This document shows positions 1-64,000 of a stretch of 64,000 nucleotides of DNA, piece after piece. The position numbers were made by a program, and so were the translations under genes. This stretch comes from Shigella phage ESh25. Location of the stretch: sequence record ON528735. One strand, 5' to 3'. Every line of letters starts with the position of its first letter. Positions within the stretch are counted from its first letter, which is position 1. The notes under the pieces were generated by a model that was not told where the DNA came from, did not search any database, and saw nothing but the letters and a program-made list of their open reading frames with translations.

Positions 1-330
1 AAAATGATATAATGCAATAAACCACAATGGAATATAATTTTCAATTCGTGAATAATCTTTATTCCATTTAGTTTTAATAACATCATTAGCATTTTCAACT
101 AATAACTTATCATCGTGTGGAATAGGAATACTTTCATGGCTTTCATAATTATCGCTATGATGATGAAATGATGATGAATTAATACCACAAAATTTTAACC
201 AAGTTCGAGTTTTCATAGAATCAAATCCACGATAAGGAGTCGATTGGACGCATAACTCTTGCCTAATTTTCATTATACCACTATCATCATTTAATGCGCT
301 AAACGATGATTCAACACGATAAATTTTCAT
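1..330 (-). CDS. hypothetical early protein, N-terminal part only (gene runs past window start)
   Basis: Open frame from ATG at ~330 to position 1 with no stop; early promoter just upstream; not in ORF track because incomplete. Confidence 0.45.
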   Translation of the reverse strand, partial: MKIYRVESSFSALNDDSGIMKIRQELCVQSTPYRGFDSMKTRTWLKFCGINSSSFHHHSDNYESHESIPIPHDDKLLVENANDVIKTKWNKDYSRIENYIPLWFIALYHF

Positions 331-357
331 TTTATTATCCTCAGTAGCTATGGTGTT

Positions 358-387
358 ATAATACCACAACTAACCGAGGAAGTAAAC
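358..387 (-). promoter_or_regulatory. early promoter (-35 GTTTAC, -10 TATTAT on minus strand)
   Basis: Motif pair read on minus strand with ~17 nt spacer, followed by SD and ATG at 330. Confidence 0.5.
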
Positions 388-393
388 AACTTT

Positions 394-1077
394 TTATCGT
401 TTTGTTGGAAGAGATAGAGGATCGCATTCTTCCTCTGACGGAGCATCTTCAAGACCCATAGCATATCGCAAAGCATACTTCATCATCAGAATGTCTTTCG
501 CACAGTCATGAATAGAATCATGCGCAACGAATCCATCTAAAGTTCCCTTTGGAAGAGGACATGTGGTCATATCACGAACAAGCAGAAGTGCTTCAATTCT
601 GGTACGAATATCACGCTGATTCCAAAATTTACATGGTTCTAACTTAAATGTGTCAAGCTCATTCTCAGATACACCATTAAGACGCTGAATATCACGAATG
701 AGATCGACTAAAATTGGAAAATCAAATGACATTCCACGACACCAGCCTTGAGATTTCCAAGGATCGATATTATGTGCATTAATGTAATCATTAAATTTTG
801 CAATACCATCGATAGTGCTTACATCTTCATCGGATGGTGCAATATTTTTTCTAGCTTCAGGAGATTGATTCTTCCACCATTCGATAGTGCTTTTAGTAAA
901 AAGACGATGTCCTTTTTGGCTTTTTAAATCAAATTTGATTTTAATGCCACGTGAAACTAATTCATCAAATGTTTCAACTACTTCTGGGTTAGGGTCAAAA
1001 GCAATTACAGCCAAATCAATAACCGCTGCTTTTTCACCGCTTCCCATTGTTTCAAAATCTATAATAAAATCAAACAT
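394..1077 (-). CDS. dexA: exonuclease A (DexA)
   Basis: 227 aa; sequence recognised as T4 DexA; synteny next to dda. Confidence 0.9.
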   Translation of the reverse strand: MFDFIIDFETMGSGEKAAVIDLAVIAFDPNPEVVETFDELVSRGIKIKFDLKSQKGHRLFTKSTIEWWKNQSPEARKNIAPSDEDVSTIDGIAKFNDYINAHNIDPWKSQGWCRGMSFDFPILVDLIRDIQRLNGVSENELDTFKLEPCKFWNQRDIRTRIEALLLVRDMTTCPLPKGTLDGFVAHDSIHDCAKDILMMKYALRYAMGLEDAPSEEECDPLSLPTKR

Positions 1078-1334
1078 TAAATTTTCCTCGCTAAATCACG
1101 AATTTGACCTACAGTATAGTCTTGAATATAAACTTTATTGATAGGTTCATCAATAAATTTTGCCATAGATTCAATATCTTTTTGCATCTCTTCAAGACTG
1201 TATACTATCTTTAAAGCTTTTTCGCGAATAGTAACATTATCAGGTCCTGAATTTTCTTGAATGACAGCTTTAACATTTGCCATAAGAGATTTAAACTGGT
1301 ACCAACTCAACTCAATCATTAATAATCGCCTCAT
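1077..1334 (-). CDS. hypothetical protein (dexA.1-like position)
   Basis: 85 aa ORF, stop-start overlap with dexA; start unverified. Confidence 0.55.
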   Translation of the reverse strand: MRRLLMIELSWYQFKSLMANVKAVIQENSGPDNVTIREKALKIVYSLEEMQKDIESMAKFIDEPINKVYIQDYTVGQIRDLARKI

Positions 1335-1572
1335 AAAGATAGCTAATTTCGCCTAAAACATAATCACTGATTGTGACAGTTTTCACTTCACCACAAAAGA
1401 ATTCTAACGCAATTAAATCTCGTTCAATTTCTTCTAATTGAAGCATCAACTTACTAGATTCAATTTTTACAGTTTCACGATTTTTACCATGAGCAATTTC
1501 ATAAATTTCGCTAACTTTATCCTGAAGAAGATAAAACTGATCTTTAGTTATTTCCACGAATAGCTTCCTCAA
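1312..1572 (-). CDS. hypothetical protein (dexA.2-like position)
   Basis: 86 aa ORF in same-strand operon; start unverified. Confidence 0.5.
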   Translation of the reverse strand: MRKLFVEITKDQFYLLQDKVSEIYEIAHGKNRETVKIESSKLMLQLEEIERDLIALEFFCGEVKTVTISDYVLGEISYLYEAIIND

Positions 1573-1804
1573 ATTTAATTAGTAATTTACAGACACTTTC
1601 ATCTAGTGTAATTACCGTATCTGTATTACTGTGATATGATTGTTTTTCAATTCGTTTAATTGCTAATATAGTATCACTTATAAGATAAAGCTTGTGAAGG
1701 AGCTCAGCTCCTGTTACCATAACATCGAGATTATCTTGCTTATTAGTATGCTTCCTTATACCATCTATTAGACGATTTAAATATTTTGAATTGATGTTAA
1801 TCAT
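1544..1804 (-). CDS. hypothetical protein
   Basis: 86 aa ORF between dda and dexA. Confidence 0.5.
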   Translation of the reverse strand: MININSKYLNRLIDGIRKHTNKQDNLDVMVTGAELLHKLYLISDTILAIKRIEKQSYHSNTDTVITLDESVCKLLIKFEEAIRGNN

Positions 1805-1810
1805 ATAGCC

Positions 1811-3130
1811 TCACACATAAAACACATCATAACGACCACGGGTAACACCAACATAAAGAAGTTGTTGGGCCAATTCAGCATCTGCATAATGAATACAAGG
1901 CGTATAAATGAAAGCACGGTCTACAGACATACCCTGAGCTTTATGGAATGTTGATGCAGGAAGTGCTTTCACTTTACTAAACTGTGATTTAGCATCCCAA
2001 AAATCACTCCACGGAGCTTTTCCGCCTTTGTTCCAATTTTTATAAGTTTCTGCTGTTTTACCTAAAAACAGGTTAAACTTATATAGCTCTTCATCAGATG
2101 AAATTATTTTAATCTTTTCACGATAATATTCATCATCGCCGTAAGTTTCTACTGTTAAATCCCAATGACGAATTAAGTATTCTCCAGGAACACCACGGGC
2201 TTTAACAAACGTTGATGTATACTCTGCTTCTATAATACGAACTAATTGTCCGTTATTAAAAATAATTTCTGACACAGGCTTTCCATCAATTTTATATGTT
2301 TTAATTAATGGTTCCTGCATTACAATAATTTCACCGACAATAAAATCTTTATCAGTTTCAAAAATCTTTTTACGAATAATGCTATTTAACTTATCAACAG
2401 ATTTATTCGTAAATGCCATCACACGATTTTCAAACAAATCATCTAATGATTTAACAATTGAAAAATAATTTACCATAAAATCGCGTAAAGCGGTATCACC
2501 AGTAAATCCACGTACTCCATGCCCGTCAACAACTTTATCATAAATCCACTTACCGTTACGAACGTCAGTAGCTACATCAATAATAGGAGCATTACTGCGT
2601 TTAACTTCAGTGAGTTCACACTGATAAAAATCTTTATGTGTAAAGAATGGACTGATATAAGCAGTATTTTCTCCTGGGTCAACAGGTCTAATTTGCTTAT
2701 TATCCCCTATTCCAATTATAGTACACCACGGCGGGATAGTTGAAAGCAGAATTTTAAATAGCTTTCTATCATACATTGACACTTCATCGCAGATTAATAC
2801 CCTGCATTTAGCTAAATCTGGTACTTCTTTTTGTTCAAAAAGAACGTTTTCTTCATATGTTACCGGGTTAATTTTAAGAATACTGTGAATAGTACTCGCT
2901 TCTTTCCCCGACAGTTTTGAAAGAATCTTTTTAGCTGCATGAGTAGGAGCTGCTAAAATAATACCAGTTTCACCCGTAGATATTAAAGCTTCAATGATGA
3001 ACTTAGTAAGAGTAGTCTTACCAGTACCAGCAGGTCCATTAATAGTTACATGATGTTTCTTTTCTTTAATAGCCCTCATAACAATGTTAAAGGCATTTTT
3101 CTGGCCTTCGGTCAAATCATCAAATGTCAT
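1811..3130 (-). CDS. dda: Dda DNA helicase (SF1B)
   Basis: 439 aa; Walker A GPAGTGKT; near-identical to T4 Dda as I recall it. Confidence 0.95.
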   Translation of the reverse strand: MTFDDLTEGQKNAFNIVMRAIKEKKHHVTINGPAGTGKTTLTKFIIEALISTGETGIILAAPTHAAKKILSKLSGKEASTIHSILKINPVTYEENVLFEQKEVPDLAKCRVLICDEVSMYDRKLFKILLSTIPPWCTIIGIGDNKQIRPVDPGENTAYISPFFTHKDFYQCELTEVKRSNAPIIDVATDVRNGKWIYDKVVDGHGVRGFTGDTALRDFMVNYFSIVKSLDDLFENRVMAFTNKSVDKLNSIIRKKIFETDKDFIVGEIIVMQEPLIKTYKIDGKPVSEIIFNNGQLVRIIEAEYTSTFVKARGVPGEYLIRHWDLTVETYGDDEYYREKIKIISSDEELYKFNLFLGKTAETYKNWNKGGKAPWSDFWDAKSQFSKVKALPASTFHKAQGMSVDRAFIYTPCIHYADAELAQQLLYVGVTRGRYDVFYV

Positions 3131-3438
3131 CGGAAAGTCCCTGCAATTGGAATACTAACAATACGCCCAGTATCTAAAATTCGCTGATATAATCTTTGTG
3201 TGTCTACGTCAGGCTTAACATGTTTAACTTCTATTTTATTAAACCAAAATTTACGTGGAGTCTCAACTAATCTTGGAATTCCTTTACCTAAAGCTAGTCG
3301 ATACTGCTCTTTAAGAGTGGTAAATACTTTATCAGCAATCTTCCATTCAAAAAATACAGCAGGACGATGTTCATCAAGCGGAACTGGCGCCGTAAATCCG
3401 TCTTTGTCTCGGTAAACTATCGCATATACATAAACCAT
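3127..3438 (-). CDS. hypothetical protein (dda.1 position)
   Basis: 103 aa ORF overlapping dda start by 4 nt. Confidence 0.55.
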   Translation of the reverse strand: MVYVYAIVYRDKDGFTAPVPLDEHRPAVFFEWKIADKVFTTLKEQYRLALGKGIPRLVETPRKFWFNKIEVKHVKPDVDTQRLYQRILDTGRIVSIPIAGTFR

Positions 3439-3439
3439 A

Positions 3440-4186
3440 TTATCCTCGGATAAGTTTAAAAATTGAACAATTTAGCGGGTATCCTCTTTTCAGTTTAAGT
3501 TTATCAATAAAAGACAAGTTTTGATACCGCTCTACACCTTGAATAATTTTATCACACATGTCATATTGCATTTCTGCTTCTGACAACTTTTTCACAGTTT
3601 TCCAATCCGAGCCTTTAAGAAGAACGTTCAATTTAACAACTTCAGCGCCTTCTGCTATGCGAGAACCATCAATACGAGCTTTAAGTGCTATAATCGTTAG
3701 CTTAACGTCAGAAGTTTGTTTTGATTTAGAAAGCTGAGAAATGTGTTCAATTCGATTTTCACGTTTTTTCTGTATAGCTTTAATTTGATTATAAGTCTTT
3801 TTGATTTTAGCCCATTTCTTTTCATCTAAATTTAGTTTATGAACTTTTTTCGCAGATGAACGACCAATTCGCAAAGCAAATAAATCACGCTTTTCAATCA
3901 ACTCTTCTAAAGTATAATCAGAACGAAATGTATTATACTTTTTCTTTACTGCAATAACATTCCCTTTAATGTATCCAACGTTATTATCAAAACGTTCTAA
4001 TGATAATTTCTCTCCTTCAATACGATTATCAAAAGGTTCTCCCGAGTAAGCGCAAACTTTCTGATCTAAAATGTTCTTAATGTAATTGAAGTCTAAGTTA
4101 AAATCTTTAGAACGTCTTTTAGCAGATGCCTGAGTGTGCTCTAAACGACGTTTAATTTTACGAATTTGATTATTAGACAGTTTCAT
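3440..4186 (-). CDS. basic, Lys/Arg-rich protein; possibly Srd-like
   Basis: 248 aa; position between modA and dda where T4 has srd; assignment by synteny only. Confidence 0.45.
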   Translation of the reverse strand: MKLSNNQIRKIKRRLEHTQASAKRRSKDFNLDFNYIKNILDQKVCAYSGEPFDNRIEGEKLSLERFDNNVGYIKGNVIAVKKKYNTFRSDYTLEELIEKRDLFALRIGRSSAKKVHKLNLDEKKWAKIKKTYNQIKAIQKKRENRIEHISQLSKSKQTSDVKLTIIALKARIDGSRIAEGAEVVKLNVLLKGSDWKTVKKLSEAEMQYDMCDKIIQGVERYQNLSFIDKLKLKRGYPLNCSIFKLIRG

Positions 4187-4306
4187 ATTTTTCTCACATC
4201 TTACGGACGATTTAATACTTACTATAACATTTTTACCTTAACTTGTAAACAACTTTATGTAAAATGCTTTAAAAATTTCATGGTATAATGAATCTAAGTC
4301 CTTCCA

Positions 4307-4909
4307 TTATAGATTAAATCCTTCAAAATCAAGAGTATAGATAGTGTATGTTGAATACTTTTTATACTCATATCTATCTGCAATTCTAAATACACTTCCA
4401 GCTGGTATCATTACTTCTTGTTCATCTGAAACTAATTCCATATTACGATAACGATGGCTATCCGGAAACTTAAAGTTTGGATTGTATTCTTTACAGCGTA
4501 GAGCTTTTATAGCATACTCCTGGAAATTGAATACCATAGGAGCTTTGAATTCAAAAATAACTTGTGTGTTATACTCTAAACCGGAAGCAAAATGTAGAGC
4601 TATATTTTTATCATATGAAGCTGATACGACTTTATCAAATGTAATAATATCAATTCCTTGATTTAATACTTGCTTAGTCTCAGCTGGAACACCTCTCCAA
4701 AGAGGTTTATCGTTTGGAACCAAACGAGATTTGATTATTTCATTTAACCAAGTATGGTCATCTGGCTTATTAGTAATACAATGAATTAAAAGTTCAATTT
4801 CAGATAAATTAAACCCTTCAGAAAGCAATTCTTCACGAATAGAAGCACGCACCGATGCATCCATTGATTTTATTTTAAAATCTTTTAGTTGCATTACTGA
4901 GTATTTCAT
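4307..4909 (-). CDS. modA: ADP-ribosyltransferase ModA
   Basis: 200 aa; R...S...E(xE) ART-like motifs (LWRG, SASYD, EQEVMIP); paralog of adjacent ORF; T4 synteny. Confidence 0.75.
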   Translation of the reverse strand: MKYSVMQLKDFKIKSMDASVRASIREELLSEGFNLSEIELLIHCITNKPDDHTWLNEIIKSRLVPNDKPLWRGVPAETKQVLNQGIDIITFDKVVSASYDKNIALHFASGLEYNTQVIFEFKAPMVFNFQEYAIKALRCKEYNPNFKFPDSHRYRNMELVSDEQEVMIPAGSVFRIADRYEYKKYSTYTIYTLDFEGFNL

Positions 4910-5529
4910 TCAACTACCTCAATATCATAAACTTTAAATGTTCCAAATGAATCGTGTAATTTTTCTTTTGAAATAGAAGTTATTCTATACTTTCCAATTG
5001 GAATCATCCATTCTTGTTCATGTACAATCATCATTAAGTTATCAGTTCTTTCTGAATCTAACCCATCAGTATCTTCATACGTGTACTTAAACTCAGTATT
5101 AGGAGAAGAAAGTATAATATCGCTGATATGGTCAGAATAATTAAAAGCTTTATCAGTTTTTAAGCGAAGTACTATTTCAGTGAAATATTCAGCATAAGAA
5201 AAAGAACACGCTGTATGCAAACTAGTAGTAAATGAATCTACCCTGTTCGTTGAAAACACTTCTCCAACTTGCAAATCTTTAATAAGTTCTTTTGTCGATT
5301 TTGATATACCACGATATAATTGATAAGGCGATTTAGTTAAATGCTTTTTAATGATTTTATTCAACTGTCTGTGAAGAGCTTCATTCTTTTTTGCTTCCAT
5401 ACATTGCCAAAGAACAGACTGCTCAAAATCAGTAAATTTTTCACAGACCTTTTTATACATATCATATTGAAAATCAACGCTTTCAGCTTTTATAGATAAC
5501 TGTTCAACATCTGCAGGATTAATAATCAT
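4906..5529 (-). CDS. modB: ADP-ribosyltransferase ModB
   Basis: 207 aa; LYRG, FSTNR, EQEWMIP motifs; ATGA overlap with modA. Confidence 0.75.
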   Translation of the reverse strand: MIINPADVEQLSIKAESVDFQYDMYKKVCEKFTDFEQSVLWQCMEAKKNEALHRQLNKIIKKHLTKSPYQLYRGISKSTKELIKDLQVGEVFSTNRVDSFTTSLHTACSFSYAEYFTEIVLRLKTDKAFNYSDHISDIILSSPNTEFKYTYEDTDGLDSERTDNLMMIVHEQEWMIPIGKYRITSISKEKLHDSFGTFKVYDIEVVE

Positions 5530-5596
5530 GATAGCCTCCGTATACTTCAGAAGCTATCATATCATCGTTAGAAAGGAAAGTAAACAACTTTTTGAA

Positions 5597-5779
5597 TTAT
5601 TTTGCCCAGGGAGCCCAAGGCGGAGGGTCAAGATGGTATGAAGCTAGTTCTTCTAGAAGAGCATCTGGGGCTTCAATTCCATAATTCTGTAATACTATAC
5701 GGTACTCTTTCTTATAATCACTAGAATCATTCTGGATATTCGTAGAATGATTATCTTCTAACATCTCAAATAAATCCAT
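5597..5779 (-). CDS. hypothetical acidic protein
   Basis: 60 aa ORF. Confidence 0.4.
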   Translation of the reverse strand: MDLFEMLEDNHSTNIQNDSSDYKKEYRIVLQNYGIEAPDALLEELASYHLDPPPWAPWAK

Positions 5780-5787
5780 ATTAATTC

Positions 5788-6069
5788 CTAGCGATAAAAA
5801 CCAAATTGACGATTAGCTTCAATAATCTTTCTTTCTTCTTCGGACATTCTCCAGCGTAGTCCAACATCAAAATGAGCCCAGACCATCCTAACAAATGCAT
5901 TTATATCTTTAATATCTTCAATAATGAATGTTTTACTTTTAGAAGGTTGACTCGCTAATTTAACTTTATCGTCTTCAAACATGTCAAAAAGACCATATTC
6001 ATGAGCTCTTTTATAACCTTTAATAGTTAAAGCTTCAGAAGAAGAAAATGGTGAATCTGTATTCTGCAA
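5788..6069 (-). CDS. hypothetical protein
   Basis: 93 aa ORF. Confidence 0.5.
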   Translation of the reverse strand: MQNTDSPFSSSEALTIKGYKRAHEYGLFDMFEDDKVKLASQPSKSKTFIIEDIKDINAFVRMVWAHFDVGLRWRMSEEERKIIEANRQFGFYR

Positions 6070-6410
6070 AATATCTTCAGTATGCTTTATAATTAGAATA
6101 ACATTTTCTGGATATTTTCTTTCTTTTATATCTTTAATTAAAATATCCGGATTTTCTGCTAAAGGAATAATTAACGAGCATTTTTATCAAGTGTATTTAC
6201 TGATTTACCTTCTTTAGACATAAATCCTATTGAATACAGTTTTGCTACTTCAATCATGTGATTTCCTCTTGCCTACTAATGGACCACCAGGAATTTTGTT
6301 TTCCTGGATATATTTCTCATTTTCTTCCATCATTTTACTACCAATTTTAAGAAGCAAATCCATTGCTTCATTTGCTTTTGCTTTGGCCTCTTCTAACGTC
6401 ATATCTTTGC

Positions 6411-6614
6411 TCATGATTTATCACCGTAAATATCTCTCATTAATTTAAGAGCTGAGCGCTCTAATTTCTTTTCTTTCTCAGCACTAATCATTGATTTCAT
6501 CCATTCTTCCGATTCGTTCTGCATTTCTTTATTTGCCTGTTCAACCCAACCATCATCAATATACATTGAGTTTGGTCTATTGAACCATTCAAGCATTTTC
6601 TTCAGAACTTTCAT
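6411..6614 (-). CDS. hypothetical protein
   Basis: 67 aa ORF. Confidence 0.4.
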
Positions 6615-7086
6615 TTGTTTTACCTAAAACAATAGTAGGAGCATCGTCAAATTCATGAATTTTTAGCAATTTTGGATTTAAATTATTCCATACATAATAA
6701 ATAAAGTATGATAAAGCATCTTCACTCGCAATTATAAATTTATTTCCTTCATTTATTTTCCAGTCATATACTGAATCGTACGAATAAAAAGATAAAGGAT
6801 TACCATTATATTGTTCTGCGCTAACATTAATGTATTCGGATTTAGTAAATGCTTCAATTGCTCTAAACGGACTATTTGGCACAGTTTCAATAATTCCGAT
6901 CTTTTTAAGTTTTATTTCAACATCTTCTGGAACTGGCATTGAAACGAAATTTTCTACGAGATACATAGGGTTACAATAACCCTTATCAATCACTACGGCT
7001 ACAGTAATTGGAACATCTTTAGCAAACGACATGCTATTACTGCTAATATACATTTCAAACAAAATCGCTTCCATAATTTTCCTCAA
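6589..7086 (-). CDS. hypothetical protein
   Basis: 165 aa ORF. Confidence 0.5.
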
Positions 7087-7424
7087 TCACAAGATGTAGA
7101 TGAACAACTAGAATCACAAGAACTTCCACATGAATCACCTGCCCATACATGAACAGGAACATTGGTGTCATATGAATCAGAACTAGACTGTGTATTCTGT
7201 GCATTAGATGATATAGTAGGTACTGACCAGTGCCAAGGATTTTTATAATATTCTTGGGCTTCTTCATAAGTCATAGTAACTGCTTCTACTGTTCCATCTC
7301 CCATATAAACATATTCAACTACAGTTAAAGGAAGATAGTCATTTGAAATAGGAACTACACCTTCTCCCGGAGTTGTAGAGAAAAAATCTGTAAAGAAATT
7401 TTTAAACCAATTAAAGATAAACAT
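7083..7424 (-). CDS. hypothetical protein with hydrophobic N-terminus and Cys/Ser-rich C-terminal tail
   Basis: 113 aa; C-terminus [18 protein letters not shown]. Confidence 0.5.
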
Positions 7425-7636
7425 TACAAAAAGCCTCTTTGAAATTCGACTCTTTGAAATCCACCCCAGTCAGTATATCGCATTTCAGCATTGAACTCGA
7501 CTGAACCATCTGCATGCATCATGAATGAATGCGTGACGACATCACAATCCCAGCTTTTCATACCCCATTTATCAGAGATAGCTTTATCAAGAACCTTCTG
7601 AAGGTCTTCATTTGGTTTAATCCAACGATTTAACAT
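7424..7636 (-). CDS. hypothetical protein
   Basis: 70 aa ORF with early promoter upstream. Confidence 0.5.
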   Translation of the reverse strand: MLNRWIKPNEDLQKVLDKAISDKWGMKSWDCDVVTHSFMMHADGSVEFNAEMRYTDWGGFQRVEFQRGFL

Positions 7637-7662
7637 AGTGTTCTCCTCTATAAGATATTTTT

Positions 7663-7692
7663 ATTATACCACACTCATTTTGACATGTAAAC
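7663..7692 (-). promoter_or_regulatory. early promoter (-35 GTTTAC, -10 TATAAT)
   Basis: Consensus-like hexamers on minus strand upstream of ATG at 7636. Confidence 0.5.
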
Positions 7693-7705
7693 CATAAAAT
7701 GAAAA

Positions 7706-7727
7706 AAGGAATCCCGAAGGATTCCTT
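7706..7727 (-). terminator. intrinsic terminator hairpin (tetraloop)
   Basis: aaggaatcccgaaggattcctt inverted repeat just downstream of soc. Confidence 0.5.
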
Positions 7728-7734
7728 AAATTAT

Positions 7735-7992
7735 TTAACCACCTACACCTGGTGTAGGTGTAACAGTCCAAAGACCTTCATTAGCAGTGATCCATTCAGT
7801 ACGCTGATTTTCTTCATATACTGTAGAATATGCTGCTTTTTCAGAAGGGAATGTCTGATAATGAGCACCAGAAATTTTGTGAACATCAGAATAAAGAGGG
7901 AAAGCTACAGAAATTTCTTTACCCTGAATTGTACCACCATCAACTGCTTGGTCAAATGTTTTGATATTAACATAACCGCGAGTACTAGCCAT
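7735..7992 (-). CDS. soc: small outer capsid protein Soc
   Basis: 85 aa; MASTRGYVNIKTF...SVAFPLYSDVHKISGAHYQTFPSEKAAYSTVYEENQRTEW matches T4 Soc with a few substitutions. Confidence 0.9.
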   Translation of the reverse strand: MASTRGYVNIKTFDQAVDGGTIQGKEISVAFPLYSDVHKISGAHYQTFPSEKAAYSTVYEENQRTEWITANEGLWTVTPTPGVGG

Positions 7993-8008
7993 GTAATTCT
8001 CCTTTTAT

Positions 8009-8218
8009 TTAAATTACATGATTATTTATAATAAATTCTCGCGGAACGTTAAAATACCCGATTTTAGTTAATATAACAACATCGCCGTTAATAATTACCG
8101 GAGAATAATCTTCTGGAGCATTAAATTTCCAATGGGCTCTAATATTATATCCATCAGAACCAAATGCTCGCGTAGCTGGTCTCCCAGCTTTTTGCCATGC
8201 GTAGAAATCAAATTTCAT
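8009..8218 (-). CDS. hypothetical protein
   Basis: 69 aa ORF. Confidence 0.45.
   Translation of the reverse strand: MKFDFYAWQKAGRPATRAFGSDGYNIRAHWKFNAPEDYSPVIINGDVVILTKIGYFNVPREFIINNHVI
8023..8030 (-). promoter_or_regulatory. late promoter TATAAATA upstream of soc
   Basis: TATAAATA on minus strand ~30 nt upstream of soc ATG; soc is a late gene in T4. Confidence 0.5.
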
Positions 8219-8409
8219 TTTGAATGCTCTATAATTAATTTTAAAGCTTCTTCACTGACAAAAATTTCGTCAGGACCTTCTATAACTTCAACCATACGAA
8301 GTTGATTAGTTAAGAGCTCACATACGAGCTCCTTGTTATAATCTTTAAATAGCTGGTCAATACGTTTCTTATGGGCTTTCTTGAGCTGACGCTTATTTAA
8401 ACGAGCCAT
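8215..8409 (-). CDS. hypothetical basic protein
   Basis: 64 aa ORF, overlaps neighbours by 4 nt. Confidence 0.45.
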   Translation of the reverse strand: MARLNKRQLKKAHKKRIDQLFKDYNKELVCELLTNQLRMVEVIEGPDEIFVSEEALKLIIEHSK

Positions 8410-8927
8410 TAATAACCTCGGTCTTGACGAGCGAAGTTTTCAGCATTTTTCAGGTAATAAAGTTTAAAGATTTCTTCAGCTGACATTCCAAGAGCAATAA
8501 ATTTATTCATGAAAAAGTGAAATTGGTCAATCAGTTCAAATTTAATTTCAAGCTGATCTTCAGGAGATAAATCTTGAATTTTCTTGGATTGCATTTCAGA
8601 ATAACGTTTCTTCCAAGGTTTCCATACAGCAGAAGCTTCTTTTTCACCATTACTCATACCACCAAGAGAAGTATATAGCTCGCGAGTTTCATCTGCGATA
8701 TAATCGTCTTGGTTTCGCAACCAAGCAAGAACTTCTCCTGCAGTTTCAAGTGAATCAGGATGACGATTTGTTTCTGGTTTATCATTAGCCAAACGAATCT
8801 GTAGATGCCGCTGCATGTCAAGCATAACCTGCAGTGGGTCAATATTGTGCATAATATTCTCAGCATATGCACGATTTGCTTTATCAACACCTTCGATCAA
8901 ATGAGCGCATTCATTAAAGTAAGCCAT
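8409..8927 (-). CDS. 56: dCTPase/dUTPase (gp56)
   Basis: Track ORF (203 aa) trimmed to internal ATG giving 171 aa MAYFNECAHL..., the T4 gp56 length; T4 synteny. Confidence 0.8.
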   Translation of the reverse strand: MAYFNECAHLIEGVDKANRAYAENIMHNIDPLQVMLDMQRHLQIRLANDKPETNRHPDSLETAGEVLAWLRNQDDYIADETRELYTSLGGMSNGEKEASAVWKPWKKRYSEMQSKKIQDLSPEDQLEIKFELIDQFHFFMNKFIALGMSAEEIFKLYYLKNAENFARQDRGY

Positions 8928-8998
8928 TATTTTTCCTTTCAATTCATGGGTTAGTAGATTAATTATACAATAAATATATAAAGCAATAAGGAGGACAT

Positions 8999-9199
8999 AT
9001 GGTACAAAAATTAATGGCACTTGTTAATGCCATAAAAGGTAATAAAAAACGTATAGCTTTTACTATTTCTGCTATGGTAGGAATTTTACTCTGGAATTTT
9101 GTTTTATCACCAATTGCTATTGCTCATGGTGTTAATATTCCAGTAGTTACTCTTGATACATTTGTAGATTTAGCATTTGCTTTAGTTGGGTTGATTTAA
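8999..9199 (+). CDS. small two-helix membrane protein (plus strand)
   Basis: 66 aa; strong SD AAGGAGG 6 nt before ATG; hydrophobic segments; the only convincing plus-strand gene in the window. Confidence 0.5.
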   Translation: MVQKLMALVNAIKGNKKRIAFTISAMVGILLWNFVLSPIAIAHGVNIPVVTLDTFVDLAFALVGLI

Positions 9200-10224
9200 A
9201 TCTTAGCATATTTAGATAGCCGCATTTTAGCCATCAACCCCTGGGCAATATTATTTTTCATATATTCCATAATTTGTTCAGGGGTTGCACCTTCCTTTCT
9301 AATCATATCATTGACATCTTTTGATTTCCAGGGAGATTTATCCCAAAACATAACCCTTTCTCCTGCATCAACTAATTTAGTCATTCGTTTGATAGTGTCA
9401 GGGTGACGAGGTTCATTATCTAAAACCCACACTCGTCTATCTTTAAATGGAACAACTTCTAGGTCTAATTGACCACCTGTAATAGCTATACCATTTTCAA
9501 TAAAAAGTGAATCTATAGGTCCTTCTAGAACATATACATCACCATCTTTAACTCGTTCGACTCCATAGATTTTTGTTGCCTCAGGATAAGCTTTGATGGT
9601 GATATATTTTTGAGGAGCATCTTTCTTTAATGCACGCCCTTGAAAAGACTCAGCTTTTCCATTAGCATTATAAATTGGAATAACAAGACGAGGCTCAGGT
9701 ATTTCCTTTTTATATGTTCCCGGTGCTATGCTATTGACTAATTTAGGCCATTCGGTTGTAAACCAAAGAAATTTCCATTTATCCTTTGGAATACAACGAG
9801 CTTTTACATATTTTATAATTGGATGGTCTTCCGCCAATTTATCTAATCTAACACATGACGGAAGAGATTTAATTATTTTCTTCTCAGGTTGTTTAGGAAG
9901 TTCTTTAGGTTTTTCTACTGGACGACTTTTACCTTTTTCTTTTCTTATTTCAAAGATATACTCACGATATAAATCAGGTTCAAACTCCTTTAAATATATT
10001 CCGATTGGTGCATGATAGTTACAGTTATAACAATGAATATTTCCTTCATTATTATCACCATAATACCATCCACGAGCTTTATTCTGGTCGGTTTTTGAAT
10101 CTCCACAAACAGGGCATCTAAACCGCAATTTAAAAGTTGAACTATTATTTACTTGTGTGAATTTAGGTAAATGAGCTAGCGCACGATATGCAAACTCATT
10201 ATCAATCCAAGGTATTGATGACAT
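9196..10224 (-). CDS. 61: DNA primase (gp61)
   Basis: 342 aa; zinc ribbon CPVCGDSK...CYNC; T4 synteny. Confidence 0.95.
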   Translation of the reverse strand: MSSIPWIDNEFAYRALAHLPKFTQVNNSSTFKLRFRCPVCGDSKTDQNKARGWYYGDNNEGNIHCYNCNYHAPIGIYLKEFEPDLYREYIFEIRKEKGKSRPVEKPKELPKQPEKKIIKSLPSCVRLDKLAEDHPIIKYVKARCIPKDKWKFLWFTTEWPKLVNSIAPGTYKKEIPEPRLVIPIYNANGKAESFQGRALKKDAPQKYITIKAYPEATKIYGVERVKDGDVYVLEGPIDSLFIENGIAITGGQLDLEVVPFKDRRVWVLDNEPRHPDTIKRMTKLVDAGERVMFWDKSPWKSKDVNDMIRKEGATPEQIMEYMKNNIAQGLMAKMRLSKYAKI

Positions 10225-10226
10225 TT

Positions 10227-10391
10227 TTACTCTTCTTTTTCTTTAGATTCCTCTTTTTTCTTTTTAGGAATCTGTTCAGGACCTTTATTTACTACAGCGC
10301 CTGACGTTGTTCCAGTAGAGATATTTTCAGGATTACCACCTGAATCTCCAGCGACCATATCTTCTTTGATAAATTCTTTAAACGTTTTCAT
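10227..10391 (-). CDS. hypothetical small Gly/Lys-rich protein (61.1 position)
   Basis: 54 aa ORF below track threshold, found by manual translation; ATG one nt after upstream stop. Confidence 0.4.
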   Translation of the reverse strand: MKTFKEFIKEDMVAGDSGGNPENISTGTTSGAVVNKGPEQIPKKKKEESKEKEE

Positions 10392-10392
10392 A

Positions 10393-10749
10393 TTAACCTC
10401 TATTCATAAAAGCATTAAAAATTTGGTCATCAATAGATGGAATAGCAACTTTTTCTGCATCATTTAGCAAATCATTAATTTCATCAGATAGCATAACACA
10501 TGTACCTTTATTTCCTGTAATTGTTACTGCGCAATTACGAACGTTTTCTTTATTAAATTTTAGGTTAATATTTTCGTAATGAAAATCCTTTAATGCTGAA
10601 TATATTTTTAAAATAAAATTGTCTTTTACTACAATAAACCCAACCTCACTATTAAAACGTGGTTCATGGAAACTGTAATAAACCTTTTCATCTATAAAAT
10701 CGTATGAAATTTTTTCCATTTTTAAATATGAAAATTCAGAACTATACAT
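10393..10749 (-). CDS. hypothetical protein
   Basis: 118 aa ORF. Confidence 0.5.
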   Translation of the reverse strand: MYSSEFSYLKMEKISYDFIDEKVYYSFHEPRFNSEVGFIVVKDNFILKIYSALKDFHYENINLKFNKENVRNCAVTITGNKGTCVMLSDEINDLLNDAEKVAIPSIDDQIFNAFMNRG

Positions 10750-10761
10750 ATTAACCTCTAA

Positions 10762-11055
10762 TTACTCACCTACCACTTCAGCGATGATATTTTTATTATT
10801 AAAGTTTTTATCGCAATACAGAACATAATTATACTGCATTACACCACCAGACTTAAGCTGTTTTTGCACTTCAGCTTTCATTTCAGGGCGATCGCGCTCA
10901 ACGATATTCATAATATCTGCTTCAATTTGAGTTTCAACCTCGGTTTGATCAGCAGTCATAGACCATTCGCACAAATCTTTATCATAACCTGCCATAGCAG
11001 GCTGAGCAGCACAAGAAGCTAAAGCAAAAATTGTGGCAAAGATAAATTTTTTCAT
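10762..11055 (-). CDS. sp: spackle periplasmic protein (Sp)
   Basis: 97 aa with signal peptide MKKFIFATIFALASCAAQPAMA; T4 synteny between 61 and 41. Confidence 0.75.
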   Translation of the reverse strand: MKKFIFATIFALASCAAQPAMAGYDKDLCEWSMTADQTEVETQIEADIMNIVERDRPEMKAEVQKQLKSGGVMQYNYVLYCDKNFNNKNIIAEVVGE

Positions 11056-11115
11056 GATAATCTCCTCGGTAGTTTATGTTTATATAGTATCTCAATTTCC
11101 AACAAAAGTAAATAG

Positions 11116-11415
11116 TTATTTTAAAACTTCTGCGTAATCACATGTTACAAACTGTTTCTCTAGCTTGACGATTTTACGAAAGTATCTTTTGCATTGGCGA
11201 ATCTGCCTCTTCGTAGGACGTACAGCAAACTTAATAAATTCCACTCGACCAAATGGAGGACTTTCTTCTGCTGGAATATCTAACACCAATTCCCATGTAT
11301 CTGCAATAAGTGCTTTGAATTGCGTATTTTTCCTGACGTTATACGGAGTAGGTTTAAATAAAACAATATGCATATTATCCTCGGCAATCCACTTCACATA
11401 CTTTCTTGTCATCAA
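11116..11415 (-). CDS. hypothetical protein (61.4 position)
   Basis: 99 aa ORF. Confidence 0.5.
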   Translation of the reverse strand: MMTRKYVKWIAEDNMHIVLFKPTPYNVRKNTQFKALIADTWELVLDIPAEESPPFGRVEFIKFAVRPTKRQIRQCKRYFRKIVKLEKQFVTCDYAEVLK

Positions 11416-11557
11416 TGAAAGCTTTAACTAATGCTTTATTAACTTCAGCATACTGAGTAGTAGCCCATTGAACATCATCTTTCATCATTGTGGTTTCTTT
11501 AATAAACATGCTTTCATTCTTAAACCACCCCATAAAAACTACCTTTACCAATTCCAT
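11375..11557 (-). CDS. dmd: Dmd, discriminator of mRNA degradation
   Basis: 60 aa; size and position next to gene 41 as in T4. Confidence 0.7.
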   Translation of the reverse strand: MELVKVVFMGWFKNESMFIKETTMMKDDVQWATTQYAEVNKALVKAFIDDKKVCEVDCRG

Positions 11558-11586
11558 AACAATCTCCTCATTTAACCAACAAGACT

Positions 11587-11616
11587 ACTATACCATAGTC
11601 TTGTCAGCTTGTAAAC
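11587..11616 (-). promoter_or_regulatory. early promoter (-35 GTTTAC, -10 TATAGT) for dmd
   Basis: Hexamers with 17 nt spacer on minus strand, SD GAGGAG before dmd ATG. Confidence 0.5.
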
Positions 11617-13043
11617 TAAAATTTTAATTCATTTGCCAAAGCATCTAACTGAGCTCGAGCGGATTCGTTTCTTTGATAGCGATTCTGTTCAGCCTGAATC
11701 TGCTGTGAACCTGCTACTTCGTTCACTTCAGTTGGAGTAGAATCTTGTTCAATTTCTACCCATTTCTGATTTCCTTTTTGAACACCCATCAAAAACTTAT
11801 TCCATTTATTCTTATCACCGTATCGTGATTTGATTTGCTTAATGAGTTGTTGTTCAGCAGCTGCTAGCTCCTCGGTTTCAATGACCGCAAGCATAAAATC
11901 GGCTGTTGCTGGAAGGCCGGCAGATTCTGCAATATCGCTCATGTTAACATCAGAAGAATCCCAAGCTTGTTTACCAACCTGTGCTGCGGTCCAAAGAACA
12001 GTTTCGGTTTCAACAGCCAGAGCACGCAATTCCTCTGCGATAGCTTTAACAGTTGTGTAACTATTTTCTGAATAAACTCTAATGCGGCAAGATTTACAAA
12101 TACCCAGATAGTCAACAATAATGATTGTTGGAACAAAATTCTTCTTGAGCTTCAATTCATTCAAAAGAGAACGAAATGTATTAGCGTCTGCTCCACCGGT
12201 AGGATATTGTTTAACGATTAAACGGCCGAGAGTAGATTTCTCGCGCCATTTTTCCATTTTTCCTTTATACTCAGCGTAAGAAATATGCCCATCATCAATG
12301 TCATCAAGAGAAACATCAAGCATATTAGCGTCAATACGCTTAGCACAGACTTCTTCTGCCATTTCCATGGAAATGTAAAGAACATTATGTCCGAGCTGCA
12401 AATAATCTGCTGCCAATGAACACAGACCTAATGACTTACCGACGTTAACACCAGCCATTAAAACGTTCAGTGTTCCAGTTTCAGCTCCGCCTTTAGTAAT
12501 TTTATTTAGAATTTTGAGTTTAAATGGAACCTTACGAGCTTTATTCATATAAGATAGCCAACGTGCTTCGTAGTCATCCATCCAATCATGACCAACGTAA
12601 CTATCAAATGAAATTGATAATGCCTGACGCATGATGTCAGGAATAGCACCAACATCCGGCATTTTCTTATTTCGTTTTTCCAGAGGAAGCTCAGCATTAG
12701 TTTGAATTTCGATTATTTTAGACGTAGCATTAAACATCGCCCTTTGCTGAACATATTTTTCTGTTTCTTTTACTAACCAGCTGTGGTCTTCCGGAGAATC
12801 AGCCAGTTTTGAAATAAGTGTTTTTACACCAGAATATTCTGTTTCAGTAAATGAACTATTTTCTAATGCAACATTTAACGCATTAATAGATGGAACGCTA
12901 TGATACTCATTGACATGAGATTTAATTAATTTGAATGTATTTTTAGCTGGACCACTTTCAAAATATTCTGAATCCATATATGGCCAAACTTTTGAAAAAT
13001 AAGCTTGATCAAATATGAGATGAGAAAGAATAATTTCTACCAC
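11616..13043 (-). CDS. 41: replicative DNA helicase (gp41, DnaB-like)
   Basis: 475 aa; Walker A GVNVGKS; T4 synteny. Confidence 0.95.
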   Translation of the reverse strand: MVEIILSHLIFDQAYFSKVWPYMDSEYFESGPAKNTFKLIKSHVNEYHSVPSINALNVALENSSFTETEYSGVKTLISKLADSPEDHSWLVKETEKYVQQRAMFNATSKIIEIQTNAELPLEKRNKKMPDVGAIPDIMRQALSISFDSYVGHDWMDDYEARWLSYMNKARKVPFKLKILNKITKGGAETGTLNVLMAGVNVGKSLGLCSLAADYLQLGHNVLYISMEMAEEVCAKRIDANMLDVSLDDIDDGHISYAEYKGKMEKWREKSTLGRLIVKQYPTGGADANTFRSLLNELKLKKNFVPTIIIVDYLGICKSCRIRVYSENSYTTVKAIAEELRALAVETETVLWTAAQVGKQAWDSSDVNMSDIAESAGLPATADFMLAVIETEELAAAEQQLIKQIKSRYGDKNKWNKFLMGVQKGNQKWVEIEQDSTPTEVNEVAGSQQIQAEQNRYQRNESARAQLDALANELKF

Positions 13044-13052
13044 ACTTACTCC

Positions 13053-13397
13053 TTAAAAGAATTTAAATTTTTTCTTTGACCTTTTATTAAATGCATCTTG
13101 TAGTTGCATTGTAATACATTTTTCTACATGAGGAGCTAACTCAGCTTTTCTTTCTTGGTCAAGAACAGCAAAGTCCATTACAACCTTTCCATCAACCCAA
13201 TCCAGTTTAGTTACATACACTATATGTGTAGAACCATCTTCTAGTTTAATGACAATCTCCTGGATAACATTTTCCATGGCAGATTTAATTATCTTAAGAG
13301 ACTCGTTAAAAAGACGTTCTTTTCTTTCTTCTTCCCCCTCTTCGGAGGGGGATTCGTCGATAATTTCTAGATCTAAATCTAAATCATCTTTATTCAT
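13053..13397 (-). CDS. 40: gp40 head vertex assembly chaperone (probable)
   Basis: Position between uvsX and 41; track start is GTG, trimmed to ATG that overlaps uvsX stop; start uncertain. Confidence 0.6.
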   Translation of the reverse strand: MNKDDLDLDLEIIDESPSEEGEEERKERLFNESLKIIKSAMENVIQEIVIKLEDGSTHIVYVTKLDWVDGKVVMDFAVLDQERKAELAPHVEKCITMQLQDAFNKRSKKKFKFF

Positions 13398-14571
13398 TAA
13401 ATTCTTCCATATCACTTAACTGCTCGAGGTCAGTTTCTAAATCAGCAGCTGATTTACTTTTACTTTCTGGAGATTTAAATTTTTCAACCTTTGAGTTAAT
13501 CAATTCATCAACTTCAGCTTCAACAATTTCATTACTATCAATAGCACCTAATTGATAAGCACGTTTAATAGCATCTCGGAATGGTTGATGCTTAAATAAA
13601 GGACCCCAGAATGTAGTGCAGTTGGTATCTTTTGCACGCCAAGATTTTTCTTCGCGAATCATCTCACCGGTTTCTTCGTCAAGAAATTCACGAGCATACC
13701 AGCCATTTTTAGGTTTTACTACAAATCCTAATTCTAGAGCCATATCTAACAATCCAGAATAAGGATCGATACCACCGTCAAATTTAACATCAATAAAGAA
13801 TTTACTTTTTTCTTTAACGGTACGAGATTTTTCTACATTTAGAACAAATTGATATCCCTGAAGATCAGAACCATCTTTAATCTGACGTTTACCGATAATG
13901 AATACAGTATCAGCCGAATACATTACGCCTGTACCGCCTGTCATCACGGTTTTACTAAACATTTCAATTGTTTCAATTGTATGGTTAACCGCAACACATG
14001 GAATATTTTTAATGCTAAAGTAAGGAGTAACAATACGGAATAATGACTTCAGTGATTTAGCACGAGTCATATCTGCCACAGATTTTTCATTCAAGGCATC
14101 TTCCGTTTCTTTCTTAGAAGCCATATTACCGATTGAGTCGATGAATACAATAACCTTTTCACCACGCTCAATAGCTTCAAGCTGGTTCACCATATCAATT
14201 TTCAGCTGTTCAACTGACTGGATTGGTGTATGAATTACTCGTTCCGGGTCAACTCCCATAGATCGCAAATAAGCTGGAGTGATACCAAATTCGCTATCAT
14301 AGAATAGACAAACCGCGTCAGGATATTTGTTCAAATATGCCGCAACCATAGTCAAAGACATATTTGATTTAAAGTGTTTAGAAGGCCCTGCGAAAATAGT
14401 TAAACCAGACTGCATGCCGCCATCAATCGCACCAGAAATAGCAATATTAAGCATTGGGATTTTTGTACGGATTACATCCTTTTCATTAAAGAATTTAGAT
14501 GTAGTCAGTTCAGCAGTCATTTTAGAAGTTGAAGCTTTAATCAAACGGGATTTTAAATCTGCAATAGACAT
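13390..14571 (-). CDS. uvsX: UvsX recombinase (RecA-like)
   Basis: 393 aa; sequence recognised as T4 UvsX. Confidence 0.95.
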   Translation of the reverse strand: MSIADLKSRLIKASTSKMTAELTTSKFFNEKDVIRTKIPMLNIAISGAIDGGMQSGLTIFAGPSKHFKSNMSLTMVAAYLNKYPDAVCLFYDSEFGITPAYLRSMGVDPERVIHTPIQSVEQLKIDMVNQLEAIERGEKVIVFIDSIGNMASKKETEDALNEKSVADMTRAKSLKSLFRIVTPYFSIKNIPCVAVNHTIETIEMFSKTVMTGGTGVMYSADTVFIIGKRQIKDGSDLQGYQFVLNVEKSRTVKEKSKFFIDVKFDGGIDPYSGLLDMALELGFVVKPKNGWYAREFLDEETGEMIREEKSWRAKDTNCTTFWGPLFKHQPFRDAIKRAYQLGAIDSNEIVEAEVDELINSKVEKFKSPESKSKSAADLETDLEQLSDMEEFNE

Positions 14572-14648
14572 TCATTTTTTCCATAGGCATCATTATATTT
14601 TCCTCACTGGTTAAAGATAGAGTAATTATAACACAATAAATTTAGGCA

Positions 14649-15491
14649 TTAATCAACTGCTATTGGATGAATAGCATTAAACTTATGAAATGCTTCTGAT
14701 TTTTCTTTACGCGAAACACACATGCGAAGAACCTTTAATGGCTCGTCTTCTTCACCCAACGATTTTCGTTTTTCAATATTCGACGTTTTCCAACGAGCTT
14801 GCTCTGGAAACTCTCTATTGATTTGCTCAAGCGCTCTATTATGTTTAGAATTACTACGAATTGAACTACACCCACCAGGAGCTTGCGCTTTACCTGATAC
14901 AACCAGATATTTGAACAAGGCCAAATGCGGATAACCTTGATTAATTAAATTGAGAAATGCATACATATCTTCGCACAAATCAATTTTTCCATACCCAATT
15001 TGTTCTGTCGTAAGTTTTCCAAGGTCATACCATGTATTCGTGAATCCATATGAATTTTCACGATAATTACCCCAAGATGAAGTAATTTTAAAAATAGGTA
15101 GACGAGCATGGCCATGATAATACCCGCAATCCATGGCATCTTCAACGTATTGAATCAATTCATAGAACTGTTCATGAGTCAATTGATTGACTTTATCCAC
15201 ACAACGACGGTCATCTCTTTTTCGCATTGAACTCATACGAATAGTAGTATCATCGTCAATCATCCAGATTCGTTGGCCTGCATACATATCAGTAATTGCT
15301 TTACGAGTACCGGCAATTCCGTTTACATCATCAGGAATAGTTATAATTTTAGCTCTAGACCCATAGGCATCATAATAAGCTTTTTCTTCATGTTCACGCA
15401 CTACAATATGGGGTTCATAATCAGTCGGAAACATATCAAGGGCAGAAACTGCCCCGACCCGCTGATAACTTGGAATTACGAATTGAATCAT
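14649..15491 (-). CDS. DNA-modifying glycosyltransferase (not T4 beta-gt type)
   Basis: ~280 aa; DxD-like MIDDD motif; occupies the beta-gt locus between uvsX and 42 but is not the 351 aa T4 beta-glucosyltransferase; ATGA overlap with gene 42. Confidence 0.6.
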   Translation of the reverse strand: MIQFVIPSYQRVGAVSALDMFPTDYEPHIVVREHEEKAYYDAYGSRAKIITIPDDVNGIAGTRKAITDMYAGQRIWMIDDDTTIRMSSMRKRDDRRCVDKVNQLTHEQFYELIQYVEDAMDCGYYHGHARLPIFKITSSWGNYRENSYGFTNTWYDLGKLTTEQIGYGKIDLCEDMYAFLNLINQGYPHLALFKYLVVSGKAQAPGGCSSIRSNSKHNRALEQINREFPEQARWKTSNIEKRKSLGEEDEPLKVLRMCVSRKEKSEAFHKFNAIHPIAVD

Positions 15492-16228
15492 TTCCACTCA
15501 CCGTTATAATCTTTTTTCACAATATGAGTTTCGCCAGTATTCCACCAATGATCAACCAAGTAAAAATGACGAGAATATACATGAAGACTTCCGACATTCC
15601 ATATAATAGAACCTGCTTTATACTGACGAGATGAATCGCCGGCATTCAAATCAGATACTAATTTATCTAATACGTATTTTTGCCATGCATAATCATTACG
15701 GAATCCGAAGACCACGTCATTTGAGCGCATGCTTACTACTGCATTGACTTTCTTATCACGAATCAGGTACTGTACTGTATTAGTACACATGAAATCTGAC
15801 ATACCATCTTTATTGTAGTCAAATTGCATGGATGGACGAGTATAAATCATGATACCACGTCGAGAATCAGGATTTTGACCAAGTTCAGCTAAACACATAT
15901 CATACTGGGCATAGTTATCTTCTGACCAAATAGCCCAACCATAATTCGAGTTAATTTCGCCTTTAGAAGATGCTACCTGCTGCCAAATCTTTGGTGTTTC
16001 ACCTGGAATATCTTTAACAAACAAGCTCTTAGATTTATACCATTCAAGTTCGCGCTGAATGTATTCATCATTAAGAGCACCAAAAATAAACGGTTCATCT
16101 GCTACAAATGATGCGCCAATAATTTCAATAGTTTTAACACCAGTTTTATCAACTACGAAATCTTTTTCTTTTAATGCAAGCCCCAAATGAAGACGGATTT
16201 CTTCAACTGTCATAGAGTCACTAATCAT
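15488..16228 (-). CDS. 42: dCMP hydroxymethylase (gp42)
   Basis: 246 aa; thymidylate-synthase-like; T4 synteny. Confidence 0.95.
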   Translation of the reverse strand: MISDSMTVEEIRLHLGLALKEKDFVVDKTGVKTIEIIGASFVADEPFIFGALNDEYIQRELEWYKSKSLFVKDIPGETPKIWQQVASSKGEINSNYGWAIWSEDNYAQYDMCLAELGQNPDSRRGIMIYTRPSMQFDYNKDGMSDFMCTNTVQYLIRDKKVNAVVSMRSNDVVFGFRNDYAWQKYVLDKLVSDLNAGDSSRQYKAGSIIWNVGSLHVYSRHFYLVDHWWNTGETHIVKKDYNGEWK

Positions 16229-16381
16229 TTAAACCTCAATTGATACATTCATATTTAACTTGTAACAGTAATAAACCCCAACCTAAAATAATAGTTGGAA
16301 TCATAGCAGGAACTGTTACGCTATAGTATATACTTATTATAACCATCAAGATTAAAAGCAACACTGTTATAATTTTGCTTT

Positions 16382-16633
16382 TCATTCCTTCTCTCTGATG
16401 ATAATTACCTGATTTGGTTGTGCAGACTTTTTAGTTTCACCCGCAATTGACCAAATAAATGTAATAAACCAACCAATAATTGACCAGTTAAACAGTAAAG
16501 ATGTGAAAAAGATTCCTACTGTCGATTTTGACCCACGCATCAAGGCAATGAACCATGGAAGCATGTATATAATAATAGCCAACACACCTGAAACTAAAAC
16601 CATAAAAATTGAACCTGCTACTAAAGTTTCCAT
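16382..16633 (-). CDS. imm: immunity protein Imm
   Basis: 83 aa with two TM helices; T4 synteny. Confidence 0.85.
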   Translation of the reverse strand: METLVAGSIFMVLVSGVLAIIIYMLPWFIALMRGSKSTVGIFFTSLLFNWSIIGWFITFIWSIAGETKKSAQPNQVIIIREKE

Positions 16634-16640
16634 GTTTTCC

Positions 16641-17021
16641 TCACTTAGTCAAATTTTTTACACATGAATTATAAGAATTCACTACATACTCCATCGGAGC
16701 ATTTTTACCAGTACGCCATTGGTAATTATTAGCCCAATTAGCCCAAAGCTCGGCGCAGTAGTTTTCAATTTTTTCTTCGCGTGTAATTACATCAGAATTA
16801 CGATATGCTTGAGCAGATTCATCTGGACGAATAGCTTCGTCAAAATTCGCCTGCATTTGTTCGACTGTTTGATTTGGAGCTTCTTTATAACACTTGACAT
16901 TAGGATTATAAAATTTGCTTGAACAGTTTACAATTTTTCCTACATCAGACTGATTTACTACCGGTCCTTGAGCCACACAACCAGTAAGACCTAATGCAAT
17001 AACCAAAATAGCGATTTTCAT
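16641..17021 (-). CDS. lipoprotein (imm.1 position)
   Basis: Lipobox LTGC after signal peptide; track start is TTG inside the leader, real ATG 12 nt downstream. Confidence 0.55.
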   Translation of the reverse strand: MKIAILVIALGLTGCVAQGPVVNQSDVGKIVNCSSKFYNPNVKCYKEAPNQTVEQMQANFDEAIRPDESAQAYRNSDVITREEKIENYCAELWANWANNYQWRTGKNAPMEYVVNSYNSCVKNLTK

Positions 17022-17033
17022 TTCATTCTCCAA

Positions 17034-17110
17034 ATCCGTATCAGTAGTTGATATTGATATAGTACCATGGAAGAACAGTCTTGTAAACAGTTTTGTGAAA
17101 AATTTTTAGG
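17034..17110 (-). repeat. promoter-leader cassette copy A (early promoter + SD)
   Basis: Near-identical to 45385..45460 and 60146..60230: GTTTACA-17nt-TACTAT...tatcaactactgatac...ttGGAGAAnnAAATG. Confidence 0.6.
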
Positions 17111-17175
17111 GAATCCAAAGGGTCCAGAATCATCTGTTTTTCATAAGTATAGATTTATATTACTTGTGTGAAAAA

Positions 17176-17191
17176 GGGACCCGGAGGTCCC
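17176..17191 (-). terminator. intrinsic terminator hairpin
   Basis: gggacccggaggtccc downstream of gene 43. Confidence 0.5.
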
Positions 17192-17204
17192 TAGATTTAT
17201 TCTA

Positions 17205-19901
17205 TCAGCCAAACAGGAAGTCTAACGAAGCCTTTTCCTCATAGTCCATACCTGCCGATTCACACATACCCGCAAGCGGTTTAACAAACGATTTTTGGAA
17301 CAAAGTTGAGTAGTCAATCCAAGACAGTACGTCAGAACGAATTTCTTTTGGAAGTTCTGTACCCGACGGCCAAGCAATGCATTTGTCACCAAATGGATTT
17401 CCCTCACGTAATGGAAGAACCATTACCTTATTTCCATCCAAAATTGGAGCTACACCTAAACCGTTAACAGCTCGACGATAAGTTAGCACACCGCGAATAT
17501 GAAACGGACATTTAAATCCTGGCCAACCTTTATCATCATATTTCGCTATATCGTTCGCAGTTTTTACTTCAGCAATAACTTTATAGTCAAGTTGACGATA
17601 TTCTTTCTCGAAGTTCTTGTAATATTCTTGGACAGACTCTTCACCTTCCTGAAGAATACGACGAATACTTTCTTCGAGAGCTTCTTGTACTGCTTTTGGT
17701 GTTGAACTCTGCTGAGTTTCCATACCCATGATTTTTAGATGTGGTTCAGCAAATCGCTTATCTTCCATATCATAAACGTTCAGAGCATAACGCTTTTTCG
17801 CTTTCCAAAATCCACCAACGCCCTTTGAACCAAGCGGAGGGCAAGAAATAGCTTCACGGTCCATATGCATCAGATGCTCGCGGTTATTCATATAATCACA
17901 TAACTCACGATATGCAACATCAATCATAGGTTCCATCTTTTTCTTACCGAACTGATTCATGAATTCAACTAAATCGTTCTGCTCTTTGAATCGGTCAAGA
18001 CCAACTTTTTTAATAACTTTATCTACACAAACATATACCGAATCAGTATCACCTGCTGCGATGAAATCTTCATCATTAGTTCCGCATACTTTATTCAGAT
18101 ATTCATTAATTTTACGAGCAATCCACTGAATACCGACTTGACCAAAAATTGTGATAGCAGTAGCATTTCGCAAATCATAGTAACGGAAATGAATGTTACC
18201 AAGAGCACCATAAAGACTATTAATAAGAATTTTACGGTTCAGCTGATTTGTGTTAGCAAGTGTAGCTGCTTTTTCACATTCTTCAATCAAACTATTGAGA
18301 ACAGATTCAGTATAATTCGATAGTTCATTTAAGAAATCATCACTGAACTTAACATATCGTTCAACTTCAGGTTTAGTTGAACAAGACCCTGCGCCTTTCA
18401 TAATAATCTTTTTAATAGCTTCGGCATTCATTTCTTCAGCGAACATTTTCTTTTTCCAATCTTTACGCTGGAAAAATACTTTAGCGATTTCCTTTGGAAT
18501 GATACCTTCTTGATGCTTATCATACATCCATCCATTCGGAGAACAAGAATATTCATCACTCGGTTTAGGAGCTGTTCCTGCGATATATTCATGAATTGGA
18601 TGAACTTTAAATTGTCCACGAATAGTCTCAGGACTAATGTTAACCTGACGAATAATGCTCGGATACAGAGACGTCAAGTCAAAACTCATAATGTATCGAC
18701 GAGCAATTGGTTTAGGTTCAAACACAAATGCACCCGGAAAACTTTGTTTAACGTGCGAACCTTGTTGAGGAATAACCTTGTGTTCACCTTTCAATGAGTT
18801 AAAAATAATAGCATCCCAGGTTTTAATAGGACTCATTACACCAGAAAAAGGCATTTTAGCGTAATAAGACATACTTAAAACTAGATCGATAAACCCGCGA
18901 ATTTTATCAATTGCTTGAACTGATTCTACGTCAATGATGTTATAACTAATGTATCGTTGATGATTAGTCTCACGAAGTTTATTAATAGGACCATCATACG
19001 GTAATTTACCTTTTTTGGTTTCATGCTGAGCAACTGATTCCAAAGAGAATGACGGCAAATTAGTAAATGCGAATTTCTTATACAAATCTAAATAATCAAG
19101 AATAGATACGCCATCAATAGAATAAATTTCTTTGCTACCGTACATATTTTGGATAAGTTTAGATTTTACTCGACCGATTGGAGAGAAGCGTTTCATACTA
19201 CGTTCACCGAGAACCATTTTAACGCGATTCATGATATACGGAACGTCAAATCCCTCAATATTCCAACCAGTAAAAATAGCAGGTCGTTTCTGTTCCCAGA
19301 GATTGATATATTCCATGAGCATATCACGCTCATTATCGAATGGCATATAAATTACTCGGTCAAGAATTTCTTGAGGAACTTCATCACCACCTTCACAGTC
19401 AAGCTTAGCAGCTAACTTTGCATCCCATTTTGATACTGAACCATACATTGAATTCAAAAGGTCGAAAACATAAAAACGATCATCAATTGAATCGTAATGA
19501 GTGATAGCATCAATTTCATATTCAGCTTTCATTGGGTCAGGAAATTTATCACCAGTAACCTCAATGTCACAGTTAGCTACACGAACAAATTTTCGGTCAT
19601 AAACAATTTCTGAACCATATGTATCACTGATATAAGCGAGTTTAAAATCGTTCATACCGAGGGCTTCGAGACCGATGTCTTCCATTCGCTTCATCCAATC
19701 TCGTGCATCTTTCATTGATGGAAATTTTTGAGGAGCGCAGTTTTTACCGTAAATGTCTTTGTATTTTGATTCTTCCTTACAATGTCTAAACATAGTCGGA
19801 AGATATTCTACTTCGCGAGTACGTTCCTTTCCATTTTCGTCAATATAACGTTCAACAATATTATTTCCGACTGTTTCGATAGAGATATAAAATTCTTTCA
19901 T
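17205..19901 (-). CDS. 43: DNA polymerase (gp43, family B)
   Basis: 898 aa; exonuclease and polymerase motifs (DTDS); T4 synteny. Confidence 0.97.
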   Translation of the reverse strand: MKEFYISIETVGNNIVERYIDENGKERTREVEYLPTMFRHCKEESKYKDIYGKNCAPQKFPSMKDARDWMKRMEDIGLEALGMNDFKLAYISDTYGSEIVYDRKFVRVANCDIEVTGDKFPDPMKAEYEIDAITHYDSIDDRFYVFDLLNSMYGSVSKWDAKLAAKLDCEGGDEVPQEILDRVIYMPFDNERDMLMEYINLWEQKRPAIFTGWNIEGFDVPYIMNRVKMVLGERSMKRFSPIGRVKSKLIQNMYGSKEIYSIDGVSILDYLDLYKKFAFTNLPSFSLESVAQHETKKGKLPYDGPINKLRETNHQRYISYNIIDVESVQAIDKIRGFIDLVLSMSYYAKMPFSGVMSPIKTWDAIIFNSLKGEHKVIPQQGSHVKQSFPGAFVFEPKPIARRYIMSFDLTSLYPSIIRQVNISPETIRGQFKVHPIHEYIAGTAPKPSDEYSCSPNGWMYDKHQEGIIPKEIAKVFFQRKDWKKKMFAEEMNAEAIKKIIMKGAGSCSTKPEVERYVKFSDDFLNELSNYTESVLNSLIEECEKAATLANTNQLNRKILINSLYGALGNIHFRYYDLRNATAITIFGQVGIQWIARKINEYLNKVCGTNDEDFIAAGDTDSVYVCVDKVIKKVGLDRFKEQNDLVEFMNQFGKKKMEPMIDVAYRELCDYMNNREHLMHMDREAISCPPLGSKGVGGFWKAKKRYALNVYDMEDKRFAEPHLKIMGMETQQSSTPKAVQEALEESIRRILQEGEESVQEYYKNFEKEYRQLDYKVIAEVKTANDIAKYDDKGWPGFKCPFHIRGVLTYRRAVNGLGVAPILDGNKVMVLPLREGNPFGDKCIAWPSGTELPKEIRSDVLSWIDYSTLFQKSFVKPLAGMCESAGMDYEEKASLDFLFG

Positions 19902-19940
19902 AGATATTCCTTAGTTTATAGCCCGAGTTATTAGGCTCTT
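19902..19940 (-). promoter_or_regulatory. gene 43 translational operator hairpin
   Basis: RNA GAGCC-UAAUAACUC-GGGCU immediately 5' of SD and ATG; matches the classic gp43 autoregulatory operator. Confidence 0.7.
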
Positions 19941-19960
19941 GATATATTATACTCCAAATA

Positions 19961-19976
19961 AGGGGCCGAAGCCCCT
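19961..19976 (-). terminator. intrinsic terminator hairpin (UUCG loop)
   Basis: aggggccgaagcccct. Confidence 0.5.
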
Positions 19977-19979
19977 TGC

Positions 19980-20243
19980 TTAAATTAGTACTATTTGCCG
20001 GGTGAAAATTGTCAATCCATCTGCATTAATTGACTTAACGACTGCAGTAAAATGTTTTTGTTCTGGGTGAACTAGTTTTTGAAATTCTACTTGAAATTTT
20101 AGTTGGAGGTTTTCTGGTAAATCAAAAAGTGTTTCTGTCGCAGAAAGATTATATTTTTCTTTAAGAGACGCCATGTATTCTTGCGGAGTTATAGCAGTCA
20201 TATTAATTACCAATCGTATATTTAGGAACGAGTTTCCATTCAT
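19980..20243 (-). CDS. hypothetical protein between regA and 43
   Basis: 87 aa track ORF; alternative ATG at ~20201 overlapping regA stop gives 73 aa. Confidence 0.35.
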   Translation of the reverse strand: MNGNSFLNIRLVINMTAITPQEYMASLKEKYNLSATETLFDLPENLQLKFQVEFQKLVHPEQKHFTAVVKSINADGLTIFTRQIVLI

Positions 20244-20571
20244 GTTTTTGTTTAAAAGAAATAACTCGGAAGTTATTAGTTAAATCTTTCATAAAAGTTC
20301 TTTGTCCAGGAACGATTTCAATCAGTCCCCAATCTTCTAACAGCCATGCAATCGAATCACGACGAACTTCATCTTCTTCTGTCATTTCAACTTGACGGCC
20401 ATCCATACGAAGCATTTCTTTAAAATGAACGATATAGTATAGTCCTTTTTTCTGAAGAATATGACAGGACTGATACAGAACTTTATCTTTATTATTAGCA
20501 ATTCCCATACGAGTCAAAGTTTCTTTTACTTTCAGAAAATCTTCAGGTTTTTTAAGAGTAATTTCAATCAT
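20203..20571 (-). CDS. regA: translational repressor RegA
   Basis: 122 aa; T4 synteny after gene 62. Confidence 0.85.
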   Translation of the reverse strand: MIEITLKKPEDFLKVKETLTRMGIANNKDKVLYQSCHILQKKGLYYIVHFKEMLRMDGRQVEMTEEDEVRRDSIAWLLEDWGLIEIVPGQRTFMKDLTNNFRVISFKQKHEWKLVPKYTIGN

Positions 20572-20572
20572 T

Positions 20573-21136
20573 TTACCATTCCAATGCTAGTTTTTTGAGT
20601 TGTTTCTGTTCTTTTACGTTCTTAGTCACTTCTTTCAAAAAATCATCCGTGACTAATCCTTTAAGTTCTTTTAATACTAAAGGTAGTTTTCCATTTTTAG
20701 TAAGAATTGATTTATAGTTAATTGCATCATTTGTATTAACTTGATAACGCTTAGCAAGTAACTTAATAATCAATACTTCGGTAGAATCTTCTACCAGTTT
20801 TGCCCATTTACCATATCTTTTACCACGAGGAACTGCAGCCATTAGATAATTAAAATGAGCTTCATCACTTAAACCTGATCCAATTAAATTCATAGCATAT
20901 ACAGCTGGCATGCATTCAGGAAATTGTGATAATGCATTCTCAACCATGTATTTTGAATAATCTTTTTGAGCAATAGAGCATTTAGTTTTATTATTAATAG
21001 CTCCAATTATTTCAAAAAACTCATTTTCAGCTTTTTCTTTAAAAGAATCAGCAGCAGATTGGACAGCTGTCCAATCTTTTGAATACCAAGCAACTTGATG
21101 CTCGTTTAATTGAATATCATCTTCAAATAAGCTCAT
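20573..21136 (-). CDS. 62: clamp loader small subunit (gp62)
   Basis: 187 aa; T4 synteny. Confidence 0.9.
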
Positions 21137-21137
21137 A

Positions 21138-22097
21138 TCACTTCCACTGCATTTCGCATGCTAATTGAATGAAAAGATATGCTAAATGTAATTCCGTATT
21201 AGCCGCAATTCCATGATACTGGTTATTTTCACCAACAATTTCATACATACGAATAATACTTTGCGGAGTTACGCGTGTATAGATTTCTTCGGCAAGTTTA
21301 CCAACGAACCACGAATAATCAGCCGCATATTTTGGTGCTAAAGCTCTGAGTTGTTTAACATCTTTATTTTTGAGAGACTCAAGAACATCATCAATAGCAC
21401 CACGATCGTTAGTAACCAGTGATAAAATACCAGCATCCAAAACACCTTTAGACGAATAACTATCGAGCTCGCCAATAGTTTTACGAAAATCAGGAAAATT
21501 CTTTTTAACCAAAGCTGCTACAACTTTCATATCAGCTATAGCAATTCCTTCATGCTTACAGATTTCAGTCAATCGACGAATCATCTGCTTCATCATTTCA
21601 ATTTTATCTTCATCGGTCGGTTGACCGAACGTAATAACTCGGCAGCGTGACTGAAGTGGTTTAATAATACCATCAATATTATTAGCAGTAATAATAATAC
21701 TACAGTTTGAACTATAAGCTTCCATAAAGGAACGAAGATGTCGCTGAGACTCTGCTAATCCTGAGCGGTCAAATTCATCAATAACGATTACTTTTTGACG
21801 ACCATCAAATGAAGCGGCGCTGGCAAAATTAGTCAAAGGACCACGAACGAAATCAATTTTACAATCTGATCCATTCACAAACATCATATCAGCATTTACA
21901 TCATGACACAGTGCTTTTGCTACAGTTGTTTTACCTGTTCCTGGAGAAGGAGAATGAAGAATAATATGTGGAATCTTACCTTTACTTGTAATAGATTTAA
22001 AGGTTTCTTTATCAAAGGCGGGAAGAATACATTCATCGATAGTAGATGGACGATATTTCTGTTCAAGAATGTGTTCTTTTTCATTTACGGTAATCAT
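21138..22097 (-). CDS. 44: clamp loader ATPase (gp44)
   Basis: Track ORF trimmed to MITVNEKEH giving 319 aa; Walker A GTGKTT. Confidence 0.93.
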
Positions 22098-22131
22098 AAT
22101 TTCCTCATTCAAGTTTTAGTGTAAATTATAA

Positions 22132-22145
22132 AGGGCCGAAGCCCT
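22132..22145 (-). terminator. intrinsic terminator hairpin
   Basis: agggccgaagccct downstream of gene 45. Confidence 0.5.
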
Positions 22146-22148
22146 CTA

Positions 22149-22835
22149 TTAAAAATCGTGGGTAGAATCAGCTTCAAGAGCTACTACATAATTCGCATGT
22201 TCACCTTCAAATTTAGCAGCACCTTGTTTACCTTTTGCCCAGAGCAGAAGTTTATAATTTCCTGGTTGCATTTTCATATTTGCCATATTGATAATGAAAT
22301 TAAATGTATTTTCACCATCATAATCACCAAGAGTCAAAGAATATTTAACACGAGTCAAAGCAGAATCTTCTACTTTATTAAAACCGTTAATTATGATTTT
22401 ACCTTCTTTTACCGTGATAGCAATTGTATCAATTTGCAGACCACGAGATACACGCAGCAGTTGTTGAAGGTCTTCAGCTTTAATTTCAGTAACAACAGAT
22501 GCTACCGGAAATGGAATTGGTTTATTAGGAGCAACTACTGTACTCGGATCGGCTGCTGGCCAAAAAATTGTTGAGCGGGCATCAGCAATTTTAATATTTC
22601 CATCTTCTGACTGGGAAATTTCTGCATCATCATTAACTAAAGACAGAATACCGAGAAAACCGTTCAAATCGTAAATTGCTACATCAAAATCAATAACGTC
22701 AGAAATATTTGCTTCCGCATAAGTTGTACCATTAACTGCGCGAGTCATAATAAATTGACCTGATTTAAGCATAATGCCAGAGTTAATAGTAGCGAAATTT
22801 TTCAAAATATTCAGTGTGTCTTTAGATAATTTCAT
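22149..22835 (-). CDS. 45: sliding clamp (gp45)
   Basis: 228 aa; sequence recognised as T4 gp45. Confidence 0.95.
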   Translation of the reverse strand: MKLSKDTLNILKNFATINSGIMLKSGQFIMTRAVNGTTYAEANISDVIDFDVAIYDLNGFLGILSLVNDDAEISQSEDGNIKIADARSTIFWPAADPSTVVAPNKPIPFPVASVVTEIKAEDLQQLLRVSRGLQIDTIAITVKEGKIIINGFNKVEDSALTRVKYSLTLGDYDGENTFNFIINMANMKMQPGNYKLLLWAKGKQGAAKFEGEHANYVVALEADSTHDF

Positions 22836-23719
22836 TTCAATTTCCTATTTACATAATAGTTAGACCAGGACCGTACAGCACCCTGATAAGATTCGTCGTT
22901 AAACCCATTAGCTACTGCAATTTTACGAAATTTATTATAACTTGGTTTTCCGTAAGCATGCCATAAAGATTTTAATTCATCTTCATGTTCAATCCAAGTT
23001 CCTCTAGCTTTAGATTTTCTAAATTTTGATTTGAATTCCGGTAAATTATTTCTAACAGTTGCTTGAATTGAAGCTCTCTGTCTTCTTTCAGCATTATTCC
23101 ATAATTCTTTTTGAGATTTAGAAATTTTTGATCTTACACTTTCTGAATTCATTATATCACTAAACTTTTTAGCATAACTACAATCAAGATATTTCAATTT
23201 CATCTTATTTGAGAGTTTAAGCTTTTTCTCATCGGTCCAGTGATTCTTCATTGAATTAGATATTTTGTATTTTACTTCAGAACTATGTTTGTAACCTTTA
23301 CGAATACCGACATACTCAGGCGTAATTTCAGATTGCGAAAGCTTTACAATTTTTCCAGTTAAAACATTTTTATATGTTCCATATCCTTTAGCACCAATTA
23401 AAGTATTTTCATCTGCGTATGCTTTATTAAAATATTTTATATTACTTTTTGCTTTAACTTTTAATTGAAAAAATCTCTCCAATTTTCTTGGATCTAATAT
23501 AGTTTCAGCTAAAATTTTGACGGTATATTTAGTGGTTTTAATAAGTTCAAAATATTCATCGCTATAACTCGATGACACGCTTCCAGTATAAATCTTTCCA
23601 GCTGAATCAATTATATTTGTTCCATCGAAAATTGCGTTAATTTTTGAACCTATATAATAACACGGAAAAATATTTTTAGCTTCCCGCTCTGGAAAGCTAA
23701 TAAGATATACTAAATTCAT
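22832..23719 (-). CDS. GIY-YIG homing endonuclease (Seg-like)
   Basis: 295 aa; N-terminal VYLISFPE...CYYIGSK motif; C-terminal repeated basic Ser/Lys motifs (NUMOD-like); inserted between 45 and rpbA. Confidence 0.7.
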
Positions 23720-24105
23720 TTATTAAACTCGGCCACAATTGTTTCCGCAACAATTTGAGCAGCAACAATTAGACGTTCATCTGCATTACCACAATAATCA
23801 TCTTCAAGGCGTTCACCACATGAAGTCATAATAAATTTAGCACCGGCGTTTAGGGATTCTGTAGTATGTTTGCGCATTAGTTCAATCCATTTATTACTTA
23901 CTTCACGATCGATAGCTTCATAATACGCATGACGAGCAGGTGCAGATTTAATTTTGTTCTGAATAACTTCCATTGCGTTATCAGAAAGAGACAAAACCCA
24001 TGCTCGACGAATTTTATTTTGGTTTTGTGGATTTGATTCAGAACGCACGTGTTTTGGCTGAATATCTTTTACATCAACAGTATAATTCACAGTAATTTTA
24101 GTCAT
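23716..24105 (-). CDS. rpbA: RNA polymerase binding protein RpbA (probable)
   Basis: 129 aa; T4 synteny and size. Confidence 0.65.
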
Positions 24106-24114
24106 AATACACCT

Positions 24115-24303
24115 TTAGTCATAATAATCAGTAACAGTCCAAGCTTCATTTCTATTGGACATTATTTTTGTATATTCTGCTTTAAATGCATTCCTAAGCA
24201 TAGATTCAGTAACTATATGCTCTTCATTAGAAAAATTATTTCTCAGAATATATCGTTTTATTTCAGGAAAAGTTAATAGATGCTGTCCAGTTGAATATTC
24301 CAT
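24115..24303 (-). CDS. hypothetical protein (45.2 position)
   Basis: 62 aa ORF. Confidence 0.45.
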   Translation of the reverse strand: MEYSTGQHLLTFPEIKRYILRNNFSNEEHIVTESMLRNAFKAEYTKIMSNRNEAWTVTDYYD

Positions 24304-24358
24304 GTTTTTCCTCCATAGAGATTATACTCTAATAAATTAAAGCATAATCTCTTATAAA

Positions 24359-26041
24359 TTAAACCATTACAGTAAATCGACCAACTTTCTTCATTTGAAG
24401 ATGCTGACCATATTCTTGCGGGTCATGGTCTTTATGCGAAATTATAAAAACATTAGTGTTTTTCATTGAATTTATAATATTAGCTACACCTTTAATGCCT
24501 TCGGCGTCAAATGACCCATCAAACACTTCATCGAGTATTAATGTACTAATACTAACACCAGATACAATAGAAGCAATATCACGCCAAGTAAATAAAAGAG
24601 CAATATCAATTCTTGCCTTTTCACCTTCACTAAATGAAGCATAACTAAAATCTTCACGACCACGAGATTTAATTGTCTCATTAAATTCTTCATCTAATGT
24701 AAACACATAATCCGCTTCCATTATTTTAAGATAATGGTTAATCTGCTTATTAAATAATGGAATGTACTTTTTAATAATAGCACCTTTAATACCAGAATCT
24801 TTGAGCATATCAGTCAAAATTCCTCGGTGGTATTTTTCCATTACTAAATTAGTTTTTGTCTTAACAATTTTATCAAGTTCTTCTTGAAGCAGTGCTATTT
24901 CATCAGCATGGTCAATAAACTCAGAAGATGCTTTTTCTATAGCTGCTTTAACTTTTTTAGCTTTATCTACTGTCGTGATTAGAGATTGCTTTTTATTGCG
25001 AATATCATTTGCCAACGACTGCTGGGTTTTAATATTATCTCGGTATTCATCAACAAGAACTTTTAAATTATCACGATGTGTTGAAAGCTGTTCAAACGAA
25101 TGCGTACATTCAGAAACTTTATCTTTAATTTTAGAAACAACTTTATCACCTGAACTTAATTGTGACAAGCAGGTTGGACATAATCCACCTTCGTGATACA
25201 TATTAATGACTTTATTATACGAGTCAATTTTTGATTTAATTAAAACTGCTTCTTGACCGATTTTATTAAATGCATCAGTCGGGTCTTCATCTAAAACAAT
25301 ATTAACTAATCTTTCGTTAGCTTCTTCTATTTCCGATTTTAACGTTCTAGCTTCTTTTGCCAAATCATCATACATATTTTGCAGACGAGTAAGGTTGTCA
25401 CCCGTTAATTTTTTCTGGCGTTCAACGTTATCATTATATATTTTAATTTGTTGGATAATACTATCTTTTTTAACATCAAGCACTTGGTTCTGCGAATTTA
25501 ATTCACGTATTAGTGCTTTATTAAGCTTATCCATTTCAGCTAATGTTCCTACCTCAAGCAGGTCTTCCACAAGCTTTCTTCGCGCAGGGGTCGACAAACC
25601 CATGAAAGGGGTATACCCTGCTGTACCAAGGACAACAATCTGCTTGAAACTGGCATATGACATTCCGATAAGCTGTTCAAATTCTGCTTGGAAATCTTTA
25701 CTGCTGGCAGATTCATTAAGACGTGTACCGTTAACGGTGATTTCGAAAACGTTCGGTTTTTGTCCTCTTTTGATATAGTACTTTTTCTCATCATATTCCA
25801 TCCACAGTTCAACTAAAAGTTCTTTCTTATTTGTGCTGTTTATTAATTGACCTTTCTTTACATCACGAAATGGCTTACCAAAAAGCCCAAATGTGATGGC
25901 TTCTAACATAGTAGACTTACCACCGCCATTTCGTCCAGTAATAAGAGTTTTTTGAACCTTATCTAATTGAATGTCAATCCCATTTTGACCAACTGACATT
26001 ATATTTTTATATTTTACTCTATTAAGTTTAAAATTCTTCAC
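24359..26041 (-). CDS. 46: recombination nuclease subunit gp46 (Rad50/SbcC-like)
   Basis: 560 aa; Walker A GRNGGGKST, coiled coil, CxxC hook. Confidence 0.95.
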   Translation of the reverse strand: MKNFKLNRVKYKNIMSVGQNGIDIQLDKVQKTLITGRNGGGKSTMLEAITFGLFGKPFRDVKKGQLINSTNKKELLVELWMEYDEKKYYIKRGQKPNVFEITVNGTRLNESASSKDFQAEFEQLIGMSYASFKQIVVLGTAGYTPFMGLSTPARRKLVEDLLEVGTLAEMDKLNKALIRELNSQNQVLDVKKDSIIQQIKIYNDNVERQKKLTGDNLTRLQNMYDDLAKEARTLKSEIEEANERLVNIVLDEDPTDAFNKIGQEAVLIKSKIDSYNKVINMYHEGGLCPTCLSQLSSGDKVVSKIKDKVSECTHSFEQLSTHRDNLKVLVDEYRDNIKTQQSLANDIRNKKQSLITTVDKAKKVKAAIEKASSEFIDHADEIALLQEELDKIVKTKTNLVMEKYHRGILTDMLKDSGIKGAIIKKYIPLFNKQINHYLKIMEADYVFTLDEEFNETIKSRGREDFSYASFSEGEKARIDIALLFTWRDIASIVSGVSISTLILDEVFDGSFDAEGIKGVANIINSMKNTNVFIISHKDHDPQEYGQHLQMKKVGRFTVMV

Positions 26042-26301
26042 AAAAGATTCCTTTTAATGTATCTTTTAGACCATTCTATCATATCATCATAATCTAAAAA
26101 GTATTCATCAAATTCAGCCATGCAAACAACACCTTGTGCTGTTTTTGATGTAATATAAATTATTCCAACATATCTAGAATCTTCTTCGGTATAATCAATG
26201 TTTGCTATGAATTCATCATTAATGTCAAATGTCGAAAACTTCACAGTATGCATCCTTAATACAAGATACAGCCATATCTTGTAATGATTTAGGTGTGTCA
26301 T
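26038..26301 (-). CDS. hypothetical protein
   Basis: 87 aa ORF. Confidence 0.5.
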   Translation of the reverse strand: MTHLNHYKIWLYLVLRMHTVKFSTFDINDEFIANIDYTEEDSRYVGIIYITSKTAQGVVCMAEFDEYFLDYDDMIEWSKRYIKRNLL

Positions 26302-26488
26302 TATCTAAAATGTTGAAGTTAAAAGATACAGCCCAGTCAGTGCAGACCGTGACCTTTTTAATACAATTATCTTCAACTTCTAGTGGTTCAAACCAATATT
26401 CAATAATTTCTTTATGCCCAATATCATCTTTTACTTCGCATTCAAAATGCTGACTCATCATAACATTTTTAAATTCATCAAAAGTCAT
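26225..26488 (-). CDS. hypothetical protein
   Basis: 87 aa ORF. Confidence 0.5.
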   Translation of the reverse strand: MTFDEFKNVMMSQHFECEVKDDIGHKEIIEYWFEPLEVEDNCIKKVTVCTDWAVSFNFNILDNDTPKSLQDMAVSCIKDAYCEVFDI

Positions 26489-27504
26489 TGTGTTGCCTCT
26501 ACATATAGCTGATTTGCATATTGAATAAGTGCTTCACGGTCAGAATCAGTGATGTCTGGAATTGCATTAATGTATTCTTCCATCAATGTCTGAAGCGATT
26601 GAACTTCAACTTCTTCACTGTCATCTGACTCGACAGAGTTATCAATCTTTGACACAACTCGTAATGAATGCACAACTTTTTCTAGTTCAGATTCGAACTT
26701 CGTCAGATTTTTGTCTACTTCAGTTACTATAACACGTACTGATAGATTTGTAAAATCTTTATAGTCAATTTTTCCTTTAAATGGATAATGAATTCTACGA
26801 TGCCAGGTAGTATTGTTTGGAATAAATTCCATTCGTTCTGTTTCTGTATCAAACATCCAGAACCCACGAGGGTCATTCTCGTCACCTGCAGTTAGTGTCC
26901 ATGGTGTCCCAATATATCTGACGTTTGCAGCCTCAGAAATAGTATGGAAGTGACCAGACCACACTTCTTTATAAGTCTTAAGGAAATCAGGTTCAAGACC
27001 ATGAGATTTCATTCCTTTATAAAAATAAAATCCATTCAGTTCCCAGTGACCAACACAAAAAGAAGCAGATGAAGTTTTGATATGCTCAAGAATTTCACCA
27101 GTATTTTCTTCACACATCCAAGGAATTAAATCAATTAAACATCCGTCAAAATCTACTGTAGTAGGCTTATCATATACTTTAACATTAGGATATTTAGCCA
27201 AAAGCTCAGTAGAGGCATTTGGATGCATTACATTTTTATAGTGGAGATCGTGATTTCCTACAATAGTATGTAATGTGATTCCAGCACCATCAAGCATTTG
27301 AACTATTTCACGGGCAAACTCCATAGTTTTATGCGTGATTGCTTTTCGCACATCAAAAATATCACCATATTGAATCCATACAGTAATTCCATTTTTCTTA
27401 GAATATTCTATCGCTTGCTTAATTCCATCAATTTGAATACCGCGAATCCACTCATCATCAGCTTTAACGCCTAAATGCCAATCACCTAAATTTAAAATTT
27501 TCAT
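26485..27504 (-). CDS. 47: recombination nuclease subunit gp47 (Mre11/SbcD-like)
   Basis: 339 aa; phosphoesterase motifs (GDWH, GNHD, GHWE). Confidence 0.95.
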   Translation of the reverse strand: MKILNLGDWHLGVKADDEWIRGIQIDGIKQAIEYSKKNGITVWIQYGDIFDVRKAITHKTMEFAREIVQMLDGAGITLHTIVGNHDLHYKNVMHPNASTELLAKYPNVKVYDKPTTVDFDGCLIDLIPWMCEENTGEILEHIKTSSASFCVGHWELNGFYFYKGMKSHGLEPDFLKTYKEVWSGHFHTISEAANVRYIGTPWTLTAGDENDPRGFWMFDTETERMEFIPNNTTWHRRIHYPFKGKIDYKDFTNLSVRVIVTEVDKNLTKFESELEKVVHSLRVVSKIDNSVESDDSEEVEVQSLQTLMEEYINAIPDITDSDREALIQYANQLYVEATQ

Positions 27505-27641
27505 ATATCAAGAACCGTCATTGAAATGCAAAATAAAATTATTGAAATAAACCCATCTGGTGTGCTAAAGAACCCAATCCAACATGCTCTAGTGAATAGA
27601 TAAAATGCAAGAAAAAGTATCACATATCCAAGAAATATCAT
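27501..27641 (-). CDS. small hydrophobic protein (~46 aa)
   Basis: Manual translation MIFLGYVILFLAFYLF...; SD GGAG; its TGA overlaps the gene 47 ATG. Confidence 0.35.
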   Translation of the reverse strand: MIFLGYVILFLAFYLFTRACWIGFFSTPDGFISIILFCISMTVLDI

Positions 27642-27664
27642 TATATCAAACTCCGTATAAAGCT

Positions 27665-27683
27665 AAAGGGCCGAAGCCCTTTA
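27665..27683 (-). terminator. intrinsic terminator hairpin
   Basis: aaagggccgaagcccttt. Confidence 0.45.
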
Positions 27684-28883
27684 TTTTGTAATAATGTCAA
27701 ACTGTTCTTTAAAGCAGAAGCTTGAATCTTGGTGCTGATACAAAAATTCATATGCTTTTTCTCGCTCACGGTCATAAAGAGCTCGGTCAGATGACAGTTC
27801 TTTAATACGTTCAAATGTTGATTCCATATCATTTTCATCAAACCAAATGATACCGCTATCATGCGAGGTCAAAGGAGTATTATCAACACGGAATTTTAAA
27901 TTTTCGCCAGTAGATTTCCAAAATACCGGAATTGTTCCACATGCACCAAGCTCGAGATGAGTATATTCTAAAGAGCGCTGTAGATATTTTTTATCCAACT
28001 TACTCAACTGATAACCAAAACCGGATTTACTCATACGTTCAAGCATTTCGCTATTTACATAACGGTCAAGAATTTGCGTTGGCAAATTAGGAGCAATTTT
28101 AATTTGGTCTACTTGATGAAGACGATAATACTCGTATGGAATTCCTTTTTCTTTAATAGGAATGAACGCTGGAGAACGTTCCAGACCTTCCATAATAGTA
28201 CTTAGTCCTGCAGGTTTAAGATGTTTTTCGTGAAAATCAAACATCTGATAAAAACCTTTCCATGTAGTCGTACGACCAATCCAACGGTTGATATTCATAT
28301 TAATTTCAGAAACATCTTTCCAATAGGTTGATCGAACTTTCGCAATATCCATAGGAGGCTGAAAGTTATATACGGTCGGTGCTTCTTCAATATCATCAAA
28401 CAGAGAAACTGTTTCAGGATACCATTCTTTCATCAGAACTTTATTAAAATCACCATTATCAGAATGGCTAAAAATAACATCAGCTCGACGAACAGTTTCT
28501 TCTAATCCCAAATTTCGACGCAAAGAAAGAGAAGAATGGTCATGCTGATAAACTACAACACGAACAGAAGGTTTAATGTTATCAATAATTTTTTTATAGT
28601 TATTAATAGTGTCTTCTTCAACCGAAGTAGCAGGAACTGAATTGATAATTAGAATATCACAATCATTTACCAGCTTAAGTGTTTTATCGTATTCTTTTGC
28701 CAATAAAACCGGAATTGAAAATGATTTATAATCATGCGCGCAATTACGAGTAAATGATTTATCTTTAGCATAAACCAAAGTCACTTCATGACCATTTTTA
28801 ATAAACCAATCACGTTGCTCGAGTGAGAATTTTGTTACACCACAACCTTCAAGACCTCGAGCCATAAAAATACATACTTTCAT
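27681..28883 (-). CDS. agt: DNA alpha-glucosyltransferase
   Basis: 400 aa; sequence recognised as T4 alpha-gt. Confidence 0.93.
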   Translation of the reverse strand: MKVCIFMARGLEGCGVTKFSLEQRDWFIKNGHEVTLVYAKDKSFTRNCAHDYKSFSIPVLLAKEYDKTLKLVNDCDILIINSVPATSVEEDTINNYKKIIDNIKPSVRVVVYQHDHSSLSLRRNLGLEETVRRADVIFSHSDNGDFNKVLMKEWYPETVSLFDDIEEAPTVYNFQPPMDIAKVRSTYWKDVSEINMNINRWIGRTTTWKGFYQMFDFHEKHLKPAGLSTIMEGLERSPAFIPIKEKGIPYEYYRLHQVDQIKIAPNLPTQILDRYVNSEMLERMSKSGFGYQLSKLDKKYLQRSLEYTHLELGACGTIPVFWKSTGENLKFRVDNTPLTSHDSGIIWFDENDMESTFERIKELSSDRALYDREREKAYEFLYQHQDSSFCFKEQFDIITK

Positions 28884-28935
28884 TTAATATCCTCATTGTT
28901 TTGGTTTATTTTACCAAAAATTTATAAAGCAATAT

Positions 28936-28951
28936 AGGAGCCGAAGCTCCT
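28936..28951 (-). terminator. intrinsic terminator hairpin
   Basis: aggagccgaagctcct. Confidence 0.45.
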
Positions 28952-29126
28952 ATTCGCATAATACACCGTATAGAGGCTCATTAGAGCTTCTAAATTTTAT
29001 ACGCTTATATGTTATAGTTCCTTCTGCTTTAGCTTTATCATGAGACTCTTTAAAGCGTCTCATCATTTCCTCTTTAGAGGAACGAATTTTATTATAATCT
29101 ATTTCAGAAGTCTGGATGTTCATCTT

Positions 29127-29333
29127 TCATAACTGCCACCATTTTTTGACTTGATAAGAATCAACCCACACTTTCATATTAGGGTCTGCTCTTACAATAG
29201 GAGGATTAACTTCTTTAATTGAACTATCATGGTATTCTTTTTCAGAAATTTTCACACAAAGATGACCATTCAAAGATTCAGTAAATCCTGCATTAATTTT
29301 AAGACGCTTGAATTTTACGTGTGTAAGCATCAA
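29127..29333 (-). CDS. hypothetical protein
   Basis: 68 aa ORF. Confidence 0.45.
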   Translation of the reverse strand: MMLTHVKFKRLKINAGFTESLNGHLCVKISEKEYHDSSIKEVNPPIVRADPNMKVWVDSYQVKKWWQL

Positions 29334-29616
29334 TCATATCCTCAATCTGCGATCTAGTAGTCTTCCAAAGAATACTGATAAGTTCATCGTTATATGGCTG
29401 TTTTAGAATATCCCGACTTTTCTTGATAGCATATTCGTATTGAGCAAAATTATTATTTTCAGCCGCAATCTGAGCATGCTTATAAAGACGATTCAGTTCG
29501 CGTTTGTTTTTAGACAATAACTTATTTGCTTTTCTTTCTGCTTCAAGACGGTTCTTTTCTTCAATAGAAGAAATAAGCTTTTCCACTTCATCATTAATTT
29601 CGGGTTTATCAGTCAT
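29299..29616 (-). CDS. hypothetical protein
   Basis: 105 aa ORF. Confidence 0.5.
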   Translation of the reverse strand: MTDKPEINDEVEKLISSIEEKNRLEAERKANKLLSKNKRELNRLYKHAQIAAENNNFAQYEYAIKKSRDILKQPYNDELISILWKTTRSQIEDMIDAYTRKIQAS

Positions 29617-29617
29617 A

Positions 29618-29836
29618 TTATTTCTCTAATATAAAATAAAAATCATCATCTGTTAAATGATACCGATAGTTTAATTCTACACCATTAGATTTAAAAGCGG
29701 TATCATACGGATTTTCTGGATCAATATCAATGTCAAGAGCTAAAACTTCCCTGAGATACATTTTAAGTAAATAGGGAATAGCTTCAACTTCAGGTATTTC
29801 TTCCAAGAATCCGGAGAGGTTAATCGTTAGCCTCAT
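29618..29836 (-). CDS. hypothetical acidic protein
   Basis: 72 aa ORF. Confidence 0.45.
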
Positions 29837-30377
29837 ATAAAAAATCCAAACTAGGAGAATCGTCTACAACACTTTTCTTTTCAGCCCCCGGTGTTCTATA
29901 GGTTGATTCTTCGTAATGCGTCATTTTATCGTAGATGTCTTGAATAAAAGTTTCATCTACTAACGCAACCATATCGTCGTCACGGCTGTCATAGACATTG
30001 TGAACGAAGTAACTATATTTCTTTGCAACTTCCTTACGTTCTTTTTTAATACGTTGGACGAATGCATTAAAACAAGCTTGAGTTATATATGCATGTGGGT
30101 TTTTATATTTCGTTTCATCAAAATTATGAAGCCCCTTAATAGAAGCTTCTATACCATCTGCAATCATTTCTTGTTTCCAGGACTGGGTGTATCCTGAAAA
30201 GTTGAAACGTTTAGATAAGCCTTCTGCAATAAGCATAATGGCTAATCCGATAGTATCATTCTGACGAACTACTTTATTTGGGTCTTTATTATTTGCTAAT
30301 TCTGTTTTCCAATCAATAATAGCTTGTAAAAGCTCTTTATTGTTTACGTAATTATATTTAGGCTTAGTTTCTGACAT
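29820..30377 (-). CDS. 55: late sigma factor gp55
   Basis: Track ORF trimmed to [11 protein letters not shown] giving 185 aa, the T4 gp55 length. Confidence 0.9.
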
Positions 30378-30455
30378 TTTCACCTCTTAGCTCAATTCAT
30401 AGATCTATTATATCATAATATTTGAAGATCTATCTTAAAGCATAGAGGATATCAG

Positions 30456-30725
30456 TTATCTAAGTAAACAGTATGCTTGGAATACTTTTTCCATCATCTT
30501 TTTAAATTCATGAATATCTATATAATGACTAGTTAGATCAGCATGATATAAAAAGTCTAAAAACTTTTCATGTGTACTAACATATTCACTTTCATTTAAT
30601 TCAGAAACATGGCTTTCCCAATATCCAACACCAGTCTTATTTGGGAAAAATGAAATTTTCATGTATTGGTCAACATAGAAAATGCCATAATTTTCAATAG
30701 TAATAGAAATATTAATAAATTTCAT
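30456..30725 (-). CDS. hypothetical protein
   Basis: 89 aa ORF. Confidence 0.45.
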   Translation of the reverse strand: MKFINISITIENYGIFYVDQYMKISFFPNKTGVGYWESHVSELNESEYVSTHEKFLDFLYHADLTSHYIDIHEFKKMMEKVFQAYCLLR

Positions 30726-30937
30726 ACATTCATCAACTTAGCCGCTTCGAGAGCTGCATCTAGTGAATCAAATTGATCGACATATTCAATCAGTTTGCCG
30801 TAATTAGCGTATAACCACCATTGGCTAAATTCATACTCAAGGATAAATCCATTTCCTTCAATTTGAGTTAAACCAATGCCATTTGTATTTACTTCATACC
30901 CAGCAAGACGTAAATCGTTAATAAGAGCTTCGTTCAT
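30722..30937 (-). CDS. hypothetical protein
   Basis: 71 aa ORF. Confidence 0.45.
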   Translation of the reverse strand: MNEALINDLRLAGYEVNTNGIGLTQIEGNGFILEYEFSQWWLYANYGKLIEYVDQFDSLDAALEAAKLMNV

Positions 30938-30939
30938 AA

Positions 30940-31266
30940 TTATACCTTAGTAATTTTCAGGTCTACAAATTTTTTCTTGCGTTGATTTTTCATACGACGA
31001 ATAGTTTTATCGGAAATTTCATGCTTTTGATAAGCTTTAGATTCTACACCAAAAGCTTTAACATCAAATTCTGACAAGATATATTGAACCAACAATTCAC
31101 GGACAGTATTGCGTCCAATTTTCTGATCATTCTGTTTCATCGTCTGATGAAGCTCTTTTTCCCATTTATCCAAAATTTGAGGAGTTACAATATCGCCTTT
31201 TTCTAGCAAAGAAACTACTTTATCATATGCGTAAGAATTGATGGCGTTTTTAATTTGAATAGTCAT
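30940..31266 (-). CDS. hypothetical protein
   Basis: 108 aa ORF. Confidence 0.5.
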   Translation of the reverse strand: MTIQIKNAINSYAYDKVVSLLEKGDIVTPQILDKWEKELHQTMKQNDQKIGRNTVRELLVQYILSEFDVKAFGVESKAYQKHEISDKTIRRMKNQRKKKFVDLKITKV

Positions 31267-31304
31267 ACATTATCCTCAATTACGTTAAAATTTTATTATC
31301 CAAA

Positions 31305-31320
31305 AAGGGCCGAAGCCCTT
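31305..31320 (-). terminator. intrinsic terminator hairpin
   Basis: aagggccgaagccctt. Confidence 0.45.
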
Positions 31321-31519
31321 AGCTAAACTGTTTGGCACCCTTCCAGCCTTCGTACATCATTGCGACTGACAATGACAAAGCTCCTTCGCATGCTGCATAC
31401 TTATTATTCCAGAACCAATTTAGAAAAACTTCATCCTCAATACCATTGTGTTTCATGTTCTGGAAAAATTTGGCGCGTTCTTCACGAAGCTTTTGCGATA
31501 ACATAGATTCAGGATTCAT
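31319..31519 (-). CDS. hypothetical protein
   Basis: 66 aa ORF. Confidence 0.4.
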   Translation of the reverse strand: MNPESMLSQKLREERAKFFQNMKHNGIEDEVFLNWFWNNKYAACEGALSLSVAMMYEGWKGAKQFS

Positions 31520-31658
31520 TTAAATTTTCCAGTTACCGTTTTCATCAATAAATTTAATCCAGTCATTTACTGACCACTTAGTTGTATCGCCTTTTGGAGT
31601 AACATTTAAAGTATATAGCCCTTGCTTAAAAAGCATTCGTTTGATATTCATATTTTCC

Positions 31659-31991
31659 TCAGCTGTAACGATAGCACTCGTTTGATTTACGCTTAGCAAC
31701 TAGTTGAGAAGTATTATAATCAAAATCATCGTCAATGTAAACTGATTTTTTCAACTTTCTTACTTCACCACGTAATTGGCGATTTAGCTCATCTTTAACT
31801 TCTGAATCAATACCTTTCATTCTACGCCATTTATCTGAGCGAAAAATGTTTTCAACCATATCTTTATGACTTACACCGTCTGGAGCTTTACGCTTTCCAA
31901 AATAGTCATAATCACGCACTTTTAAGTCTTTACGACGATACGTTTTACCCATGGAGTTTAATTTCCTTAGCAACTGAACTAAATGCAGCAC
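31659..31991 (-). CDS. hypothetical basic protein
   Basis: 110 aa ORF. Confidence 0.45.
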   Translation of the reverse strand: MLHLVQLLRKLNSMGKTYRRKDLKVRDYDYFGKRKAPDGVSHKDMVENIFRSDKWRRMKGIDSEVKDELNRQLRGEVRKLKKSVYIDDDFDYNTSQLVAKRKSNECYRYS

Positions 31992-32285
31992 GATCGCAAA
32001 TCATGCGTTTATGTAACTTGAGTATAATATAGCAAACTTCAAAACTATTTACATGAGTAACACGAACAGCATTACCATTAATGAGATAATACTGTCCCTT
32101 TTTAATTTCTTTATCAACCACAACCATATCAAATCCTCAAAGGCAATTCATATGTTAATAATACCACGGTTTGAACTTGTTGTAAACAACTTTGTGAAAA
32201 ATATTTTAGGGAATGACAAGAAGGGAACGATAGCTTAGAATGGTAATATACAGAATGCGAGAAAGAAAGGCCCAGAGGGCCCGTC

Positions 32286-32609
32286 TTAATCTTCTATGAT
32301 ATCTCTATCATATCCAAGTGAAATGAGAGTTTCTTTGAAGTGTTTAATGTTCTTTTGTCTAGAATCATTAATGAAAATGACAGGATACCGAATATTAAGA
32401 GATGTGAATCCGGCGCGTTTGGCAAGAGATACAATCAGTGGACGATCATACTCAATCTTACCATTATTAGTAAGAACTTTATAAAAAGTAAAAGGAGCAT
32501 TGAGCTCCTTTAGAAGTTTTGTAACTGATTGACATCCAGGACAACGACCTACTTCATCTGGAATTCCATAGACTTCAATCTTATTCTTTAAGTTCGAGTT
32601 TTGTTCCAC
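32286..32609 (-). CDS. nrdH: NrdH-like glutaredoxin/thioredoxin-fold protein
   Basis: CPGC redox motif; lies 5' of nrdG/nrdD as nrdH does in T4; 150 aa track ORF starts at GTG with implausible N-terminus, so start placed at an internal GTG; start uncertain. Confidence 0.45.
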   Translation of the reverse strand: MEQNSNLKNKIEVYGIPDEVGRCPGCQSVTKLLKELNAPFTFYKVLTNNGKIEYDRPLIVSLAKRAGFTSLNIRYPVIFINDSRQKNIKHFKETLISLGYDRDIIED

Positions 32610-32892
32610 GAGAAATAATTCCTTGGTAAGCCCAATAAGGAGGATTAACAGAATCCTCACCAGAGTTTTCTTCAGGAAAATAAACCTGGATAACGAAGCC
32701 GGATTCATCAAAGGTAAAATAAACCGTAGGCAGTTCACCTAACAAATCGGCACGAGCGTTGATTTCTTCGAGGTCTTGTTCACGTCCAGTCCAGAAGCTT
32801 GGGTTCAGACTACATTCATAGAAATAATAGTCATTACCGAACATATCAAAACCATTCCAACTCTCTACTACATACCGCTCAAAACTAATCAT
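32581..32892 (-). CDS. hypothetical acidic protein
   Basis: 103 aa ORF. Confidence 0.45.
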   Translation of the reverse strand: MISFERYVVESWNGFDMFGNDYYFYECSLNPSFWTGREQDLEEINARADLLGELPTVYFTFDESGFVIQVYFPEENSGEDSVNPPYWAYQGIISRGTKLELKE

Positions 32893-33226
32893 AATTAATC
32901 CTTTTTATCAAGAACCGCATTCAGCTTGTTAGTAATTTTATCCAGACGCTCATTGAACTCACTAGAAGATAAGCCCTTTTCTGGAGAAATTAAACTAATC
33001 ACGAAAAATATAGCAATAAAAGGAATAAGGAAAATAGCTCTCCAACTGCCATAAACAGAAAGAATGTTACAGTTGTAAGAAAATCAGCTAAACCTTTACG
33101 AAATTTATACATATTTACCCTTAATTAATTAACCAAGCATTGATAAGCACTAAACTATATTGCGAATAAAATTCTGGACCAAAATGAAAAATCATATCAT
33201 TTATAGTATCCATAATGTAATTCAAT

Positions 33227-33697
33227 TTAATCATGTGTCCACACCCCATCGGTATTTGACCAAAGTCGTTGATTATCTGATCCTCGCCACAGCTTTTTGG
33301 TCGGAAGATTTTTCTCATACTTCCCATCAATAATAACATCAACATATTTAAGCATTTCTAGTTGTTTAATATCTTCAAACTTATATCCTGTCCACAACCA
33401 AATGCTTTTATTGGGATAAAGATTTTTAATAGTTTGAACCACAGAGTGAATCACGTCTCTGTTATCAGGATAAAGAGGGTCACCTCCGGTTATAGTTAAT
33501 CCTTCTATATAATCATTATTCAAACATTCAATTAATTGTTCTAATGTTTCACCGGTGAATGGAATACCATTTCTAGCATTCCATGTTGATTTATTATAAC
33601 ACCCTTCGCATTTATGCAAACACCCCGTAACGAAAAGAACTGTCCTGCATCCAGGACCATTAACAAAGCAGCACGGGTATATTCTGTCATAATTCAT
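33227..33697 (-). CDS. nrdG: anaerobic ribonucleotide reductase activase NrdG (radical SAM)
   Basis: 156 aa; cysteine cluster CLHKCEGC; follows nrdD. Confidence 0.9.
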   Translation of the reverse strand: MNYDRIYPCCFVNGPGCRTVLFVTGCLHKCEGCYNKSTWNARNGIPFTGETLEQLIECLNNDYIEGLTITGGDPLYPDNRDVIHSVVQTIKNLYPNKSIWLWTGYKFEDIKQLEMLKYVDVIIDGKYEKNLPTKKLWRGSDNQRLWSNTDGVWTHD

Positions 33698-34526
33698 TTA
33701 TATATTTCCAATTATAGCCTTCAACACTTTTACGTTCGCCATTTAAACATTTTAAAATATTTCCTTTGCTAGAAATATTAAAATATTTTGCTGCGTCTGG
33801 TATATAATTAAATGTTTTTAAAAGAACACCATCTTTATATGCGCCAAATAAATTAAGAGTATATTTTTCTCGAAGACGCTGATGTTTCCTTTTCATAACC
33901 TCAGGATTTGCATACGCCAACTTCAATGAATTTCTGTGTTTTTCTTTTACTTCAGGTTTTTGCATTGCTAACTTAGTTAGCCTGGAAATTTTATTTCTAA
34001 CTTCGTCAGTTTTCATTGCATTTGACAAATTTAATAAAGTTTTATTTCTAACTTCAGGTTTTTGCATTGCTAACTTAGTTAGTTCTCTATGTCTTTTTCT
34101 AAAATCGTCATCCTTCCATATATTTTTCGATAATTTTGACATAGAGCGGTGAAATAATTCCTTTTCACTGGAATACAATTTAAAAATTTCATCCAATTCA
34201 TCCGCATTAAATCTATCGGTATTCGAGTTTATCATTCTATGAAAGGCATAACACATTTTACTATTGCTTGTTTTAGCTAAATAGTAATGAGCTAACGCAT
34301 GGTCATAATATGACAAATTAACAATATTCCATTTATCTGTTTTATATTCAGGAAATATAGATTTGGGAAGCACGTGATGTGCTTCCGTTTTTCCTTTTAT
34401 TTTAGGATTATTATAATTTTTTGTTATCAAATCAACATATGACAATAGTAAATCATTATTTTCTTCAAATATTAAAGCTAATTTATCATTCACAAAATCG
34501 CAAGGATAAAATCTATCATAATTCAT
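33687..34526 (-). CDS. HNH homing endonuclease (Mob-like) fused to a duplicated nrdG 5' end
   Basis: 279 aa; HHVLPKS...N...H motif; first 14 residues MNYDRFYPCDFVND parallel nrdG MNYDRIYPCCFVNG. Confidence 0.7.
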   Translation of the reverse strand: MNYDRFYPCDFVNDKLALIFEENNDLLLSYVDLITKNYNNPKIKGKTEAHHVLPKSIFPEYKTDKWNIVNLSYYDHALAHYYLAKTSNSKMCYAFHRMINSNTDRFNADELDEIFKLYSSEKELFHRSMSKLSKNIWKDDDFRKRHRELTKLAMQKPEVRNKTLLNLSNAMKTDEVRNKISRLTKLAMQKPEVKEKHRNSLKLAYANPEVMKRKHQRLREKYTLNLFGAYKDGVLLKTFNYIPDAAKYFNISSKGNILKCLNGERKSVEGYNWKYINEL

Positions 34527-36340
34527 TGGTGTTTAACCCTATGCATGATTTCTTTATTTTTGCCAAGATTAAATCCGCGCTCGTTCGGATTTCCCAAATA
34601 ACCACATGTTCTTCTTATTGTGTTCATCTTTTTAGGATCAGTTTCTCCACAAATAGAACAAACAAATCCGTTTTCAGTAGGAGTCATTTCATGGGTACTT
34701 CCGCATGTAAAACACTTATCTACTGGCATATTAACACCAAAATAATCTAAATGCTGTGCAGCATAATCCCACACGGCCTCAAGACCTTTTAAGTTATTTT
34801 TCATATCAGGAAGTTCAACATAAGAAATGTGACCACCTGTCGCAATGAAATGATATGGCGCTTCACGAGAAATCTTTTCAAACGGAGTAATATTTTCTTC
34901 TACTGAAACATGGAAACTGTTAGTGTACCAGCCTTTATCAGTAACATCTTTTACGCTTCCATATTTTTCTGTATCGAGTTTACAGAAGCGATAACAAAGG
35001 TTTTCAGCAGGAGTCGAATATAAACTAAAAGCAAACCCAGTTCTTTCAGTCCACTGTTTAAGACGAGCATTCATTTTAGTTAAAATTTCTTGTCCAATAT
35101 CACGACCGACAAGAATATTCAATTCATGAATACCAATGTATCCTAAAGACACTGAACTTCTACCGTTTTTAAATAACTCAATTATGTCGTCATCAGGTTT
35201 AAGACGAACCCCGAATGCACCTTCTTGGTAAAGAATAGGAGCAACAGTCGCTTTAACTCCTTTTAAGGAACTAATTCTACACATCAAAGCTTCAAAACAT
35301 AAATCCATTCGTTCATTGAACAATTCGATAAATTTCTGTTCATTGAACTGTGTTCCAATATAAGAATCTAATGCGATACGAGGAAGATTCAGTGTTACAA
35401 CACCGAGATTATTACGTCCATCAAGAATTTCATTGCCAGTCGAATCTTTCCATACGCTCAAGAAACTACGACAACCCATTGGAGAAACAGGAATAGATGA
35501 GCCAGTGATAGCTTTATTGTTCTTAGCTGAAATAATATCAGGATACATTCTTTTGCTTGCGCACTCTAAAGCAAGTTGCTTAATGTCGTAATTCGGATCG
35601 TCTTTATAAAGATTAACGCCTTCTTCAACGAACATAACAAGCTTAGGGAAAATAGGAGTTATCCCATCACGACCAAGACCTTTAATACGATTTTTCAGAA
35701 TTGCTTTCTGAATCATTCGTTCAGTCCAGTCAGTTCCCGTACCAAATGTAATTGTTACAAAAGGCGTTTGTCCGTTTGAACTAAAGAGAGTGTTTACTTC
35801 ATATTCATAAGCTTGGAATGCATCGTATACATCTTTTTCTGTTTTAGATTGAGCATAATTTAACGCATCAGCGATTTGCCATTTTTCTGCATCCTCAATA
35901 TGTTTTGCATAGGTGCGTTTAACATAAGGAGAAAGTACTTTATCTACATTCGCAAAAGTCGTTCCGCCGTATTGGTGAGAAGCAACCTGTGCAGTAATTT
36001 GTGCCATAATTGCAGTAGCAACGCCAATTGATTTAGGAGTTTCAATCTGTGCATTACCAAGCTTAAATCCGTTCTCAAGCATTCCTTTTAAATCTACTAA
36101 ACAACAATTAGTAAATGGAAGAGCAGGGGAATAATCAATATCATGGAAATGAATAATTCCGCTTTCATGCGCTTTCATAATAAAAGACGGGACCATATTT
36201 TTGGCAATGTGTTTAGACACAATACCAGCCATAAGGTCCCGTTGAGTTGGAAAAACACGAGAATCTTTATTAGCATTCTCGTTTAAAAGGTCTTTATTAG
36301 TTTTATGAATCAATCCTTCAATTTCTTTTTCAATTGTCAT
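34523..36340 (-). CDS. nrdD: anaerobic ribonucleotide reductase NrdD, intron-less
   Basis: 605 aa continuous ORF with glycyl radical region and C-terminal Cys cluster. Confidence 0.95.
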   Translation of the reverse strand: MTIEKEIEGLIHKTNKDLLNENANKDSRVFPTQRDLMAGIVSKHIAKNMVPSFIMKAHESGIIHFHDIDYSPALPFTNCCLVDLKGMLENGFKLGNAQIETPKSIGVATAIMAQITAQVASHQYGGTTFANVDKVLSPYVKRTYAKHIEDAEKWQIADALNYAQSKTEKDVYDAFQAYEYEVNTLFSSNGQTPFVTITFGTGTDWTERMIQKAILKNRIKGLGRDGITPIFPKLVMFVEEGVNLYKDDPNYDIKQLALECASKRMYPDIISAKNNKAITGSSIPVSPMGCRSFLSVWKDSTGNEILDGRNNLGVVTLNLPRIALDSYIGTQFNEQKFIELFNERMDLCFEALMCRISSLKGVKATVAPILYQEGAFGVRLKPDDDIIELFKNGRSSVSLGYIGIHELNILVGRDIGQEILTKMNARLKQWTERTGFAFSLYSTPAENLCYRFCKLDTEKYGSVKDVTDKGWYTNSFHVSVEENITPFEKISREAPYHFIATGGHISYVELPDMKNNLKGLEAVWDYAAQHLDYFGVNMPVDKCFTCGSTHEMTPTENGFVCSICGETDPKKMNTIRRTCGYLGNPNERGFNLGKNKEIMHRVKHQ

Positions 36341-36810
36341 TTTAAACTCTTTCTAAGCTGCTTCTTAAATGAAGCTATTAATTGTGTTTTAGTGTCAGAT
36401 TCATTATATTCAAATCCTCTTTGAAGCATCTCAGCCATCATTTCCTCTTTTCCTAAACGAGAAAATTCCTTTGATTTATCTCCAACAAAGTTAGGGTGAA
36501 TATTATTTTGGGTGTAATCGGATTTTAAATAAGTAAGTAAATTTTCTAACCATTCAAGATAATCAACACCTTGCCCCTTTAAGCCAGAACGATTAAATTT
36601 ATGTTTCATTTGACCTTCTGCGGCATTGCAGAGATTACAAAGCAATCCACGTACCTTTCCTGCTTTTGGTCCATTTAATTCATGGTCATGGTCGAGGTGA
36701 TTAGCTTGAACATCAGGATTTAGTTCTCGTTGGCAAATTAAGCATTTACCGTTTTGTGCATCATAAAATTTCTGTTTTTCTTCTTTGTATAATTTGCCAG
36801 TCAATAGCAT
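36337..36810 (-). CDS. 49: endonuclease VII (gp49)
   Basis: 157 aa; HLDHDHELNGPKAGKVRGLLCNLCN motif. Confidence 0.9.
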   Translation of the reverse strand: MLLTGKLYKEEKQKFYDAQNGKCLICQRELNPDVQANHLDHDHELNGPKAGKVRGLLCNLCNAAEGQMKHKFNRSGLKGQGVDYLEWLENLLTYLKSDYTQNNIHPNFVGDKSKEFSRLGKEEMMAEMLQRGFEYNESDTKTQLIASFKKQLRKSLK

Positions 36811-36851
36811 AATAAACCCTTACCTTAAATAGATAAGGGTATTTATTATTT

Positions 36852-37355
36852 TCAAGTATTGTAAAACATTTGATTCAATCGCTTATATTGCCGAATCTTT
36901 TGGTCAGAAAAAGAAATTTGGGTTTCAAGCCATTCAATATATTCTGCCGCAGCTTGCATCAAATTTCCTTCATAGCCATCGTTATTTTCTTGTGCAGCTA
37001 ATTTAGCTAATGCGTATGAAATACGTTCACCTTGAAAATCAGCTTTAGGCTTCTGAACAACTTGATTAGTTCTATCTACAACTTCTTCAATTTCGCCATT
37101 TTCTACTGATTCAGTATTCCACAAGCACCAATACGTAATTGGCTTATCGTAGATGTTAATAATCTTTCCATCAGAAAGTTCAATTTCAATAATTCCAGTA
37201 TCAGGCTCTATATCATCTTCACATTCTTTTGCAAGTTCACGAACTTTAAAGACAGTACCTGCACTAAGTTCCGGCCAGTAATTACACAGCCCTTTATCAG
37301 CACGATTAATTCTAAACCACTTATCTACTGTAATCATGTCCCATCTCCATATCAA
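36852..37355 (-). CDS. hypothetical protein
   Basis: 167 aa ORF. Confidence 0.5.
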   Translation of the reverse strand: MIWRWDMITVDKWFRINRADKGLCNYWPELSAGTVFKVRELAKECEDDIEPDTGIIEIELSDGKIINIYDKPITYWCLWNTESVENGEIEEVVDRTNQVVQKPKADFQGERISYALAKLAAQENNDGYEGNLMQAAAEYIEWLETQISFSDQKIRQYKRLNQMFYNT

Positions 37356-37460
37356 TTATGTCATTTATTGTAGGTTCATTATATACTGTTTCTTCATCAG
37401 TGTAAACCGGTTCTTCCGGCTCTGGCTCTACTGTTCCCCATCTAGCCGCCCACCAAGGTT

Positions 37461-37781
37461 TTATAGCGTAATCCATTCTCGTATTGTCTGAGTTACTACA
37501 CGTTCACGGGGCTCGACTAGTTCAACAGTCGGAACTGCATAATACCAGTCAGAATGGTAAGAACCTGAGCGAGATTCATTTACAGACACATGTACGTTAT
37601 GTTTTGGACTAAAATAAACGCACTGCCGATATTGGCATTTGCCATCTTGTACCCAATCTTCTATTTCGACAGGTTTAAGATAATCCGAAAAATCGAAATC
37701 ATAATTTTCTGAAAATGCATCATGGTCTTCGATGATTTCGCTCAGAACTGCATCAACATCTAATTTATTTTCAATATTCAT
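37461..37781 (-). CDS. hypothetical acidic protein
   Basis: 106 aa ORF. Confidence 0.5.
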   Translation of the reverse strand: MNIENKLDVDAVLSEIIEDHDAFSENYDFDFSDYLKPVEIEDWVQDGKCQYRQCVYFSPKHNVHVSVNESRSGSYHSDWYYAVPTVELVEPRERVVTQTIREWITL

Positions 37782-37791
37782 TTTTCACCAA

Positions 37792-38001
37792 TTAATTTCG
37801 CAATTTATTAAGTTCTTCATCATCAATCCAGGATTCTAGTCCTGATGGCAGGTCACATTCAATTTCCCAAAGAAGTTCTTCAATTTTCTGAAGACGATCT
37901 AATTCTTCGGCTGGAATAGTAACCATTGACGGAGTTCTTGATACACTAATATCGTAAATCATATTTACCCCAGTTTGACCATGCAATCGCCATATTTCCA
38001 T
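37792..38001 (-). CDS. hypothetical protein
   Basis: 69 aa ORF. Confidence 0.45.
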   Translation of the reverse strand: MEIWRLHGQTGVNMIYDISVSRTPSMVTIPAEELDRLQKIEELLWEIECDLPSGLESWIDDEELNKLRN

Positions 38002-38180
38002 TTAGAAATAGACTTTTCACCGTTAGAATAATAAACTTCGAGTTTAGCACGATTATTTTTAATTTGAATAACCTTTGCTGTCATCAAAGTTCCATACCCG
38101 TAATAAACTGCAACCTCATCACCTACATATACCGCGCTTCCGCGGTAGTCATGGATATAATCAGTTCCTTCGAGCATCAT
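37965..38180 (-). CDS. hypothetical protein
   Basis: 71 aa ORF. Confidence 0.45.
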   Translation of the reverse strand: MMLEGTDYIHDYRGSAVYVGDEVAVYYGYGTLMTAKVIQIKNNRAKLEVYYSNGEKSISKWKYGDCMVKLG

Positions 38181-38440
38181 TTAAAGTATTCCCGCAATTG
38201 GTCAAATCCACCAATATGACTTCCATCAGGAGCAAATACCTGGGGCATTGTTAAGCCGATTTGAGTATCACGACCTAGTTTAGTCAGAAGCTCAGCGATT
38301 TTCTCATCATCAAAAACACCTTTTTCCGGCATAATGTTGATAAATTCAAACGGCTGTTTCTTCACGGTCAAAAGACGTTTTGCATTATCGCAATACACGC
38401 ATTTATGAATGTTGCTATCATAACCATATACTTTAAACAT
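38177..38440 (-). CDS. nrdC: glutaredoxin/thioredoxin NrdC
   Basis: 87 aa; CVYC active site. Confidence 0.85.
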   Translation of the reverse strand: MFKVYGYDSNIHKCVYCDNAKRLLTVKKQPFEFINIMPEKGVFDDEKIAELLTKLGRDTQIGLTMPQVFAPDGSHIGGFDQLREYFK

Positions 38441-38441
38441 A

Positions 38442-38699
38442 TTATTCCTTAATTCCTAGTACTTGTTTAAAAGTCTCGTCGTAATCAAGACTTTGGCCCG
38501 TTTGTTCTTTATGTTTGTATATAATATCACTTACTTCTGATAGCATATTTTTATATGAACGAGTTAAAGCAGATTTAAGCACGCTGTATCTATCAGGAAA
38601 TTTACCATGTTCATTATAATAAGCTATTGCTAATTCACGGACTGCTTTTTCAGCAGCCTCCATATATTCTTTACGCTTGGTCATTTTCTTCTCGGTCAA
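38442..38699 (-). CDS. hypothetical protein
   Basis: 85 aa ORF. Confidence 0.45.
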
Positions 38700-38988
38700 A
38701 TCGGTGTTTACAATGGCGACATTTATAACGAAGATTACTAGTCTGCCAATGAACTAATTGTACCTGTTCAGTACCGCATTCAGGACATTTAGGAACGTTT
38801 TTAGAAGCCCTTTCGCGACGTTCAACCATAACCATAATGGCATCCCAAGCAGGAGGTTTAAAGTCTAAATCGTCACAACCATGAATCTTTCCACGCATTT
38901 CTAGATCGTCTTCTTCACCAGCCATAATAATTTTAATTAAACTGGAATTACTTGAAGCTGCAATGTCTTCTAATAGACGCTTTTTCAT
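38671..38988 (-). CDS. zinc-ribbon protein
   Basis: 105 aa; CPECG...CRHCKH. Confidence 0.5.
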
Positions 38989-39914
38989 TTCAATACCTCA
39001 ATAGCATTACGTAAACCATTTGCTTTTGCATTAAGAGCTTTTAACAATTTGGTGTGTTCGGCAATATGGGCTTCAACTTCAATCAAACGAGCATTGAGAT
39101 ATTCGCGTTCTTCGCTCAGATTATCAACCTTTTCTACTTTAGGCTCTTTTACAACTGTCTTATATGTATTAGGGTTCTTCAGTTTAATTAGAATGCGTGA
39201 ACTATATAACATTGAACCGTTATCTTCGGTTTCGTCATACATTTCTACTACGTCCATGATTTTTAACATCATGCGAAGTTTATAAGACAACGAACGAATA
39301 GTTTTGTTGTGCTTATTAATTTCTTTAGCTGTCATGGTGCCGAGATTACGTGAGTAATAATAAGGAACCTGGATATTAATTAATACTGATGAACCACCTG
39401 GCTTGTGTGTTACTTCATCAGCAATAACCCAGTCCTTAACGTGAACTGTATTTGTACGGTCATCGCCCGCGGTAAATAGTTTGCGAGCATGCTTAAAAAG
39501 CATATTCACTTGGTCATTGAATTGACAAGCAAATTTATCAGCAAATTTAGTTTCAGGAATGGTAGATAACCAATCAGCCAAATGGGTCTTTTTAACATCG
39601 TTAACAACAGTAAATTCAACCAAATCGGTTATAGATGTCTCAGATTTAATGAAGCTTGGCTTCATAAAGTTTTTAATGTTATCACGAGCTACAGTAGAAG
39701 ATAACATACGAGAACGTTTAAACCATTCAAGCAAATTACCTGACGAATGAGAATAAGCGTTTTGAGTATCTTTACAGATATGATTTTCCTGACCAACATA
39801 TTGAAGGAAATCACGAAGAATATTATTGATTACTGCTCTGTGTCCGATCTGATAATTACGGTGTTTAGTAATAAGACTGTCAAAATAATCAATATAATGT
39901 TTACGAGTTTTCAT
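38985..39914 (-). CDS. coiled-coil tail protein, family member 1
   Basis: 309 aa; N-terminus MKTR...; C-terminal ~50 aa heptad-rich. Confidence 0.55.
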   Translation of the reverse strand: MKTRKHYIDYFDSLITKHRNYQIGHRAVINNILRDFLQYVGQENHICKDTQNAYSHSSGNLLEWFKRSRMLSSTVARDNIKNFMKPSFIKSETSITDLVEFTVVNDVKKTHLADWLSTIPETKFADKFACQFNDQVNMLFKHARKLFTAGDDRTNTVHVKDWVIADEVTHKPGGSSVLINIQVPYYYSRNLGTMTAKEINKHNKTIRSLSYKLRMMLKIMDVVEMYDETEDNGSMLYSSRILIKLKNPNTYKTVVKEPKVEKVDNLSEEREYLNARLIEVEAHIAEHTKLLKALNAKANGLRNAIEVLK

Positions 39915-39966
39915 GTTCTTCTCACTTGGTTAATGATTTATACTCCGAGCCATCCTTGGCTTTAAA

Positions 39967-40968
39967 TTACTTAATTAACTGTAAAGCTTGTTCAAGACGA
40001 TCAAGACGATTAACAGATTCTTCCCAAATCCTTTTAGCCTGCTCATATTCTTTCTGCGCTTTATTAGAAATTTCTAGAACTTCTTTATAAGCTTTTTCTA
40101 ATGCAATAACTTCTGGACGAATTTCTACCGGTTCAGGTGAATCGTCAAGATTATCCATTAGTTCCTCAAGGGTAGTTTCTTCTTTAGGAGTATTCACAAT
40201 TTCATCACATTTTTGCTGGTAAATTTCTTTATCAGTCGGTGAGCACGCACACTTTACTTCACGAAGGCTAATTATAATTTTATATCCTTCCCAACCACAC
40301 ATATTTTTGAAAGGATATGTATGAATACTTTTTACAGTTTCCATACAGCCCAAAACCGCCTCTAATTGATAAGTTATAGTGCTAGCAATTGAGAAAAATT
40401 TATTAATATTCTTTTGGTTAGCGTTTGGTGTAAAAAATCCATAATTCACAAAAATAGCTACTTTATTTTCATCAAGCTCATATTCTTTTACGATAATCAT
40501 ATCAGAAGCCAAAGGATGAATTTGACGATAATCGCCATAACATAATTTAGAAGCTGATTTTAGAATTTGTCCTTTGAAAAGTCTGAAATTACTAATCCAA
40601 CGACGAGTAAAAATATTCTTAGGGTCTTCTTTGGTATTAAGATGATAAGAATTAACATCACCGAACCAATTGTATCCTATTACACCTTTAGTTCGTTTAA
40701 TTTCTTTCCCAAAATTACCAAGAATATCCCGATTAACCAAATATGAAAGAAGACGAGACCCTTTAAAGATTATCTTAATATCATCTTTATCTACACGGCT
40801 AGAAATTTCACGAACTTCATGAATAAATTTACTGGAAGAAACAATACTTGCATCAATACTGCTGAGCCATTGATTGATAATAGAAAGAACAGCGTTCTGA
40901 CTAGACATGGGTTTAACTTTATCATCAATAACGCTATTGAATGATTTGATATATTCGTTACGAGTCAT
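39967..40968 (-). CDS. coiled-coil tail protein, family member 2
   Basis: Track ORF trimmed to ATG (MTRNEY...) preceded by GAGGAG SD and early promoter; C-terminal coiled coil. Confidence 0.55.
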   Translation of the reverse strand: MTRNEYIKSFNSVIDDKVKPMSSQNAVLSIINQWLSSIDASIVSSSKFIHEVREISSRVDKDDIKIIFKGSRLLSYLVNRDILGNFGKEIKRTKGVIGYNWFGDVNSYHLNTKEDPKNIFTRRWISNFRLFKGQILKSASKLCYGDYRQIHPLASDMIIVKEYELDENKVAIFVNYGFFTPNANQKNINKFFSIASTITYQLEAVLGCMETVKSIHTYPFKNMCGWEGYKIIISLREVKCACSPTDKEIYQQKCDEIVNTPKEETTLEELMDNLDDSPEPVEIRPEVIALEKAYKEVLEISNKAQKEYEQAKRIWEESVNRLDRLEQALQLIK

Positions 40969-41025
40969 ATTAATCTCCTCAGTAGAAAGTAAGAACATTA
41001 TACCACATCCTTGTGGTAAAGTAAA

Positions 41026-42045
41026 CTAGTTTAGTGCATTTAGTGCGTTGTTCAGTTTAGAACGTTGCTTCGTGAGATTTTTGACTTTTTCTTGTGCTTT
41101 TTCTAGCATCTTTTCAGCTTCTAACACTTCATTGGTCGCTTTAACGAGTTCATCATCTACTGCCTTAAGGGACTTCTCAATCGCATCCGCGTGCCATTTT
41201 TCAACAGGTTTAAGACTCGGATTTTCAATAGGAAGAAAATTCACTTTATTAAATTTCCATGCATCTTTATTACCTGAGCTATACATCCAAAATTTAGGAT
41301 CGTTTGATAAGCAATTAGATAAATTTAAGTTATCTTGCACTTCCTGCTTTTTCTCTTGCGGGACTTCGTCCTTTCTCAAAAAATCATATTTAAATGAAAC
41401 AACCATATCAAGTTCATATGTTGTTGTGTCTAATTTAAATCGTTCAAAACGAGGTAAAATCTTAGATTGAACAGCAGCAACAACATCCATATACTTAAAT
41501 GCTTCTGTCAGCTGTGATTTAAGGCATTCACAAATTGAAAGAGAATTTTTTGTATTAGGTTTAAAGCTAATTCGTGCAGTTCTATTATTTTCTTTTAACG
41601 GTCTTACTTCCATCTGAAGAGTATAACCATCAAATTTCAGGTTCTTTAAGTTAATGTCAGAACCTTTTAATCGACTAGCCGTCGACAAAATTTGCTTTAA
41701 TTGTTTACGGAATAGAGCAATAAATCTCCATTCAAGACGGTAATGATTTGGATTAAAAAATCCTGTTGATAAATCAACCTTACTCTGACCAACGCCTTGA
41801 ACAAATAGAGGATTTTTATAATCAATAGTTTTACAGAAATCGGTGAGCTGTTCGCGAGCAGTCATTTGCGTAATATATCCAGCTTTATCAAAATGTCGCA
41901 GCCATTCACTGCTATTCATATACTTAAAGTGAATGGAACTATTAACTCTATCAGGGTCTAAATTATTTTGGCACAAAAATGTCATAACATCACGAGTATA
42001 GCTGGCATTACGAACCATATCTTCAATTTGAGAACGAGTTTTCAT
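41026..42045 (-). CDS. coiled-coil tail protein, family member 3
   Basis: 339 aa; MKTRSQ...; C-terminal coiled coil. Confidence 0.55.
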   Translation of the reverse strand: MKTRSQIEDMVRNASYTRDVMTFLCQNNLDPDRVNSSIHFKYMNSSEWLRHFDKAGYITQMTAREQLTDFCKTIDYKNPLFVQGVGQSKVDLSTGFFNPNHYRLEWRFIALFRKQLKQILSTASRLKGSDINLKNLKFDGYTLQMEVRPLKENNRTARISFKPNTKNSLSICECLKSQLTEAFKYMDVVAAVQSKILPRFERFKLDTTTYELDMVVSFKYDFLRKDEVPQEKKQEVQDNLNLSNCLSNDPKFWMYSSGNKDAWKFNKVNFLPIENPSLKPVEKWHADAIEKSLKAVDDELVKATNEVLEAEKMLEKAQEKVKNLTKQRSKLNNALNALN

Positions 42046-42053
42046 GGTGTTCC

Positions 42054-42941
42054 TTAAGATTTAAGTAAATCAACAATTTTAATTAATTTTTCACGTTCAG
42101 ATTTAGCTTTACTACTCAATCCAGATAGTCTGAATATTTCATCATCATATTGTTGAATAGAAATATTTAGCTCTTCAATTTGCTTATTAAAATAATCAAT
42201 TTGTTCAGAATGTTTTTCGTTACTACGAACTGGTACAGGTTTTGTAGGTAATTTAGATGAACTGGATTCATCCGGGCGATAAATTAAAATACAACTTGAA
42301 CCAATTGGACATTTTGCACCAGATGAATATTCTAATGTTCCGGCTTCTTTTAAAACTTCAAAAGCTAAACAGAGATGATGCCCCATATTAACATAATCTG
42401 TAGAGCGAGCTCTGACGTAATAATCATCTCCACGAGTGCTAAATTTAAAGCATTTAAGGTCTTCTGTATTATTGGTCTTAAAAATCATTTGTTTATCTAG
42501 ACCTTTAGCTAATCGAGCGCCTAATGCTAATAATCGTCGTTGATTTTCCCACAAATCCTCAATCATTTGATCGAATGATAATTTTGGCATTAGTCGACCA
42601 TAAAGGTCATATCCTTTATTATAATTGCGAAGAATTTCACTTGCATTAATACGAGACAATGCTCCAATTTTATTAAGGGCTTTCATAATGCGATTAGATA
42701 AACCCATTCCAGACCCGTTTGTTCGCTGTAAATGTTTTTCTAATCCAAATCCAATATCAACTTTAAATTTATCTAAAATTTCAGCATGAACATCTCTGTC
42801 AATAACATTCAAATCCAAAGTTGGGTTAAATCTATGAAAAAATTTATCTGGCTCTCCACGACGAAGTACAGTCCATTCATTCAATTTTTTATTAACTAAA
42901 GATTTAATTACTGCATTGACATTATTAATTACTACTGACAT
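42054..42941 (-). CDS. coiled-coil tail protein, family member 4
   Basis: Track ORF (TTG start) trimmed to ATG with GAGGA SD; C-terminal coiled coil. Confidence 0.55.
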   Translation of the reverse strand: MSVVINNVNAVIKSLVNKKLNEWTVLRRGEPDKFFHRFNPTLDLNVIDRDVHAEILDKFKVDIGFGLEKHLQRTNGSGMGLSNRIMKALNKIGALSRINASEILRNYNKGYDLYGRLMPKLSFDQMIEDLWENQRRLLALGARLAKGLDKQMIFKTNNTEDLKCFKFSTRGDDYYVRARSTDYVNMGHHLCLAFEVLKEAGTLEYSSGAKCPIGSSCILIYRPDESSSSKLPTKPVPVRSNEKHSEQIDYFNKQIEELNISIQQYDDEIFRLSGLSSKAKSEREKLIKIVDLLKS

Positions 42942-42948
42942 ATTTTCC

Positions 42949-43356
42949 TCACTCAATTTCAATTTTACTAAATATACAGAATAAGATGGAACAGACTATA
43001 TAAGCACCACACACAGATTGAACTAATACCATTCCAAAGAACCAAACGATATTATCAAACAATGTCTGTTTTACGTCGAAAGGACGTAAACTTACAGTAA
43101 TATTATCACCTTTTTCTATTGATGAATACATCTCTGGGGAAATATATTCACTAAATCTATAACCGTCTTTGAGTTCATATACGGCAATAAACGATAAACT
43201 AGACCCCTTTCCTTGAGTTCCTGTAAGGGTATTAACTACAGTAACATCATAATCTTTATAATGCATATAATCATTAATTGCGTAATAACCATATGCAATT
43301 ACTACGCATAAACAACATATCAATAAATTCAATCTTTTAATTATCAACTGTTTCAT
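42949..43356 (-). CDS. membrane protein
   Basis: 135 aa with N- and C-terminal hydrophobic helices. Confidence 0.5.
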   Translation of the reverse strand: MKQLIIKRLNLLICCLCVVIAYGYYAINDYMHYKDYDVTVVNTLTGTQGKGSSLSFIAVYELKDGYRFSEYISPEMYSSIEKGDNITVSLRPFDVKQTLFDNIVWFFGMVLVQSVCGAYIVCSILFCIFSKIEIE

Positions 43357-43411
43357 AATAATCTCAATTAAAAGGGCTTAGAACCATTATACCATCCTTG
43401 GTATAAAGCGG

Positions 43412-43939
43412 TTATGCGAGTACCGTCTTTAACCGTTCTTCAAACTTCCGAAGAGTATTTTGGCGTTCAGCTCTTTGCTTTTTGTAAGTTTCAATACGCT
43501 CTGAAATGAGAGTATATCGTTCATTTACTGATTCTTTCATAAAATCAGGAATTTCACGAGAAGCTTTAATCTCGTCAAATTTATCAATAACAACTTGCTC
43601 TTCAGCAATTAAGTTATCATACATCAAAATATCTTTCTTGATGAACTCAATATCTTCTTGAGTTACACGAGATAATTTAGATGCTTTATCCTTTTTGTAC
43701 TGTTCGTTAGTATCACGAGACCAGTGTAATGTACGATTTTTATTCGTATTCTTGTAAATTTCTACAATACCAATCTCATCGATAATAACGATCCAATTCC
43801 AACGGGATTTGTAAATTTGTCCTCCATCAACAGTGATTTCACCTCCGATTGAGATGTCATTAAAGAACTTGCTTTGTGCTTCTGATTTAAATTTACCATC
43901 GTTGTAATTTACCAGGTTGAAAATATCTTTAGCATTCAT
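43412..43939 (-). CDS. hypothetical protein
   Basis: Track ORF trimmed to MNAKDIF...; the first 20 track codons lie inside a promoter cassette. Confidence 0.55.
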   Translation of the reverse strand: MNAKDIFNLVNYNDGKFKSEAQSKFFNDISIGGEITVDGGQIYKSRWNWIVIIDEIGIVEIYKNTNKNRTLHWSRDTNEQYKKDKASKLSRVTQEDIEFIKKDILMYDNLIAEEQVVIDKFDEIKASREIPDFMKESVNERYTLISERIETYKKQRAERQNTLRKFEERLKTVLA

Positions 43940-44010
43940 TTTCTGTTCCTCCGTAGTTGATAGTTGTATAGTACCACAGAGGAACGGTCTTGTAAACAAC
44001 TAAAAGAAAC
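43940..44010 (-). repeat. promoter-leader cassette (second type)
   Basis: Shares ...tatcaactacGGAGGA... leader with 63597..63660 and the cassette in 63925..64000. Confidence 0.5.
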
Positions 44011-44314
44011 TTCTTTCACAATTTTTTCCACTGAACCAAGCGCTCACTGCTTTCTTAGTCTCAGGAGCAGTGTTATCCATAAACCATTCAAAGGCAGCCT
44101 TTTTATGATTCTGGAGGGCTTCTCGGGCTTTAATCTGCTCACGGTCTATTAACACTAACATATGAGCCTTTCTTGTCACCATGGGCTTCTTATGATTTTT
44201 TGAATACTCCCAATCATTTGTCCATCGCATCGTTGTTGCGAACTGAAATACTGCTTCTTTAATTTTAGTTTCATAAATTTCACGAGCCTTTGAGTATAAC
44301 ATCATTACCTCCAT
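44000..44314 (-). CDS. hypothetical basic protein
   Basis: 104 aa ORF. Confidence 0.45.
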   Translation of the reverse strand: MEVMMLYSKAREIYETKIKEAVFQFATTMRWTNDWEYSKNHKKPMVTRKAHMLVLIDREQIKAREALQNHKKAAFEWFMDNTAPETKKAVSAWFSGKNCERSFF

Positions 44315-44403
44315 TTACCAGTTTAATTCTAGTCATCTTTTTGATGGCAGTCCATATAATCTATTTCTGAACTGCCTTTTTGTCATAGAAGACCTCTTAT
44401 GAA

Positions 44404-45372
44404 TTATTTCAGAAGAGTAACCTCAGCGATTTCTTCCCAACCGTTTTTGTCGGTCATAATAAAGTCAGCAAGATAAAGAGCAGTACGCAGTGAAACATTG
44501 CGTAAACGATTAACATTGACTTTCATCCATGATAATGCTTTATAAGTTTCTTCATCAGAAAGACCGCGCTTTTGCATCATGTCAGTTGAAAGAATAACAT
44601 CTTCAACCCTGACCATAATTTCTTCATTAGCGTGAACACCCAAATCCAAATAAACTGAGCGGGACACTAATGCTTGTAAATGTGGAGCAAGTTTAGTACC
44701 ACGGTCTAATTCGCGGTCAATGTCAACGTTTGTGATAAAAACAATCGTTCCTTTAAATTCAAACTCACGCTCAATGCCTTTTTCTTCTAAATAAGAAGAT
44801 GCAGTGCTCCAGCAGACTTTACGGGTCTCTCCAGTGTCCAGAGCAGCTTTTAGAAGATTAAGAATGTCCATATCAGAGAAAACATCCACATCATCAATCA
44901 AAAGGACAGAATTCGCTTCACGATTATTCCAAAGCTGCTCATAAAGACCAATACCAGAGATTTTACCGTTAATGCTTTTATATTCAATGTATCCATTATC
45001 ATTTGCTTTATTTAAAGCTTTATCTAAAGAATACGTTTTACCAATACCTGCTGCACCAGAGATAATTAATGAACGAATGTTTCCGTTAATAATACCATTC
45101 GTCATCATTCCCATAACATTAAATCTTTTATTAATGCGGGTTTTCATATCTTCATATGATTCTTTAACTTCTTCAACTTTTACACCATCATATGAAATGT
45201 CTGATTTGTAAACCCAAACACCGCGACGTTTACCGTCAATTTCAACAAAAACTTTACCATCTCCTTGTGCATCTACCGGAGCATTATCAGGGAACCACTC
45301 ACCTAAGAGTTCAAAAGTTCCAGAGATTTCTTTACCGAAGTAGATACCCTTATTAATAGTTACAGTTTTCAT
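44404..45372 (-). CDS. AAA+/P-loop ATPase
   Basis: Walker A GAAGIGKT and Walker B LLIDDVD; track TTG start trimmed to ATG. Confidence 0.65.
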   Translation of the reverse strand: MKTVTINKGIYFGKEISGTFELLGEWFPDNAPVDAQGDGKVFVEIDGKRRGVWVYKSDISYDGVKVEEVKESYEDMKTRINKRFNVMGMMTNGIINGNIRSLIISGAAGIGKTYSLDKALNKANDNGYIEYKSINGKISGIGLYEQLWNNREANSVLLIDDVDVFSDMDILNLLKAALDTGETRKVCWSTASSYLEEKGIEREFEFKGTIVFITNVDIDRELDRGTKLAPHLQALVSRSVYLDLGVHANEEIMVRVEDVILSTDMMQKRGLSDEETYKALSWMKVNVNRLRNVSLRTALYLADFIMTDKNGWEEIAEVTLLK

Positions 45373-45384
45373 TTTATTCTCCAA

Positions 45385-45460
45385 ATCCGTATCAGTTGAT
45401 AGTTGTATAGTACTATAAAGCTTTATGCTTGTAAACCGTTTTGTGAAAAATTTTTGAAAT
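45385..45460 (-). repeat. promoter-leader cassette copy B
   Basis: See 17034..17110. Confidence 0.6.
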
Positions 45461-45466
45461 AAAAAA

Positions 45467-45484
45467 GGGAGCCCGAAGGCTCCC
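45467..45484 (-). terminator. intrinsic terminator hairpin
   Basis: gggagcccgaaggctccc. Confidence 0.5.
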
Positions 45485-45486
45485 TA

Positions 45487-46500
45487 TCATTTATAATAAC
45501 TTCGGTGGTTTTCAAGATAGACCTTCTCAAGGAAGTCATCCCAGAAACTCATGTCTACTTTTTGCTGCATACCGTTCTTAGAAGCTTCAGTAGATGCTGC
45601 TTCTACTTGATCGACCACATCTTCCAAAAACTCTTGAACTGTTTTAAATGGATGTTTACCCAACTTCACGTCGAGAATAAATGGAGCATCTTTGAGTGGA
45701 TAAACCAAGTCACCAGTTTTGTAAATTTCCAATAGTTGGAGTCCACCACGGCAAGCATGACTCAGAGCTTTCCAGTCAATACCTTCATTGGCTTCGGCCT
45801 TACGAGCACGTTCACCATATTCAGCATCTAATTTGTTCAGTGACTGCTTAAGCTCAATAAGAGAAAGCGTTGTCTGATATTTACGACCCAACACAGTGTA
45901 GAACGTTTGTGGGCCTGTTTTCTCATGATTATGGAACACCCATTCACAGAATTCGTTTTCTGGAAGACGATGCTTAATATCTTCAACTTTATTTCGACGC
46001 TGCTTAATGGAACCGTCTTCTTGGTAATCAACCCATTGCTCAGGGATTTGATTAACTACTTTCAATACATCACGTAATGCAGCCAAACGAGAACCCTTGA
46101 CACCGTATTTAGAAGCTTGCTTGCGGACATATCCTAAATAGGATTTCATGTTAGTCGTATAAAAACGAGAACGGTTGTCTTGGATAAATTTCCATACATC
46201 AGGCAAATCAGATTTAACCACTAGTTCAGGCGGAGTGTGAAGCATATCCAATGCTACAGTTTCACCATCTGCTGCTAATTTAAAGAAATACTTAAGACTG
46301 TATAGTTCATGGTCAATATCATCTTTAGTGTTTTTAGATGATGTGTTGTTAGTGTTTTTACTCATGTGCTCTTTGACATTTCCGATAAGAATATCGCGAG
46401 CAGGAGGAACAAAGATTTCTTTAAAATCTACATCAGATTCTGGGGTAGAAGTTCCATAAAGATGACTACCAAAATAGCTTTTCATTACTGTTTTCATCAT
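45487..46500 (-). CDS. nucleotidyltransferase-fold protein (pol-beta superfamily-like)
   Basis: 337 aa; N-terminal GSHLYGTSTPESDVDF matches G[SG]...D.D NTase signature. Confidence 0.55.
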   Translation of the reverse strand: MMKTVMKSYFGSHLYGTSTPESDVDFKEIFVPPARDILIGNVKEHMSKNTNNTSSKNTKDDIDHELYSLKYFFKLAADGETVALDMLHTPPELVVKSDLPDVWKFIQDNRSRFYTTNMKSYLGYVRKQASKYGVKGSRLAALRDVLKVVNQIPEQWVDYQEDGSIKQRRNKVEDIKHRLPENEFCEWVFHNHEKTGPQTFYTVLGRKYQTTLSLIELKQSLNKLDAEYGERARKAEANEGIDWKALSHACRGGLQLLEIYKTGDLVYPLKDAPFILDVKLGKHPFKTVQEFLEDVVDQVEAASTEASKNGMQQKVDMSFWDDFLEKVYLENHRSYYK

Positions 46501-46970
46501 TCAGCCTTATATTCAATAACAGGACATACTTTAGCTTTACGAGCTTTTAAAAATTCAACGATAACCGATTTCTTGGGTTGAATAGGAGGTAAACCTTTAT
46601 ACGCCCTATCAATATTTTCTACGTGTAAAGCATAATCCTTTTTCCATTTATAATCTTTATATTTTTCACGCAAATGTGCAGGAATAACAAATGAACCGAT
46701 AATAAGTAAAACAACCAAAAGCGCAAGTATAAATGCTGATGGAAGAAGAGTCCATAAACTACCGAAAATAAGCCAACGTTGTAGGCTTTCTGCACAAATA
46801 ATTGTTAGACCTGCGAGTATAGTACATCCGAAAAAAGAAACGAAAAATGTAGGGATAACAATAGACCAAAAGTATGCACACAGTGTCTTAGGTCGTTTCC
46901 ATTCGTCGTTAAACAGTTTGAATAATTTATAGTGCCAAGAGTTTTCATTAATAATCATAATTATAATCAT
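46497..46970 (-). CDS. membrane protein (multi-pass)
   Basis: 157 aa with several hydrophobic helices; ATGA coupling to the nucleotidyltransferase gene. Confidence 0.5.
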   Translation of the reverse strand: MIIIMIINENSWHYKLFKLFNDEWKRPKTLCAYFWSIVIPTFFVSFFGCTILAGLTIICAESLQRWLIFGSLWTLLPSAFILALLVVLLIIGSFVIPAHLREKYKDYKWKKDYALHVENIDRAYKGLPPIQPKKSVIVEFLKARKAKVCPVIEYKAE

Positions 46971-47488
46971 CCTTTCATTGAAGGTGTAACAGTTGTTAAA
47001 TACTTAATCATAGCCTCAGCTTCTGATTTTGATAATGAAATTTCTCCATTGTTTTGACGAATAGAAATAAAATCCGGATGACGGTCACCACCAGCTTTTA
47101 AAACACACATATAAGTATCAGTTTCATCTTCAATATTTGAAATGATTGAAGCAGTTCCACATGAATGCGGTTTTTGATAAATCAATACAGCTTTTCTTCC
47201 GCCATTTGACTGTTCATAAACTTTTAATACATCAAACAAATCACTTCTTTTATCAATAGCTAAAATGTTATTTTCATCTTCAACGTTAAATCCTTCGGAT
47301 ACTTCATAAAGTGTTACCCATAAATCGCCAATATCAATAACAGCGTTCACTTTTCCATGACTTTCAAGAGCATGACAAATTTTCTTGATTTCGTCATAAC
47401 TCATTTTAATAATATCATCTCCTTGAATAAGAAAGATGTCATTTTTAAATTCAACACGAATTAAACCACTTCCACTTGAAATAAACAT
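46967..47488 (-). CDS. hypothetical protein, paralog pair member
   Basis: 173 aa; C-terminus ...SKSEAEAMIKYLTTVTPSM similar to next ORF. Confidence 0.5.
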   Translation of the reverse strand: MFISSGSGLIRVEFKNDIFLIQGDDIIKMSYDEIKKICHALESHGKVNAVIDIGDLWVTLYEVSEGFNVEDENNILAIDKRSDLFDVLKVYEQSNGGRKAVLIYQKPHSCGTASIISNIEDETDTYMCVLKAGGDRHPDFISIRQNNGEISLSKSEAEAMIKYLTTVTPSMKG

Positions 47489-47494
47489 ATTTCC

Positions 47495-48049
47495 TCACTT
47501 TGAAATCATAGTTGGAATGACAGAATCAAGATAATTCTTTAGCGCAATAGCTTCGTCTTTGGTAAATGTGACAATATGTGCTCGAGAATCATCATTTTGG
47601 CGAACAAGTACGACATCGCCATCTTCATAAGAAGTCTTGACATCCAAAGTCGTAGTATAGTTTGCAGCTACTGGATTAATAATGCTAGCACCGCGATCTT
47701 TAGCCCATTGAAGTTTAACCTTTTCGGGTGTTTCGACTGTTTCAGATTCCAAGAATTCTTTCACCTTGGCAACGAATGTTGCCCAATTGTTGATAGAAAG
47801 ACACATAAATTCAGTTTCAATATTACCGCCGTAAAGGCCACGATAAAAACGAACTTGGAGGTCGCCTGTAATATTAGTTACACCGGTAACTCCTGAGGGA
47901 GCATAAGATAAAATCGCAGCCAGTTCCATAGGAAGAATAGTAATACTATCGTCTTCCTGCGTCAGAACGTATACATTATCACGTTTTTCGATAACCAGGT
48001 CACCGAACAAATCAGTTGTTTCAATTACAGCTTTCATATTATTTACCAA
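47495..48049 (-). CDS. hypothetical protein, paralog pair member
   Basis: 184 aa; C-terminus ...TKDEAIALKNYLDSVIPTM. Confidence 0.5.
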   Translation of the reverse strand: MVNNMKAVIETTDLFGDLVIEKRDNVYVLTQEDDSITILPMELAAILSYAPSGVTGVTNITGDLQVRFYRGLYGGNIETEFMCLSINNWATFVAKVKEFLESETVETPEKVKLQWAKDRGASIINPVAANYTTTLDVKTSYEDGDVVLVRQNDDSRAHIVTFTKDEAIALKNYLDSVIPTMISK

Positions 48050-48224
48050 TTAAAGTTTCAATATAAGAATCAAGATTTACTTTAGCTTCTTCCATAAGAA
48101 TTTTGTATTTAATCTTGTTAGCATGTCCGGAGAAAGCTGATTCATCAATAATTGTTGATGTATGAACAGCTCTACTATACGTCTCAATTAATTCTCTTAA
48201 TTTAAAAGCCTGCTCACTTGTCAT
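48039..48224 (-). CDS. small helical protein, family member
   Basis: 61 aa; MTSEQAFKLRELIE... Confidence 0.45.
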   Translation of the reverse strand: MTSEQAFKLRELIETYSRAVHTSTIIDESAFSGHANKIKYKILMEEAKVNLDSYIETLIGK

Positions 48225-48387
48225 TACATACTCCTTTGAACCATATCAATAATGTTATTCACCAGATTATAAGTAAACATTGGGTAATTATATTGAATCA
48301 TCACATACACAACAAACAAAACTTTCATTCTCTTCTCCTTGGCAGTTGACAAGATTACTATACCATAACCTTGCCAACTTGTAAACC

Positions 48388-48561
48388 ATTAAATGGCGTT
48401 TTCAATAAAATTCTGAAGCTTTGTGTGAGCATCAACCATGATTTTCATTTCTTCTTTGGCGAAAGCTGTACCTCTTTCCCGAGAAGAACATTCATAGTCA
48501 GAAACTGCATTAGCATATTCTTCAATTAGTTTCATTAAAAACATCTGCTTTTCAGTTTTCA
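48388..48561 (-). CDS. small helical protein, family member
   Basis: 57 aa by manual translation (MKTEKQMFLMKLIEEY...); below track threshold. Confidence 0.4.
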
Positions 48562-48746
48562 TTATTCCACCTAATCATTTCAAGATATTGAACTAACTTA
48601 GCTTTAGATTTATCCAAATCCTTTTTAGCTGTTGCTATACCGTCGTATGAATATCCTTCACAATGCTCAACTGCTAATTGGTATGAATCTATTTCAATAT
48701 CACGTGCTAATTTAATGATTTTTTCAAACTGTTCACGTGTTAGCAT
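48552..48746 (-). CDS. small helical protein, family member
   Basis: 64 aa; MLTREQFEKIIKLARD... Confidence 0.45.
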   Translation of the reverse strand: MLTREQFEKIIKLARDIEIDSYQLAVEHCEGYSYDGIATAKKDLDKSKAKLVQYLEMIRWNNEN

Positions 48747-48748
48747 AC

Positions 48749-48952
48749 TTAAGCTCTCGTATTATGATCAATAATTTCATCAAGAAACATATCTAACGCT
48801 TCTATAGCATTATCCACTTTAGTTTCAAAGTCTTTAATGCCTTTATTCGAAATACCCGATGAATACCAAGCAAAGTCAATCAGCTCTTCATCTGCTTTAC
48901 GAATTGAAGCCACTAATTCCTTGATTTTATCTGCTTGCTCTATACTAATCAT
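48749..48952 (-). CDS. small helical protein, family member
   Basis: Track ORF trimmed to [14 protein letters not shown]... Confidence 0.45.
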   Translation of the reverse strand: MISIEQADKIKELVASIRKADEELIDFAWYSSGISNKGIKDFETKVDNAIEALDMFLDEIIDHNTRA

Positions 48953-49140
48953 TATTCCACCACATATGACAGAGAGAATATTGCACACGCCATGTGAGTT
49001 GCAACTTCATCACACATATTATAACGTTTCTTAAGAAGTTCTACAAGTTCTTCACTAGTAACTTCATCCATGTCGACGAAAAAATCACCATTAATGATGA
49101 CGTAGATATTTCCTTCTTGATTAAGTGCTTCAATTTTCAT
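48952..49140 (-). CDS. hypothetical acidic protein
   Basis: Track ORF trimmed to MKIEALNQ... after SD AAAGAGGAG; upstream track codons lie in promoter/leader. Confidence 0.45.
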
Positions 49141-49214
49141 GATGTTCTCCTCTTTATCTAATAGTTGTATAGTATCACGGCTCAAACGAAAAGTAAACCG
49201 GTAAAATGAAAAAA

Positions 49215-49230
49215 GTCTCCCGAAGGAGAC
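49215..49230 (-). terminator. intrinsic terminator hairpin
   Basis: gtctcccgaaggagac. Confidence 0.45.
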
Positions 49231-49235
49231 TAATG

Positions 49236-49622
49236 CTATTCGAGGGAAAGAAGATATTTACTTTGGTAAAACATTCCAGTAATATCATCTATCGTGCTTT
49301 GGATGGCTGGAGGCATTTCTTTATAAATGCTGTTAGATTGGTCTAGTATGCGATCAATCATTTTAATTGTGTCGGTAGGAAGTTTACTGGCATCTGGAAT
49401 TGAAGGCGTGTATTTTCTACCAGAATACCCCAAATATTGCTCACCAAATTTATCAATCAAATCTGGCAACTCGGAGAAAATAAAATCGTATGCTTTGTGT
49501 CTAGCATAACTTTTAGTTTCAAAATGTGCAGAATGAAAATAAGCTTGTGCAGCCATTAATAAACCTAAGTATTCATCTGCCTTTGAAGGTTTTCCACTTT
49601 GTGAAAAGTCGCTGAATTTCAT
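49236..49622 (-). CDS. hypothetical protein (rI.-1 position)
   Basis: 128 aa ORF. Confidence 0.5.
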
Positions 49623-49912
49623 TCAGTCTCCAATTTAATGTTCATAATTCTAGCGTATGATTGTGCCATCTCCGCGCCTCGTTCTATACATTCAAAATCA
49701 GAAGAGCACGGGTCATTTTTATAGGTCGTTCTCATAAAACTATAGAACTGTTCAGATGATTCTACGCTTTTATTTTCAAAAAGCATATAAACATGTCTAA
49801 TACCAGATTCCATAAATTTATCAAAATGAGGATCGACATTCGCTTCAATTGGTGGAGATAAAGCAAATGACAATCCTAGCATGGCAAAAAGTGCCGTTGC
49901 TTTTAAGGCCAT
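49619..49912 (-). CDS. rI: lysis inhibition regulator RI
   Basis: 97 aa; signal-anchor MALKATALFAMLGLSFALSPPIEA; recognised as T4 RI. Confidence 0.85.
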   Translation of the reverse strand: MALKATALFAMLGLSFALSPPIEANVDPHFDKFMESGIRHVYMLFENKSVESSEQFYSFMRTTYKNDPCSSDFECIERGAEMAQSYARIMNIKLETE

Positions 49913-49924
49913 AAAGGCCTCCTA

Positions 49925-50137
49925 TCATTTTTGTCCTGTATTTACTTTATGCCGATGCACGGCCTTAACTTTATCAAGGTATTTTTCAAAATTTCGCAAT
50001 CTAGTATAGTCTGCCGGAGATTGGTTGAGTGATACTTCTCGACGCAAAGCTGAAATGATATTTCCAACTTCCCTACGAATTTCATCTAATTGAAGCACAG
50101 TAAGATTGCGAAGTTGCTTTTCAGTTAATTGTAGCAT
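49925..50137 (-). CDS. hypothetical protein (rI.1 position)
   Basis: 70 aa ORF. Confidence 0.45.
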
Positions 50138-50179
50138 ATATACCCCTTTAGTTAGATAAACCTATTTATAACTTTTGCA

Positions 50180-50761
50180 CTAACCGAGCTTTTTAGTTAA
50201 TTCATTCCAATGTTTTCTGCACAAAGAAACATAAATTTCATCACCAATACAGATTTGATTACCTTCTTTAACCGGTGTTCCATCTTCCATTAATCGAGCT
50301 GTCATAATAGCCTTTTTACCACAATGACAAACTGCCTTTAGTTCAATAAGTTTATCTGCAATCGCCAAAAGTTCTTTAGAACCTTCAAATAATTTTCCAG
50401 CGAAATCAGTCCTTAGCCCATAAGCCATAACAGGAACATTATATGTATCAACAATTCGACTTAATTGATGCACCTGTTCAGTTTTTAAAAACTGAGCTTC
50501 ATCTACAAATACACAATGAATATCTTTTTGTGCTTCAGCCCATTTATAGAACTCGAAAATATCCATATCATCTGTAATAATATTCGCTTCCTGTTTAATT
50601 CCAATGCGAGAAACGACTTCACAGACAGAATCACGAGTATCAATAGCAGGCTTAAGAACTAATACACCCATTCCGCGTTCTTTATAATTATGTGCAGCAG
50701 TCAAAAGAGAAGCAGATTTTCCAGCATTCATTGCTGCGTAAGTAAAAATTAAACTCGCCAT
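50180..50761 (-). CDS. tk: thymidine kinase
   Basis: 193 aa; P-loop AMNAGKS, C-terminal Zn ribbon CHCG...C. Confidence 0.9.
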   Translation of the reverse strand: MASLIFTYAAMNAGKSASLLTAAHNYKERGMGVLVLKPAIDTRDSVCEVVSRIGIKQEANIITDDMDIFEFYKWAEAQKDIHCVFVDEAQFLKTEQVHQLSRIVDTYNVPVMAYGLRTDFAGKLFEGSKELLAIADKLIELKAVCHCGKKAIMTARLMEDGTPVKEGNQICIGDEIYVSLCRKHWNELTKKLG

Positions 50762-50770
50762 ATCACCTTC

Positions 50771-50956
50771 TTAAAGCGTATTCACATAAGCTATTAATTC
50801 GTTTTCTTTCTTATCAAACCGATCAGCAAATTCTTCTTGCTGATCGGGAGATAGCGGGCCGTATTCATCATAAAAGGTGTTTGCTTCTGTATGCTCATCT
50901 AGAAGTTCATGGATAAGCTCAAACAATTTATCTTTTTGTTCTTTACTCAGACTCAT
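50771..50956 (-). CDS. hypothetical acidic protein
   Basis: 61 aa ORF. Confidence 0.45.
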   Translation of the reverse strand: MSLSKEQKDKLFELIHELLDEHTEANTFYDEYGPLSPDQQEEFADRFDKKENELIAYVNTL

Positions 50957-51122
50957 ATATTAATTTCCAGGAGTTTTAAAATAATTCGCTTTTGCTTAAA
51001 TATTTCCATAGTTAAATGACCAGTATCTTTTTGACCGATTCCAATGGCAAAACCTTTATTGACAGCGAGTTCAATTAAATTATCAAGCTCACGTAACACT
51101 TCATATTGTAACTCAAAACTAT

Positions 51123-51350
51123 TCATTTCGGTTTACCTTCTTTAACGAAATCAGGATAAGGATAAAATCCTGAATAAAATCCTTCACCTTTATGATTGAT
51201 GCATCCTTTATTAGAACAATAGCACCAATAATCGAAATCACAAGCCATTTCATCATTACATAAAGCAAAAACAACTGGCCATTCACACTTTTCGCAGTGG
51301 GCATTTTTAAGAATACTAGTTTGGCTCATAACCATGTAACCTTTAAACAA
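51123..51350 (-). CDS. Cys-rich small protein
   Basis: 75 aa; HCEKCEW...C...CYC...C; start unverified. Confidence 0.45.
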   Translation of the reverse strand: MFKGYMVMSQTSILKNAHCEKCEWPVVFALCNDEMACDFDYWCYCSNKGCINHKGEGFYSGFYPYPDFVKEGKPK

Positions 51351-51538
51351 TATTCTTCTACATGTTGTTTACGACCTTTCCTATCAATAAAGGTATATTC
51401 AACGAATGTTCCAATATAGTCTTTATCTACATCATGTGGACTATTAATTGGGCATTTAGTACGGCAAATGCGTTCCCATTGACGAATAATTTCCACTTTG
51501 TTTTTAGGATCAAACGGATGCGGGTAATGTACTTTCAT
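51326..51538 (-). CDS. hypothetical protein
   Basis: 70 aa ORF. Confidence 0.45.
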   Translation of the reverse strand: MKVHYPHPFDPKNKVEIIRQWERICRTKCPINSPHDVDKDYIGTFVEYTFIDRKGRKQHVEEYCLKVTWL

Positions 51539-51989
51539 AATCCACCACTATTAAATCAATATCAGGAGTAAACATGTCGATTAATTTAGAAACCTTATCC
51601 CAATCGCCGCCAGCAATACCGCAACCTATGCGTGGAATGTAAATTACTGGTTTAAACAAAAGGGTTTCTGCCTGTAGATTTAATTCTATCATGCAGTTTA
51701 CTAAAGCACCATAATCAAGATTAGGACCCGGTTCGTATTGTGTATACAGGTTATAGCATATACCAAATCCCGTAGGACTATGTTTAAAAACAATAGACAT
51801 ATCGCCTAATTTATCACGAGAACCGTACTCGGTAGTGGTTTTATCTATTTCTAAAATTTTGGGATAGGCTCTTGCTAATTGACCCGCTACGCCAGAGCCC
51901 ATTGTGTGGAAGCAATTGCACCCGTGCGCAATAATATTACCTTGAAGAAATAGGGCGACAATATCGCCCTTGATATATTTTACAATCAT
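51510..51989 (-). CDS. macro-domain protein (ADP-ribose binding/processing)
   Basis: 159 aa; GCNCFHTMGSGVAGQL motif typical of macro domains. Confidence 0.6.
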   Translation of the reverse strand: MIVKYIKGDIVALFLQGNIIAHGCNCFHTMGSGVAGQLARAYPKILEIDKTTTEYGSRDKLGDMSIVFKHSPTGFGICYNLYTQYEPGPNLDYGALVNCMIELNLQAETLLFKPVIYIPRIGCGIAGGDWDKVSKLIDMFTPDIDLIVVDYESTLPASV

Positions 51990-52327
51990 CTAGTACTCAA
52001 TCCTCGATTATAAGAATCTACTAAACGGTCAACCATTGAATGACAAGCGGCTTTATCTTTCTCCTCCGCAACTGAACATTCTAAAGTATTCCACTTTTTA
52101 GCATATCGTTTTAACAATGTATCATTTTTATATCTGCTTGATTTATCTCTTTCTCCGTCTTTATATGCATATATTAATTTCTGCGCAAATTCAGCTTGGC
52201 ATGCTTTATTTTTCCCACAATAATCCGCGGCAGTACGGTTTACATACTCTCTAATTTCAGTATATGATGTATCTGCTAACACAGAAAATGAAATTAATCC
52301 TATACATAAAACCAAAATTTTAGTCAT
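51986..52327 (-). CDS. secreted protein (vs-region)
   Basis: 113 aa with signal peptide. Confidence 0.5.
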   Translation of the reverse strand: MTKILVLCIGLISFSVLADTSYTEIREYVNRTAADYCGKNKACQAEFAQKLIYAYKDGERDKSSRYKNDTLLKRYAKKWNTLECSVAEEKDKAACHSMVDRLVDSYNRGLSTR

Positions 52328-52865
52328 TTACTATTTCCAAAAGTTTATTATTTTTAAGGTAATTAGCCTTTTCTAGGACTTCAGAAGCATATTTAGAACC
52401 TGCTTTAACATTCCATCCCGAATTATAAGAGGATATTGCTTTTCTTATATCGCCCTTATGTATATTTAACCAATAAGAAAGTTCAATGTACGCCCAGGAA
52501 GCTGAATTGGACCGTTTATTCAACATTCTTTTTATTTCAGCATCGGTCATATTATAACCAAGTTCCTTAACTCTTGCTCGCATAGTAGGCAAATAATTTT
52601 GGAACATTCCATAAGCGTGATGCTTTGGTTTAGATTTTAAATTAACTCCGCCAGAGCTTTCTTGCCATAAAATAGCAGCCATTATATGACCTAATCCGCT
52701 CTTGTGGATATTTTTGTGTGTTTTATATTTTCCATCCTTAGAAAATTGTTCCCCGAATTGATACGCGTAACGCATGTTATCGAGTTGGACATTACTGAAA
52801 GTATGCTCGGAGCTATGTGCCATCATTGAAATGGCCAATAGACCAGCGAGTAGTGCTTTTCTCAT
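52320..52865 (-). CDS. secreted lytic transglycosylase-like protein
   Basis: 181 aa; signal peptide; QESSGG motif. Confidence 0.5.
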   Translation of the reverse strand: MRKALLAGLLAISMMAHSSEHTFSNVQLDNMRYAYQFGEQFSKDGKYKTHKNIHKSGLGHIMAAILWQESSGGVNLKSKPKHHAYGMFQNYLPTMRARVKELGYNMTDAEIKRMLNKRSNSASWAYIELSYWLNIHKGDIRKAISSYNSGWNVKAGSKYASEVLEKANYLKNNKLLEIVND

Positions 52866-52872
52866 GCTTACC

Positions 52873-53334
52873 TCATTGAGTTTTAATTACTGCTTTAGAA
52901 GCCTTTCCTGGTAAACGACGACTGTTGATAATTGCCATCCTACATTGAAGTGACGGGTTTTTGAACTTCTCATTAGGTTTACAAACCGTAAATCCAAGCC
53001 AAAGATTTCCATCTGTAATTTCCAAACGCCCAGGACGATATTCAACCCCATCAATAAAATCCTCGTCAATGTCAGGACGTGGAGGCATACTCAGGAATTC
53101 ATTAACTTCTAAAACATGGTCTTTTATTTTATGGAATAATTCAAAAACGTATGTCTCATCAATCTCCCGTTGAATTGCGCGATCAAGAAGATGTTGAGAA
53201 TATTTTAGATGAAACGATGAGACCCCTGCTGCTTTTGATGCCTCACGAATCTCATTGTTAATTTGACGAAACTCCGACTCAAAGTGACGACGGAGCTTAT
53301 TTCGACGGATAAAAACTTCTGTGTTGATAGTCAT
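52873..53334 (-). CDS. regB: endoribonuclease RegB
   Basis: 153 aa; T4 synteny and size. Confidence 0.8.
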   Translation of the reverse strand: MTINTEVFIRRNKLRRHFESEFRQINNEIREASKAAGVSSFHLKYSQHLLDRAIQREIDETYVFELFHKIKDHVLEVNEFLSMPPRPDIDEDFIDGVEYRPGRLEITDGNLWLGFTVCKPNEKFKNPSLQCRMAIINSRRLPGKASKAVIKTQ

Positions 53335-53361
53335 GTTATTCTCCTCTTAACTGATAGAAAA

Positions 53362-53391
53362 ATTATACCACAGTCAAGAGGAAAAGTAAAC
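53362..53391 (-). promoter_or_regulatory. early promoter (-35 GTTTAC, -10 TATAAT) for regB
   Basis: Consensus hexamers, then SD GAGGAG and regB ATG. Confidence 0.55.
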
Positions 53392-53393
53392 AG

Positions 53394-53672
53394 TTATTCT
53401 TTAAATCTAATCAATTTATTCATAGACTTTGAAACTTCTGCACGAACCTCATGTAAGTTTTTAAGCTGTTCAAGACGCTGCTCATAGTAAGCAATTTCAT
53501 CTTCTTCGAGACAGTCCTGTGAATCTTCTTTAAGATAACGTGCATAGTCCTGAAAAGCTTTACGGACTACTTCCTGGAAGTCATCAAGACTTTGAATTTT
53601 CTTAGGAGCGGCAGATACACGACGAGGTGCAGTATAATACTCATAACCAAACCCTGCACTTAATTGAGCCAT
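53394..53672 (-). CDS. hypothetical protein
   Basis: Track ORF trimmed to MAQLSAG... (TAATG overlap with upstream gene). Confidence 0.45.
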
Positions 53673-53935
53673 TAGTATTTTTCCTCTGGTTGGAACACTG
53701 CACGACAAGCCCACATACTGGCTTCTTTGAGTTTCGTTTTAGCAATAGTTAACTGATCGAGGCTTTCAGCATAATTCTTCGCGAGTTCATCATCTTCACA
53801 ATTATCTAGTGCTTCCCAGAATTCATCGTATAAAGCGTCAAAGATAAGTCCTAAACGAACTTCAGCGTCTTTAATAGCATTTACTTTACCGATTTTTTTC
53901 GTCGGTATGTGGCTTATAACCTTTAATATCTTCAA
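53672..53935 (-). CDS. hypothetical protein
   Basis: 87 aa ORF. Confidence 0.45.
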
Positions 53936-54153
53936 TCATATTTGACTTCCTCACCAGTACATAAATCATATTCAACTAAACGAATAGGTTCATGAATGCC
54001 ATATCCTTGAACAGAAATTTCTGTCGTAGGATAAATTCCATTAATATCACCCATATTCCAGGCTTCATTAAATTGCTGTTCGCCTGAATTACTAAACCAC
54101 TCGGCGAAAGCATTTAGCACATCTTTAGAACCTTCAATAATTATCTTTGCCAT
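53932..54153 (-). CDS. hypothetical protein
   Basis: 73 aa ORF. Confidence 0.45.
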   Translation of the reverse strand: MAKIIIEGSKDVLNAFAEWFSNSGEQQFNEAWNMGDINGIYPTTEISVQGYGIHEPIRLVEYDLCTGEEVKYD

Positions 54154-54515
54154 TACAAACTCTCAGTAAAGGTACGAGCAATAACGTCGCGCTGCTGTTC
54201 CGGAGTCAGAGAGTTAAAGCGAACTGCATAACCGGATACACGGATGGTCAGCTGCGGATATTTTTCCGGATGCTTAACTGCATCTTCCAGAGTTTCGCGA
54301 CGCAGAACGTTAACGTTCAGGTGTTGACCACCTTCAATTTTAACTGTAGGCTGTTGCTCAATTTCAATTTCACGGGCATGCAAACCATAGAAAATTTCTG
54401 GGTCTACAAAAGAGTCCTCTTTAAAGGTTTTAGAGACAATAATTCGTGCTTGAATACCATCTTCAAAATAAATAGTACCTTTATGTGTGCCTTCAAGAAT
54501 TTGATATGCTTTCAT
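54153..54515 (-). CDS. autonomous glycyl-radical cofactor-like protein (GrcA/YfiD-like)
   Basis: 120 aa; C-terminal [25 protein letters not shown] glycyl radical signature. Confidence 0.65.
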
Positions 54516-54522
54516 ATAAACC

Positions 54523-54903
54523 TCAATTAGAAAATAAATTTATCCAAGATTGTTCTTTAATTAAAAATGGCTCAGAATCATATGCCATTAAACTTTGGGT
54601 GATTAGTCCTTTAAAAGGCCCATCAATAAATTCCATGGTAAAATATGGAATTTTATTCATTAGCCGTGCATTAGGAGCAGTACACAAAACTCTGCATCCT
54701 TTGAATACGCCTTTTTGTAATTTGTATTGCTTGGGATAAAATTCGCTCAAAATGTTATTATTTGCTAAAATTTCAAAATGATTCACCAATTTATTTTTAA
54801 TAGTTTTTGGCGAAAAATAAAGATATTCGAAAAGCTGAGTGTCTGTCATCATTGCATTCCGATTACGAAAAACTGTGGACGAGTAATACCACCAATGCAA
54901 CAT
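54523..54903 (-). CDS. hypothetical protein
   Basis: 126 aa track ORF; start probably internal. Confidence 0.45.
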
Positions 54904-55436
54904 TTAATATTACAGCAGCAGTGTACAGTGTCAATATGGACACTATAAATCTTATCCATATCAGGAGATTTGACAGGCTCATCAATTATATACAAAATTC
55001 GCGAAAGCGATAAACCTCTGAACTTGCTTCCTTTATTACCAATAAAACTGCGCACAGAATCAGTAAATAAACGAAAACGTATATCATCATTAGAATAACG
55101 CGAAAATTCCTTTTTAATATTATCTGCGGAAATTTTAGCGTAAGCTGAAGTATTAGAAAGAACAATAACTGTTCCACCGTCATACAACCAATTAGCGGCA
55201 AAATTAGTTACTGCAGTTGATTTACCAGATTGGCGTCCACCATCTAGTCGAAGTGTACAATATTGTTTAAGCAAGTCTTCAAATGGTGGGATATAATCGT
55301 TTTTACAAATTTCTTCTACTCTAGCATCAGAATGGTGTGTAAAAGCATTCATCAGGGATAGATAAGGACCAGTTAAAAATGTTCTCATTTTATTCTCTCT
55401 AAATTTGGGCCATTCCATGGCGCATGAATTGTCCAT
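54849..55436 (-). CDS. P-loop protein
   Basis: GGRQSGKST Walker A; start probably internal (MRTFLTG...). Confidence 0.45.
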   Translation of the reverse strand: MDNSCAMEWPKFRENKMRTFLTGPYLSLMNAFTHHSDARVEEICKNDYIPPFEDLLKQYCTLRLDGGRQSGKSTAVTNFAANWLYDGGTVIVLSNTSAYAKISADNIKKEFSRYSNDDIRFRLFTDSVRSFIGNKGSKFRGLSLSRILYIIDEPVKSPDMDKIYSVHIDTVHCCCNIKCCIGGITRPQFFVIGMQ

Positions 55437-55533
55437 TTCTGTATTTACCCATTACCGCACTTGGGCTCGACCTTATTACAGGTTGGCGGGAATCCCTCAC
55501 AGAATCATGAGGTCCAGGTTATTCCCATGTTAT

Positions 55534-55950
55534 TTAAATGTAAATATTTTTGCCGTAATACTTATACCAGTGTGGCTTCATTAAAATTTTTTCATCGAGT
55601 CGTTGTTGACTCAACTTAATAGCTGATTTGCATGGATTATAATCATTTTTCCATTCTACTGGAATATCGCTGATGTCAGGAACTTCAGTATCTTTTATAC
55701 TGAACCCGCGTTTTAAGCATTCCGTTATAATGTCCGATTGACGCTTTCGCAAAAATTCTAACTTATCGTAAAAGAAAGTAACATGACCAGAACCTAAAAT
55801 AAATTTAGAAGATATTTTAAAATCTTTAACGCGCTTACCGTTTGCCACATGCTTACGAACTATACCAAAAACACGCGGCAATTCACGGTATTCTGCGATT
55901 AAATGTTGATCAGCAAGTTCAGATACTAAAGTCAAATTAATACGAGTCAT
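55534..55950 (-). CDS. denV: endonuclease V (pyrimidine dimer glycosylase)
   Basis: 138 aa; recognised as T4 DenV. Confidence 0.9.
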
Positions 55951-55975
55951 TTTATCCCTCCAAGTAACTGTGAAT

Positions 55976-56005
55976 ATACTATCACAATTCTAGGAGAAAG
56001 TAAAC
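55976..56005 (-). promoter_or_regulatory. early promoter for denV
   Basis: GTTTAC -35 and TAGTAT -10, then SD GGAGGG. Confidence 0.5.
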
Positions 56006-56009
56006 AACT

Positions 56010-56540
<531 letters not shown>

Positions 56541-56996
56541 TTAAAAGAGGCTGTTCATTATTCGGTAAAGTGAAGGACCCATCACATATTGCCACTGAGT
56601 ACGAGGAATAAGAGCAAAAGCATCCATCTCTGGAATCATAACACCATCTTTATTTTCAAAATAAGACTCGCAATGGCAATTTCTAAACATCTCATGCTCT
56701 ACTGGAATCGTATAATAAAACAGCTGTAAGTCTTTATTACTAGAATATTTAAATACACCTAGGTCTTCTAGAAGGTCTGGATTATAATTGCTAAAACCGG
56801 TCTCTTCTAAGCATTCTCTTCGTGCTGCATCTAGTGCGCTCAAATCAGAATTTTCTACACGGCCTTTTGGAATATCCCAGCGATGTGCCATCATTCCAGG
56901 CTTACGAGAACCAGTAACCCGTCCCATGAATAAATCTTTATCTTCTGTCATAAAGATAATACCAGCTGATAATGTTTTCATTTTAATTTCCTGCAT
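56541..56996 (-). CDS. nudE: Nudix hydrolase NudE
   Basis: 151 aa; Nudix box GRVENSDLSALDAARRECLEETGF. Confidence 0.8.
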   Translation of the reverse strand: MQEIKMKTLSAGIIFMTEDKDLFMGRVTGSRKPGMMAHRWDIPKGRVENSDLSALDAARRECLEETGFSNYNPDLLEDLGVFKYSSNKDLQLFYYTIPVEHEMFRNCHCESYFENKDGVMIPEMDAFALIPRTQWQYVMGPSLYRIMNSLF

Positions 56997-57376
56997 TCGG
57001 TGATAAAATTATTTAAATTTTGAGTATATTTCTTTTCATCAAAAATCTTTTGCTGCCTACGTAAACGCCATGGCATTTCAATGAACGTGTACCATATCCC
57101 AGATAATATTGCTGCTGTAAAAATATTAACAAGTATGGTTAAAATAATCCAATCTCCCGTTCTGTCTACTGGACTTTCTCCAAAGAAGCAAAATACAAAT
57201 GATGTCACAGGAAAACTAATAATATACCACAGAATCATAATCTTATCTGTGAACCAATCAGTGTTCGTTAATTTAGCGCGACCATTATGAATACACACGA
57301 ATTTATCATCTGTTGCAGTAGATGGCTTAACTGGTTGATATCCCATTCTAAACTCCCTAATCAGCAAATTTTTCAT
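56978..57376 (-). CDS. membrane protein
   Basis: 132 aa with TM helices. Confidence 0.5.
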   Translation of the reverse strand: MKNLLIREFRMGYQPVKPSTATDDKFVCIHNGRAKLTNTDWFTDKIMILWYIISFPVTSFVFCFFGESPVDRTGDWIILTILVNIFTAAILSGIWYTFIEMPWRLRRQQKIFDEKKYTQNLNNFITECRKLK

Positions 57377-57462
57377 ATCTTCGGAACAGCCATTCTAGTC
57401 AACTCTATCAACTGAAATGCCATCATCCCCATCATCTAAATCATACCAGCGAGTTTTTAAAA

Positions 57463-57837
57463 TCATTTGATTTTCCTACAATCATTCACGAATTCTTTCA
57501 TTGATTCATTTTCAATATAAGACATGTAGTTATTATATTCTTTTAATTGTATTTTGTAATCCTTTTTTCTTTGCCAATTTATTTTAAAATTATCATAATG
57601 AAAATATAAAATAATACCAAAGAATGAAAATAATGAAATCGCTATAGTATAATGAAGTTCACTCCAAACTTCTATTATATCTACTATACCGCTGACATTA
57701 CTGCGGATGTTTAAAATAATACAGTCAATCATTAATCCAATAAGACTACCAGCAAGAGCTGCAGCCAACGCCACAGCAAAAATTAAAAATGACTCAGAAA
57801 AAGAATATTTGACTTTATTTAGTTTTGGCTTTTGCAT
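57463..57837 (-). CDS. membrane protein
   Basis: 124 aa with TM helices. Confidence 0.5.
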   Translation of the reverse strand: MQKPKLNKVKYSFSESFLIFAVALAAALAGSLIGLMIDCIILNIRSNVSGIVDIIEVWSELHYTIAISLFSFFGIILYFHYDNFKINWQRKKDYKIQLKEYNNYMSYIENESMKEFVNDCRKIK

Positions 57838-58232
57838 CGTGATTCCTTAACAAATTTCATAATTTCGTTAAATTCATGCATATCTAATTTAAGCTGGTGT
57901 TCCTTTTTAATCTTTTTACACTGAGCTTTCCATTCACGTACACGTTTACGATAATGCCTTCCTTGATACCAATATCCTACCCAATTTACAGGTACCAATA
58001 AAAATGGAACTACTAATGGAAGAATTAATACTAACAAAAATATTACGCCAGATTCAATATCAGTCATAAAGTCTATAACCATTCCAACAACCAATAGAAT
58101 TACAAATGATATAGCTGTCACAGGACCTATTAATACATCAGTAGGAATTAGCTGACGCTTTAGTTCATACTTCACAGGTTTACTTGGAAGGTATAGTGAT
58201 GGCTTTGACATATTCTCTACATTCCTTAACAA
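57819..58232 (-). CDS. membrane protein
   Basis: 137 aa with TM helices. Confidence 0.5.
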   Translation of the reverse strand: MLRNVENMSKPSLYLPSKPVKYELKRQLIPTDVLIGPVTAISFVILLVVGMVIDFMTDIESGVIFLLVLILPLVVPFLLVPVNWVGYWYQGRHYRKRVREWKAQCKKIKKEHQLKLDMHEFNEIMKFVKESRCKSQN

Positions 58233-58785
58233 ATTTTTCTAATAATAAATCGCTTTCAAAATTAGGATTTTCCACGAATTTATCAAAAAGATCATCAACG
58301 ATAGTTAAGATATTCTTTTTATTAAGAATACGCTTATTTTCATATTTTGTTTCAGAGTCAACTATAAGAGTAAAGAAATATTTCTTTCCCTGAAATTTTA
58401 CCGTAGTATCAATATAGAACAAATTTGACTTTTGTAAATTACGTTTAAACCATGCGTCACTTAAACTGTAAACGCCAAGATAATCATAATCGTCGTTTAA
58501 ATAACATACTGTCCATTCAGGAGAAATGAAATCAGTAAATTCAACATCAAAATCACATGTTAATGAATGAATTGATTCAATACTGTTAATAAGTATTCCA
58601 GGACGTATTAAAGACTTTTTACCTTTATAAAATCCAGAAAGACTTTCATCAGTTTCATATGAAGAACCCCAATAATAATTACGTCCTTCTGCCATACGTT
58701 TAAGAGCATTTAATAATTGGTCTGGAACATCAACTTGTCTTTGGAATTCTTCAAACATTGAATTGAAATCACTTTGCATTTTCAT
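58180..58785 (-). CDS. hypothetical protein
   Basis: 201 aa ORF. Confidence 0.5.
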   Translation of the reverse strand: MKMQSDFNSMFEEFQRQVDVPDQLLNALKRMAEGRNYYWGSSYETDESLSGFYKGKKSLIRPGILINSIESIHSLTCDFDVEFTDFISPEWTVCYLNDDYDYLGVYSLSDAWFKRNLQKSNLFYIDTTVKFQGKKYFFTLIVDSETKYENKRILNKKNILTIVDDLFDKFVENPNFESDLLLEKFVKECREYVKAITIPSK

Positions 58786-58806
58786 TCCTATTTACTCCAA
58801 GTAATA

Positions 58807-58820
58807 GGGGCCGAAGCCCC
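58807..58820 (-). terminator. intrinsic terminator hairpin
   Basis: ggggccgaagcccc. Confidence 0.5.
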
Positions 58821-58827
58821 TTTATCA

Positions 58828-59421
58828 TTATTTCAGAGAATTAATGTATTCCTGAACATCAGCAGAGGTAGTTTCAACCCCAGAAATATTGCCATTAAAG
58901 GTTTCAACTCGGGCAAGAGTATCTTCAATATCAACCTTAGTCAGCGCTGCAATTTCAACTACATCATCAGCAGTACTAATTCCGAGGGCATTAGCGGCGC
59001 GAGTTTCACGGATATATTCCAATTTAACTGCAAGTTCTTGGCGAGCATCATCTAACTCAACTACTTTCTTGGCGATTTCAATTCGCATTTCAGCATAACC
59101 ATCAGCTTTAGTAGTCAACTGCTCAGCTGTTCGACGATATAGTAAACCGAGTTTAGCATGCATTGTTACATCTTGACCTTCCGAAAGAAGCTTGCGAATT
59201 TCACGCTCTTTTGATTCGGCCTGCTTATTCTTTTCGACAATAAGTTCACGAATACGCTTTTCTTCATTAATAGATTTAACAGAAGCAGTTTTTAGATCTT
59301 TAATCTTATCAAGTAGTTTTGCTGCTGCAGCAGTATACTGTTCTTCAACAGATAGATTTTTAGCCATAGCAGAACCAAGTTTAGTGCGAATAAACTCAAC
59401 AATTTTCTTCAGTGTGTTCAT
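58828..59421 (-). CDS. coiled-coil protein
   Basis: 197 aa; long heptad-rich helices. Confidence 0.45.
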
Positions 59422-59477
59422 AGTATTTCCTTAGGTTGGTATAATTAGATAATATCACGTTTTAATAGATTGTAAAC

Positions 59478-59813
59478 TTATTCTTCGTCTAGCTCATCGA
59501 TAAAGACGTTGATGGCCTCGATAACGGCATCATTGATAGCCAATAAAATAAAATCATCGTCAGTACCTTTAGAAGATTCTAAAGCATTGATATATGCTTG
59601 GTTGGCGAGTTCCCAAGCCTTTTTAAAATAAGGAGCTTCATCATCGGGGCCAACGAAACGTACGCCTTCAAAGATACGTTTGGCATAATCTAACACCCAT
59701 TGTACAGGCATGTTTTGAGAACGTTCGTTAAACTCTTTAAAGTCCTTAGATTCAAAAAGCTCTTCAGGATAATTATTTCTATTACAAAAAGCTTTACTAA
59801 AGTTACGTTTCAT
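59478..59813 (-). CDS. hypothetical protein
   Basis: 111 aa ORF. Confidence 0.45.
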   Translation of the reverse strand: MKRNFSKAFCNRNNYPEELFESKDFKEFNERSQNMPVQWVLDYAKRIFEGVRFVGPDDEAPYFKKAWELANQAYINALESSKGTDDDFILLAINDAVIEAINVFIDELDEE

Positions 59814-59869
59814 AATGTTTTCCTCATTTGTATAGGCTCATAATATCTCAATCATGAGCCTATGTAAAC

Positions 59870-60133
59870 TTATTTCATATTATTGAAATATTCTTCTGCG
59901 ATTTCGTCGTTATCATGGTAAACTTTAGAAGACAGTTTAACATAACTTTCAGCAGTGAACATGTTAATCACAACCTTTACAGTATACCACTGACCGTCTT
60001 CATTGCCCATTACCGCATAAGTTTCAAACATCGGATGATCAGGACCGATAACTTTAATATCATTCACTGTACGACCGAAATCTTCTGAAACACATTTCAT
60101 AAAGAAGTTGAACAGTTCGCCGTAATTATCCAT
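59870..60133 (-). CDS. hypothetical protein
   Basis: Track TTG start trimmed to ATG (MDNYGELF...). Confidence 0.45.
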   Translation of the reverse strand: MDNYGELFNFFMKCVSEDFGRTVNDIKVIGPDHPMFETYAVMGNEDGQWYTVKVVINMFTAESYVKLSSKVYHDNDEIAEEYFNNMK

Positions 60134-60145
60134 TTCGTTCTCCAA

Positions 60146-60230
60146 GTTGTTTTCTGTATCAGTAGTTGATAGTTGTATAGTACCATGGAAGAACAGGGAT
60201 GTAAACAGTTTTGTGAAAAAATTTTTAAAA
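60146..60230 (-). repeat. promoter-leader cassette copy C
   Basis: See 17034..17110. Confidence 0.6.
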
Positions 60231-60343
60231 AGTTTTAGGGAATTCTAGGGTCAGGAGGGGCAATTAAAAGATAGGATAATATATTATAAAGGGTAGAAAC
60301 TAAATGATGCCTAGAGAGGCCCGGAAAGGCCTAGATACCAAAA

Positions 60344-60367
60344 AGCCCCAACCTTTTGGTCGGGGCT
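60344..60367 (-). terminator. intrinsic terminator hairpin (8 bp stem)
   Basis: agccccaaccttttggtcggggct. Confidence 0.55.
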
Positions 60368-60374
60368 AAGAATG

Positions 60375-60848
60375 TTATTTGATTTGTTTAGCAGACCAAA
60401 TGTGGTCTTTAATAATTTTTTGGATGTCTTCAACATACTCTAGGTCATGAGCATGTGGGTTATCTTTGAAACTATAAGCACGAGCTAGCTTTTGGCCTTC
60501 AGTTTTGATTACTAAAAGCTCTTTAAGGATAGCTTCATATTTAGAGATAATTCCTTTAACAATATTTTTTTCTTGTGTAGTTTTAGGGTCTGCTTTAGGA
60601 GCAGGTTTACCCGAAGCCTTTGCAAAAGCAGCGCCAGTAGCAACCAAACTTTTCCAGGCCATACTAACTGCATTCCCTGTAAATCCTTCGGCTTTCATAT
60701 CACGAGCAAATTGGAATCGTGATTCATCGGAAGCATCTTTATAGGAATATTTACCCGCGGCAATGGCTGCTTTTGCGACAGCTTGAATTTCGGTGCTAGA
60801 TGCTTCATTTAACACCGCTTCATTTAAAAATTGAGCATATGATTTCAT
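60375..60848 (-). CDS. protein with capsid-targeting-like N-terminus (candidate internal protein)
   Basis: 157 aa; N-terminus MKSYAQFLNE resembles the T4 internal-protein targeting sequence MKTYQEFIAE; Ala/Lys-rich. Confidence 0.5.
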   Translation of the reverse strand: MKSYAQFLNEAVLNEASSTEIQAVAKAAIAAGKYSYKDASDESRFQFARDMKAEGFTGNAVSMAWKSLVATGAAFAKASGKPAPKADPKTTQEKNIVKGIISKYEAILKELLVIKTEGQKLARAYSFKDNPHAHDLEYVEDIQKIIKDHIWSAKQIK

Positions 60849-60898
60849 CTTATTTCCTGTTTTAATTCGTGGTTTTAATATACTTATTTATACCAAAA

Positions 60899-60922
60899 AG
60901 CCCCAACCTTTCGGTCGGGGCT
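60899..60922 (-). terminator. intrinsic terminator hairpin at end of tRNA operon
   Basis: agccccaacctttcggtcggggct, near-duplicate of hairpin at 60344. Confidence 0.55.
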
Positions 60923-60969
60923 AAGCCTTGCGGCAACCTTGTCGGGGTTCCACCTGCTAAGGCAAGTGT

Positions 60970-61066
60970 TTGTACGAAACGCCGGGATTCGAACCCGGTT
61001 ATTAAGCAGTTGACGCTACTTAATATTTTTAAAAGGCCATATCTCGACCATATCCGAACGTTCCGT
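60970..61066 (-). ncRNA. tRNA-like stable RNA (acceptor stem + T-arm, enlarged interior, no encoded CCA)
   Basis: ACGGAAC...GTTTCGT acceptor pairing and CCGGG-TTCGAAT-CCCGG T-arm; reminiscent of T4 small stable RNAs. Confidence 0.35.
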
Positions 61067-61238
61067 CAAAAACGCTACTCGGCTTACGGCAAAGATATTT
61101 CCTCGAATCGATAATTCGGTGCGCCGTTTCTGCTGTGATATAAGGGGACATTAACAAAACATAAAGATTTATTAATGCCAGTCCTTAAACAGGGAACATC
61201 AGTCCGACGACTTACCGGTAGCGACCCGGCTTCTTGTT

Positions 61239-61314
61239 TGGTCGAGGCAGTAGGAATCGAACCTACGACCTAGGACTTAGAAGGTCCTTGCTCTTCCTTC
61301 TGAGCTATGCCTCG
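61239..61314 (-). tRNA. tRNA-Arg (anticodon UCU)
   Basis: Manual fold: 7 bp acceptor, D and T arms, loop CTTCTAA, encoded CCA. Confidence 0.75.
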
Positions 61315-61318
61315 GATT

Positions 61319-61393
61319 TGGCGGACGTGATAGGATTCGAACCTATAACCAATCGCTTAACAGGCGATCGCTCTGCCATTGAGCTACACATCC
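61319..61393 (-). tRNA. tRNA-Asn (anticodon GUU)
   Basis: Manual fold: loop CTGTTAA, GGTTCGAAT T-loop, encoded CCA. Confidence 0.7.
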
Positions 61394-61397
61394 AAAT

Positions 61398-61484
61398 TGG
61401 TGGGGAGTGGTGGAGTCGAACCACCCGAGTCGCAATGACAATGGATTTACAGTCCACACCGCTACCTCTACGGGATAACTCCCC
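61398..61484 (-). tRNA. type II tRNA-like, possibly tRNA-Tyr (GUA)
   Basis: 87 nt; acceptor GGGGAGT/ACTCCCC, T-arm GGTGG-TTCGACT-CCACC, long variable arm, candidate loop CTGTAAA; D-arm irregular. Confidence 0.45.
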
Positions 61485-61493
61485 AAATTAATT

Positions 61494-61568
61494 TGGTGGC
61501 CCTGGGTGGAATTGAACCACCATCTGGCGATTATGAGTCGCTTGCTTGAACCTTCCAGCTACAGGGCC
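61494..61568 (-). tRNA. tRNA-Ile/Met type (anticodon CAU)
   Basis: Manual fold: loop CTCATAA, encoded CCA. Confidence 0.75.
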
Positions 61569-61569
61569 T

Positions 61570-61645
61570 TGGTGCTGATTGACGGAATCGAACCGCCGAC
61601 CTTCTCATTACAAGTGAGTTGCTCTACCTACTGAGCTAAATCAGC
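61570..61645 (-). tRNA. tRNA-Thr (anticodon UGU)
   Basis: Manual fold: loop CTTGTAA, encoded CCA. Confidence 0.75.
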
Positions 61646-61650
61646 AAAAC

Positions 61651-61740
61651 TGGCGGAGGCGATAGGATTTGAACCTATGAGTCGCCGGAGCGACTGCCGG
61701 TTTTCAAGACCGGTGCATTAAACCACTCTGCCACGCCTCC
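61651..61740 (-). tRNA. tRNA-Ser (anticodon UGA), type II
   Basis: Manual fold: long variable arm, loop CTTGAAA, encoded CCA. Confidence 0.75.
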
Positions 61741-61743
61741 AAA

Positions 61744-61751
61744 TATTTATA
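61744..61751 (-). promoter_or_regulatory. possible late promoter TATAAATA at segB 3' end
   Basis: Exact 8-mer on minus strand overlapping last segB codons, a few nt 5' of tRNA-Ser; could be chance in AT-rich DNA. Confidence 0.3.
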
Positions 61752-62355
61752 TATTGTTAATTTGATTTAGAATTCTTTTTGCTTGAGTATGACTTACGCC
61801 AATATGCTTAGCATATTTAGATAATTCACCCCGCTTAGAAAAATCATATAATTTAGAAATTTCTATTCTTCTTTTTCTTTCATCCGCAGAAACTTTTGCT
61901 TCGTTTGCTTTTGCTATTTTACGTTTAGCTTCTTGAGAATGAGTTTTACCAGCAAAGCCATTTTTCATTAATCCATTTGAAGACCATCCTTTTAATTTTC
62001 CGTTAGAATGTGCCTTTTTAACACCCAATGAAATTAATTCGCGTTGCTGATCTGTCATAGGATAATTATTTATATGATCCCATCCACCTTCACCTCCAAG
62101 TTTTAAATTATACACATCTGGTCTATTTAAAAACTCTTCTGTGACAATATTTTTCTCGGCTTCAAGCATAGATTCTTTATCATCAAAATACTCTAATATT
62201 TCTTTAGAAAAATTTTCTATGCCATATTTATCTTGGGCTCTTTTTAATAATTTACCAGAACCCATATATCCATCATCTAAATTTTCGGTAGAATGCACAC
62301 CAATATAAATTTTATTATTAATTTTATTTGTTATTTTATAAAGATAAAAATGCAT
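61747..62355 (-). CDS. segB: GIY-YIG homing endonuclease SegB
   Basis: FYLYKITNK...IYIGV motif; embedded in the tRNA cluster as in T4; track ORF starts at ATG 62397 (216 aa), I prefer ATG 62355 next to the motif. Confidence 0.8.
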   Translation of the reverse strand: MHFYLYKITNKINNKIYIGVHSTENLDDGYMGSGKLLKRAQDKYGIENFSKEILEYFDDKESMLEAEKNIVTEEFLNRPDVYNLKLGGEGGWDHINNYPMTDQQRELISLGVKKAHSNGKLKGWSSNGLMKNGFAGKTHSQEAKRKIAKANEAKVSADERKRRIEISKLYDFSKRGELSKYAKHIGVSHTQAKRILNQINNI

Positions 62356-62401
62356 ATCAGTCCCTAATAAAGAACTGAGCGTCTCACGACGAGTCATAAA
62401 T

Positions 62402-62475
<74 letters not shown>

Positions 62476-62480
62476 AAATT

Positions 62481-62567
62481 TGGTGCGAGAAGTGGGACTC
62501 GAACCCACAAGGAAATCATTCCGCAGCATTTTAAGTGCTGTGCCTTTACCAATTTGACCATTCTCGC
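62481..62567 (-). tRNA. tRNA-Leu (anticodon UAA), type II
   Basis: Manual fold: long variable arm, loop CTTAAAA, encoded CCA. Confidence 0.75.
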
Positions 62568-62568
62568 G

Positions 62569-62641
62569 CTGGGAATAAAGGACTCGAACCTTTGCATCTA
62601 GCAGTCAAAGTGCTATGCCTTACCAACTTGGCTAATTCCCA
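62569..62641 (-). tRNA. tRNA-Gln (anticodon UUG), no encoded CCA
   Basis: Manual fold: loop CTTTGAC; abuts tRNA-Leu (dimeric precursor arrangement). Confidence 0.7.
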
Positions 62642-62738
62642 ATTATTAACAAAGGCTCTCAAACAAGAACCCTTGATGATAGAGGGTATTAATCAGTGCG
62701 GTATGAGTTAATAATAACAAATAGTTCTTAAAGCATAT

Positions 62739-63026
62739 TTAACATTTATGATAATACATATTTACGATGCATTCAAGACCCAAAGGATTCTTGAAAATAT
62801 CATATTCAAGAAGACCTTTTTCTGTTTCAATAAAGAAATCAAAATTTACTGTATTAAATTTACGGTCTTCCTTCACTAATTTAACTTGAGAAGATGAACG
62901 GTCAATGTAAACTTTTTCAACTTCAAAACATGTTAAAATGCCATAATCATCAATCAAGGCTTTAGCTGCTTCTTGATCATATTTATATCCATTTTCAATG
63001 GATGATACTTTTGCATAAAAAATCAT
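62739..63026 (-). CDS. hypothetical protein
   Basis: 95 aa ORF. Confidence 0.45.
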   Translation of the reverse strand: MIFYAKVSSIENGYKYDQEAAKALIDDYGILTCFEVEKVYIDRSSSQVKLVKEDRKFNTVNFDFFIETEKGLLEYDIFKNPLGLECIVNMYYHKC

Positions 63027-63028
63027 TA

Positions 63029-63418
63029 TCAGCCTTCATCAACAATAGTATGAGTGTGGGCATTTACAATTTGCCACCAATCAAAGCGATTAGAACCATA
63101 CATTGGTTTGTTCTCATTTTCTTTGATAATGTCACGGAGTTCATCTTCGGTAGCGGCTTTCGCGATTAAATCAGCATATCCACCGCGAGGATAATAATTA
63201 TCACCTGCAAAAAGTAAAAAGTTTGGTTTAATGTTATTGAACTCTTCAAGAGTAATAACTGTTCCACCAGGTTGAACAATATCTACATAACTATATCCTA
63301 ATTTTTGAGCAGCATCTACTGCTTCAAGCAAGGTATCATGAGCCCATCCAATTTGGCAATCTGGCTTTTCAGATGGATTAGCCTGATAATCTGCATATAC
63401 TTTATACATTTTACTCAC
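63029..63418 (-). CDS. hypothetical protein
   Basis: 129 aa ORF. Confidence 0.5.
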   Translation of the reverse strand: MSKMYKVYADYQANPSEKPDCQIGWAHDTLLEAVDAAQKLGYSYVDIVQPGGTVITLEEFNNIKPNFLLFAGDNYYPRGGYADLIAKAATEDELRDIIKENENKPMYGSNRFDWWQIVNAHTHTIVDEG

Positions 63419-63596
63419 CTTTAGAAATTTTATCCATAACGATAGCGATTAAACCAATTAAAAATGCTACTACAAGCGAAAACACATTTTCTGCTGTAGT
63501 TAATAATCCGCATATAAATCCAACAAACATTGAAAAACTAAAAGCAGAAGCAGAAATTGCAATAGCAACATTTCGAATTAATTCACAGCGTTTCAT
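63411..63596 (-). CDS. small membrane protein
   Basis: Track ORF trimmed to MKRCELIRNV...; two hydrophobic helices. Confidence 0.45.
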   Translation of the reverse strand: MKRCELIRNVAIAISASAFSFSMFVGFICGLLTTAENVFSLVVAFLIGLIAIVMDKISKGE

Positions 63597-63660
63597 TTTA
63601 TTCTCCTCAGTAGTTGATAGGGTAATAGTATCACTACTAAAACCCCGTGTAAACAACTTT
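63597..63660 (-). repeat. promoter-leader cassette (second type)
   Basis: GTTTACA-17nt-TACTAT...tatcaactactGAGGAGAAtaaaATG; partner of the cassette in 63925..64000 and related to 43940..44010. Confidence 0.5.
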
Positions 63661-63666
63661 GTGAAA

Positions 63667-63924
63667 TTATTTTAAATCTTCTAATCGTTTCTTCATCTTA
63701 GAACCATTTTTAGCGATTTCTCCTGCGTCAGAGCATAATGCTAAAAGTGCTTTAACTTTAGTTTGGTCTCCTTTAAAAGACGAAGGATCGACTGCAGCAG
63801 CAAGTTCTTTAATACGAGAGAAAAGACGCTCAGCTTCAGCTAAAGCCATTCCAAGCTTTACTTCCATACCATGAGAAGATTCAGTGATAATAGTTTCTGT
63901 AGCAAACTCTTTATAAGTTTTCAT
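63667..63924 (-). CDS. candidate internal protein with capsid-targeting-like N-terminus (IPI-locus position)
   Basis: 85 aa; N-terminus MKTYKEFATE resembles MKTYQEFIAE; sits just past the tRNA cluster where T4 has ipI. Confidence 0.5.
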   Translation of the reverse strand: MKTYKEFATETIITESSHGMEVKLGMALAEAERLFSRIKELAAAVDPSSFKGDQTKVKALLALCSDAGEIAKNGSKMKKRLEDLK

Positions 63925-64000
63925 TTTTATTTTCCTAATTAATTTTGATGAGGTAATAGTATCACTACCTCATCAGTGTGTAAACAACTTTGTGAAATTA
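63925..64000 (-). promoter_or_regulatory. early promoter plus leader for the IP-like gene
   Basis: GTTTACA...TACTAT hexamers and SD before ATG 63924. Confidence 0.5.

What the first reader, a model, noticed from the sequence alone, without database searches (positions are those of the whole stretch)
38985..42962. Tandem array of four paralogous ~300-340 aa proteins with divergent heads and conserved C-terminal coiled-coil tails
Four consecutive genes encode proteins with similar N-terminal openings (MKTR.../MTRNEY...) and a heptad-rich, Lys/Glu/Leu-rich C-terminal segment of ~50 residues (for example ...EKMLEKAQEKVKNLTKQRSKLNNALNALN, ...RLDRLEQALQLIK, ...[19 protein letters not shown]). The central domains differ. 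This looks like a diversifying gene family made by tandem duplication, as seen for specificity or anti-defense modules that share an oligomerisation or docking tail.
Basis: seen in the sequence. Interest (0 to 1): 0.55.

Follow-up and report, generated by a model that had tools for sequence, protein, structure and literature searches.

The report
Tandem NrdC.3–6 paralogues of T4-like phage
Four neighbouring early genes of a T4-like phage (nrdC.3 to nrdC.6) are very old duplicates of one gene, each a globular head joined by a flexible linker to a coiled-coil-type tail; one of them is already known to switch off a bacterial anti-phage system, so the other three are good candidates for the same kind of job.

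Summary
The window is a Tequatrovirus (T4-like) genome. The closest record is phage Bas37/KarlGJung, 97% identical. The four genes are nrdC.3, nrdC.4, nrdC.5 and nrdC.6, all on the minus strand.

There are four consecutive proteins of 295-339 aa. Each ends in a 47-59-aa helix with significant heptad periodicity. These tails rank 1, 2, 3 and 5 of 47 ORFs in the window.

The claim that the central domains differ does not hold. The heads are homologous:
- C3-C4, hhalign E 1.5e-13.
- C4-C5, hhalign E 8e-6.
- C6 joins through predicted fold (Foldseek E 1.8e-5 to an NrdC.6 model), matching order of secondary-structure elements, and collinear motifs shared by all four.

The family lies beside nrdC in other T4-like phages too, and its copy number varies: 1-4 within Tequatrovirus, 3 in Dhakavirus and Gaprivervirus, 2 in Mosigvirus and Acinetobacter phage Acj61, 1 in Klebsiella phage Roth34, none in Krischvirus.

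T4 NrdC.5 neutralises the Dsr1 sirtuin defence (eLife 2022). Neighbouring genes gp49.2, nrdC.1 and nrdC.8 are also reported anti-defence genes.

Best reading: an ancient paralogue array of host-specific immune inhibitors. This is shown for C5 and inferred for C3, C4 and C6. Within each lineage the tails are more conserved than the heads. dN/dS is 0.07-0.31, so selection is purifying, not diversifying. A resemblance of the C4 head to phage tail terminators is only a lead.

The parts
38985..39914 (-). nrdC.3 (309 aa), paralogue 1
   Evidence: ORF. phrog_1435, E 2e-115. 59% identical to T4 NrdC.3 and 74% to a Mosigvirus homologue. hhalign to the NrdC.4 family, E 1.5e-13.
39967..40968 (-). nrdC.4 (333 aa from ATG 40968), paralogue 2
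   Evidence: ORF. phrog_1435, E 3.5e-165. Homologues carry PF26897. AF2 model, mean pLDDT 83.
40997..41025 (-). T4-type early promoter (GTTTAC-N17-TGGTATAAT) in front of nrdC.4, with a 7-bp hairpin in its spacer
   Evidence: Promoter scan, 10 of 12 matches with TG extension. Sequence read directly. Function as a promoter is inferred from the consensus only.
41026..42045 (-). nrdC.5 (339 aa), paralogue 3; orthologue of the T4 anti-Dsr1 protein
   Evidence: Pfam DUF7235 (PF23882), 406.7 bits against a cut-off of 30. 93% identical to T4 NrdC.5. T4 NrdC.5 restores infection on Dsr1 hosts (PMC9391042).
42054..42941 (-). nrdC.6 (295 aa from ATG 42941), paralogue 4
   Evidence: phrog_2257, E 1.5e-152. 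Homologues carry PF26899. AF2 model, mean pLDDT 78.6. The NrdC.4 model hits the JS10 NrdC.6 model, E 1.8e-5.
38988..39128 (-). NrdC.3 C-terminal heptad tail (residues 263-309)
   Evidence: 86% a/d occupancy in one register; 5 of 5000 shuffles reach it.
39970..40116 (-). NrdC.4 C-terminal helix (residues 285-333)
   Evidence: AF2 helix 285-332. 71% a/d occupancy; 74 of 5000 shuffles reach it. One nonsynonymous difference from T4 in the tail.
41029..41205 (-). NrdC.5 C-terminal heptad tail (residues 281-339)
   Evidence: 88% a/d occupancy; 0 of 5000 shuffles reach it. Best 28-residue heptad window in the whole window sequence. Weak profile match to a keratin coiled coil.
42057..42218 (-). NrdC.6 C-terminal helical tail (residues 242-295)
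   Evidence: AF2 helices 242-271 and 277-294. 3 of 5000 shuffles reach its heptad occupancy. No nonsynonymous change against four related phages.
39660..39704 (-). Shared head motif M1 in NrdC.3 (LSSTVARDNIKNFMK)
   Evidence: The pattern [LIM][ST]xxx[AN][RS][DE]x[LI]x[ND][FY]xK occurs only four times in the six-frame translation of the window, once in each paralogue; 0.0008 expected. The pattern was defined post hoc.
40705..40749 (-). Shared head motif M1 in NrdC.4 (LSYLVNRDILGNFGK)
   Evidence: Lies in helix 72-84 of the AF2 model.
41830..41874 (-). Shared head motif M1 in NrdC.5 (ITQMTAREQLTDFCK)
   Evidence: Aligned to the NrdC.4 and NrdC.6 motifs by hhalign.
42615..42659 (-). Shared head motif M1 in NrdC.6 (LSRINASEILRNYNK)
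   Evidence: Lies in helix 94-106 of the AF2 model.

Best explanation
nrdC.3, nrdC.4, nrdC.5 and nrdC.6 are ancient tandem paralogues of one Straboviridae gene family. Each encodes an early, dispensable, cytoplasmic protein with three parts: an alpha/beta head of about 230-250 aa, a flexible acidic or proline-rich linker, and a 47-59-aa heptad helix.

The most likely function is counter-defence. Each head binds and blocks a different host immune protein. The tail, which is conserved within each lineage, provides self-association or a second contact, so that the inhibitor acts as an oligomer on oligomeric sensors.

Shown:
- Homology of the four heads.
- Heptad periodicity of the tails.
- Variable copy number at a fixed locus.
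- Purifying selection.
- From the literature, anti-Dsr1 activity of T4 NrdC.5, which is 93% identical to the copy here.

Inferred:
- That C3, C4 and C6 are also immune inhibitors.
- That the head is the specificity module.
- That the tail oligomerises.
For: Homology:
- hhalign of family profiles gives C3-C4 at 98% probability (E 1.5e-13), C4-C5 at 83% (E 8.4e-6), and a merged C3+C4 profile against C5 at E 2.6e-6. All forward comparisons beat reversed-profile controls.
- The AF2 models of C4 and C6 have the same order of secondary-structure elements.
- The C4 model hits the JS10 NrdC.6 model: E 1.8e-5, probability 1.0, TM 0.40/0.46. The C4 and C6 models share seven further BFVD hits from other T4-like phages.
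- Collinear motifs are shared by all four: one counted strictly (M1), two read off the alignments (M2, M3).

Synteny and turnover:
- The family sits at the same position next to nrdC in Gaprivervirus, Dhakavirus, Mosigvirus, Acinetobacter phage Acj61 (two tandem copies, both hit by the models) and Klebsiella phage Roth34.
- Natural Tequatrovirus genomes keep 1, 2 or 3 copies.

Function:
- T4 nrdC.5 expressed from a plasmid restores plating of a deletion mutant on Dsr1-carrying cells (PMC9391042).
- All four genes are non-essential in T4 and Bas37 by transposon sequencing.
- The neighbours gp49.2, nrdC.1 and nrdC.8 are reported inhibitors of OLD, Septu and Druantia III.
- An early-type promoter lies inside the array.

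Module behaviour:
- Tails are more conserved than heads within every lineage.
- C4 and C6 tails show one and no nonsynonymous changes respectively.
- nrdC.3 occurs as two alleles, 59% identical with dS about 1, in otherwise close genomes.
Against: - Only NrdC.5 has any experimental link to defence.
- In the HIDEN-SEQ tables, disrupting the Bas37 orthologues (bas37_0198-0201) gave no significant depletion on the three clinical E. coli strains I read: CFT073, CFE299 and CFE303. The strongest effect was NrdC.6 on CFT073, log2FC -0.73, adjusted p 0.81.
- Gene-wide dN/dS of 0.07-0.31 shows no arms-race signature in close comparisons.
- The shared basic helix motif (A-x-[KR]-L-x-x-G-x-D) could instead mark a common ligand or a common activity, rather than four different targets.
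- NrdC.6 joins the family only through predicted structure, topology and motifs. Its profile-profile E-values are 0.007-0.07.
- No NrdC.5 structure was predicted here.
- The oligomeric state of the tails is untested. In the NrdC.6 monomer model the tail folds back as a hairpin.
Confidence: 0.6

Rival explanations
1. The four proteins assemble through their similar tails into one hetero-oligomeric complex with a single function, rather than acting as four independent inhibitors.
For: All four tails are heptad helices of similar length and end in a similar LxxA[LI]xx[LI]K motif. Each tail is conserved at nearly all positions, not only at a/d positions, which suggests a specific partner.
Against: Viable natural phages carry only C6 (ACG-C40), C3+C6 (fPS-2), C3+C5+C6 (FL08), C4+C5+C6 (Dhakavirus, Gaprivervirus) or a single copy (Roth34). 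NrdC.5 alone on a plasmid restored infection of the T4 deletion clone on Dsr1 cells, although the extent of that deletion is not given in the text.
Confidence: 0.1
2. The family has a job other than counter-defence, and NrdC.5's effect on Dsr1 is a side effect or one specialised offshoot. Candidates are host takeover, regulation, or assembly; for example a nucleic-acid or ligand binder using the conserved basic helix, or a protein related to virion tail terminators that acts in morphogenesis.
Confidence: 0.2
3. The four genes are unrelated, and only look alike because each ends in a low-complexity charged helix.
For: Most pairwise BLASTP comparisons are not significant. HMMER with the C3/C4 profile does not retrieve C5 or C6. 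Pfam keeps three separate families.
Against: The significant matches are in the heads, not the tails. The C4 and C6 models share topology and cross-hit each other's relatives. Collinear motifs are shared, one of which was counted only in these four ORFs. The locus is conserved across genera.
Confidence: 0.03

Closest known systems
T4 NrdC.5 (Pfam DUF7235), inhibitor of the Dsr1 sirtuin defence (Srikant, Guegler and Laub, eLife 2022)
   Same: The window's third gene is its orthologue: 93% identity and a full-length DUF7235 match. The other three genes are its distant paralogues, with the same head-linker-tail plan.
   Different: The mechanism of NrdC.5 is unknown. The paralogy with NrdC.3, NrdC.4 and NrdC.6 is not mentioned in any paper I could search. 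Activity was shown for the T4 allele, not for this one.
DSAD1, the phage inhibitor of DSR2
   Same: A phage protein that blocks a SIR2 NADase defence by occupying its sensor (established for DSR2 in PMC10981675 and PMC11087589). This is the working model I infer for NrdC.5 against Dsr1, whose sensor recognises major capsid protein (bioRxiv 10.64898/2026.01.04.697583).
   Different: No sequence or fold relation to DSAD1 was tested or seen. The defence protein and the phage group are different. Binding of NrdC.5 to Dsr1 has not been shown.
T4 paralogue sets used against host defences (internal proteins IPI, IPII and IPIII with a common targeting signal; Alt, ModA and ModB)
   Same: Several related accessory proteins in one phage, sharing one module while varying elsewhere. 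They are individually dispensable and lost or swapped between close relatives (from established T4 knowledge and PMC9391042).
   Different: Here the shared module is a C-terminal heptad helix rather than an N-terminal capsid-targeting signal. The genes are early and tandem, and the paralogues are far more diverged (13-24% identity).
Phage tail terminator and tail completion proteins (lambda gpU-like fold)
   Different: Sequence identity is 7-12%, with no family match by sequence. The proteins here are three times larger, have a helical N-terminal subdomain and a coiled-coil tail, are non-essential, and lie behind an early-type promoter. This is a resemblance only.
PHROG 1435, PHROG 2351 and PHROG 2257; Pfam PF26897, PF23882 and PF26899
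   Same: These existing families already hold the four proteins. PHROG 1435 already joins NrdC.3 with NrdC.4.
   Different: The libraries treat C3/C4, C5 and C6 as three unrelated families of unknown function. The evidence here joins them into one superfamily that reaches Acinetobacter and Klebsiella T4-like phages.

Membership tests
DUF7235 / NrdC.5 family (PF23882) | Full-length match to the Pfam model above its gathering score | tested here: met
   Window 41026-42045 scores 406.7 bits against a cut-off of 30, covering residues 1-339. The other three proteins do not match this model.
DUF7235 / NrdC.5 family (PF23882) | Neutralises Dsr1 during infection | not testable with these tools
   Shown only for the T4 allele (PMC9391042). 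The window's protein is 93% identical.
PHROG 1435 (NrdC.3/NrdC.4) | Full-length profile match | tested here: met
   NrdC.3 E 2.3e-115 and NrdC.4 E 3.5e-165, both end to end.
NrdC.6 family (PHROG 2257, PF26899) | Full-length profile match | tested here: met
   phrog_2257, E 1.5e-152, residues 8-302 of the long ORF. All 105 homologues carry PF26899.
One superfamily NrdC.3-NrdC.6 (proposed here) | Significant profile-profile similarity between the heads | tested here: met
   Met for C3-C4 (E 1.5e-13) and for C4-C5 (E 8.4e-6; E 2.6e-6 with the merged profile). Reversed controls give E 0.19-0.54.
One superfamily NrdC.3-NrdC.6 (proposed here) | NrdC.6 shares sequence-profile similarity with the others | tested here: inconclusive
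   E 0.007-0.066, collinear and better than reversed controls (0.26-0.69), but not significant alone.
One superfamily NrdC.3-NrdC.6 (proposed here) | Same predicted fold and topology | tested here: met
   Met for C4 against C6. The order of elements matches. The C4 model hits the JS10 NrdC.6 model at E 1.8e-5, TM 0.40/0.46, and the two models share seven other hits. C3 and C5 were not modelled.
Coiled-coil proteins | Long helix with heptad repeat of hydrophobic a/d positions | tested here: met
   Unbroken register over 47-59 residues. Shuffle tests reached it in 5, 74, 0 and 3 of 5000 trials. AF2 predicts helices.
Coiled-coil proteins | Helices actually pair into an oligomer | not testable with these tools
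   Only monomer predictions were available. The NrdC.6 tail is modelled as a helical hairpin and the NrdC.4 tail as a free helix.
Tail terminator / tail completion proteins (gpU-like) | Fold similarity | tested here: inconclusive
Tail terminator / tail completion proteins (gpU-like) | Sequence-family membership | tested here: not met
   No Pfam, PHROG, NCBIfam or PDB-sequence match to any tail protein family.
DSAD1-type sensor-blocking inhibitors | Direct binding to the sensor domain of the sirtuin defence protein | not tested
   No complex prediction tool was available and there is no published binding data for NrdC.5.

The most novel reading that the evidence does not exclude
The NrdC.3-6 superfamily would be a Straboviridae-wide scaffold for early-expressed decoys. 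The head would be built on a virion-protein-like (tail-terminator-like) fold and displayed on a coiled-coil stalk. It would occupy the sensors of pattern-recognition defences such as Dsr1 and Avs-type receptors, which detect conserved phage structural proteins, before the late structural proteins appear. Each paralogue would be tuned to a different sensor.
Probability: 0.12. Interest if true: 0.75.

Novelty: new member of a known kind. Interest (0 to 1): 0.5.

Why it matters
T4 is the best-studied phage, yet these four genes are still listed as hypothetical proteins in three unrelated families.

Joining them into one superfamily with a known anti-Dsr1 member does three things:
- It nominates three further proteins per phage, plus relatives in Klebsiella and Acinetobacter phages, as candidate immune inhibitors.
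- It gives a common head-linker-tail architecture for working out how NrdC.5 blocks Dsr1.
- It marks the pin-to-nrdC.11 block as a dense anti-defence island that gains and loses copies between close relatives. That turnover is relevant to host range and to the design of therapeutic T4-like phages.

Tried and rejected
- **DNA repeats between the copies.** None beyond 16-31-nt chance-level matches, so the duplication is not recent.
- **Pfam and NCBIfam scans of the four proteins.** Apart from NrdC.5's own family DUF7235 (PF23882), only sub-threshold noise: PHL, DUF3905, a tyrosine recombinase N-terminus, and coiled-coil families.
- **PDB sequence search with the three family profiles.** No relatives; only designed helical repeats and a keratin coiled coil.
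- **HMMER search of 1.84 billion representatives with the C3/C4 profile.** Nine hits, all C3/C4-type. It does not bridge to C5 or C6 and finds no bacterial homologues.
- **NrdC.8 as a fifth member, because of its K/E/R-rich C-terminus.** No profile similarity, E 0.05-0.3, the same as reversed controls.
- **Gene-wide positive selection.** Rejected; dN/dS is 0.07-0.31.
- **Tail-only homology between paralogues.** Weak, E 8e-4 to 0.12. I do not claim a conserved tail sequence across paralogues beyond the terminal motif.
- **Literature on NrdC.3, NrdC.4 and NrdC.6 function or on an NrdC.5 mechanism.** Nothing found.
- **HIDEN-SEQ supplementary tables.** No significant conditional phenotype for the four Bas37 orthologues on three clinical strains. 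The remaining conditions were not read.


Full report
**What the region is**

The window is a T4-like (Tequatrovirus) genome read on the minus strand. nrdD, endonuclease VII, pin and the thioredoxin nrdC lie just downstream of the finding. The 3978-bp region matches 659 phage records. The best match is Bas37/KarlGJung at 97.4% identity, and RB51 and PP01 annotate the genes as nrdC.3, nrdC.4, nrdC.5 and nrdC.6.

The ORFs are 38985-39914 (309 aa), 39967-40968 (333 aa), 41026-42045 (339 aa) and 42054-42941 (295 aa). I prefer the shorter starts for nrdC.4 and nrdC.6 for three reasons. A T4-type early promoter (GTTTAC-N17-TGGTATAAT) occupies 41025-40997. nrdC.7 ends at 42949. And T4 is annotated with the shorter starts.

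The libraries place the four proteins in three families of unknown function:
- PHROG 1435 for both C3 and C4 (Pfam PF26897).
- PHROG 2351 / Pfam DUF7235 for C5.
- PHROG 2257 / PF26899 for C6.

**Checking the observation: the tails**

The tails are real.
- A single unbroken heptad register over the last 47-59 residues puts L/I/V/M/A at 86% (C3), 71% (C4), 88% (C5) and 67% (C6) of a/d positions.
- Shuffling each tail reached these values in 5, 74, 0 and 3 of 5000 trials.
- Among the 47 ORFs of at least 150 aa in the window, the four rank 1, 2, 3 and joint 4th/5th (tied at 0.57) for C-terminal heptad score.
- AlphaFold2 predicts one helix at 285-332 for NrdC.4. For NrdC.6 it predicts two helices, 242-271 and 277-294. 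In both models the tail follows a low-confidence linker.
- The tails are enriched in charged residues.

**Checking the observation: the heads**

The statement that the central domains differ is wrong.
- The only significant BLASTP pair is head to head: C3 vs C4, 24% identity over about 220 residues, E 5e-7.
- With family profiles, C3-C4 gives E 1.5e-13 and C4-C5 gives E 8.4e-6 over 231 columns. A merged C3+C4 profile against C5 gives E 2.6e-6. Reversed-profile controls give E 0.19-0.54.
- NrdC.6 is not significant by profile (E 0.007-0.066). Its alignments are nevertheless collinear from end to end.
- The NrdC.6 model has the same order of elements as the NrdC.4 model. The helix-helix-helix-strand-strand-long helix-strand-strand block falls at almost the same residue numbers in both.
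- The NrdC.4 model hits the BFVD model of phage JS10 NrdC.6 at E 1.8e-5, probability 1.0, TM 0.40/0.46. The two models also share seven further hits to uncharacterised proteins of about 300-375 aa from other T4-like phages: IME523, PM2, Mineola, Cronus, CBH8, fHe-Yen9-01 and Acj61.

Three collinear motifs occur in all four proteins.
- M1 is [LI][ST]xxx[AN][RS][DE]x[LI]x[ND][FY]xK. It occurs exactly four times in the six-frame translation of the window, once per paralogue, against 0.0008 expected. The pattern was defined post hoc, so the count only illustrates the point.
- M2 is a basic helix of the form ...K.IL..A.[KR]L..G.D, read off the hhalign alignments.
- M3 is A[LF]xxMDVV, degenerate in C4 and C6; I read it by eye from the sequences.

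Across paralogues the tails share little more than the heptad pattern and an ending like LxxA[LI]xx[LI]K. Tail-only profile comparisons give E 8e-4 to 0.12.

**How the family behaves**

There is no DNA-level repeat between the copies, and protein identities between paralogues are low (at most about 24% in the only significant pair). Separate orthologues of C4, C5 and C6 exist in Gaprivervirus VR20 and in Dhakavirus IME08, MN04 and SHP1. Mosigvirus F27 has a C3-like and a C6-like copy. The duplications are therefore older than these genera.

- In Acinetobacter phage Acj61, from a different subfamily, the two proteins hit by my models are adjacent genes: Acj61p120 (330 aa) and Acj61p121 (304 aa), matched to the BFVD entries by length and consecutive accessions. 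They lie just upstream of nrdC and end in similar heptad tails.
- Klebsiella phage Roth34 has a single 324-aa member at the locus (hhalign to C4, E 2e-4), carrying recognisable counterparts of M2 and M3 and a looser M1.
- Krischvirus GEC-3S has none at the locus.
- By HMMER the C3/C4 family is tiny: nine cluster representatives among 1.84 billion proteins.

Within Tequatrovirus the array is unstable.
- fPS-2 keeps only C3 and C6.
- FL08 lost nrdC.4 through a deletion that joins the 'MTR' start of nrdC.4 to 'KHYIDY' of nrdC.3.
- ACG-C40 keeps only C6 plus a C5::C3 remnant.
- One metagenomic genome encodes a C5::C3 fusion.
- Shigella phage Sf25 has an internal 83-aa duplication in C6.
- nrdC.3 exists as two alleles. 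T4's copy is 59% identical to the one here, with dS about 1, while the flanking paralogues are 88-97% identical with dS about 0.2.

Selection is purifying on all four genes, with pairwise dN/dS of 0.07-0.31. Within each orthologous lineage the tail is more conserved than the head. Head/tail identity to the distant orthologues is 0.37/0.62 for C4, 0.42/0.65 for C6 and 0.27/0.37 for C5. The C6 tail shows no nonsynonymous change in close comparisons and the C4 tail shows one.

**What is known experimentally**

- Srikant, Guegler and Laub (eLife 2022) found that a T4 clone with compensatory deletions could not plate on ECOR17 unless the host's dsr1 was removed. [quoted passage not shown]
- A 2026 preprint reports that the Dsr1 sensor domain, shared with Avs7, is triggered by phage major capsid protein.
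- I found no paper on how NrdC.5 acts, none on NrdC.3, NrdC.4 or NrdC.6, and none noting that they are related.
- The surrounding block holds other reported inhibitors. gp49.2 acts against OLD in T6; the window's copy at 37461-37781 is 96% identical to T4's. nrdC.1 acts against Septu in T4. bas37_0203 acts against Druantia type III; the Bas37 record shows this gene is nrdC.8, three genes upstream of the array.
- In the same transposon study, T4 nrdC.3-6 and Bas37 0198-0201 are non-essential on K-12. They are not significantly depleted on the three clinical strains I read.

**Most likely mechanism**

I conclude that the finding is an ancient tandem paralogue array of early accessory proteins with a head-linker-tail plan. 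Its most probable role is host-specific counter-defence. This is shown for NrdC.5. For the other three it is inferred from homology, dispensability, copy-number turnover, allele replacement and the anti-defence neighbourhood.

By analogy with DSAD1 and DSR2, the simplest model is that the head occupies the sensor of an oligomeric immune protein before the late trigger (capsid protein, in the case of Dsr1) is made. The tail would give multivalency or a second contact.

Tail conservation extends to non-core positions. In NrdC.6, for example, a DDEIF stretch is invariant. This suggests a specific interface rather than a generic zipper.

None of the binding steps has been shown.

**A lead, not a result**

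This could mean that the head derives from, or mimics, a virion protein. That would be interesting now that many defence sensors are known to recognise structural proteins. The scores are modest, however, and Dsr1 senses capsid protein, not a terminator.

**Rivals**

- A single obligate hetero-complex is unlikely, given natural genomes with one to three copies and complementation by NrdC.5 alone.
- A role unrelated to defence cannot be excluded for C3, C4 and C6.
- Chance resemblance of unrelated genes is contradicted by the head homology.

**Verdict**

The feature is real. The genes themselves are known T4 ORFs and one has a published function. What appears to be new is the superfamily link, its spread across T4-like phages, and the consistent conservation of the tail. 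Interest is moderate.

Noticed in passing
window 61239-62641 (minus strand): A cluster of nine tRNA genes: Arg, Asn, Tyr, Met(CAT), Thr and Ser, then Gly, Leu and Gln. A 660-nt gap between the two groups holds a 216-aa ORF (61747-62397). The cluster coincides with the only GC-rich stretch of the window (0.41 against about 0.34).
   Followed up: no
window 40997-41025 (minus strand): T4-type early promoter consensus between nrdC.5 and nrdC.4. Its spacer contains a 7-bp hairpin (TACCACA-agga-TGTGGTA) that the terminator scan also flags. A 32-nt piece of this intergenic sequence matches a separate phage sequence record (H25), and most genome records show a second matching place that I did not inspect.
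   Followed up: partly
window 37461-37781, 38442-38684 and 43412-43939 (minus strand): Neighbours with published counter-defence roles. gp49.2 (96% identical to T4's) is reported as an OLD inhibitor in T6. nrdC.1 is reported as a Septu inhibitor in T4. nrdC.8 corresponds to bas37_0203, reported as a Druantia type III inhibitor. Together with nrdC.5, this makes the pin-to-nrdC.11 block look like an anti-defence island.
   Followed up: partly
window 38985-39914; L004 7137-8063: nrdC.3 occurs as two deeply diverged alleles among otherwise close Tequatroviruses. The copy here is 59% identical to T4's (dS about 1), but 97-99% identical to many other phages and 74% identical to a Mosigvirus copy. 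This suggests allele replacement by recombination.
   Followed up: partly
L009 3001-3957; L010 4805-5216; L008 4001-5826; proteins P0119 and P0121: Natural rearrangements of the array. FL08 lost nrdC.4 through a join at the similar 5' ends (MTR|KHYIDY). ACG-C40 keeps only nrdC.6 plus a C5(1-68)/C3-tail remnant. fPS-2 keeps only C3 and C6. One genome encodes a C5::C3 fusion protein. Shigella phage Sf25 NrdC.6 carries an 83-aa internal tandem duplication.
   Followed up: yes
window 38671-38988 (minus strand): nrdC.2 (105 aa) ends in a CxxC...CxxC zinc-ribbon-like motif. It has several weak Pfam zinc-ribbon matches, all below threshold.
   Followed up: no
window 43412-43939 (minus strand): NrdC.8 (175 aa) also ends in a K/E/R-rich helix-like segment (…YKKQRAERQNTLRKFEERLKTVLA). 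It shows no profile similarity to NrdC.3-6.
   Followed up: yes
window 44404-45384 and 45487-46500 (minus strand): NrdC.10 gives weak P-loop/STAND-type NTPase matches, below threshold. NrdC.11 matches the RlaP nucleotidyltransferase family (PF10127, above threshold). They are two larger accessory genes just upstream of the array, with unknown roles.
   Followed up: no

What the first reader, a model, noticed from the sequence alone, without database searches (positions are those of the whole stretch)
43940..44010. Second promoter-leader cassette family with a translated-leader artefact
Segments at 43940..44010 and 63597..63660, plus a related one inside 63925..64000, share GTTTACA...TACTAT...tatcaactac(t)GAGGAG leaders. 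In the ORF track the leader is translated as MFTRPFLCGTIQLSTTEEQK or MFTRGFSSDTITLSTTEENK; the real starts are the ATGs after the SD. Two copies sit back to back before the IP-like gene and a small membrane-protein gene, which suggests a recent duplication.
Basis: seen in the sequence. Interest (0 to 1): 0.4.

Follow-up and report, generated by a model that had tools for sequence, protein, structure and literature searches.

The report
T4-type early promoter cassettes
The three segments are ordinary, already described early promoters of a T4-like phage, each followed by a short leader and ribosome-binding site, and the "MFTR..." protein extensions are an ORF-calling artefact.

Summary
The window is a Tequatrovirus (T4/T2/RB51-like) genome with its early genes on the minus strand. 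All three segments carry GTTTACA-N17-(TG)TACTAT, the published T4 early promoter and T-even "PeSL" consensus. That consensus has 16-18 minus-strand hits in the window against 0.4-1.3 expected by chance. They sit upstream of nrdC.8, tRNA.4 and an Ip5-type internal head protein gene, and a related phage record annotates early promoters at all three sites.

The three are not a separate family. The nrdC.8 copy is closer to three other copies than to the two at the IP locus.

The MFTR... extensions start at a TTG that overlaps the -35 element, upstream of the inferred transcription start. That TTG is lost or blocked by stop codons in relatives, and family profiles begin at the downstream ATG.

The shared GGAGAATAAAA matches the published RegB/S1 cleavage consensus.

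The two IP-locus cassettes are direct repeats flanking the IP gene. A relative has an extra IP gene whose junctions lie inside the cassette, which fits known cassette-mediated shuffling rather than a recent duplication.

Side observation: 11 of 29 such promoters carry a hairpin spanning the -10 element. In the nrdC.8 cassette this hairpin covers the ribosome-binding site.

Verdict: real, ordinary, already known.

The parts
43937..44002 (-). Cassette A, between nrdC.9 and nrdC.8. It runs from the nrdC.9 stop TAG (44002-44000) through the -35 GTTTACA (43997-43991), TGG+TACTAT (43976-43968), the inferred +1 near A43961, TATCAACTAC (43962-43953) and SD GGAGGA (43952-43947) to the ATG (43939-43937).
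   Evidence: The fPS-65 record annotates 'predicted early promoter' at the orthologous site. The T4 sequence is nearly identical.
43945..43985 (-). Predicted hairpin in read-through RNA of cassette A. The 5' arm (43985-43973) lies in the promoter spacer and -10 edge. The 3' arm (43957-43945) covers CUACGGAGGAAC, which includes the SD.
   Evidence: -19.4 kcal/mol, z -4.17, 0 of 200 shuffles as stable. RNA from the inferred own start folds at 0 kcal/mol. Spacer shuffle gives z -5.15, and 0 of 17 swapped spacers do as well.
43997..43999 (-). TTG that the ORF lister used as the start of the 195-aa form. It overlaps the first base of the -35 element and is not a real start.
43412..43939 (-). nrdC.8-like gene, 175 aa, starting at ATG.
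   Evidence: phrog_2274 aligns 1-175/175.
63594..63669 (-). Cassette B, between Ip5-like and tRNA.4-like. It runs from the Ip5 stop TAA (63669-63667) through TTTCACAAAGTT, the -35 GTTTACA (63654-63648), TGA+TACTAT (63633-63625), the inferred +1 near A63618 and TATCAACTAC (63619-63610) to GGAGAATAAAA (63606-63596) and the ATG (63596-63594).
   Evidence: fPS-65 annotates an early promoter at the orthologous site.
63619..63646 (-). Weak hairpin around the -10 element of cassette B (GGGGU...ACCCU plus an inner stem).
   Evidence: -12.9 kcal/mol, z -1.43, not significant on its own. Relatives hold stronger versions such as AUAGGGU/ACCCUAU and GAUAGGGUA/UACCCUAUC.
63411..63596 (-). tRNA.4-like small hydrophobic protein gene, 61 aa, starting at ATG.
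   Evidence: RB51 tRNA.4 is 186 nt; phrog_1692 aligns 1-61/61.
63922..64000 (-). Cassette C, upstream of the Ip5-like gene and cut by the window end. It holds TAATTTCACAAAGTT, the -35 GTTTACA (63985-63979), TGA+TACTAT (63964-63956), the inferred +1 near A63949, a weak SD AGGAAA (63936-63931) and the ATG (63924-63922).
   Evidence: The RB51 and SholemSchwarzbard orthologues follow gene 57B. fPS-65 annotates an early promoter there.
63946..63975 (-). Perfect 10-bp inverted repeat TGATGAGGTA / TACCTCATCA enclosing the -10 element of cassette C. It folds as a 13-pair hairpin in read-through RNA.
   Evidence: -17.4 kcal/mol, z -4.63, 0 of 200 shuffles as stable. It is conserved in RB51, L013 and L139.
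63667..63924 (-). Ip5-type internal head protein gene, 85 aa. Its N-terminus MKTYKEFATE resembles the N-termini of other T-even internal proteins (extra IP gene MKTYQEFIAE).
   Evidence: phrog_3499 'internal head protein' aligns 1-85/85.

Best explanation
Each segment is a T4-type early (sigma-70) promoter cassette, the T-even counterpart of the published 'PeSL' regulatory cassettes.

Anatomy, 5' to 3' on the minus strand:
- the stop codon of the upstream gene
- a short A/T-rich stretch (TTTCACAAAGTT in B and C)
- the -35 region GTTTACA
- a 17-bp spacer ending in TGn
- the -10 hexamer TACTAT
- a start about 7 nt further on (inferred), giving an unstructured leader of about 22-25 nt that begins AUCAAC...
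- a strong SD, then the ATG

How it works. Host RNA polymerase fires these promoters immediately after infection (established T4 biology). The leader is then translated from the ATG.

RegB. [quoted passage not shown] In A the T4 orthologue's site is reported as moderately cleaved. C has GGAA, a poor RegB site.

The ORF extension. The TTG that opens the MFTR... ORF overlaps the -35 element. It is therefore absent from the cassette's own transcript, and it is not conserved in relatives.

Why the cassettes resemble one another. Part is shared function (promoter and RegB/SD consensus). Part is exchange between copies: the IP-locus cassettes B and C are direct repeats that flank the IP gene and mark the junctions at which IP genes are gained or lost in relatives.

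Inferred extra layer. The spacer of many of these promoters is complementary to sequence just after the -10 element. Transcripts reading through from upstream would fold into a hairpin that the cassette's own transcript cannot form. In A this hairpin buries the SD. That would limit nrdC.8 translation to promoter-proximal transcripts, or couple it to nrdC.9 translation.
For: Identity of the genome. The window is 98-99% identical to T2, REP2, Sf22 and RB51.

Promoter class.
- The motif counts are far above chance and fall on the coding strand only.
- The tool scan finds TTTACA-17-TACTAT with a TG before the -10 element at all three sites.
- The published consensus is GTTTAC at -36 to -31, with a GT-rich stretch before -12 (PMC1524935).
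- The PST/T4 PeSL promoter is TTTACW-N17-TAYWAT, with SD and start codon at the 3' end of the element (PMC4122927).
- fPS-65 annotates 'predicted early promoter' at the orthologous sites of all three cassettes.

Start codons.

RegB.
- The consensus is GGAGAAUAAAA. The nrdC.8 site is moderately cleaved and the motB.2 GGAU site is cleaved in T4 infection (PMC1702504).
- The exact 11-mer occurs at 63606-63596 and 45382-45372.

Shuffling.
- SholemSchwarzbard and fPS-65 carry an extra IP gene between Ip5 and tRNA.4.
- The insertion is bounded by direct repeats of GTAGTGATACTATTACCCTATCAA, which is the -10 element plus the first transcribed bases.
- Relatives also hold chimeric cassettes and a 19-nt slippage duplication.
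- One nrdC.8 cassette (L008) carries the IP-locus type of -10 region.
- The literature describes PeSL-like elements at the T-even IP loci (PMC2839356).

Hairpins.
- Fold z scores are -4.17 (A) and -4.63 (C). RNAs from the inferred own start fold at 0 kcal/mol.
- Six of 18 window cassettes have a spacer-shuffle z of -4.9 or lower.
- Of 29 cassettes, 11 have z below -3, against 9 of 150 random windows (Fisher p = 2e-5).
- T4 itself has 7 of 22 below -3.
- Orthologous nrdC.8 cassettes in three lineages (identity bands led by T4/T2-type, F2-type and JS98 records) use three different arm sequences.
- Sense-strand folds are more stable than antisense folds (p = 0.011).
Against: - No transcription start, RegB cut or N-terminus was measured for this genome. 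The +1 positions are inferred from the -10 spacing.
- The hairpin of cassette B is not significant on its own (z -1.43).
- In B and C the SD lies outside the stem, so SD sequestration can hold only for A and similar copies.
- None of the hairpins is followed by a U tract (0 terminator-like sites), so the terminator role shown for RB49 PeSLs may not transfer.
- Random windows of this genome already reach z below -3 in 6% of cases.
- A's upstream region is T-rich rather than A-rich, unlike the typical UP-like element.
Confidence: 0.9

Rival explanations
1. The upstream TTG codons are real starts, and NrdC.8 and tRNA.4 carry a 20-residue MFTR... N-terminal extension.
For: In the window and in T4, 20 codons upstream of the nrdC.8 ATG are open and begin with TTG.
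Against: - The TTG overlaps the -35 element and lies upstream of the inferred start of the cassette's own transcript.
- No SD precedes it.
- It is TGG in L004, L005, L007 and L008.
- In-frame stops lie 1 or 8 codons upstream of the ATG in L006/L009 and L010/L011.
- RB51 and SholemSchwarzbard have no upstream start for tRNA.4.
- A strong SD sits 7-8 nt before the ATG.
- PHROG profiles begin at the ATG.
- T4 and RB51 annotate the short forms.
Confidence: 0.02
2. The promoter-spanning hairpins act mainly as attenuators or terminators, or as 3'-end stabilisers, of transcripts coming from upstream. This is the role proposed and partly shown for RB49/phi1 PeSLs. They insulate each small gene rather than gate translation.
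For: - In RB49/phi1 the stem-loops most often lie between -35 and -10 or overlap the -10 element. One of them reduced lacZ expression as much as a strong terminator (PMC2839356).
- In B, C and several other copies (59869; T4 146143, 133331, 129918) the stem does not touch the SD.
Against: - No U tract follows the stems, and there are 0 terminator-like sites.
- T-even stems are described as weaker and AT-rich.
- In A, 387, 53391, 56005 and T4 166807 and 130310 the 3' arm is the SD itself.
- Two of three lineages at the nrdC.8 site rebuilt an anti-SD arm from different sequence.
Confidence: 0.3
3. The inverted repeats are DNA-level features (recombination hot spots or cruciform or hairpin substrates), or simply scars of repeated cassette recombination, with no role in RNA.
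For: - Indel junctions, chimeric cassettes and a slippage duplication all lie inside the cassettes.
- The PeSL papers propose homologous or site-specific recombination at these elements.
Against: - Sense-strand folds are more stable than antisense folds because of G-U pairs (19 of 20 selected cassettes; unbiased set p = 0.011).
- Arm sequences differ between cassettes while pairing is kept, at four or more different registers.
- Recombinant cassettes are the ones with broken pairing (L140, L143).
Confidence: 0.12
4. The resemblance among the three segments is pure convergence on a strong promoter and SD consensus, with no shared descent or exchange.
For: The shared blocks (GTTTACA, TGnTACTAT, GGAG + A-rich) coincide with known functional consensus elements.
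Against: - B and C share 23 of 23 nt upstream, including the stop codon. In relatives the match also covers the last codons GATTTAAAATAA of two unrelated genes, 57B and Ip5.
- They share a further 17 of 17 nt, GTAGTGATACTATTACC.
- Mosaic cassettes are seen in relatives.
- TATCAACTAC is not, to my knowledge, part of any described functional consensus, yet it recurs at a fixed register.
Confidence: 0.08

Closest known systems
Bacteriophage T4 early promoters (Pe; sigma-70 dependent 'UP/-35/TGn/-10' promoters; PMC2988021, PMC1524935)
   Same: - GTTTAC at the -35 position, a 17-bp spacer, a GT-rich TGn stretch and a TAnnAT -10 element.
- Placed on the early-gene strand directly upstream of small early genes.
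- About 16-18 copies in 64 kb.
- The nrdC.8 copy is nearly identical to the T4 sequence.
   Different: Nothing of substance. A lacks the A-rich upstream stretch. Activity was not measured for this genome.
PeSL (promoter-early stem-loop) regulatory cassettes of T4-like phages (Arbiol 2010 PMC2839356; Comeau 2014 PMC4122927), and the PeSL-like elements of the T-even internal-protein loci (Repoila 1994, as cited in PMC2839356)
   Same: - A composite of stop codon, A/T-rich stretch, early promoter, stem-loop, SD and ATG.
- Repeated in intergenic spaces of variable regions.
- They match TTTACW-N17-TAYWAT.
- They flank the IP gene as direct repeats.
- The gain of an IP gene in a relative has its junctions between the -10 element and the SD, where RB49 mini-circle crossovers were mapped.
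   Different: - For PST/T4 the stem-loops were drawn just upstream of the promoter. Here the strongest stems span the -10 element, which is the common RB49/phi1 arrangement.
- The stems are AT-rich and lack U tracts.
- Terminator activity and mini-circles were not tested.
RegB/S1 endoribonuclease target sites in T4 early Shine-Dalgarno sequences (Durand 2006, PMC1702504)
   Same: - B (63606-63596) and the nrdC.10 leader (45382-45372) are exactly GGAGAAUAAAA, in unstructured early leaders.
- The T4 nrdC.8 site is reported as moderately cleaved.
   Different: - A has GGAGGAACAGA, which fits the consensus at only 8 of 11 positions.
- C has GGAA, which is reported as very poorly cut.
Promoter-inside-hairpin translational control of T4 genes e, soc, 49 and I-TevI (reviewed in PMC3014915)
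   Same: In A, long transcripts are predicted to bury the SD in a 13-15 bp helix. The promoter's own start lies inside the structure, so the short transcript is open.
   Different: - The known cases use late promoters to delay expression. Here the internal promoter is an early one, which would restrict expression to the first minutes.
- There are no experimental data.
- It does not apply to B and C.

Membership tests
T4 early promoter | -35 region GTTTAC(A/T) at about -36 to -31 | tested here: met
   GTTTACA is present at 43997, 63654 and 63985. The consensus is taken from PMC1524935.
T4 early promoter | 17 (+/-1) bp spacer and a -10 hexamer TAnnAT (TAYWAT), preceded by a GT-rich TGn stretch | tested here: met
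   All three sites read TTTACA-17-TACTAT with a TG before the -10 element.
T4 early promoter | A-rich UP-like sequence around -40 to -44 | tested here: inconclusive
   B and C have CACAAAGTT directly upstream. A has TTTCTTTTAGTT, which is T-rich. There is no quantitative model to score this.
T4 early promoter | On the early-gene strand, directly upstream of an early gene's SD and ATG | tested here: met
   Of 19 motif hits, 18 are on the minus strand. Every minus-strand copy has an SD-ATG 25-65 nt after the -10 element, but two of them (31742, 37407) may lie inside coding sequence; this was not checked.
T4 early promoter | Transcription initiates there in the first minutes of infection | not testable with these tools
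   The only indirect support is that the T4 nrdC.8 leader is detected and cut by RegB in vivo (PMC1702504).
PeSL / T-even PeSL-like cassette | Early promoter combined with a stable stem-loop in the same short intergenic element | tested here: met
   A has z -4.17 and C has z -4.63. B is weak at z -1.43. The class-wide enrichment has p = 2e-5.
PeSL / T-even PeSL-like cassette | SD and start codon of the downstream gene at the 3' end, and the stop codon of the upstream gene at the 5' end | tested here: met
PeSL / T-even PeSL-like cassette | Copies lie at the boundaries of insertions, deletions or replacements between close relatives | tested here: met
   The extra IP gene in SholemSchwarzbard and fPS-65 is bounded by cassette repeats. 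Chimeric cassettes are seen. This was not shown for A, whose flanking genes nrdC.9 and nrdC.8 are the same in T4, T2, RB32 and RB51.
PeSL / T-even PeSL-like cassette | The stem-loop attenuates or terminates upstream transcription, and mini-circles form between tandem copies | not testable with these tools
   No U tract follows the stems. An experiment is needed.
RegB/S1 target site | Single-stranded 11-mer GGAGRAYARAA (T4 optimum GGAGAAUAAAA) in an early intergenic leader | tested here: met
   B matches exactly at 63606-63596, and its leader is unstructured. For A, GGAGGAACAGA is a partial match and the T4 orthologue is 'moderately cleaved'. C has GGAA and does not meet the feature.
Promoter-inside-hairpin translational gating (e, soc, 49, I-TevI type) | The SD and/or AUG are paired in the long transcript, and the internal promoter's transcript lacks the 5' arm | tested here: inconclusive
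   A meets this in silico. B and C do not, because their SD lies outside the stem. The transcription start is inferred, and there are no translation data.

The most novel reading that the evidence does not exclude
A large minority (about 30-40%) of T4-type early promoters carry, in their own spacer, the 5' arm of a hairpin whose 3' arm lies after the -10 element and is often the SD. The RNA of the same gene would then be open when made from its own early promoter and closed when made by read-through. At the nrdC.8 site this pairing has been rebuilt from unrelated sequence in different lineages of T4-like phages (T4/T2 type and JS98 type). That would make transcript-origin gating, or enforced translational coupling, a general and selected property of early cassettes. 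It would be the early-promoter mirror image of the late-promoter cases e, soc, 49 and I-TevI, and would not be merely a terminator or a recombination scar.
Probability: 0.3. Interest if true: 0.4.

Novelty: already known. Interest (0 to 1): 0.15.

Why it matters
For annotation, the finding shows that mechanical ORF callers over-extend T4-like early genes into their promoters. The same thing happens at nrdC.10 (MENK...) and tRNA.3 (MSK...), so starts should be set at the SD-ATG.

Biologically, it re-finds three known things: T4 early promoters, RegB-sensitive leaders, and the repeated regulatory cassettes that shuffle internal-protein genes. Internal proteins are injected anti-defence proteins, so that locus is relevant to host range.

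The only part that might add to the literature is the measure of how often a hairpin spans the promoter core, together with the rebuilt anti-SD arm at nrdC.8.

Tried and rejected
2. Repoila 1994 (PMC395341) and the T4 genome review (PMC150520) are not held. The IP-locus history is therefore cited only through PMC2839356 and PMC4122927.
3. A literature search for a genome-wide T4 transcription-start map found nothing usable.
4. A fixed-register covariation count on the 19 unique IP-type cassettes was abandoned. The 5' arm pairs with TACC(CT/TC)ATCAA at four or more different offsets, so one dot-bracket string cannot describe them. Per-cassette fold z scores, spacer shuffles and spacer swaps were used instead.
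5. A first sense-versus-antisense comparison used cassettes chosen for strong sense folds and was therefore biased. It was repeated on all 29 motif hits.
6. Rfam has no family at these sites. The only hits in the window are 9 tRNAs.
7. Pfam has nothing for the three proteins.
8. One control script was lost and was rerun at a smaller size.
9. A common protein operator was considered as the reason for the inverted repeats. It was rejected because each cassette has different arm sequences.

Full report
**What the window is.** The stretches around both sites are 98-99% identical to T2, REP2, Sf22, RB51 and other Tequatrovirus genomes. The genes here run on the minus strand.
- Site 1 lies between nrdC.9 and nrdC.8 (T4 and T2 names).
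- Sites 2 and 3 lie upstream of tRNA.4 (a 61-aa hydrophobic protein) and of an Ip5-type internal head protein. In relatives, gene 57B lies just beyond the window end.
- PHROG families confirm the three proteins. Their profiles align from position 1 with the ATG-start forms: 1-175/175, 1-85/85 and 1-61/61.

**Observation.**
- Cassettes A and B read GTTTACA, 17 bp, TACTAT, then TATCAACTAC, then GGAGGA (A) or GAGGAG (B), then ATG.
- Cassette C shares only the promoter half. It then continues TACCTCATCAAAATTAATTAGGAAA...ATG.
- The ORF list does produce MFTRPFLCGTIQLSTTEEQK and MFTRGFSSDTITLSTTEENK from a TTG.
- The motif is far from chance. GTTTAC-N16-20-TANNAT gives 19 hits, 18 on the minus strand, against 1.3 expected. 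The published PST/T4 promoter string TTTACW-N17-TAYWAT gives 16 hits, all on the minus strand, against 0.42 expected.
- All 18 minus-strand copies have an SD and ATG 25-65 nt after the -10 element, though two (31742, 37407) may lie inside coding sequence.

**The grouping needs correcting.** Over 65 ungapped positions, A matches B at 43 and C at only 31. A matches the copies at 17088, 60206 and 45436 at 47, 46 and 41, and 17088/60206 share 58. The three segments are therefore a sample of one large class. A sub-class, TTTCACAAA..GTTTACA..GGTACTATACAACTATCAACTACTGA, has at least six members.

**What it is.** These are T4 early promoters.
- The literature gives GTTTAC at -36 to -31, a GT-rich stretch before -12, and conserved A at -11 and T at -7 (PMC1524935).
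- It describes the class as 'UP/-35/TGn/-10' promoters with extra regions of consensus (PMC2988021).
- The simple scan finds TTTACA-17-TACTAT with a TG before the -10 element at all three sites.
- The T4 sequence upstream of nrdC.8 is almost identical.
- The annotated record of Yersinia phage fPS-65 marks 'predicted early promoter' at the orthologous position of all three cassettes.
- As composites of stop codon, A/T-rich stretch, promoter, stem-loop, SD and ATG, they also fit the PeSL cassettes of T4-like phages. The PeSL papers state that PeSL-like elements based on T4 early promoters are associated with the two variable internal-protein loci of the T-even phages (PMC2839356, PMC4122927).

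**The translated leader is an artefact.**
- The TTG overlaps the first base of the -35 element, about 38 nt upstream of the inferred start, so the cassette's own RNA lacks it.
- In four relatives whose NrdC.8 is 99% identical, the codon is TGG.
- In the two more distant lineages, in-frame stops lie 1 or 8 codons before the ATG.
- For tRNA.4, RB51 and SholemSchwarzbard have no upstream start at all.
- T4 and RB51 annotate the short forms.
- The same over-extension occurs at nrdC.10 (TTG inside the SD, MENK-MKTV...) and at tRNA.3 (GTG, MSK-MYKV...).

**Why the leaders look alike.** There are two reasons.
- *Function.* The RegB/S1 endoribonuclease site of T4 early leaders has the consensus GGAGRAYARAA, with GGAGAAUAAAA as the T4 optimum. 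In T4 infection the nrdC.8 site is moderately cleaved and the GGAU of motB.2 is cleaved (PMC1702504). Cassette B and the nrdC.10 leader carry the exact 11-mer. A is a partial match. C has GGAA, a poor substrate.
- *Exchange between copies.* B and C share 23 of 23 nt upstream including the stop codon. In relatives the match extends into the last codons GATTTAAAATAA of the unrelated genes 57B and Ip5. They share a further 17 of 17 nt across the -10 element.
  - SholemSchwarzbard and fPS-65 carry an extra IP gene (MKTYQEFIAE...) between Ip5 and tRNA.4. It is bounded by direct repeats of GTAGTGATACTATTACCCTATCAA.
  - Among 19 distinct cassettes with this core, there are chimeras that join the 5' half of one type to the leader of another. 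There is also a 19-nt slippage duplication.
  - One nrdC.8 cassette (L008) has acquired the IP-type -10 region.
  - This is the cassette-mediated modular shuffling already described for these phages. The two-cassette arrangement is present in RB51, and the region matches many other phages at 96-99% identity. It is therefore not a recent duplication in this genome.

**Side observation: hairpins across the promoter core.** Read-through RNA from -35 to the ATG folds strongly in A (-19.4 kcal/mol, z -4.17) and in C (-17.4 kcal/mol, z -4.63; a perfect 10-bp inverted repeat TGATGAGGTA/TACCTCATCA around the -10 element). It folds weakly in B (z -1.43). RNAs beginning at the inferred start are unstructured at 0 kcal/mol.
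- *Spacer tests.* Shuffling or swapping only the spacer destroys the fold in 6 of 18 window cassettes (z -4.9 to -5.9).
- *Frequency.* T4 itself has 7 of 22 sites with z below -3. Over an unselected set of 29 sites, 11 have z below -3, against 9 of 150 random windows (p = 2e-5).
- *Strand.* Sense folds beat antisense folds (p = 0.011), which points to RNA rather than a symmetric DNA site.
- *SD coverage.* In A, 387 (motB.2), 53391, 56005 and T4 166807 and 130310, the 3' arm is the SD.
- *Orthologous nrdC.8 cassettes*:

| Lineage (top records) | Arm sequences | Position | z |
|---|---|---|---|
| T4/T2 type, 94-99% identity | (C)UGUUCCUCUGUGG / CUACGGAGGAACA(G) | covers the SD | -4.2 to -6.7 |
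| JS98 type, about 73% identity | CUCCAGUAG / CUACUGGAG | covers the SD | -4.6 and -2.4 |
| F2 type, about 84% identity | AGGUCUAU / AUAGACCU | around the -10 element only | -2.0 |

- *Relation to known cases.* Stem-loops between -35 and -10, or overlapping the -10 element, are already described for RB49/phi1 PeSLs and were proposed as attenuators. SD-burying helices with an internal promoter are known for T4 e, soc, 49 and I-TevI (PMC3014915).
- *Status.* My reading for A is that nrdC.8 is translated from its own early transcript but not freely from read-through RNA, or only when coupled to nrdC.9, whose stop lies 14 nt before the 5' arm. This is inference. No U tract follows any stem.

**Verdict.** The feature is an already known kind: T4 early promoter or T-even PeSL-like cassette with a RegB-type SD. 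Interest is low. The hairpin statistics are the only part that might be worth a specialist's follow-up.

Noticed in passing
window 44404-45384 (-) and 63029-63418 (-): The same start-codon artefact occurs elsewhere. The nrdC.10-like ORF is listed from a TTG inside its SD (TTGGAGAATAAAATG, giving MENK-MKTV...). The tRNA.3-like ORF is listed from a GTG (MSK-MYKV...), whereas RB51 tRNA.3 is 381 nt, 9 nt shorter than the window ORF.
   Followed up: partly
window 45407-45436 (-): The early promoter upstream of nrdC.10 has a perfect 12-nt palindrome ATAAAGCTTTAT inside its spacer, that is, a stem-loop between -35 and -10. Its leader carries the exact RegB consensus GGAGAATAAAA (45382-45372).
   Followed up: partly
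window 59840-59869 (-) and downstream to about 59830: Another early promoter has a perfect 10-bp inverted repeat, ATAGGCTCAT / ATGAGCCTAT, enclosing its -10 element (fold -18.4 kcal/mol, spacer-shuffle z -5.9).
   Followed up: partly
window 358-387, 53362-53391, 55976-56005 (-): Three further early promoters (the first is the motB.2 orthologue) have spacers complementary to their own SD. The stems are 17-21 pairs, at -19 to -24 kcal/mol.
   Followed up: partly
window 61242-62641 (-) and 61747-62397 (-): A cluster of nine tRNA genes is interrupted by a 216-aa ORF with a GIY-YIG-like N-terminus (YLYKITNKINNKIYIGV...). RB51 annotates a homing endonuclease at the same place. Several listed ORFs at 62394-62711 merely overlap tRNA genes.
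   Followed up: no
L143 (IMGVR_UViG_2706796299_000001) and L140 (IMGVR_UViG_3300045988_118042): These IP-locus cassettes look like recombination products. The 5' arm ATAGGGTA is joined to the Ip5-type leader TACCTCATCAA, and the pairing is broken. In L143 there is also a 19-nt tandem duplication, GATACTATTACCTCATCAA.
   Followed up: partly
L008 (IMGVR_UViG_2974787500_000001), upstream of nrdC.8: This nrdC.8 cassette carries TATTATTACCCTATCAA in place of TACTATACAACTATCAA. Its -10 element and first transcribed bases are of the IP-locus type, which suggests conversion between distant cassettes. The anti-SD stem is unchanged.
   Followed up: partly
window 52238-52268 (+): This is the only plus-strand match to GTTTAC-N-TANNAT. 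It has an atypical 19-nt spacer and is probably chance.
   Followed up: no

Follow-up and report, generated by a model that had tools for sequence, protein, structure and literature searches.

The small minus-strand genes mobD.2a, mobD.3 and mobD.4 of bacteriophage T4 have long been annotated, and the ORFs of tk.1 and tk.2 were deposited in GenBank under the early accession X04567 as 'ORF 59.7' and 'ORF 59.9'. The paralogy of their products is already recorded in Pfam (DUF7438) and in PHROG 653, and we are hence dealing with a family that is already catalogued; MobD.3, MobD.4, Tk.1 and Tk.2 have also been tabled together under phrog_653 (PMC11879866 supplements). In T4, family members show early expression and are not needed on the laboratory host. 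RNA of MobD.3, MobD.4, Tk.1 and Tk.2 was classified as early, and the protein as early for the first two and as middle for the other two; mobD.2a, mobD.2 and mobD.5 gave early RNA with the protein not detected (PMC9697503 supplements). Knock-down of mobD.2a, mobD.3, mobD.4, tk.1 and tk.2 with dCas13d (CRISPRi-ART) was scored 'Not Fit' for each gene (PMC11879866 supplements), and a T4 deletion spanning nrdC.11-mobD.3 is viable (PMC9825161). A literature search with the gene names led to a mobD.3-containing deletion and to the mobD.5 transcript serving as control, but to no report on function.

Two further T4 genes have been assigned to the phage's response to bacterial immunity: tk.4 encodes AdfM, an anti-DarTG2 macrodomain, and nrdC.1 is an anti-Septu gene (preprint 2025, bioRxiv 10.1101/2025.11.20.689424). 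The same work reports a T4 insertion screen against several defence systems, in which the DUF7438 genes are unmentioned in the main text (bioRxiv 10.1101/2025.11.20.689424). In this work, we analyzed the corresponding locus of Shigella phage ESh25 in a window of 64,000 nucleotides (record ON528735).

Gene layout and transcription signals

At positions 47400-49700, the window shares 99.6% identity with Escherichia virus CAM-21 and 97-98% with numerous other genomes of Tequatrovirus. Set against the T4 and PE37 annotations, the region is the minus-strand early block nrdC.11 – mobD.x – rI.-1 – rI – rI.1 – tk, with the same gene order as in T4 relative to rI.-1, rI, tk and mobD.1. The locus lies in a variable accessory region of a T-even genome, much as the first-pass annotation had proposed. 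Four minus-strand ORFs of 57-67 aa lie within 48039-48952. The first gene of the operon is mobD.5 (48952..49140, minus strand), which encodes 62 aa, matches phrog_3024 with E=2e-44, lacks a DUF7438 match and does not belong to the family. It is followed on the same strand by the genes for MobD.4 (48749..48952; 67 aa; Pfam E=4.4e-16, 59.4 bits) and MobD.3 (48552..48746; 64 aa; Pfam E=3.1e-16, 59.9 bits; phrog_653), both with T4 orthologs, and for MobD.2a (48389..48562; 57 aa; Pfam E=4.5e-15, 56.2 bits). Next comes mobD.2 (48224..48328, minus strand), also outside the family; its hydrophobic 34-aa product (MKVLFVVYVMIQYNYPMFTYNLVNNIIDMVQRSM) matches T4 MobD.2 in translation and phrog_3515 with E=5e-22, and found no match in Pfam. 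The last of the four family members is a 61-aa protein (48039..48224, minus strand; Pfam PF24219 E=2.8e-14, 53.7 bits; phrog_4859 E=1.3e-37) that corresponds to ORF099 of phage PST.

The operon carries two conserved T4-type early promoters. From the sequence, we read the mobD.5 early promoter as TTTACT-17-TACTAT at 49169..49197 (minus strand), in alignment with T4, RB3 and PST. Just upstream of it, the terminator scan located an intrinsic terminator hairpin with a UUCG loop at 49214..49231 (minus strand) that ends the rI.-1 transcript and is kept in T4, RB3 and PST. Both terminator and mobD.5 promoter are almost identical to their T4 counterparts, and primer extension on T4 at 3 min post infection has detected this promoter experimentally (PMC1702504). 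An early-promoter-like site with a TG extension, TTTACA-17-TATAGT, lies between mobD.2a and mobD.2 (48357..48385, minus strand); with 10/12 it is the best promoter match of the region and is nearly invariant in T4, RB3 and PST. Directly behind it, mobD.2 starts with a strong AAGGAG ribosome-binding site, and the ATG of the 61-aa gene overlaps the mobD.2 stop codon as TAATG, indicating translational coupling. MobD.4 likewise starts at an ATG, at 48952; GGTGGA lies ahead of this codon, and its overlap with the stop of mobD.5 reads TAATG. Transcription of the family genes thus starts at conserved early promoters, their operons are translationally coupled, and their description as early genes holds, also in view of the T4 early RNA and protein data (PMC9697503).

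Some details of the first-pass annotation have to be corrected. It had set the outer limit of the array at 48988, which belongs to a GTG-extended ORF beyond the real ATG start of MobD.4, and it had placed the 57-aa gene at 48388..48561, one base off from 48389-48562. Its tandem array of four consists of real ORFs on one strand, but the array is not seamless because the promoter and the unrelated, conserved mobD.2 separate the 57-aa and the 61-aa genes. The first-pass annotation had also not listed mobD.2, and it had recognised neither the T4 genes mobD.2a/.3/.4 nor an existing Pfam DUF in its small proteins. Moreover, a fifth member had been missed. This Tk.2 homolog of 61 aa (50771..50956, minus strand) is located upstream of tk and matches Pfam with E=1.7e-19 and 70.4 bits, phrog_653 with E=1.2e-26 and our family HMM with E=1.1e-17. 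As it lies beyond tk, the family is organized in two clusters that flank tk-rI.1-rI-rI.-1.

At the DNA level, MobD.4 and MobD.2a share an identical 13-nt ribosome-binding and start context, GGTGGAATAATGA on the coding strand, at 48936-48961 and 48546-48571. In both cases this context lies within the 3'-terminal part of the preceding gene, and it is the sole DNA-level repeat that links family members. The paralogs hence offer no sign of recent duplication or gene conversion, which we rejected since no DNA-level repeats beyond GGTGGAATAATGA connect them.

The surroundings of the two clusters also differ in places from T4. Two tandem paralogs of T4 MobD.1 with 173 and 180 aa are encoded at 46967-47488 and 47495-48037 (both minus strand), and both match PF24449 and PF24448, the N- and C-domains of a 'y05I-like putative transcription factor'; T4 has one copy, and the PST annotation lists MobD.1-1 and MobD.1-2. 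The homing-endonuclease gene mobD of T4 is absent from the window. Instead, a 157-aa ORF is found beside nrdC.11 (46497-46970, minus strand), likely a membrane protein as judged from its long hydrophobic stretches. Between the tk.3 and tk.2 homologs, 50953-51350 (minus strand) contains two genes without T4 counterpart, one for a 75-aa zinc-binding protein (PF23895, E=4e-29) and one for a 57-aa helical protein at 50953-51126 (phrog_3452). Between tk.3 and vs, a 159-aa ORF (51510-51989, minus strand) is by position the homolog of T4 tk.4. Rfam gave no matches in 46000-52000.

Paralogy, distribution and conservation of the family

All four proteins match Pfam PF24219 (DUF7438) end to end with E values in the range of 1e-14 to 1e-16, from 2.8e-14 for the 61-aa member to 3.1e-16 for MobD.3, and score 54-60 bits against a gathering score of 25 bits. 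The claim that the four small genes are paralogous is thereby borne out. In PHROG, they fall into three families, 4859, 2758 and 653, that match each other. T4 Tk.1 and Tk.2 match DUF7438 as well, and a family HMM that includes them retrieved exactly one additional member in the 64-kb window, the protein at 50771-50956, which has the best Pfam score of all. The matches are unlikely to be artefacts, as negative controls do not match. Similarity among the four can be aligned, though with different reach by different methods. In pairwise Smith-Waterman comparisons scored against 2000 shuffles, three pairs were significant, namely the 61-aa protein with the 57-aa protein (z 5.7) and with the 67-aa protein (z 5.6), and the 64-aa with the 67-aa protein (z 3.2); the remaining 3/6 pairs were not. 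From this it follows that pairwise alignment links the four as a chain rather than all-to-all, and that full paralogy requires the profile, which connects all four. The size and architecture expected for DUF7438 were also found: a single domain of 57-67 aa, with two-helix hairpins predicted in both proteins that were modelled. The genes are orthologous to, and syntenic with, those of the T4 type members (the mobD.2a/.3/.4 and tk.1/.2 loci), and the promoters are near-identical. Shuffling or profile comparison rejected rI.1, the 57-aa protein at 50953-51126 and MobD.5 as extra members.

We therefore regard the identity and paralogy of the four ORFs and the fifth as settled at the level of sequence comparison: they are members of the Tevenvirinae-restricted DUF7438, which is represented in T4 by MobD.2a, MobD.3, MobD.4, Tk.1 and Tk.2, and profile and alignment evidence characterizes the five as genuine, ancient paralogs. 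Kept across the paralogs are an N-terminal T/S-x-E-Q, which may serve as a helix N-cap, and core Leu/Ala/Leu/Phe-Tyr positions. Protein surfaces and the inter-helix loop are paralog-specific, and the family alignment contains no conserved stretch of 7-10 residues. The MobD.3 loop motif CEGYSY is conserved. The MobD.4 loop, in contrast, differs in length among phages, and the protein has 67 aa in the window and 60 aa in T4. All members are acidic, with pI values of 4.3-6.1 and net charges of -1 to -10.

The window and T4 carry different sets of these genes. T4 lacks the 61-aa member, which in the window is located between mobD.2 and mobD.1. T4 mobD.2a is frameshifted, with HMM positions 1-33 and 34-59 in different frames (NC_000866 locus, 3997-4178, minus strand), and its annotated 38-aa product ends in out-of-frame residues, whereas the window copy is intact. 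Compared with T4, the window thus has an intact MobD.2a, the extra 61-aa gene and a longer MobD.4 loop, but no Tk.1, and its Tk.2 is a deeply divergent allele with dN about 0.35 versus T4 Tk.2.

Beyond these two phages, DUF7438 appears to be confined to T4-like phages, with 3-6 copies per genome. When 1.84 billion cluster representatives were searched exhaustively with the profile, 24 proteins matched at E<=1e-3; some 20 are single-domain proteins of 49-76 aa, the remainder being false positives, namely long coiled-coil proteins. A word-indexed search yielded 89 clusters, and those with a named source come from T4-like phages or from E. coli/Shigella records on phage-sized contigs. Two distant metagenomic relatives, P0093 and P0103, were not found in IMG/VR or in the GenBank phage set; they lie on contigs of 1.1-1.4 kb only, which offer no useful gene context. 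When copies per locus were mapped with the family HMM in the window and eight other phages, we counted five each in the window, PE37, RB3 and F1, five in T4 including the broken one, six in PST, four in Mosigvirus PHB12, and four and three, respectively, in Gaprivervirus TH54 and Gaprivervirus RZ. Within a collection of 50,697 phage records, Tk.2 occurs in 741, a MobD.4-like protein in at least 504, MobD.2a in 491, Tk.1 in 195 and the 61-aa member in 192.

The first-pass annotation had called the small proteins diversifying, a description that fails at the ortholog level. Nei-Gojobori dN/dS between orthologs is mostly 0.03-0.3, with 0.03-0.11 for MobD.2a and about 0.05-0.2 for MobD.3. Such values correspond to purifying selection, and each paralog is hence a conserved protein. 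Identity between paralogs is 20-30%. Taken from these comparisons, the variation in the family is one of ancient paralog divergence, combined with gene gain and loss, frameshift or decay and loop indels.

Predicted fold and misleading product names

Structure prediction supports the helical character that had been assigned to the proteins. With the family alignment as input, AlphaFold2 modelled the 61-aa protein as an antiparallel α-hairpin with helices 3-28 and 34-60 (mean pLDDT 94.2, pTM 0.77). MobD.4 (67 aa) was predicted as an antiparallel α-hairpin as well, with helices 4-31 and 36-66 (pLDDT 74.3). Each member is thus predicted as an acidic α-helical hairpin of roughly 60 residues. Neither a profile search of PDB sequences nor NCBIfam gave a significant match, and Foldseek found nothing in the PDB at E<=1e-3. 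In BFVD, the fold search led to uncharacterised 54-61 aa proteins of T4-like phages with a TM of about 0.9. Otherwise, fold searches yielded generic hairpins, among which ROP (ColE1 Rom, PDB 1ROP/7KAE) is the closest solved whole protein of similar size. ROP shares the α-hairpin fold with the DUF7438 proteins. Homology at the sequence level was rejected, with an hhalign probability of 0.2% and ROP absent among the PDB sequence matches. De novo designed helical-hairpin homo-oligomers (5J0J, 5J0H) and SSV1 D-63 are whole-chain α-hairpin matches of the same size, yet with Foldseek E values above 0.4 they are geometric analogs only, with no evolutionary or functional link to DUF7438.

Two product names in the databases suggest quite different functions. 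In RefSeq records of related phages, the 61-aa protein is labelled 'helicase loader' (e.g., L007 4501-4686), a name also carried by phrog_4859, and orthologs of MobD.4 and MobD.1 are labelled as molybdopterin-guanine dinucleotide biosynthesis protein MobD (e.g., L002 3850-4053). That these RefSeq and PHROG names are correct we consider effectively refuted. For the 61-aa protein, no homology to T4 gp59, to the AAA+ proteins DnaC/DnaI or to lambda P was detected even at E<=1 to 10, and we know of no helicase loader that is not far larger than a 61-aa hairpin. For MobD.4, we found no homology of the MobA or MobB type; DUF7438 was its only significant Pfam match, and nothing significant emerged from NCBIfam. 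Pfam, NCBIfam and PDB sequences are without any match that connects the proteins to helicase-loader or Mob families, and predicted two-helix hairpins of 57-67 aa are at odds with either name. The 'MobD' label evidently stems from confusion with the nearby T4 gene name mobD, which stands for mobile endonuclease D. Both product names fail every test; they are wrong and should be disregarded.

Possible roles of the hairpins

An isolated hairpin of 60 aa would be unlikely to be stable alone. Hence, the DUF7438 hairpins probably pair with themselves or with one another to give an antiparallel four-helix bundle, in analogy to ROP. Early in infection, such small bundles could bind or inhibit different macromolecules of the host (or the phage) stoichiometrically, and the paralogs may either have distinct targets or be partially redundant, which would hide single-gene phenotypes. 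Given the fold, size, conservation pattern, timing and dispensability of the proteins, we hold it to be the best explanation overall, with a probability of roughly 0.6, that DUF7438 hairpins are small dimerising binders of host or phage factors, possibly in anti-defence. Purifying rather than diversifying selection on the orthologs speaks against this assignment. Its anti-defence component is further weakened by the near-universal presence of Tk.2, MobD.3 and MobD.4 in Tequatrovirus and related genera, with which a housekeeping-type accessory role fits equally well, and by the main text of the T4 defence screen, where these genes do not appear.

The most specific form of this idea, and our leading guess of that kind, is an anti-defence family whose paralogs would each bind directly to another host immune protein and thereby neutralise it, in the manner of many small acidic early phage proteins. 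Early expression and dispensability on K-12 and B laboratory hosts agree with it, and so do the presence/absence polymorphism of the 61-aa member and of Tk.1 and the frameshift in T4 mobD.2a. The proteins are acidic, and tk.4 and nrdC.1 in the neighbourhood are proven anti-defence genes. However, dN/dS lies well below 1, three members come close to being core genes of the genus, and none of these genes emerged as a hit from the defence screens described in the preprint main text. We thus put this guess forward tentatively, as a doubtful rather than a favoured assignment. The first-pass annotation had gone further and taken the genes for typical factors of early host takeover or anti-defence; this role is not supported, and fitness was unaffected when the T4 orthologs were knocked down (PMC11879866). 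One may speculate that the 3-6 hairpins of a phage assemble combinatorially into homo- and heterodimeric four-helix bundles that redundantly inhibit host immunity or other host factors early on. The redundancy of such a combinatorial set would account for the lack of a phenotype after knock-down of, or insertion into, a single gene, and we nonetheless rate this version as improbable.

Other roles appear less probable still. ROP, the closest structural analog among solved whole proteins of similar size, binds RNA kissing complexes. By analogy, the DUF7438 proteins might form four-helix bundles that bind nucleic acids and modulate structures of RNA or DNA, for example, the stability of early mRNAs or intermediates of replication and recombination. 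RNA binding is a feature of ROP, though, and the DUF7438 proteins are acidic; with a net charge of -1 to -10 being unfavourable for nucleic-acid binding, no sequence relation to ROP (hhalign 0.2%) and an α-hairpin fold that is ubiquitous, we consider such a role very unlikely. It is harder yet to believe that some of the ORFs, especially the 57-aa one, are non-functional leftovers in the form of chance ORFs or decaying duplicates. T4 mobD.2a is indeed frameshifted with its protein undetected, and all members are dispensable. Nevertheless, the 57-aa ORF is intact in 489/491 records at >=80% coverage and its dN/dS of 0.03-0.11 is low, the ribosome-binding site and start context of MobD.2a are conserved, and the proteins MobD.3, MobD.4, Tk.1 and Tk.2 have been detected in T4.

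Our analysis reveals no new kind of system and will not surprise a specialist; the phages concerned are among the most heavily sequenced groups. It adds a map of the family with five members in two clusters, the recognition of T4 mobD.2a as a frameshifted pseudogene and of a 61-aa member missing from T4, and evidence against two widely propagated product names. The DUF7438 genes are a reasonable target for multi-gene knockouts, and we suggest that paralog redundancy be removed before they are concluded to be without phenotype. They belong to the large 'dark matter' of the best-studied lytic phage, T4; MobD.3, MobD.4, Tk.1 and Tk.2 are detected as proteins and made early in infection, and hundreds of T-even genomes have retained the family.

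What the first reader, a model, noticed from the sequence alone, without database searches (positions are those of the whole stretch)
51510..51989. Macro-domain protein downstream of tk
The 159 aa protein carries GCNCFHTMGSGVAGQL, a hallmark of macro domains that bind or hydrolyse ADP-ribose and related adducts. The same genome encodes the ModA/ModB ADP-ribosyltransferases. In a phage, a macro domain could reverse ADP-ribosylation of DNA, RNA or protein, including host ADP-ribosylating defenses, or degrade NAD-derived signals.
Basis: partly seen in the sequence, partly recalled or inferred. Interest (0 to 1): 0.5.

Follow-up and report, generated by a model that had tools for sequence, protein, structure and literature searches.

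The report
T4-type phage macrodomain, anti-DarT2 candidate

Summary

A November 2025 preprint found T4 tk.4 to be the single T4 gene needed on a DarTG2 host and renamed it adfM. Its enzymatic activity was inferred, not assayed. The suggested link to ModA/ModB is not.

Three details appear to be new.
- This allele is only 58% identical to T4's, inside flanks that are 94-100% identical. It is a sharply bounded cassette swap, and both alleles are common (277 versus 224 phage records).
- The family has an invariant Gln where DarG, TARG1 and phiKZ AdfM have the catalytic Lys. This matches SCO6735, but the adjacent loop is short.
- The window allele carries the family-typical binding loops, while T4's loop 2 is atypical.

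This is a new member of a known kind, of modest interest.

The parts
51510..51989 (-). tk.4/adfM-type macrodomain gene, 159 aa, a single macro domain with nothing else attached
51912..51926 (-). Codons H22-G23-C24-N25-C26 (HGCNC), the active-site entry motif. N25 aligns with the Asn conserved in DarG, SCO6735 and phiKZ AdfM. H22 aligns with SCO6735 His24 and with Poa1p's HSCNC motif.
   Evidence: H22, G23, N25 and C26 are invariant in 75 homologs. HGCNC is present in 72 of 75. Alignment with reference macrodomains.
51885..51902 (-). Codons M30-A35 (MGSGVA), phosphate-binding loop 1 of the macro domain
   Evidence: G33 and A35 are invariant and M30 nearly so. Aligns with TARG1 MGAGIA and DarG MGKGIA.
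51720..51752 (-). Codons N80-N90 (NLYTQYEPGPN). Q84 (51738-51740) occupies the position of the catalytic Lys of TARG1 (K84) and DarG (K80), and of the essential Gln85 of SCO6735. The loop that follows is short.
   Evidence: N80, Y82 and Q84 are invariant. HMM and MAFFT alignments. This is the modal motif in the family. SCO6735 Q85A abolishes activity (PMC9411070).
51600..51635 (-). Codons P119-W130 (PRIGCGIAGGDW), diphosphate-binding loop 2. A126 sits where TARG1 has the catalytic Asp125.
   Evidence: P119, G122, G124 and W130 are invariant. This is the modal family motif, whereas T4-type alleles have GIG[G/K/N]GNW. Alignment.
51540..51951 (-). Divergent allelic cassette: 49-70% DNA identity to T4 inside flanks that are 94-100% identical
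   Evidence: Sliding identity. The 5' junction lies right after nt 38 of the gene. 40 of 74 aa-identical codons differ synonymously.
51953..51969 (-). Perfect hairpin GGGCGATATTGTCGCCC in codons 7-13, identical in T4. It marks the 5' recombination junction of the cassette. No function has been shown.
   Evidence: Terminator-like hit. Stem-loop of about -13 kcal/mol in both phages, with divergence starting immediately 3' of it.
51986..52327 (-). vs (valyl-tRNA synthetase modifier) directly upstream. Its TGA stop overlaps the ATG of the macrodomain gene (ATGA), which suggests translational coupling.
   Evidence: ORF list and sequence. Annotation in CM8 and T4.
51326..51538 (-). tk.3 homolog directly downstream. 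It overlaps the last 29 nt of the macrodomain gene and is 94-96% identical to T4.

Best explanation
The gene encodes a stand-alone, single-domain macrodomain enzyme. It is the positional ortholog of T4 Tk.4/AdfM. It sits in the minus-strand gene run regB, vs.1, vs, tk.4, tk.3 and is probably co-transcribed with it and translationally coupled to vs. Its most likely job is counter-defence against the bacterial DarTG2 toxin-antitoxin system. DarT2 ADP-ribosylates thymidines in TNTC motifs of single-stranded phage DNA and so blocks replication. The macrodomain binds the ADP-ribose through its two glycine-rich loops (MGSGVA and PRIGCGIAGGDW) and hydrolyses the thymidine-ribose bond, which restores replicable DNA. 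The chemistry is probably SCO6735-like rather than DarG-like, because an invariant Gln84 replaces the catalytic Lys. Gln84 would position the distal ribose, and a water molecule would be held by the backbone around H22-G23. Shown here: the ORF, the fold, the class, the conserved residues, the synteny and the allele mosaic. Shown by others: T4 tk.4 is required on a DarTG2 host; the Gln-type SCO6735 and the Lys-type phiKZ AdfM remove DarT2 marks in vitro. Inferred: that this 58%-identical allele does the same, and that catalysis rather than toxin binding is the mode of action.
Against: No biochemical assay exists for any Tk.4-family protein. The T4 evidence is genetic and comes from a preprint, which infers the hydrolase mechanism. 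This allele differs from T4's at 65 of 155 aligned residues and has never been tested. It lacks DarG's catalytic Lys, and it lacks SCO6735's extended Lys-bearing mobile loop, which that paper links to DNA binding. It has Gly where SCO6735 has Val25. If the protein acts purely on the ADP-ribose-thymidine product, the coexistence of two sharply different alleles in near-identical genomes is not obviously explained.
Confidence: 0.7

Rival explanations
1. Same fold, different or broader target. The two Tequatrovirus alleles are not functionally equivalent. This allele may be tuned to another DarT2 variant, for example by binding and inhibiting the toxin as SCO6735 and DarG also do. It may instead reverse another ADP-ribosylating defence or escape a host factor that recognises the T4-type protein.
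For: There is a sharp cassette replacement inside flanks that are 94-100% identical. Both alleles are maintained at high frequency, 277 versus 224 records. The alleles are not sister lineages. Loop 2 differs: GCGIAGGDW here versus GAGIGKGNW in T4. Catalytically dead SCO6735, DarG and TARG1 still inhibit DarT through interaction. The AdfA locus of this phage is also allelically replaced.
Against: All invariant and near-invariant active-site positions are retained in this allele. Cassette mosaicism is common in T4-like phages generally, from general knowledge, and need not reflect selection on specificity. No data show an allele-specific phenotype.
Confidence: 0.13
2. A housekeeping small-molecule enzyme. 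This is the legacy annotation as an ADP-ribose 1''-phosphate phosphatase (Poa1p-like) or O-acetyl-ADP-ribose deacetylase, which would clear NAD-derived metabolites during infection.
Against: The T4 ortholog has a specific DarTG2 phenotype. Many macrodomains show weak Appr-1''-p phosphatase activity in vitro that has no known physiological role (general knowledge). T4-type RNA repair leaves no 2'-phosphate that would generate this metabolite (general knowledge). The Poa1p similarity is strong only over residues 3-79. This activity would not exclude the DNA activity.
Confidence: 0.08
3. An eraser for the phage's own ADP-ribosyltransferases (Alt, ModA, ModB) that resets modifications on RNA polymerase, other host proteins or RNAylated targets.
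For: modA and modB are present in the same window at 4307-5529.
Against: The genes lie about 46 kb apart and are not linked. Alt, ModA and ModB make arginine-linked ADP-ribose, a bond handled by ARH/DraG-type hydrolases and not by ALC1-like macrodomains (general knowledge). The gene is not essential on plain E. coli K-12 and scores only with DarTG2. Homologs occur in many phage groups outside the T-even phages, including Pseudomonas, Vibrio, Bacillus and Acinetobacter phages; whether those phages carry Alt/Mod-type enzymes was not checked.
Confidence: 0.03
4. A degrader or sponge of NAD-derived immune signals such as Thoeris gcADPR or His-ADPR.
Confidence: 0.03

Closest known systems
T4 Tk.4 = AdfM (anti-DarT factor Macrodomain; bioRxiv 10.1101/2025.11.20.689424)
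   Same: It occupies the same slot between vs and tk.3. It has nearly the same length (159 versus 155 aa) and is collinear, with 58% identity (E=1e-70). It has the same HGCNC, MGSGVA and NLYTQ motifs and the same invariant Gln84.
   Different: 65 of 155 aligned residues differ. Loop 2 is GCGIAGGDW here versus GAGIGKGNW in T4. The C-terminus is 4 aa longer, with a 29-nt overlap onto tk.3 instead of 4 nt. At the DNA level the gene body is only 49-70% identical, although the flanks are 94-100% identical. The anti-DarTG2 phenotype has been shown only for the T4 allele.
Streptomyces coelicolor SCO6735 and Bacteroides Bt_1257 (Gln-type ALC1-like macrodomains; PDB 5E3B, 2FG1/2AFC)
   Different: Identity is only 27-29%. 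The window protein lacks the 6-residue insertion in the mobile loop and its Lys89 and Lys93. It has Gly23 for Val25 and Ser32 for Lys34.
DarG antitoxin macrodomain (M. tuberculosis 5M3I, T. aquaticus 5M31/5M3E; NCBIfam NF048014)
   Different: Gln84 replaces the catalytic Lys80. There is no C-terminal DarT-binding domain and no adjacent darT. It scores 27.7 bits against the equivalog cut-off of 250. Identity is 20-22%.
phiKZ gp104 'AdfM' (Cell Rep 2026, PMC13309987)
   Same: It is also a phage-encoded single macrodomain of about 160 aa that counters DarTG2, and it was shown in vitro to de-ADP-ribosylate DarT2-modified DNA.
   Different: It belongs to a different lineage. It is Lys-type (FPTKDNW), its only solved relatives are DarG structures (9e-25), and it is about 21% identical to the window protein, detectable only by profile comparison (hhalign probability 96%). 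The shared name hides two independent acquisitions or subclasses.
Human TARG1/OARD1 (PDB 4J5R/4J5S)
   Same: It is the top Foldseek hit (E=1.3e-9, TM 0.72/0.81), with profile E=2e-16. It also reverses DarT thymidine ADP-ribosylation.
   Different: The TARG1 catalytic dyad Lys84/Asp125 is Gln84/Ala126 here.
Yeast Poa1p (ADP-ribose 1''-phosphate phosphatase; PDB 6LFQ-6LFU)
   Different: The phmmer similarity is strong only over residues 3-79. Poa1p is 180 aa with insertions. Poa1p acts on a small-molecule substrate, whereas the genetic evidence for the phage ortholog points to a DNA-directed counter-defence role.

Membership tests
Macro domain superfamily (Pfam PF01661) | Profile match above the curated gathering score | tested here: met
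   32 bits against a cut-off of 22, E=1.3e-7, covering profile positions 2-117 of 118
Macro domain superfamily (Pfam PF01661) | Three-layer alpha/beta/alpha macro fold | tested here: met
Macro domain superfamily (Pfam PF01661) | Two glycine-rich ADP-ribose (di)phosphate-binding loops | tested here: met
   MGSGVA (30-35) and PRIGCGIAGGDW (119-130). G33, A35, P119, G122 and G124 are invariant in 75 homologs.
ALC1-like (TARG1/DarG/SCO6735/Poa1p) class of macrodomains | Closest structural and profile neighbours belong to this class rather than to the MacroD, PARG or macroH2A classes | tested here: met
T4 Tk.4 / AdfM | Conserved genomic position between vs and tk.3 in a Tequatrovirus | tested here: met
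T4 Tk.4 / AdfM | Full-length sequence homology to T4 Tk.4 | tested here: met
   58% identity with no gaps over 155 aa, E=1e-70
T4 Tk.4 / AdfM | Required for plating on a DarTG2-expressing host | not testable with these tools
   Shown only for the T4 allele. A phage knockout or complementation with this allele is needed.
T4 Tk.4 / AdfM | Hydrolysis of ADP-ribosyl-thymidine in ssDNA | not testable with these tools
   Not assayed for any Tk.4-family protein. It is inferred in the preprint.
DarG antitoxin (NCBIfam NF048014 equivalog) | Score at or above the equivalog cut-off | tested here: not met
   27.7 bits against a cut-off of 250. Only profile positions 2-142 of 338 are matched.
DarG antitoxin (NCBIfam NF048014 equivalog) | Catalytic lysine (Taq DarG K80) | tested here: not met
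   Gln84 occupies the aligned position and is invariant in the family
DarG antitoxin (NCBIfam NF048014 equivalog) | C-terminal DarT-binding domain and an adjacent darT gene | tested here: not met
   The protein is a 159-aa single domain. Its neighbours are vs and tk.3.
SCO6735/Bt_1257 subclass (PMC9411070) | Gln in place of the catalytic Lys (Gln85) | tested here: met
   Q84 aligns with the Gln of Bt_1257 and SCO6735
SCO6735/Bt_1257 subclass (PMC9411070) | Extended mobile loop (about 5 aa longer than in DarG/TARG1) carrying Lys89 and Lys93 | tested here: not met
   The window loop QYEPGPN has DarG/TARG1 length and no Lys. There is a 6-column gap relative to SCO6735 and Bt_1257.
SCO6735/Bt_1257 subclass (PMC9411070) | Val25 (or Ile) after the conserved His | tested here: not met
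   Gly23 is invariant in the phage family. The proposed role of Val25 is through its backbone oxygen, so the consequence is unclear.
Poa1p-type ADP-ribose 1''-phosphate phosphatase | Sequence and structure similarity, including the HxCNC motif | tested here: met
Poa1p-type ADP-ribose 1''-phosphate phosphatase | Appr-1''-p phosphatase activity | not testable with these tools
   An enzyme assay is needed

The most novel reading that the evidence does not exclude
The two deeply diverged tk.4/adfM alleles that coexist in otherwise near-identical Tequatrovirus genomes are functionally distinct counter-defence variants kept by balancing or diversifying selection. For example, each might neutralise a different set of DarT2-like or other nucleic-acid ADP-ribosyltransferases, partly by toxin binding, or might evade host factors that sense the macrodomain. 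Under this reading the Tk.4 family would also be a third catalytic solution for DNA de-ADP-ribosylation, with a Gln catalytic residue on a short-loop scaffold, distinct from both DarG and SCO6735.
Probability: 0.12. Interest if true: 0.6.

Novelty: new member of a known kind. Interest (0 to 1): 0.3.

Why it matters
The practical value is annotation. Hundreds of T4-like phage genomes label this gene 'phosphatase', 'RNase III inhibitor', 'hypothetical protein' or even 'MazF family', although its T4 ortholog is an anti-DarTG2 factor. Slightly more than half of the Tequatrovirus records that match either allele at 90% identity or more (277 versus 224) carry this untested allele rather than T4's. 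This means predictions of DarTG2 resistance for therapeutic or model T4-like phages rest on an extrapolation that should be tested. Mechanistically, the family offers a compact Gln-type DNA ADP-ribosyl hydrolase. It differs from DarG and from phiKZ AdfM, which share only the name. The sharp allele swap at this locus, together with the one at the adfA locus, is a convenient natural experiment on how anti-defence genes turn over.

Tried and rejected
1. Plus-strand reading of the given coordinates. It is full of stops, so the gene is on the minus strand.

2. Is it a DarG antitoxin proper? No. It is far below the NCBIfam cut-off and has no catalytic Lys, no C-terminal domain and no darT neighbour.

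3. Is it the same family as phiKZ AdfM? No. That protein is a Lys-type DarG-like lineage, only about 21% identical.

4. The 'RNase III inhibitor/YmdB' and 'O-acetyl-ADP-ribose deacetylase' labels carried by some database entries. YmdB and MacroD-type structures are clearly poorer matches than the ALC1-like group.

5. I expected the NADAR anti-DarT1 gene (adfN) next to the primase. It is actually T4 30.3, which by the T4 map lies outside the region this window covers (not checked in the window). The primase-adjacent gene 61.2 is adfA.

6. Promoter and terminator scan of 50000-54500. Promoter-like sites were no more frequent than in shuffled sequence (14 versus 16.2), so I make no promoter claim for this gene. 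The single terminator-like hit inside the gene is a coding-region hairpin. A regex search for MotA-box middle promoters found none, and the only late-promoter motif (TATAAATA) is at 50170-50163.

7. I could not obtain the central part of the Poa1p sequence from the tools, so the residue of Poa1p equivalent to Q84 was not determined.

8. Model coordinates are not exposed to scripts, so allele differences could not be mapped onto the 3D surface.

Full report
**1. Observation**

The ORF is real and the coordinates are exact, but it lies on the minus strand. It starts with ATG at 51989, its stop codon is at 51512-51510, and it encodes 159 aa. The plus-strand reading of the same interval is full of stop codons. 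The quoted string GCNCFHTMGSGVAGQL is at residues 23-38.

The ATG overlaps the TGA stop of the upstream gene (ATGA). The last 29 nt overlap the start of the next gene.

The window is a Tequatrovirus. Positions 50000-53500 are 99.1% identical to Shigella phage CM8, and 473 phage records cover at least 80% of that stretch.

Transcription in this region runs from high to low coordinates. The order is regB (52873-53334), vs.1, vs (51986-52327), this gene, a tk.3 homolog (51326-51538), three small ORFs, then tk (50180-50761). 'Downstream of tk' is therefore true only in plus-strand coordinates.

modA-like and modB-like genes are indeed in the window, at 4307-4909 and 4906-5529 on the minus strand. 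They match PHROG 832 at E=1.4e-33 and 7.8e-42, and Pfam has no model that hits them.

**2. What it is**

Every search identifies a macro domain.
- Pfam Macro scores 32 bits against a cut-off of 22, covering essentially the whole profile.
- By sequence alone, the protein hits these solved structures: Bacteroides Bt_1257 (4e-10), yeast Poa1p (1.6e-9), Streptomyces SCO6735 (8.5e-8), M. tuberculosis DarG macrodomain (4.9e-5) and human TARG1 (0.01).
- A profile of 75 homologs sharpens these matches to 2e-19, 7e-15, 2e-15, 2e-11 and 2e-16 respectively. Coronavirus Mac1 reaches only 2e-3.
- An AlphaFold2 model built on that alignment is confident (mean pLDDT 93.9, pTM 0.89).

The protein is therefore an ALC1-like (TARG1/DarG/SCO6735/Poa1p-class) macrodomain. 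It is a single domain with nothing attached.

**3. Identity with a known gene**

T4 has tk.4 in the same slot between vs and tk.3, annotated 'phosphatase; contains A1pp phosphatase motif'. The window protein aligns with T4 Tk.4 without gaps over 155 aa at 58% identity, E=1e-70.

A bioRxiv preprint of 20 November 2025 (10.1101/2025.11.20.689424) ran a transposon screen of T4 on a DarTG2-expressing host. tk.4 was the single significant hit, and a clean knockout was sensitised to DarTG2. The authors renamed the gene adfM (anti-DarT factor Macrodomain). They state that enzymatic removal of ADP-ribose from DNA 'seems likely', and no assay was done.

Earlier work showed that T4 lacking both adfA and adfN stays DarTG2-resistant. 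It also noted that T-even phages are generally DarTG2-resistant (PMC11825919 and its preprint).

**4. Active site**

In the 75-member family alignment, which reaches down to 38% identity, these residues are invariant: H22, G23, N25, C26, G33, A35, D49, N80, Y82, Q84, P119, G122, G124 and W130.

I aligned the window protein with reference sequences printed by the tools.
- Q84 falls on the catalytic Lys of TARG1 (K84), Taq/Mtb DarG (K80) and phiKZ gp104. It also falls on the Gln of Bt_1257 and SCO6735.
- A126 falls on TARG1 Asp125.

PMC9411070 shows that SCO6735 reverses DarT thymidine-linked DNA ADP-ribosylation in vitro and in cells. It shows that Gln85 is essential, since Q85A is inactive. 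It also states that the Gln distinguishes SCO6735/ALC1 homologs from TARG1/DarG homologs.

The phage family is not a plain SCO6735 type, however.
- It lacks the 6-residue extension of the 'mobile loop' with Lys89 and Lys93 that the same paper links to DNA binding.
- It has Gly23 for Val25 and Ser32 for Lys34.

So it combines a Gln catalytic position with a DarG/TARG1-length loop.

It also fails the membership tests for DarG proper. It scores 27.7 bits against the 250-bit NCBIfam equivalog cut-off, and it has no C-terminal DarT-binding domain and no darT neighbour.

A bacterial homolog at about 40% identity (Pelagimonas) is likewise stand-alone, among unrelated genes.

SCO6735 was inactive on guanosine-linked and 2'-OH RNA ADP-ribose (PMC11833690). 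This fits a thymidine-directed role for Gln-type enzymes.

**5. Two 'AdfM' proteins are different things**

phiKZ gp104 is also called AdfM and is biochemically proven to de-ADP-ribosylate DarT2-modified DNA (PMC13309987).
- It is Lys-type (FPTKDNW).
- Its only solved relatives are DarG macrodomains (9e-25 to 9e-18).
- It is about 21% identical to the window protein and detectable only by profile comparison.

The T4-type and phiKZ-type proteins are therefore separate lineages within the ALC1-like class that converge on the same defence.

**6. The allele mosaic**

I aligned window 48000-54500 against the corresponding T4 region.
- tk, tk.3, vs, vs.1 and regB are 94-100% identical.
- The body of this gene drops to 49-70%.

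The two phages are 100% identical from upstream through nt 38 of the gene. That stretch includes a perfect hairpin, GGGCGATATTGTCGCCC, in codons 7-13. They diverge immediately after it. [quoted passage not shown]

Over codons 14-155, 40 of 74 codons that encode the same amino acid and have synonymous alternatives differ. The 3' junction lies at the tk.3 overlap.

Both alleles are common. The 361-nt gene body of the window allele matches 277 phage records at 90% identity or more. That of T4 matches 224.

The alleles are not sister lineages.
- The window type groups with other Tevenvirinae-like sequences at 73-83%.
- The T4 type is an outlier, 52-60% identical to everything else.

The window allele carries the modal family motif in every functional loop: HGCNC, MGSGVA, NLYTQYEPGPN and PRIGCGIAGGDW. 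T4-type alleles have an unusual loop 2, GIG[G/K/N]GNW. The experimentally studied T4 protein is thus the atypical member, and the window protein is the canonical one.

**7. Mechanism and rivals**

Most likely (about 0.7): the protein is made from the regB-vs-tk transcription unit and translationally coupled to vs. It binds ADP-ribose attached by DarT2 to thymidines of single-stranded phage DNA and hydrolyses the bond through a Gln84-dependent, SCO6735-like mechanism. This allows replication to proceed.

What is shown and what is inferred:
- Shown here: the fold, the class, the conserved residues, the synteny and the mosaic structure.
- Shown by others: the T4 genetics and the SCO6735 and phiKZ biochemistry.
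- Inferred: activity of this allele, and catalysis rather than toxin binding.

Rivals:
- The alleles differ in target or act partly by binding the toxin (about 0.13). The mosaic and the loop-2 difference motivate this, as does the fact that dead SCO6735 and DarG still inhibit DarT.
- The legacy Poa1p-like small-molecule phosphatase or deacetylase role (about 0.08). This would not be exclusive of the DNA activity.
- Erasing the phage's own Alt/ModA/ModB marks (about 0.03). The genes are unlinked, and from general knowledge arginine-linked ADP-ribose is not a substrate class for this type of macrodomain.
- Degrading Thoeris-type signals (about 0.03).

**8. Verdict**

I rate it a new member of a known kind. 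The residual interest lies in three points: the untested but more common allele, the Gln-type active site on a short-loop scaffold, and the absence of any biochemistry for the family. Interest is 0.3.

Noticed in passing
window 51540-51951 (minus strand): The body of the macrodomain gene is a sharply bounded divergent cassette. It is 49-70% identical to T4 at the DNA level, inside flanks that are 94-100% identical. Both alleles are common among sequenced Tequatroviruses (277 versus 224 records at 90% identity or more).
   Followed up: yes
window 10393-10749 (minus strand): At the T4 61.2 (adfA, anti-DarT1 factor) position this phage has a 118-aa ORF instead of the 208-aa protein. It is homologous only to the C-terminal half of T4 gp61.2 (34% identity, with the last 14 residues identical). 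This short allele occurs in about 290 phage records. Phage CM8, which shares the window's tk.4 allele, has the long form, so the two loci are not linked.
   Followed up: partly
window 50770-51350 (minus strand): A second divergent block lies between tk and tk.3, at about 50-65% identity to T4 with many gaps. Three small ORFs (50771-50956, 50953-51126, 51123-51350) replace T4's tk.1 and tk.2. The third is Cys-rich (CEKCE...CNDEMAC...CYC...GC), which suggests a small zinc-binding protein.
   Followed up: no
window 51953-51969 (minus strand): There is a perfect 7-bp-stem hairpin, GGGCGATATTGTCGCCC (about -13 kcal/mol), inside codons 7-13. It is identical in T4 and lies exactly at the 5' junction of the divergent cassette. 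The scan flagged it as terminator-like. Whether it is an RNA element, a recombination hotspot or chance is unknown.
   Followed up: partly
L002 (T4) 4423-4890; A1 members P0015, P0033, P0034: T4-type Tk.4 alleles have an atypical diphosphate-binding loop 2, GIG[G/K/N]GNW, instead of the GIAGGDW found in most family members. The only genetically characterised member is therefore the unusual one.
   Followed up: partly
L004 (phiKZ) 22518-23006: phiKZ gp104, also named AdfM, is a Lys-type DarG-like macrodomain only about 21% identical to T4-type AdfM. One name now covers two distinct lineages.
   Followed up: yes
public records under hits H17, H33, H57, H2: Annotation of this gene family is inconsistent across phage records. 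Labels include 'phosphatase', 'RNase III inhibitor', 'MazF family toxin-antitoxin system protein', 'leucine aminopeptidase', 'Poa1p-like family protein', 'macro domain protein' and 'hypothetical protein'. One protein cluster (P0002, 130 aa) is annotated from Met30, which cuts off the invariant HGCNC motif.
   Followed up: no
window 4307-5529 (minus strand): The ModA-like and ModB-like ADP-ribosyltransferases match no Pfam-A family at E of 0.01 or better and are recognised only by PHROG 832.
   Followed up: no
window 50163-50170 (minus strand): The only T4 late-promoter consensus (TATAAATA) in 50000-54500 lies just 3' of the tk stop codon, ahead of the rI.1 homolog.
   Followed up: no
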